Below, piece after piece: positions 1 to 1,971 of a stretch of DNA of 1,971 nt. The position numbers and the translations under genes were made by a program. The stretch is from NCBI RefSeq assembly GCF_003334385.1, contig NZ_QOWN01000105.1; one strand, written 5' to 3'. Source of the stretch: Escherichia coli. Lineage in GTDB: Bacteria; Pseudomonadota; Gammaproteobacteria; Enterobacterales; Enterobacteriaceae. How positions within the stretch are numbered: the first letter of the stretch is position 1; each line of letters starts with the position of its first letter. The notes beneath the pieces are model-generated. The model was not told where the DNA came from. It was given only the letters and a program-made list of their open reading frames with translations, and searched no databases.

Positions 1-1971
1 GCTGATACTGATGCCTGCGGTGGCTTTCTTCATCACCACAACCAGCAAATCGCTGATACTTGCTGTGGGATACCAGTCATTTACCAGCCATGCTGACACC
101 GAAAACTCCAGCGTCATGTGGCCGTGACCAGCTGGCATATCAATAACACCACTGTAAATCAGTGTATTATCCAGCGCGGTACGGTTATAAATTTCAGCAC
201 CATTTTTCTTCACTATCAGGCGGCATGACGAATAAATATCGTTATTCTCCCGCTCATGTTTAGCGCCGCAGAATGCCACCGCTGGAATAACAATTTGCCT
301 GTCAAAAGGCTGATCGTCATAAATCCTGACGGTAATGGTCCCTGATGGCCACCGCTCCGGTGCCCGGGAGTCCCGCGGGAAAGCCTTACCCACTGTTTTG
401 ACAATATCGCCTTCAATCTGATTGGCTGACAGTTTCCCCTTAATCTGACAGTTCTCATTAATCGTGACGTTGTTGAGCGTCCCGGAGTTCGCATTCACAC
501 TGCCACTGATATCCGCATTTTTAGCAGTCAGCTTTCCGTCCGGTGTCAGGGAAAATGCCGGTGGATTTCCACCGCTGGTAATGGTGGGGGCCGTCAGGCG
601 TTTCAGGAACACGTCGTTCATGAATATCTGATCGCCCTGACCAACAAACATCGGTTTTGTGTTGCCATTCGCAGGATTAACCATCGCAATCCTGTCCGCC
701 GCCAGCAGCACCTGACTCTGCATGCCGTCAGGGGTGTTCTCAATACCGGCACCAATACCCGCGATATAAAGGCGTCCGTCCTGCATCTGCTGCAGCTTCA
801 CAGCCCACATGCTGTTCAGGTTATTATTTGTATCAACCTGAACCTTCTGTATCTGCTGAATTGCCGCACTCTGGTCTTCCAGTTTCTTATTGACGGTCTG
901 CGTGATTTCATTGCTGACATCCGTAATGGACGTCCTGATTTCAGCCAGGTCAGGCGCAAGCTGACCGTTATCAATCTGCGTCCACAGCTCCTGAGCCAGA
1001 TGGGTTTTCCCTATCTCGCCTTTGAAAAAATCCAGATAGCCGGATGCATCATCACTCGGCTGACCAACAGCCTCCACGAATGCCGATTTGCCAACGGTGT
1101 TCACACTGCGAACGTAAAAATAATAATCATGGCCCGGTTTGATATTGATACTGGCGGCTATCCAGTACAGCGCCGTGCCAAGATAGCGGGCTGTGGTTTC
1201 AACCTGCCTGATATCGGTAATCCGCTTTTCCGAGAACCAGAACTCAAACTGTACCGTCGGGTCATAAACGGCAAGATGCGGCGTGGCGGTTATCTGAAAA
1301 TAGCCCGGCGTCAGCTCAATCCGCGACGGCACTGCAGGTGCGGCAATCCGGAACGATACCGACGCCGGATCGCCCTGCTGCCCCCACGCATTTACCGCCC
1401 GGACTGTCAGCCTGTAGTTCCCCAGCGCCAGCTGCCTGAAGCGGTATGTGGTTTCTGTCGTCCGGGCCGTGCTGACCAGCCGCTCACTGCCGTCATCCGC
1501 TGCCACGGTCAGGCGAAGCATAAAGCTCACACCCTTCACCACCTTCGGCGTATCCCAGCGCGCCAGCACCTGATATTCCCCGCTGTCTGCGGTGACTTCG
1601 GCGGTCAGGTGCTGCACCGCTGGCGGCGTGACACCATTCACCGTGCTGCTCTGGTCGCCGTCAAAGTGCGCCCCGTTATCCACGATGGCTTCTTTTTCCA
1701 GTACATGCTGCACGGCAGTGATGGCATACGTGCCGTCATCGTTCTCACGGATACTCACACAGCGGAACAGGCGCTGACGCAACGTCGGCAGCTTCAGCCC
1801 CCACACACTGTATTCTGCAACGCCATCAGGAACCCGGTTCACTTTCACCTTAAGTCCGTCGGTGACGGACTGAACCTCCACGCTGACCGGATTACCACTT
1901 CCGTCAACCAGGCTTATCAGCGTGGTACCGGAGGATGGCAGCGTGATTTCACGGTCGAGCGTCAGCGTCCG
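1..1971 (-). CDS. J: Phage tail tip / host specificity protein J (central tail fibre), internal to C-terminal portion; partial at both window edges
   Basis: Manual translation of the reverse complement in the frame starting at position 1971 gives 657 codons with no stop. The protein reads [78 protein letters not shown]...[27 protein letters not shown]...[155 protein letters not shown]...[35 protein letters not shown] recognise this from memory as the lambda gpJ family; the fibronectin-III-like repeats, helical stalk and C-terminal receptor-binding region fit that family. No start codon is present, so the N-terminal part must lie beyond position 1971, and the stop codon must lie before position 1. 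Confidence 0.9.

What the first reader, a model, noticed from the sequence alone, without database searches (positions are those of the whole stretch)
1..1971. Window is entirely inside a lambdoid gpJ-type host-specificity gene, placing it in a phage or prophage tail module
One minus-strand frame is open across all 1971 bp and encodes a protein I recognise as the lambda J (tail tip / central fibre) family. That places the window in the tail-morphogenesis module of a lambdoid phage or prophage. By lambda gene order (established knowledge), tail assembly genes of the I/K/L/M/H type should lie beyond the right edge, and lom/stf-like side-fibre or accessory genes beyond the left edge. The window covers 657 residues; if the full protein is lambda-like in length (~1130 aa, from memory), roughly the N-terminal 40% lies beyond position 1971.
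Basis: partly seen in the sequence, partly recalled or inferred. Interest (0 to 1): 0.35.

Follow-up and report, generated by a model that had tools for sequence, protein, structure and literature searches.

The report
Prophage tail-tip J gene, C-terminal part
The window is the last 657 codons of an ordinary E. coli lambda-like prophage tail-tip gene (J), whose receptor-binding end is not lambda's LamB-binding type but a common, already characterised type that uses the porin OmpC.

Summary
One minus-strand frame is open over all 1971 bases (657 codons, P about 1e-13 by chance). It is lambda gpJ (PDB 8iyk, E = 3e-302; NCBIfam lambda_TipJ profile positions 503-1163).

- The window is not mid-gene. 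It ends on the last sense codon, and the TGA stop lies just left of position 1.
- The full protein is 1159 aa, not about 1130. 502 N-terminal residues (43%) lie beyond position 1971.
- The gene is a mosaic. The FNIII domains are about 94% identical to lambda and the alpha-helical shaft is 28 residues longer. The receptor-binding domain is only about 45% identical to lambda's. It is 90-95% identical to PhiR55_1, vB_EcoS-640R1 and many Stx/O157 prophages, and about 89% identical to the engineered '1A2' gpJ chimera, which was shown experimentally to use OmpC instead of LamB.

In relatives the neighbours are M-L-K-I upstream and lom-stf-tfa downstream, as predicted. The nearest genome is E. coli SCU-104 (one synonymous difference). 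It carries the gene in a Qin-site prophage where J is broken upstream of the window. ATCC 8739 and EM06-18-14 carry it intact. Related sequence occurs in 4620 of 5426 complete E. coli genomes. This is ordinary and already known.

The parts
1..1971 (-). The C-terminal 657 codons (residues 503-1159 of a 1159-aa protein) of a lambdoid tail-tip / central-fibre gene J. The stop codon lies just left of position 1 and the N-terminal 502 codons lie beyond position 1971.
   Evidence: Open frame. PDB 8iyk E = 2.9e-302. NCBIfam lambda_TipJ positions 503-1163 of 1163. The match ends 3 nt before the end of the 3480-nt J CDS in PhiR55_1, ATCC 8739 and EM06-18-14.
1648..1971 (-). Window aa 1-108: the end of the hub-domain region plus the linker to the first FNIII domain (lambda residues 503-610). 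About 90-100% aa identity to lambda. Boundaries are approximate.
   Evidence: Alignment to lambda gpJ. Domain names from Ge and Wang 2024, PMC11101478.
1336..1647 (-). Window aa 109-212: FNIII-1 (Pfam Ig_J).
   Evidence: Pfam PF24421, E = 6.3e-42, covering model positions 2-104 of 104.
1024..1332 (-). Window aa 214-316: FNIII-2 (Pfam Ig_J_second).
   Evidence: Pfam PF24489, E = 1.5e-39.
811..1023 (-). Window aa about 317-387: alpha-helical shaft (AHS), a non-lambda allele. It has 28 more residues than lambda and 31-33% aa identity in the two bins that flank the gap. It is 100% identical to PhiR55_1, 640R1 and PhiR70_1.
   Evidence: Alignment and binned identities. 65 of 247 phage records carry this AHS type at 95% identity or more.
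880..972 (-). Window aa 334-364: the stretch containing the 28 residues absent from lambda ([21 protein letters not shown] + QTVNKKL). It is predicted helical with heptad a/d hydrophobic spacing (a: L, I, I; d: I, V, T).
   Evidence: MAFFT gaps. AlphaFold2 single-sequence model: one helix over window aa about 339-411, with pLDDT 88-94 over aa about 346-395. Heptad scan.
394..810 (-). Window aa about 388-526: beta-sheet prism / central straight fibre (Pfam Phage_Tail_Tip). It is finely mosaic. aa 388-440 are non-lambda, aa 451-500 are nearest to lambda, and aa 501-520 are nearest to the PhiR70_1/A8 type.
   Evidence: Pfam PF09327, E = 3.8e-31, aa 370-498. Mismatch counts per 10 codons.
1..393 (-). 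Window aa 527-657: Ig-like receptor-binding domain (Pfam Ig_GpJ_C) of the PhiR55_1 / 640R1 / '1A2' type. The inferred receptor is OmpC.
   Evidence: Pfam PF12421, E = 2.6e-37. Over aa 501-657: 94.9% identical to PhiR55_1, 92-93% to Stx-phage and PPompW J proteins, 62-65% to the A8 type and about 45% to lambda. About 89% identical to the machine-read 1A2 chimera sequence. 1A2 and A8 use OmpC (PMC11338833; preprint 10.1101/2025.02.28.640725).

Best explanation
The window encodes residues 503-1159 of the tail-tip protein J of a lambda-like siphovirus prophage of E. coli. By homology to the solved lambda tail, three copies of J form the distal tail hub and the central fibre. The part in the window contributes the last hub-domain segment, two FNIII domains that wrap the closed tail tip, a trimeric alpha-helical shaft, a beta-sheet prism and a C-terminal Ig-like receptor-binding domain (RBD). 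In lambda, the RBD binds an outer-membrane porin trimer. That spreads the RBD bases, twists the prism, flips the helical shaft, releases the FNIII domains and opens the hub so that DNA can exit. Here the RBD is a different, widespread allele whose nearest experimentally tested relative (the 1A2 chimera) uses OmpC instead of LamB. The predicted receptor is therefore OmpC, probably with a preference for non-K-12 OmpC variants. The helical shaft is 28 residues (four heptads, roughly 4 nm if fully helical) longer than lambda's. What is shown: the open frame, the homology, the domain order, the mosaic structure and the gene neighbourhood in relatives. What is inferred: trimer formation, the opening mechanism (taken from the lambda structures), OmpC as receptor (from about 90% identity to a tested RBD), and whether the gene is intact in the source genome.
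For: - Open frame and its statistics.
- Homology to lambda gpJ, including solved structures.
- Pfam domain order Ig_J, Ig_J_second, Phage_Tail_Tip, Ig_GpJ_C.
- NCBIfam lambda_TipJ at profile positions 503-1163 of 1163. PHROG tail-fibre and central-tail-fibre J families.
- Mostly synonymous divergence from close relatives.
- Conserved order H-M-L-K-I-J-lom-stf in six related loci.
- Intact 1159-aa J with an identical RBD in ATCC 8739 and EM06-18-14.
- Mechanism from Ge and Wang 2024 (PMC11101478).
- RBD typing.
- The 1A2 chimera keeps lambda sequence up to about residue 960 and then carries this RBD type. It is 89% identical to the window over the readable residues of a machine-read (error-containing) sequence.
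- 1A2 and A8 deliver DNA through OmpC into lamB-deleted cells, and 1A2 works on EDL933 OmpC but not MG1655 OmpC: PMC11338833 and 10.1101/2025.02.28.640725.
- A natural long-tailed lambdoid EHEC phage (phi330) needs OmpC: PMC12502783.
Against: - No receptor experiment exists for this exact allele. It differs from 1A2 at about 10% of RBD-region residues, and the published data show that small differences between gpJ chimeras change which OmpC variants are accepted.
- The 1A2 sequence was available only as noisy machine-read text (8 frame repairs were needed), so the 89% figure is approximate.
- In the closest genome (SCU-104, 1 nt different) J is split by an internal duplication and frameshift upstream of the window, and gene M has an internal stop. 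The copy that supplied the window may therefore be non-functional.
- The helix prediction for the extra 28 residues comes from a single-sequence monomer model with mean pLDDT 70.5.
Confidence: 0.72

Rival explanations
1. Same gene, but a dead copy. The window is the still-open C-terminal part of a J pseudogene in a decaying Qin-site prophage that no longer makes tails.
For: The only genome within 1 nt of the window (SCU-104) has a 4908-nt J region annotated as two pseudogene pieces. It contains direct repeats 1428-1531 nt apart and a frame change. Its tail gene M has an internal stop. Other copies are interrupted by IS2 in E. coli AW1.7. In K-12 the Qin site holds a defective remnant (established knowledge).
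Against: The 657 codons in the window are intact. Divergence from relatives is mainly synonymous. J is intact at 1159 aa in ATCC 8739 (same site) and EM06-18-14. A recent disruption would not change what the sequence encodes.
Confidence: 0.3
2. A functional J whose receptor is not OmpC, for example LamB as in lambda, OmpF, or another porin.
For: Receptor specificity in gpJ can shift with few substitutions. An evolved lambda mutant binds either LamB or OmpF after mutation of its tail tip protein (mentioned in 10.1101/2025.11.03.685801). The window's RBD region differs from the tested 1A2 at about 10% of positions, including C568, which is Ser in PhiR55_1, 640R1 and 1A2.
Against: The RBD is only about 45% identical to lambda's LamB-binding RBD. 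Both tested non-lambda RBD types closest to it (1A2 at about 89% and A8 at 62-65%) use OmpC.
Confidence: 0.2
3. The open frame is a chance or non-coding feature.
For: None.
Against: P about 1e-13 from composition, and no shuffle exceeded 367 codons. E = 2.9e-302 to a solved protein.
Confidence: 0.001

Closest known systems
Bacteriophage lambda gpJ (tip attachment protein J; PDB 8iyk, 8xck, 8xcj; NP_040600)
   Same: Same family and the same domain order over residues 503 to the end. About 90-100% aa identity in the hub-end and FNIII region, and 100% in window aa 451-480. Same neighbours (I upstream, lom downstream) in relatives.
   Different: The alpha-helical shaft is 28 residues longer and about 31-33% identical in that stretch. 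The RBD is only about 45% identical. Total length is 1159 aa against 1132. The receptor is inferred to be OmpC rather than LamB.
J proteins of Escherichia phages PhiR55_1 (PV340571) and vB_EcoS-640R1 (ON470612), and of prophages in E. coli SCU-104, ATCC 8739 and EM06-18-14
   Same: Same 1159-aa architecture, the same long shaft and the same RBD type. 94-95% nt identity to the two phages. 98.3-99.9% nt identity to the genome copies, whose RBD is 100% identical in protein.
   Different: Small patches differ in ancestry. Window aa 451-500 are closer to lambda, and aa 501-520 are closer to PhiR70_1.
Engineered lambda gpJ chimera 1A2 (Brodel et al. 2024, Nature; PMC11338833)
   Same: Its transplanted C-terminal about 170 aa are the same RBD type as the window (about 89% identical on readable residues). 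It is experimentally OmpC-dependent.
   Different: 1A2 keeps lambda's short shaft and lambda sequence up to about residue 960. Its insert is recoded DNA. About 10% of RBD-region residues differ from the window.
Engineered chimera A8 gpJ (PDB 9wca, 9wcb) and natural PhiR70_1 J
   Same: Solved C-terminal structure. OmpC-dependent. Only 2 nt mismatches in 60 to PhiR70_1 across the prism-RBD junction (aa 501-520). The same C-terminal motif [18 protein letters not shown].
   Different: The RBD proper is only 62-65% identical and has a 5-residue insertion and a 4-residue deletion relative to the window. A8 accepts K-12 OmpC, whereas 1A2 does not.

Membership tests
Lambda gpJ / TipJ tail-tip attachment protein (NCBIfam NF049904; Pfam Ig_J, Ig_J_second, Phage_Tail_Tip, Ig_GpJ_C) | End-to-end sequence homology of the C-terminal half to gpJ, with domains in the order FNIII-1, FNIII-2, helical shaft, beta-prism, Ig-like RBD | tested here: met
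   PDB 8iyk E = 2.9e-302 over query 1-656. Four Pfam domains in the expected order. NF049904 aligned at 503-1163 of 1163.
Lambda gpJ / TipJ tail-tip attachment protein (NCBIfam NF049904; Pfam Ig_J, Ig_J_second, Phage_Tail_Tip, Ig_GpJ_C) | Whole-protein score above the NCBIfam curated cut-off (1950 bits) | tested here: inconclusive
   The score is 1196.5 bits. The window holds only 57% of the profile, so the cut-off cannot be reached by a fragment. The 98-99% identical full-length copies are named gpJ by PGAP.
Lambda gpJ / TipJ tail-tip attachment protein (NCBIfam NF049904; Pfam Ig_J, Ig_J_second, Phage_Tail_Tip, Ig_GpJ_C) | N-terminal hub domains (residues 1-502) that form the tail-tip hub with gpL | not testable with these tools
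   This part lies outside the window. It is present in the intact relatives (1159 aa) but disrupted in SCU-104.
Lambda gpJ / TipJ tail-tip attachment protein (NCBIfam NF049904; Pfam Ig_J, Ig_J_second, Phage_Tail_Tip, Ig_GpJ_C) | Position in the tail module: H-M-L-K-I upstream, lom and side tail fibre downstream | tested here: met
   Seen in six related loci. The window itself has no flanks, so this is tested in relatives up to 99.9% identical.
OmpC-using gpJ receptor-binding domains (1A2 type) | RBD sequence of the same type as the experimentally tested 1A2 insert | tested here: met
   154 of 173 readable residues are identical (89%) after frame repair of the machine-read supplement sequence. 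90-95% identical to 56 phage records of the same type.
OmpC-using gpJ receptor-binding domains (1A2 type) | Infection or DNA delivery depends on OmpC and not on LamB | not testable with these tools
   Shown only for the 1A2 and A8 chimeras. This needs an experiment with the present allele.
LamB-binding lambda-type RBD | RBD closely similar to lambda residues about 985-1132, including the receptor-contact loops | tested here: not met
   About 45% aa identity over aa 501-657. 30-60% aa identity per 30-residue bin.

The most novel reading that the evidence does not exclude
The particular combination seen here has not been characterised as such. It joins a long (+28 aa) helical shaft, a lambda-like patch in the prism, an A8-like prism-RBD junction and a 1A2-like RBD carrying a Cys at window aa 568. 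This combination could give a receptor range or a triggering behaviour different from any tested gpJ. For example, it might accept a distinct set of OmpC variants, or the longer shaft might tune how far the tip reaches through O-antigen or capsule before triggering.
Probability: 0.1. Interest if true: 0.3.

Novelty: already known. Interest (0 to 1): 0.08.

Why it matters
This matters little for discovery. It is one of the commonest prophage genes in E. coli, with related sequence in 4620 of 5426 complete genomes. Its family, structure and mechanism are well described. The practical value is in annotation. The window can be labelled as the C-terminal 57% of gpJ, with the receptor-specificity module identified as the OmpC-associated '1A2-like' type rather than lambda's LamB type. 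That is useful for predicting prophage host range and for choosing natural RBDs when engineering lambda-based delivery particles. It is also a clean small example of sub-gene mosaicism in a tail-fibre gene.

Tried and rejected
- Rfam scan of both strands at E up to 1: no match.
- Promoter-like and terminator-like sites: 2 and 3 found against 1.7 and 1.6 expected, so at chance level.
- Repeat search: only short two-copy families of 71-88% identity and one 19-nt imperfect inverted repeat. I treated these as chance.
- Plus-strand ORFs of 41-61 aa: treated as antisense by-products of the J frame.
- Looked for receptor data on the natural phage PhiR55_1. It appears only in a defence-system preprint, and no outer-membrane receptor assignment turned up in the passages I searched.
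- A 2026 receptor-prediction preprint discusses GpJ only for Drexlerviridae and excludes lambda's C-terminal domain from its alignment because it shares little or no homology with theirs.
- No paper describing the A8 gpJ structures 9wca and 9wcb was found in the library.
- I did not run the large protein-database searches or a full-length structure prediction. Solved structures at E below 1e-100 already cover every domain except the 28 extra shaft residues.

Full report
**Observation**

The minus strand of the window has one frame with no stop codon in all 657 codons. The other five frames have 4 to 46 stops. From the base composition, the probability of 657 open codons is about 1.5e-13. In 2000 shuffles the longest stop-free run averaged 135 codons and never exceeded 367. 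The open frame is therefore real and not a chance feature.

**Identity**

The translation aligns end to end with residues 503-1131 of lambda tip attachment protein J (PDB 8iyk, E = 2.9e-302). It carries four gpJ-specific Pfam domains in the expected order:
- Ig_J, aa 109-212
- Ig_J_second, aa 214-316
- Phage_Tail_Tip, aa 370-498
- Ig_GpJ_C, aa 527-657

NCBIfam's lambda_TipJ model aligns at profile positions 503-1163 of 1163. The score is 1196.5 bits against a whole-protein cut-off of 1950, which a 57% fragment cannot reach. The best PHROG families are tail fibre and central tail fibre J. Against close relatives the differences are mostly synonymous and third-position, for example 83 synonymous against 23 non-synonymous codons versus PhiR55_1. 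That is the signature of a coding sequence under purifying selection.

**Where the window sits in the gene**

In phage PhiR55_1 the J coding sequence is 3480 nt (1159 aa plus stop), and the window's match ends 3 nt before its end. The same holds in E. coli ATCC 8739 and EM06-18-14. In SCU-104 the three bases after the match are TGA. The window is therefore exactly the last 657 sense codons, residues 503-1159. Nothing is missing at the C-terminus, and 502 residues (43%) are missing at the N-terminus.

**Context in relatives**

In all six related loci examined, the order is tape measure H, M, L, K, I, J, lom, side tail fibre, with a tail-fibre assembly gene after it where annotated. The I/K/L/M/H genes lie beyond the right edge of the window and lom/stf beyond the left edge.

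The nearest sequence is the chromosome of E. coli SCU-104. It differs by one synonymous base, at window position 163. There the gene lies in a lambda-like prophage at the ydfJ (Qin) site, flanked by Qin-named genes (nohA, tfaQ, pinQ, ydfK). ATCC 8739 has a 98.3% identical copy at the same site. EM06-18-14 has a 98.7% identical copy in a prophage beside prfC. The protein of the last 370 residues, including the receptor-binding domain, is identical in all three, because all amino-acid differences lie at window aa 287 or earlier. Related sequence was found in 4620 of 5426 complete E. coli genomes, and 3347 of them cover at least 80% of the window.

**Integrity**

In SCU-104 the J region is 4908 nt instead of 3480 and is annotated as two pseudogene pieces. 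Direct repeats 1531 and 1428 nt apart show an internal partial duplication with a frame change. All of this lies upstream of the window-equivalent segment. Tail gene M there has an internal stop. J is intact in ATCC 8739 and EM06-18-14. The window alone cannot show which state its source genome has.

**Mosaic structure**

Measured against lambda, the window falls into blocks.

| Window aa | Region | Relation to lambda and other types |
|---|---|---|
| 1-300 | Hub end and two FNIII domains | 87-100% nt identity per 30-codon bin to lambda |
| 301-450 | Helical shaft and first part of the beta-prism | 44-74% nt identity to lambda, with 28 extra residues; 95.6-100% nt identity (97-100% aa) to PhiR55_1, 640R1 and PhiR70_1 |
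| 451-500 | Later part of the prism | Closer to lambda (8 mismatches in 150 nt) than to those three phages (16-19) |
| 501-520 | Prism-RBD junction | Closest to PhiR70_1 (2 mismatches in 60 nt, against 8-10) |
| 531-657 | Receptor-binding domain proper | Closest to PhiR55_1 and 640R1; far from PhiR70_1 and lambda |

This is the sub-gene mosaicism typical of lambdoid tail genes.

**The extra 28 residues**

They fall in the segment that corresponds to lambda's alpha-helical shaft. Lambda residue 838 aligns with window aa 364. The shaft helices that refold on receptor binding are lambda residues 841-861 (PMC11101478). A heptad scan gives hydrophobic a/d positions (a: L, I, I; d: I, V, T) through aa 339-359. 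A single-sequence AlphaFold2 model places aa about 339-411 in one helix, with pLDDT 88-94 over aa about 346-395 (mean pLDDT 70.5, monomer only). I infer a shaft about four heptads longer than lambda's. This long form is common. Sixty-five of 247 phage records carry it at 95% identity or more, and other records carry other shaft types, including lambda's short one.

**Receptor-binding domain and likely receptor**

A tblastn search with aa 501-657 splits phage J proteins into groups:
- 57 records at 80-95% identity. These include PhiR55_1 (94.9%), Stx1a- and Stx2a-converting phages, and the PPompW prophages of O157.
- 89 records at 60-80%. These are the PhiR70_1 type, which matches the engineered 'A8 gpJ' solved as PDB 9wca.
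- 97 records below 60%. These include lambda itself at about 45%.

Brodel et al. 2024 (PMC11338833) built lambda gpJ chimeras by fusing C-terminal parts of natural E. coli phage gpJ variants onto lambda gpJ. Chimeras A8 and 1A2 deliver DNA to lamB-deleted cells in a manner that depends on OmpC. A8 works on both MG1655 and EDL933 OmpC, whereas 1A2 works efficiently only on the EDL933 variant. A later preprint states that both recognise OmpC rather than LamB (10.1101/2025.02.28.640725).

The 1A2 gene sequence in the paper's supplement is machine-read and contains errors. A frameshift-tolerant alignment needed 8 frame repairs. It gives 154 identical residues out of 173 readable ones (89%) over window aa 480-657. 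It also shows that 1A2 switches from lambda to this RBD type at about lambda residue 960. The transplanted approximately 170 residues are therefore sufficient for OmpC specificity, and the window carries the same type. A natural long-tailed lambdoid EHEC phage, phi330, was independently shown to require OmpC (PMC12502783), although I did not compare its J sequence. I therefore infer OmpC as the receptor, with moderate confidence.

**Mechanism**

This is carried over from the lambda structures and not tested here (PMC11101478). The J trimer closes the tail tip. Binding of the RBD to a porin trimer spreads the RBD bases, compacts and rotates the beta-prism, and flips the helical shaft, part of which refolds into beta-sheet. 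That releases the FNIII domains, and the hub opens for DNA exit.

**Other features**

I found nothing else of note in the window. There was no Rfam match. Promoter-like and terminator-like sites were at chance level. Only weak short repeats were found.

**Verdict**

This is a well-known, very common gene, so novelty is 'already known' and interest is low. The only open points are whether the source copy is intact and which OmpC variants this allele accepts.

Noticed in passing
L002 (E. coli SCU-104) 17067-21974: In the genome copy that is 1 nt from the window, the J region is 4908 nt instead of 3480. Direct repeats 17203-17502 = 18734-19033 (100%) and 17799-18098 ~ 19227-19526 (98%) indicate an internal partial duplication with a 103-nt offset and a frame change. 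Tail gene M (14661-14990) has an internal stop.
   Followed up: partly
L002 about 21993-22017 (just beyond window position 1 in the source orientation): The 67-nt J-lom spacer contains a GC-rich hairpin followed by a T run (GGGCGCCAGAAATGGCGCC TTTTTT). It looks like an intrinsic terminator directly after the J stop codon.
   Followed up: no
L007 (EM06-18-14) and L008 (ATCC 8739), J at 7495-10974 in each: The J proteins are identical over their last 370 residues (including the receptor-binding domain) yet sit in prophages at two different chromosomal sites: beside prfC, and in ydfJ (the Qin site). The two prophages have different tape-measure lengths (3066 against 2562 nt). The J module has therefore moved between prophage backbones.
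   Followed up: partly
window 1-1971, plus strand frame 0: The antisense frame that is in register with the J codons has only 4 stops in 657 codons, against 29-46 in the other non-coding frames. This is a known by-product of codon bias in a GC-rich gene and not a second gene. The longest plus-strand ORF is 61 aa.
   Followed up: partly
window 1 and 1971: Both window ends fall exactly on codon boundaries, and the left end is the last sense codon. This suggests the window was cut along a gene or pseudogene call rather than at arbitrary positions.
   Followed up: no
Phage record MW057783.1, 'Campylobacter phage CJLB-4' (hit H86): A 48,361-bp record attributed to a Campylobacter jejuni phage carries a lambda-type J at lambda-like coordinates (18347-18817). 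Its match statistics are the same as those of lambda-type E. coli phages such as HK630 and DN1. This looks like lambda contamination or mislabelling of that record.
   Followed up: no
E. coli AW1.7 genomes NZ_CP073624.1 and NZ_CP072539.1 (hits H40, H41): The homologous J copy is interrupted by an IS2 element. The match is split into two pieces spanning 3307 nt.
   Followed up: no
PHROGs result for the window protein: The J fragment gives strong hits to phrog_94, annotated 'head maturation protease' (E = 2e-64), and phrog_15, 'terminase large subunit' (E = 1e-23). These probably arise from fused or mis-clustered member sequences in those families and have no biological meaning here.
   Followed up: no

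Follow-up and report, generated by a model that had tools for sequence, protein, structure and literature searches.

A distinct and very common class of receptor-binding domain at the end of a lambdoid prophage J protein of Escherichia coli, with OmpC as its probable receptor

A lambdoid J gene found in an Escherichia coli genome raises the question of which receptor its product would use, lambda's own LamB or another porin. We addressed this for a stretch of E. coli DNA of 1,971 nucleotides, analysed at its whole length and referred to as the window throughout. A preliminary description, made from the letters of the sequence, had read the end of the minus-strand open reading frame as the C-terminal part of gpJ, had placed the true C-terminus at or just past position 1, and had argued that differences from lambda in this part would predict a changed receptor. 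It had also proposed aligning the segment with lambda gpJ and with J alleles of known receptors.

On the minus strand the window (nt 1-1971) is one stop-free frame, which translates into 657 codons and whose exact end is the C-terminal peptide quoted in the preliminary description; the remaining two minus-strand frames contain dozens of stops. The frame aligns with residues 503-1131 of the 1132 residues of lambda gpJ (phmmer against PDB sequences, E = 2.9e-302), and the NCBIfam profile NF049904 (lambda_TipJ) was matched at positions 503-1163 of 1163. The score of 1196.5 bits was reached over 57% of the profile, the window holding the C-terminal 657 codons alone, while the curated cut-off of 1950 bits is set for the full-length protein. 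Homology to lambda_TipJ is collinear via the FNIII/Ig domains, the helical shaft, the beta-prism stalk and the receptor-binding domain (RBD), and four Pfam domains (Ig_J, Ig_J_second, Phage_Tail_Tip and Ig_GpJ_C) follow one another in the expected order (Table 1). Beyond the window itself, the tail cluster order ...H-M-L-K-I-J-lom-stf was found in the nearest relatives, E. coli SCU-104 and phage vB_EcoS-640R1, the cluster of SCU-104 comprising tape measure, M-like, L, K-like, I, J, Lom, Stf and Tfa. The window encodes part of J, the central tail-fibre or tail tip protein, of a lambdoid prophage of E. coli, and the assignment of its minus-strand end to the C-terminal part of gpJ is borne out by phmmer, NCBIfam, Pfam and structure matches. 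That the real feature is a plus-strand gene or RNA and the minus-strand frame a chance ORF has practically no probability and is refuted by the 657-codon open frame together with the gpJ homology: short plus-strand ORFs of 33-38 codons do overlap nt 11-263, but no plus-strand ORF in the window exceeds 61 codons, an Rfam search of the window matched no family, a repeat search of it returned just short two-copy chance matches within coding sequence, and neither the strength of the gpJ match nor the stop-filled state of the other minus-strand frames agrees with chance.

The window differs from SCU-104 by a single base, which is synonymous, and all 657 residues are identical. In SCU-104 a TGA stop directly abuts window position 1, and therefore the true C-terminus lies at position 1, within the limits expected beforehand, and no C-terminal domain is missing. 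The frame ends in TAGISIS, the same end as that of PDB chain 9wca (A8 gpJ) and of all close homologues. The range of nt 1-450 that had been singled out at the outset comprises the RBD and, preceding it, ~19 residues from the end of the beta-prism stalk.

Table 1. Features of the J frame in the window. Domain names and the limits of the helical shaft are taken from PMC11101478.
Feature	Position (nt)	Residues	Strand	Basis
Receptor-binding domain (predicted Ig-like beta-sandwich)	1..393	527-657	(-)	Pfam Ig_GpJ_C PF12421, model 1-135/135, E 2.6e-37; last codon nt 1-3
Beta-hairpin tip KHERENNDI	235..261	571-579	(-)	Aligns with lambda ~1045-1053, around the 1048-1049 indel site
Codon D632	76..78	632	(-)	Aligns with lambda D1107
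Codon C568 (tgc)	268..270	568	(-)	Class alignment
Codon I523	403..405	523	(-)	Equivalent of phage 21 J I1025, trimer axis just above the RBD
Approximate recombination junction	378..393		(-)	Megablast ends, sliding identity, flanking peptides
Central straight fibre (beta-prism stalk)	394..810	~388-526	(-)	Pfam Phage_Tail_Tip PF09327 on 370-498; PDB 8jvm fragment matches 364-521
Alpha-helical shaft	811..1053	~307-387 (lambda 809-861)	(-)	Alignment to lambda gpJ; limits after PMC11101478
Two fibronectin/Ig-like domains	1024..1647		(-)	Ig_J PF24421 residues 109-212, E 6.3e-42; Ig_J_second PF24489 residues 214-316, E 1.5e-39
Hub-domain end and linker	1648..1971	1-108	(-)	Alignment to lambda gpJ 503-610; gene runs on beyond the window

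An AlphaFold model of the last 158 residues, built as a monomer, has a pLDDT of 80.9 and nine strands. Its best matches in the PDB are 9wca, 9wcb, 8xck and 8xcj (TM 0.78-0.82, E 1e-16 to 1e-19), with 64% identity and TM 0.78-0.79 to A8 gpJ (9wca/9wcb) and 45% identity and TM 0.80-0.82 to lambda gpJ (8xck/8xcj). The predicted fold of the RBD is thus the Ig-like beta-sandwich of the solved gpJ RBDs. Differences between allele classes of this domain concentrate in four segments, at residues ~533-544, 569-582, 597-608 and 626-638, which coincide with the places where natural J homologues have published indel hot spots (lambda residues 1012, 1048-1049, 1077-1078 and 1107; PMC6646904). Along the chain of the monomer model, the variable segments and a set of conserved loops (DQPFD, NG and PAGH) come in turn, as is expected if the variable loops share one end of the sandwich. 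We infer that the variable segments would correspond to the bottom loops L1-L4 of lambda, which face the receptor (PMC11101478).

Identity of the RBD to other J proteins was measured across window residues 522-657 (136 residues). As the proposed alignment makes clear, the segment is homologous to the lambda RBD (residues ~996-1132; PDB 8xck and 8xcj, with LamB), an Ig-like domain that has the corresponding place in J, at an identity of 42.6%. The ev099 type gave 43.6%, BP-4795 62.1%, A8 62.9%, and phage 21 and Lambda_ev087 65.9%. Identity to the O157:H7 prophage PPompW and to 1A2 is 93.4%, gapless across all 136 residues and with equal length of all four variable loop segments. Still higher values were found for Stx2a_JNE, JLK-2012 and 2G7b (94.1%), vB_EcoS-640R1 (95.6%), PhiR55_1 (96.3%) and SCU-104 (100%). 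Judged by these identities, the RBD of the window belongs to the 1A2 allele class, the next class (A8, phage 21 and BP-4795) standing at 62-66%, and it is with this class, whose tested member 1A2 uses OmpC, that the comparison with J alleles of known receptors groups it. The supplementary DNA from which the 1A2 end was obtained is recoded, and the PDF text carries OCR frameshifts; the frames were stitched and then verified by exact match to the J of PPompW. The resulting 150 C-terminal residues are identical to those of J of the O157 prophage PPompW_EH2246 (e.g. LC567836), which fixes the true 1A2 sequence. A wide protein search with the RBD returned almost solely short, partial or frameshifted E. 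coli/Shigella fragments, none with annotated receptor information, and these hits were used solely to sample the diversity of the class. For a guess that the LR59xxxx phages (such as Lambda_ev087 and 2G7b) came from the A8/1A2 engineering screen we found no support.

Nucleotide identity read in 90-nt steps reveals a mosaic gene. Residues 1-300 are lambda-like (87-100%). Residues 301-450, that is the helical shaft and the upper stalk, fall to 12-74% against lambda and are ~96-100% identical to Lambda_ev087, ev099, 640R1 and PhiR55_1; in the helical shaft region itself the figures are 12-44% to lambda versus ~100% to the same four. This block includes a stretch (residues ~332-360, nt 892-978) which appears as a gap in the lambda gpJ alignment and by which the helical shaft is 28 residues longer than that of lambda. 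Residues 451-510 are similarly close (81-94%) to every sequence compared, save Stx2a_JNE and BP-4795 (70-89%), and from about residue 527 on the match is to the 1A2 class alone (84-96%).

Moreover, the Megablast matches to Lambda_ev-type phages end at window nt 378, and the 20 residues that lead up to the RBD are exactly those of A8 but differ from 1A2, with 1A2-type sequence following directly. These observations place a recombination junction (~nt 378-393) at the RBD boundary, upstream of which, in the coding direction, the gene is of the A8, phage 21 and Lambda_ev087 type. Just above the RBD the stalk of the window reads QIK...DIV, as in A8, whereas that of 1A2 reads RVL...DLV. The last ~20 stalk residues and the 19-residue C-terminal strand are identical or nearly so to those of A8 gpJ, which shares the fold; however, relative to the window the A8 RBD lacks 4 residues in loop segment 1 and has 5 additional ones in segment 2. 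Phage 21 J (OL657228) has a gene architecture like that of the window, including the long helical shaft, and its stalk is nearly identical up to residue ~527, I1025 being the counterpart of window I523, but the two part in the RBD. Recombination at a domain boundary has thus joined the RBD to its stalk, in keeping with the modular exchange known for the J specificity region, an independently exchanged module (PMC6646904). Accordance with the preliminary description extends to its prediction from differences to lambda, given the low identity, the divergence of all four variable loop segments and the 1A2 class of the domain, all of which suggest a changed receptor. Rather than a lambda RBD bearing point substitutions, the domain is a separate and very common allele class in a recombinational mosaic gene.

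What is known of the receptors in this family comes from a few systems. Brodel et al. (Nature 2024; PMC11338833) built chimeras in which lambda J carries the C-terminal part of a natural J variant from an E. coli phage, and screened them on a lamB deletion strain. Two of these chimeras, A8 and 1A2, were characterised, and both deliver DNA into cells lacking lamB as well as ompC only if OmpC is provided (PMC11338833). A8 accepts the OmpC of both MG1655 and EDL933, whilst 1A2 accepts the EDL933 type and not the MG1655 type (PMC11338833). A later preprint has 1A2 targeting O157 via OmpC (10.1101/2025.02.28.640725). Moreover, PDB entry 9wcb, in which OmpC chains are present, is titled 'Open state of A8 gpJ 713 central tail fiber with OmpC G17 from E. 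coli EDL933'. Because the RBD of the window falls in the class of 1A2, an OmpC user, and A8 was solved with OmpC, the receptor is probably OmpC and not lambda's LamB; for 1A2 the use of OmpC rather than LamB is known from experiment, and for the window it is assigned by sequence. The RBD departs from that of lambda in each of the four variable segments, the host-range residue S1012 of lambda is replaced by Pro, and D1107, also a host-range residue, aligns with an Asp whose surrounding loop is unrelated. The name gpJ would suggest LamB by default, but this was rejected as the best reading in view of the identity to the lambda RBD and of the 1A2 data.

The way in which such a domain would act can be drawn from lambda and A8 as models. 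The trimeric J fibre would bear three copies of the RBD at its distal end, and their variable bottom loops would enter the extracellular mouth of a trimeric outer-membrane porin. Porin binding would spread the RBDs, upon which the beta-prism stalk would twist, the helical shaft flip and the tail tip open, such that DNA is ejected. This RBD-triggered opening has been shown for lambda and LamB (PMC11101478), and for A8 two corresponding states are indicated by the titles of PDB entries 9wca (closed) and 9wcb (open, with OmpC). Lambda and the window share the conserved top-side motifs DDxPFDRQI, KNG, DMPAG and KK..GIS, and the window presumably has lambda's trigger mechanism.

Porin choice is labile among J proteins. 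The native receptor of phage 21 is LamB, a single I1025T change adds the use of OmpC and further mutations add OmpF (PMC11336670); moreover, the phage 21 RBD, which is identical to that of Lambda_ev087, is 81% identical to that of A8 even though the one phage uses LamB and the other OmpC. The gpJ RBD of the window might likewise use a porin other than OmpC, either LamB like lambda and phage 21 or else OmpF, or might use several, its substitutions relative to 1A2 having shifted the specificity. We consider this unlikely, yet the positions concerned deserve attention. Nine residues differ between the two RBDs (given as window residue, position, 1A2 residue): I523L, I550V, C568S, R574K, N576H, N577T, K588R, D632N and S655T. 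Several of these lie at known host-range hot spots. At the equivalent of phage 21 I1025 the window has Ile where 1A2, like most relatives of its class, has Leu. At the equivalent of lambda D1107, one of two residues always required for the switch of lambda to OmpF (PMC6646904), the window has Asp where 1A2 has Asn, and three more differences (R574K, N576H and N577T) fall in the hairpin 571-579. Against a different porin stand the gapless identity to 1A2, with loop segments 530-543 and 597-608 unchanged between the two, and the far lower RBD identities to lambda and phage 21. The behaviour of 1A2 also speaks against it, since at an MOI of 50 it delivered into just 5% of cells of LamB-positive wild-type MG1655, compared with 98% for wild-type lambda (PMC11338833).

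OmpC hence stays our preferred receptor, and the differences from 1A2 bear on which of its variants would be accepted. Within the allele class, represented by 16 distinct RBDs, the nine residues of the hairpin 571-579 hold 8 of the 22 variable positions, a value reached in 20 of 200000 permutations, and this hairpin is a polymorphism hot spot within the class. Variation is not enriched in the four inter-class segments taken jointly, which hold 11 of the 22 variable positions in 56 of the 136 residues (p = 0.25), nor in DSSP-defined loops (p = 0.93). Residue 632 is tri-allelic (D/N/G) within the class, and Cys568 is unique to the allele of the window among the 16 distinct members, the others having Ser or Arg. 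Given the nine RBD substitutions and the A8-like stalk, the range of OmpC variants accepted may differ from that of 1A2. A more specific proposal, that the sub-allele defined by Ile523, Cys568, the REN-N hairpin at 574-577 and Asp632 recognises OmpC variants other than those of 1A2, such as the K-12 type, or several porins, is doubtful and is offered tentatively.

Lastly, we consider how widespread the domain is and whether this copy would be in use. The 408 nt that encode the RBD were matched in 3367 of 5426 complete E. coli genomes at a coverage of at least 80%, mostly with 90-95% identity, and 103 records reach at least 99%. For the window as a whole, matches were found in 4620 genomes; J-like places number 2 per E. 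coli genome at the median and as many as 16, and RefSeq labels the matches 'gpJ: phage attachment tail tip protein J'. Nevertheless, the copy in the window may be a non-functional remnant in its genome, with the RBD end intact and J broken upstream, in a defective prophage where it would serve as recombination stock only. To this we attach an appreciable chance, though we do not favour it. The nearest genome is SCU-104, the next best being at 98.7%, and in SCU-104 the part of J that lies upstream of the window has undergone rearrangement: in the coordinates of an intact J the gene runs J(1-1667) + J(137-633) + J(733-3480), which RefSeq gives as two pseudogene pieces. A neighbouring tail gene of SCU-104 has an internal stop, and the number of J-like places per genome makes recombination partners plentiful. 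These points have to be set against a window that runs without stop or frameshift across its 657 codons, against the synonymous nature of the sole difference from SCU-104, and against relatives at 98% identity that are annotated gpJ with no pseudogene wording in their listed feature names. The J region of SCU-104 also carries ydfK, pinQ and tfaQ. Because of the rearrangement in SCU-104, the copy in the window, if it comes from a close relative of that strain, may be defective and never built into a virion; this concerns its expression and not the identity of the domain, and is compatible with the reading of the window as the end of J with a probably OmpC-directed RBD.

In summary, the feature itself is ordinary and already known, gpJ being annotated in thousands of genomes and the protein being identical in a RefSeq genome. 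What is added is a distinct and very common RBD class, the tested member of which works through OmpC and not LamB, and which engineered phage particles already employ. Comparing the RBD of a lambdoid J allele with those of 1A2, A8, lambda and phage 21 allows its receptor class to be assigned, an assignment that is unsafe at 60-80% RBD identity. The natural variation of the hairpin 571-579 and of residue 632 could be used to tune the OmpC-variant range of phage-based delivery vectors. Moreover, if the sub-allele of the window does recognise OmpC variants of its own, these two sites would be where OmpC-variant specificity is naturally fine-tuned in the class of J RBD that is most widespread in E. 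coli.

The receptor-binding domains (RBDs) of phage 21 (OL657228) and Lambda_ev087, taken as the last 136 codons of J, are 100% identical to one another and 81% identical to the RBD of A8, an engineered gpJ chimera that binds OmpC. The reported native receptor of phage 21 is LamB, despite this similarity. Therefore, RBD identity of 60-80% cannot tell receptor class.

The window RBD belongs to the allele class of 1A2, a second OmpC-using chimera. In the source data for Extended Data Fig. 2 of the paper describing both chimeras (supplementary file 10; PMC11338833), panel C as stored repeats, for 1A2 and A8 with OmpC-EDL933, the values that panel B gives for OmpC-MG1655, which conflicts with the text of that paper. 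Separate source data (8) give 98% delivery for 1A2 with EDL933 OmpC (PMC11338833). The behaviour of 1A2 on EDL933 OmpC was taken from the latter data and the main text, instead of from the stored panel C (PMC11338833). Within this class, the window allele carries Cys at position 568, where all of the other distinct members sampled (15/15) carry Ser or Arg. C568 is also found in E. coli SCU-104, the nearest genome to the window.

Coordinates of features in the window and in related J loci
Feature	Sequence	Position	Strand	Details
C568 codon	Window	268-270	minus	End of strand running into variable hairpin
Extra shaft stretch	Window	892-978	minus	Residues ~332-360
Rearranged J	NZ_CP053284 (L003, E. 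coli SCU-104)	5998-10905		J(1-1667) + repeat of J(137-633) + J(733-3480)
Region downstream of J	L004 (PPompW_EH2246, O157 prophage)	2182-3694		Short hypothetical ORF + T3SS effector gene espO

The SCU-104 genome contains six J-like places, and the frame holding the window sequence is open across 947 codons. The rearrangement of J in this strain looks like recombination among J copies of one genome. In PPompW_EH2246, a short hypothetical ORF and espO take the place of the usual lom-stf genes and are cargo, inserted straight after the RBD-coding end of J. The coding region of the first Ig-like domain in the window contains an imperfect inverted repeat (1555-1623; 19-nt arms, 84% complementary, 31 nt between), for which there was no Rfam match and which we have no reason to think functional.

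Lastly, the alpha-helical shaft of gpJ in the window exceeds that of lambda by 28 residues (four heptads), with no sequence relation between the two there. The long shaft is common to phage 21, Lambda_ev087, ev099, 640R1, PhiR55_1 and PPompW, and the NCBIfam profile (1163 positions) incorporates this version. Judged from these sequences, it is the short shaft of lambda that is the exception within this small comparison.

What the first reader, a model, noticed from the sequence alone, without database searches (positions are those of the whole stretch)
1057..1626. Two tandem fibronectin type III-like repeats in the J stalk
Two consecutive ~95-residue segments carry classic FN3 sequence hallmarks. 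The first (about 1339..1626, minus strand) reads [41 protein letters not shown]...[39 protein letters not shown]. The second (about 1057..1338) reads [38 protein letters not shown]...[37 protein letters not shown]. Both show a conserved Trp in the B strand region and the Y-x-Y/F-x-V-x-A/S-V-N-x-x-G motif typical of the F strand. FN3 modules are common in phage tail-tip and fibre proteins. Domain boundaries are approximate.
Basis: partly seen in the sequence, partly recalled or inferred. Interest (0 to 1): 0.3.

Follow-up and report, generated by a model that had tools for sequence, protein, structure and literature searches.

The report
Known FN3 pair in lambda-type J

Summary
The whole window is one open minus-strand frame: the C-terminal 657 codons of a lambda gpJ homologue, aligning to lambda J residues 503-1131 (PDB 8IYK). 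The flagged stretch is residues 116-305, which is lambda J 618-807, and differs from lambda at 11 of 190 positions. Pfam has dedicated families for exactly these two modules: Ig_J (PF24421, E 6e-42, window 1336-1647) and Ig_J_second (PF24489, E 1.5e-39, window 1024-1332). An AlphaFold2 model (pLDDT 90.7) gives two seven-stranded beta-sandwiches. After lambda J itself, Foldseek returns only classic tandem FN3 pairs such as neogenin, fibronectin, titin, LAR and NCAM. Cryo-EM papers on lambda name them FNIII-1 and FNIII-2. In the J trimer they seal the distal cone of the tail tip, and they swing apart after receptor binding to open the DNA channel.

Three corrections apply:
- The generic Pfam fn3 model does not reach significance (E 0.11 and 1.9).
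- The two domains are barely similar to each other in sequence and do not repeat at DNA level, so they are tandem domains rather than repeats.
- The Trp of domain 2 lies on the third strand of the model, not the second.

Verdict: observation confirmed, interpretation supported, already known, low interest.

The parts
1336..1647 (-). FNIII-1 of the gpJ homologue (protein residues 109-212, lambda J 611-714). The beta-strand core is residues 120-209, window 1345-1614.
Evidence: Pfam Ig_J PF24421 E 6.3e-42, covering model positions 2-104 of 104. AF2 gives strands A-G at model residues 12-101.
1024..1332 (-). FNIII-2 of the gpJ homologue (protein residues 214-316, lambda J 716-818). The beta-strand core is residues 217-303, window 1063-1323. 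A short helix (residues 254-260) sits between the third and fourth strands. The C-terminal helix starting near residue 309 is the beginning of the alpha-helical shaft.
   Evidence: Pfam Ig_J_second PF24489 E 1.5e-39. AF2 strands at model residues 109-195. The model superposes on the solved FNIII-2 of 8XCJ at 0.7 A over 106 columns. 8 of 94 residues differ from lambda J.
1381..1416 (-). F-strand 'tyrosine corner' motif of FNIII-1: [12 protein letters not shown] (residues 186-197).
   Evidence: The Gly and Tyr are nearly invariant (G76 and Y78 of alignment A1) and the Gly after the motif (G92) is invariant among homologues down to 28% identity.
1090..1125 (-). F-strand motif of FNIII-2: [12 protein letters not shown] (residues 283-294).
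   Evidence: N183, G186 and S188 are invariant and Y175 and R180 nearly invariant in alignment A1. This is the only stretch that aligns with human fibronectin 10Fn3 (9 of 21 residues, E 0.006).
1555..1557 (-). Conserved B-strand Trp of FNIII-1 (W139).
   Evidence: Invariant column W31 in alignment A1. It lies in the second predicted strand.
1648..1971 (-). Upstream context: residues 1-108, which align to lambda J 503-610. In lambda this is the end of the hub domains (the beta-sandwich inserted in HDIV) plus the linker to FNIII-1.
   Evidence: Alignment to 8IYK. Domain description from PMC10721106.
1..1023 (-). Downstream context: the alpha-helical shaft (a divergent allele 28 aa longer than lambda's), the central straight fibre (Pfam Phage_Tail_Tip, residues 370-498) and the receptor-binding Ig-like domain (Ig_GpJ_C, residues 527-657).

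Best explanation
[quoted passage not shown] Each is a seven-stranded FN3-type beta-sandwich. [quoted passage not shown] A three-helix bundle, the alpha-helical shaft, begins right after FNIII-2 and clamps the cone from below. When the C-terminal receptor-binding domain engages its outer-membrane porin, a twist travels up the central fibre and the helical shaft flips. The three FNIII strings then dissociate and swing to lie perpendicular to the hub domains, which lets the hub and the gpI plug open to about 3 nm for DNA exit. What is shown here: the identity of the sequence, the domain fold, the domain order and the homology. What is inferred: the gating mechanism, by transfer from the cryo-EM structures of lambda J, which is 94% identical over this span.
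For: The window is one open frame aligning to lambda J 503-1131 (E 2.9e-302) and matches NCBIfam lambda_TipJ positions 503-1163. Pfam places Ig_J, Ig_J_second, Phage_Tail_Tip and Ig_GpJ_C in that order. The FN3 span is 93.8% identical to lambda J 611-818, with 13 substitutions. The AF2 model has pLDDT 90.7 and two 7-stranded sandwiches. Foldseek's top hits are 8IYK, 8K35, 8XCI and 9E7M (lambda tail tip in closed and open states), followed only by tandem FN3 pairs. PMC10721106 names the domains FNIII-1 and FNIII-2 and describes the closed cone enforced by the helix bundle. PMC11101478 describes their dissociation and repositioning on LamB binding. The closest genome record shows the lambda tail gene order: tape measure, M, L, K, I, J, lom, stf, tfa.
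Against: Nothing contradicts the identification. The mechanism is transferred from lambda and was not tested for this allele. The helical shaft that clamps FNIII-2 is a divergent allele 28 residues longer than lambda's, and the receptor-binding domain differs from lambda's, so the details of signal transmission could differ. The generic fn3 Pfam HMM is not significant.
Confidence: 0.93

Rival explanations
1. The two FN3 domains act mainly as weak carbohydrate adhesins. They would bind LPS or other surface glycans to keep the tail tip near the cell surface, as proposed in general for Ig-like domains on phages (Fraser et al. 2006, cited in PMC10721106). Gating would be secondary.
For: PMC10721106 raises this possibility for these very domains. 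FN3 and Ig-like modules are widespread on phage surfaces. The phmmer search found the module, or its F-G motif, repeated 8-15 times in giant proteins.
Against: In the closed lambda tip the three strings pack against each other to form the sealed cone, and they move as part of the opening. No glycan-binding site or binding data for these domains appeared in the papers read. The module keeps a fixed position, at about residues 605-810, in full-length homologues down to about 32% identity, which fits a structural role.
Confidence: 0.12
2. The domains are only a passive spacer or linker that sets the distance between the hub and the central fibre, with no part in sealing or opening.
For: Tandem FN3 modules often act as rigid spacers in other proteins, as in the titin and contactin hits.
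Against: [quoted passage not shown]
Confidence: 0.04
3. The FN3 hallmarks are a chance resemblance and the region has some other fold.
For: The Pfam fn3 HMM gives only E 0.11 and 1.9. Pairwise BLASTP against human 10Fn3 aligns no more than 21 residues.
Against: The J-specific Pfam matches have E-values near 1e-40. The AF2 model is confident. Foldseek matches solved lambda J and dozens of FN3 pairs at probability 1.00. The motif is almost never produced by shuffling.
Confidence: 0.01

Closest known systems
Bacteriophage lambda gpJ FNIII-1 and FNIII-2 (PDB 8IYK, 8K35, 8XCI, 8XCG, 9E7M; Pfam PF24421 Ig_J and PF24489 Ig_J_second)
   Same: Same protein family, same position in the chain, 93.8% identical over 208 residues, same predicted fold (the model of FNIII-2 fits 8XCJ at 0.7 A) and the same flanking domains in the same order.
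   Different: There are 13 substitutions: G611S, L653M, T659A, T681R, A716V, Q752R, A754T, S762T, T763A, I789V, R806Q, A807P and E812S in lambda numbering. The helical shaft that follows is a different, 28-aa longer allele, and the receptor-binding domain is not lambda's LamB-binding type.
Phage T5 baseplate hub protein pb3, C-terminal FNIII pair
   Same: According to PMC10721106 and PMC11101478, pb3 also carries two consecutive FNIII domains after the four hub domains, and after opening they lie perpendicular to the hub as in lambda.
   Different: In T5 the three strings are separated in the closed state and do not form a cone, and the central fibre and receptor binder are separate proteins (pb4, pb5). 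This comes from the papers only. No T5 comparison was run here, and pb3 was not among the top 50 Foldseek hits.
Canonical eukaryotic tandem FN3 pairs (neogenin FN5-6 4BQC, fibronectin 7B8 5N47, LAR 6TPV, titin A77-A78 3LPW, NCAM 2VKX)
   Same: Seven-stranded sandwich topology, head-to-tail tandem arrangement, and the F-strand Tyr...V.A.N..G motif. Foldseek probability 1.00 over about 200-220 aligned columns.
   Different: Sequence identity is only 10-20%, and TM-scores of 0.35-0.50 reflect a different inter-domain angle. The Pfam fn3 HMM is not significant. FNIII-2 carries an extra short helix, and its Trp is on a different strand.
F2-pyocin tail fibre protein (PDB 25VF)
   Same: A distant J-type tip protein that aligns across the same region (query residues 1-354 to chain residues 508-862, E 2e-11).
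   Different: Very divergent in sequence, and it belongs to a tailocin rather than a phage. It was not examined further.

Membership tests
Lambda-type tip attachment protein J, FNIII-1/FNIII-2 module (Pfam PF24421 + PF24489) | Significant full-length matches to both J-specific Ig-like HMMs, adjacent and in order | tested here: met
   Ig_J residues 109-212, E 6.3e-42, model positions 2-104 of 104. Ig_J_second residues 214-316, E 1.5e-39, model positions 2-104 of 105.
Lambda-type tip attachment protein J, FNIII-1/FNIII-2 module (Pfam PF24421 + PF24489) | Position in the J architecture: after the hub domains and linker, before the helical shaft, central fibre and C-terminal receptor-binding domain | tested here: met
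   The window aligns colinearly to lambda J 503-1131 and to NCBIfam lambda_TipJ 503-1163. Phage_Tail_Tip and Ig_GpJ_C follow downstream. The N-terminal 502 residues lie outside the window.
Lambda-type tip attachment protein J, FNIII-1/FNIII-2 module (Pfam PF24421 + PF24489) | Close sequence and structural match to the solved lambda domains | tested here: met
   93.8% identity. Foldseek E 1.8e-32 to 8IYK, and FNIII-2 at rmsd 0.7 A to 8XCJ.
Lambda-type tip attachment protein J, FNIII-1/FNIII-2 module (Pfam PF24421 + PF24489) | Gene sits in a lambda-type tail operon (H-M-L-K-I-J-lom-stf) | tested here: met
   Seen in the 99.9%-identical E. coli SCU-104 prophage record. The window itself holds only J sequence.
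Lambda-type tip attachment protein J, FNIII-1/FNIII-2 module (Pfam PF24421 + PF24489) | Trimeric cone that seals the tail tip and dissociates on receptor binding | not testable with these tools
   Known for lambda from PMC10721106 and PMC11101478. Transferred here by homology.
Fibronectin type III fold (Pfam fn3 PF00041; FN3 superfamily) | Significant match to the fn3 HMM | tested here: not met
   E 0.11 (residues 126-199) and E 1.9 (residues 276-297), both below significance.
Fibronectin type III fold (Pfam fn3 PF00041; FN3 superfamily) | Seven-stranded beta-sandwich of about 90-100 residues whose best structural matches are FN3 domains | tested here: met
   The AF2 model has 7 strands per domain at pLDDT 90.7. 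Foldseek ranks 7-50 are almost all named FN3/FNIII-domain structures (a few are FN3-type receptor ectodomains not labelled as such), at probability 1.00 and E 2.5e-9 to 1.2e-7.
Fibronectin type III fold (Pfam fn3 PF00041; FN3 superfamily) | F-strand tyrosine-corner motif (Y-x-[hydrophobic]-x-V-x-A-x-N-x-x-G) | tested here: met
   Present once in each domain and conserved in homologues down to 28% identity. That this motif is typical of FN3 is my own knowledge of the fn3 consensus.
Fibronectin type III fold (Pfam fn3 PF00041; FN3 superfamily) | Conserved Trp on strand B | tested here: inconclusive
   Met in domain 1: W139 is invariant and on the second strand. In domain 2 the Trp (W245) is on the third predicted strand and is replaced by F or Y in some homologues.

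The most novel reading that the evidence does not exclude
Besides sealing the tip, the exposed faces of FNIII-1 and FNIII-2 might bind a cell-surface glycan weakly. Allelic substitutions in FNIII-2 (8 of 94 residues versus 3 of 96 in FNIII-1) would then tune adsorption to different E. coli surfaces, in step with the swapped helical shaft and receptor-binding domain. Nothing found here supports this beyond the general hypothesis quoted in PMC10721106, and nothing excludes it.
Probability: 0.1. Interest if true: 0.3.

Novelty: already known. Interest (0 to 1): 0.08.

Why it matters
It matters little as a discovery. The domains, their fold and their role in tail-tip opening were published for lambda in 2023-2024, and Pfam already has a family for each. 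The practical value is correct annotation: the window is a J gene of a very common E. coli prophage type, with matches in 4620 of 5426 complete genomes. Its conserved hub-to-FN3 part is joined to a variable helical shaft and receptor-binding domain, which is the usual mosaic that sets host range.

Tried and rejected
- Generic Pfam fn3: not significant. The FN3 label therefore could not rest on that HMM, and I turned to structure.
- Are the two domains a recent duplication? BLASTP was marginal (31% over 49 aa), hhalign of the two sub-alignments gave probability 13.6%, and the DNA repeat search found only one 16-nt chance pair. Rejected: they are tandem domains of one fold, not sequence repeats.
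- The search for related loci in viral contigs returned 80 loci, all 96-100% identical. These were useless for a diverse alignment, so I used the 50%-cluster representative search instead.
- phmmer of the FN3 pair against PDB sequences at E up to 10 gave only J proteins, one Tie-1 FN3-region hit at E 0.62 and lactate dehydrogenase noise. Sequence alone does not link the pair to classic FN3.
- The + strand ORFs inside the region (41 and 61 aa) lie antisense to a strongly conserved coding frame and were not pursued.

Full report
**What the window is.** The 1971 bases contain no stop codon in minus-strand frame 1. The 657 translated codons align end to end with residues 503-1131 of bacteriophage lambda tip attachment protein J (PDB 8IYK, E 2.9e-302). 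They also match NCBIfam lambda_TipJ model positions 503-1163. All ORFs that lie wholly inside the window are short out-of-frame or antisense ones of 41-92 aa. At DNA level the window matches J genes of many lambdoid phages at 86-95% identity and 4620 of 5426 complete E. coli genomes. The best match is a 99.9%-identical prophage in strain SCU-104. That prophage has the classical order tape measure, M, L, K, I, J, lom, stf, tfa, and the window ends exactly at J's last sense codon.

**Checking the observation.** The motif Y-x-[YFLIV]-x-V-x-[AS]-V-N-x-x-G occurs exactly twice, as [12 protein letters not shown] and [12 protein letters not shown], 97 residues apart. In 200,000 shuffles of the protein it appeared even once only 5 times.

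**What it is.**
- Pfam-A gives four strong, ordered matches: Ig_J (PF24421, residues 109-212, E 6.3e-42), Ig_J_second (PF24489, residues 214-316, E 1.5e-39), Phage_Tail_Tip (residues 370-498) and Ig_GpJ_C (residues 527-657).
- The generic fn3 model (PF00041) reaches only E 0.11 and 1.9, which is not significant.
- To test the fold directly I collected homologues from the 50%-cluster protein library: 417 hits at E <= 0.001 and 74 at E <= 1e-30.
- I aligned 20 full-span sequences reaching down to 28% identity and predicted the structure of residues 109-316.
- The model has mean pLDDT 90.7 and two all-beta domains of seven strands each. Domain 1 strands span residues 120-209 and domain 2 strands span residues 217-303. 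Domain 2 has one short helix between its third and fourth strands, and a terminal helix starts near residue 309.
- Foldseek against the PDB returns the lambda tail tip first: 8IYK, 8K35, 8XCI and 9E7M at E 1e-32 to 1e-29, and FNIII-2 of 8XCJ at 0.7 A rmsd.
- After those, ranks 7-50 are almost all named FN3-domain structures, mostly tandem pairs: neogenin FN5-6, fibronectin 7-B-8, LAR, contactins, titin A77-A78, NCAM, integrin beta4 and L1CAM. All are at probability 1.00, with E from 2.5e-9 to 1.2e-7 and about 200-220 aligned columns.
- The modest TM-scores (0.35-0.50) are what a different hinge angle between two rigid domains would give.

**Corrections of detail.**
- The two domains are not sequence repeats. 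BLASTP between them aligns 49 residues at 31% identity (E 8e-4 for a single comparison). A profile-profile comparison of the two halves of the alignment gives probability 13.6% over 26 columns, all around the E-F-G strands. The DNA shows no direct repeat apart from one 16-nt pair.
The Trp of domain 2 (W245) lies on the third predicted strand and is F or Y in some homologues.
- In the published lambda nomenclature these domains form the closed cone at the end of the tail tube, above the helical shaft and the straight fibre, rather than the 'stalk' itself.

**How it works.** The mechanism is transferred from lambda, which is 93.8% identical over residues 109-316 (13 substitutions). [quoted passage not shown] PMC11101478 shows that the lumen narrows through the FNIII region until it is sealed. 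Binding of LamB to the receptor-binding domain twists the central fibre and flips the alpha-helical shaft. The three FNIII strings then dissociate, two going to one side and one to the other, and end up perpendicular to the hub domains. The hub and the gpI plug then open to about 3 nm. I adopt this as the best explanation: the pair acts as the sealing cone and as a movable coupling between the receptor-sensing fibre and the hub. The identification is shown here; the gating is inferred by homology. The main rival is weak carbohydrate adhesion, which PMC10721106 raises as a general possibility for phage Ig-like domains. I found no support for it and nothing that excludes it as a side function.

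**Comparison and novelty.** This is a member of the lambda J family, and its two domains belong to the Pfam families built for exactly these modules. Membership in the FN3 fold class is supported by structure and motif but not by the fn3 HMM. Nothing about the finding is new, so I rate it 'already known' with low interest.

**Other things seen.**
- The segment just after FNIII-2 (residues about 318-395) is a divergent allele of the helical shaft with 28 extra residues relative to lambda.
- The receptor-binding domain is closer to the engineered 'A8 gpJ' chimera (PDB 9WCA; the variant tested against OmpC in PMC11338833) than to lambda's. It is still only about 57% identical to A8 over residues 527-657, so the receptor is unassigned.
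- In the nearest genome record J is annotated as a frameshifted pseudogene next to a second partial J.
- The phmmer search also hit giant proteins with 8-15 matching stretches, which mostly match the F-G strand motif.

Noticed in passing
window about 787-1020 (minus strand, residues about 318-395): The alpha-helical shaft that follows FNIII-2 is a divergent allele with 28 extra residues relative to lambda J (alignment gaps of 21 and 7 residues). That is about four extra heptads in the three-helix bundle that clamps the FNIII cone. A few phage records (for example vB_EcoS-640R1 and PhiR55_1) match the whole window, this stretch included, at about 94-95%.
   Followed up: partly
window 1-393 (minus strand, residues 527-657): The receptor-binding domain is not lambda's LamB-binding type. 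Its best solved relative is 'A8 gpJ' (PDB 9WCA, the gpJ variant used against OmpC in PMC11338833), but identity there is only about 57%, with indels in the loops. The receptor of this allele is unassigned.
   Followed up: partly
L081 5998-10905 (E. coli SCU-104, NZ_CP053284.1): In the 99.9%-identical genome record, J is annotated as a frameshifted, N-terminally incomplete pseudogene that abuts a second, C-terminally incomplete J fragment. This suggests a rearranged or recombinant J locus in that prophage.
   Followed up: no
proteins P0077, P0127, P0129, P0132, P0134: Giant proteins of 1331-2775 aa match the J FN3 pair in 8-15 separate stretches at about 29-34% identity. The one printed, P0129, is an array of Ig-like repeats built around a 'GLPDGVYTLTVQAVDALGNAGDPLTLTYTLIPPAP' unit that resembles the F-G strands of FNIII-1.
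   Followed up: no
window 1210-1230 (minus strand, residues 254-260): The AF2 model places a short alpha-helix (DIRQVET) between the third and fourth strands of FNIII-2. This is an embellishment not typical of canonical FN3, and the stretch is shortened in several distant homologues (4-residue gap in alignment A1).
   Followed up: no
window 1448-1573 and 1592-1777 (+ strand): Two short antisense ORFs (41 and 61 aa, GTG starts) overlap the FN3 coding region. There is no evidence that they are genes, and they are most likely chance ORFs opposite a conserved frame.
   Followed up: no
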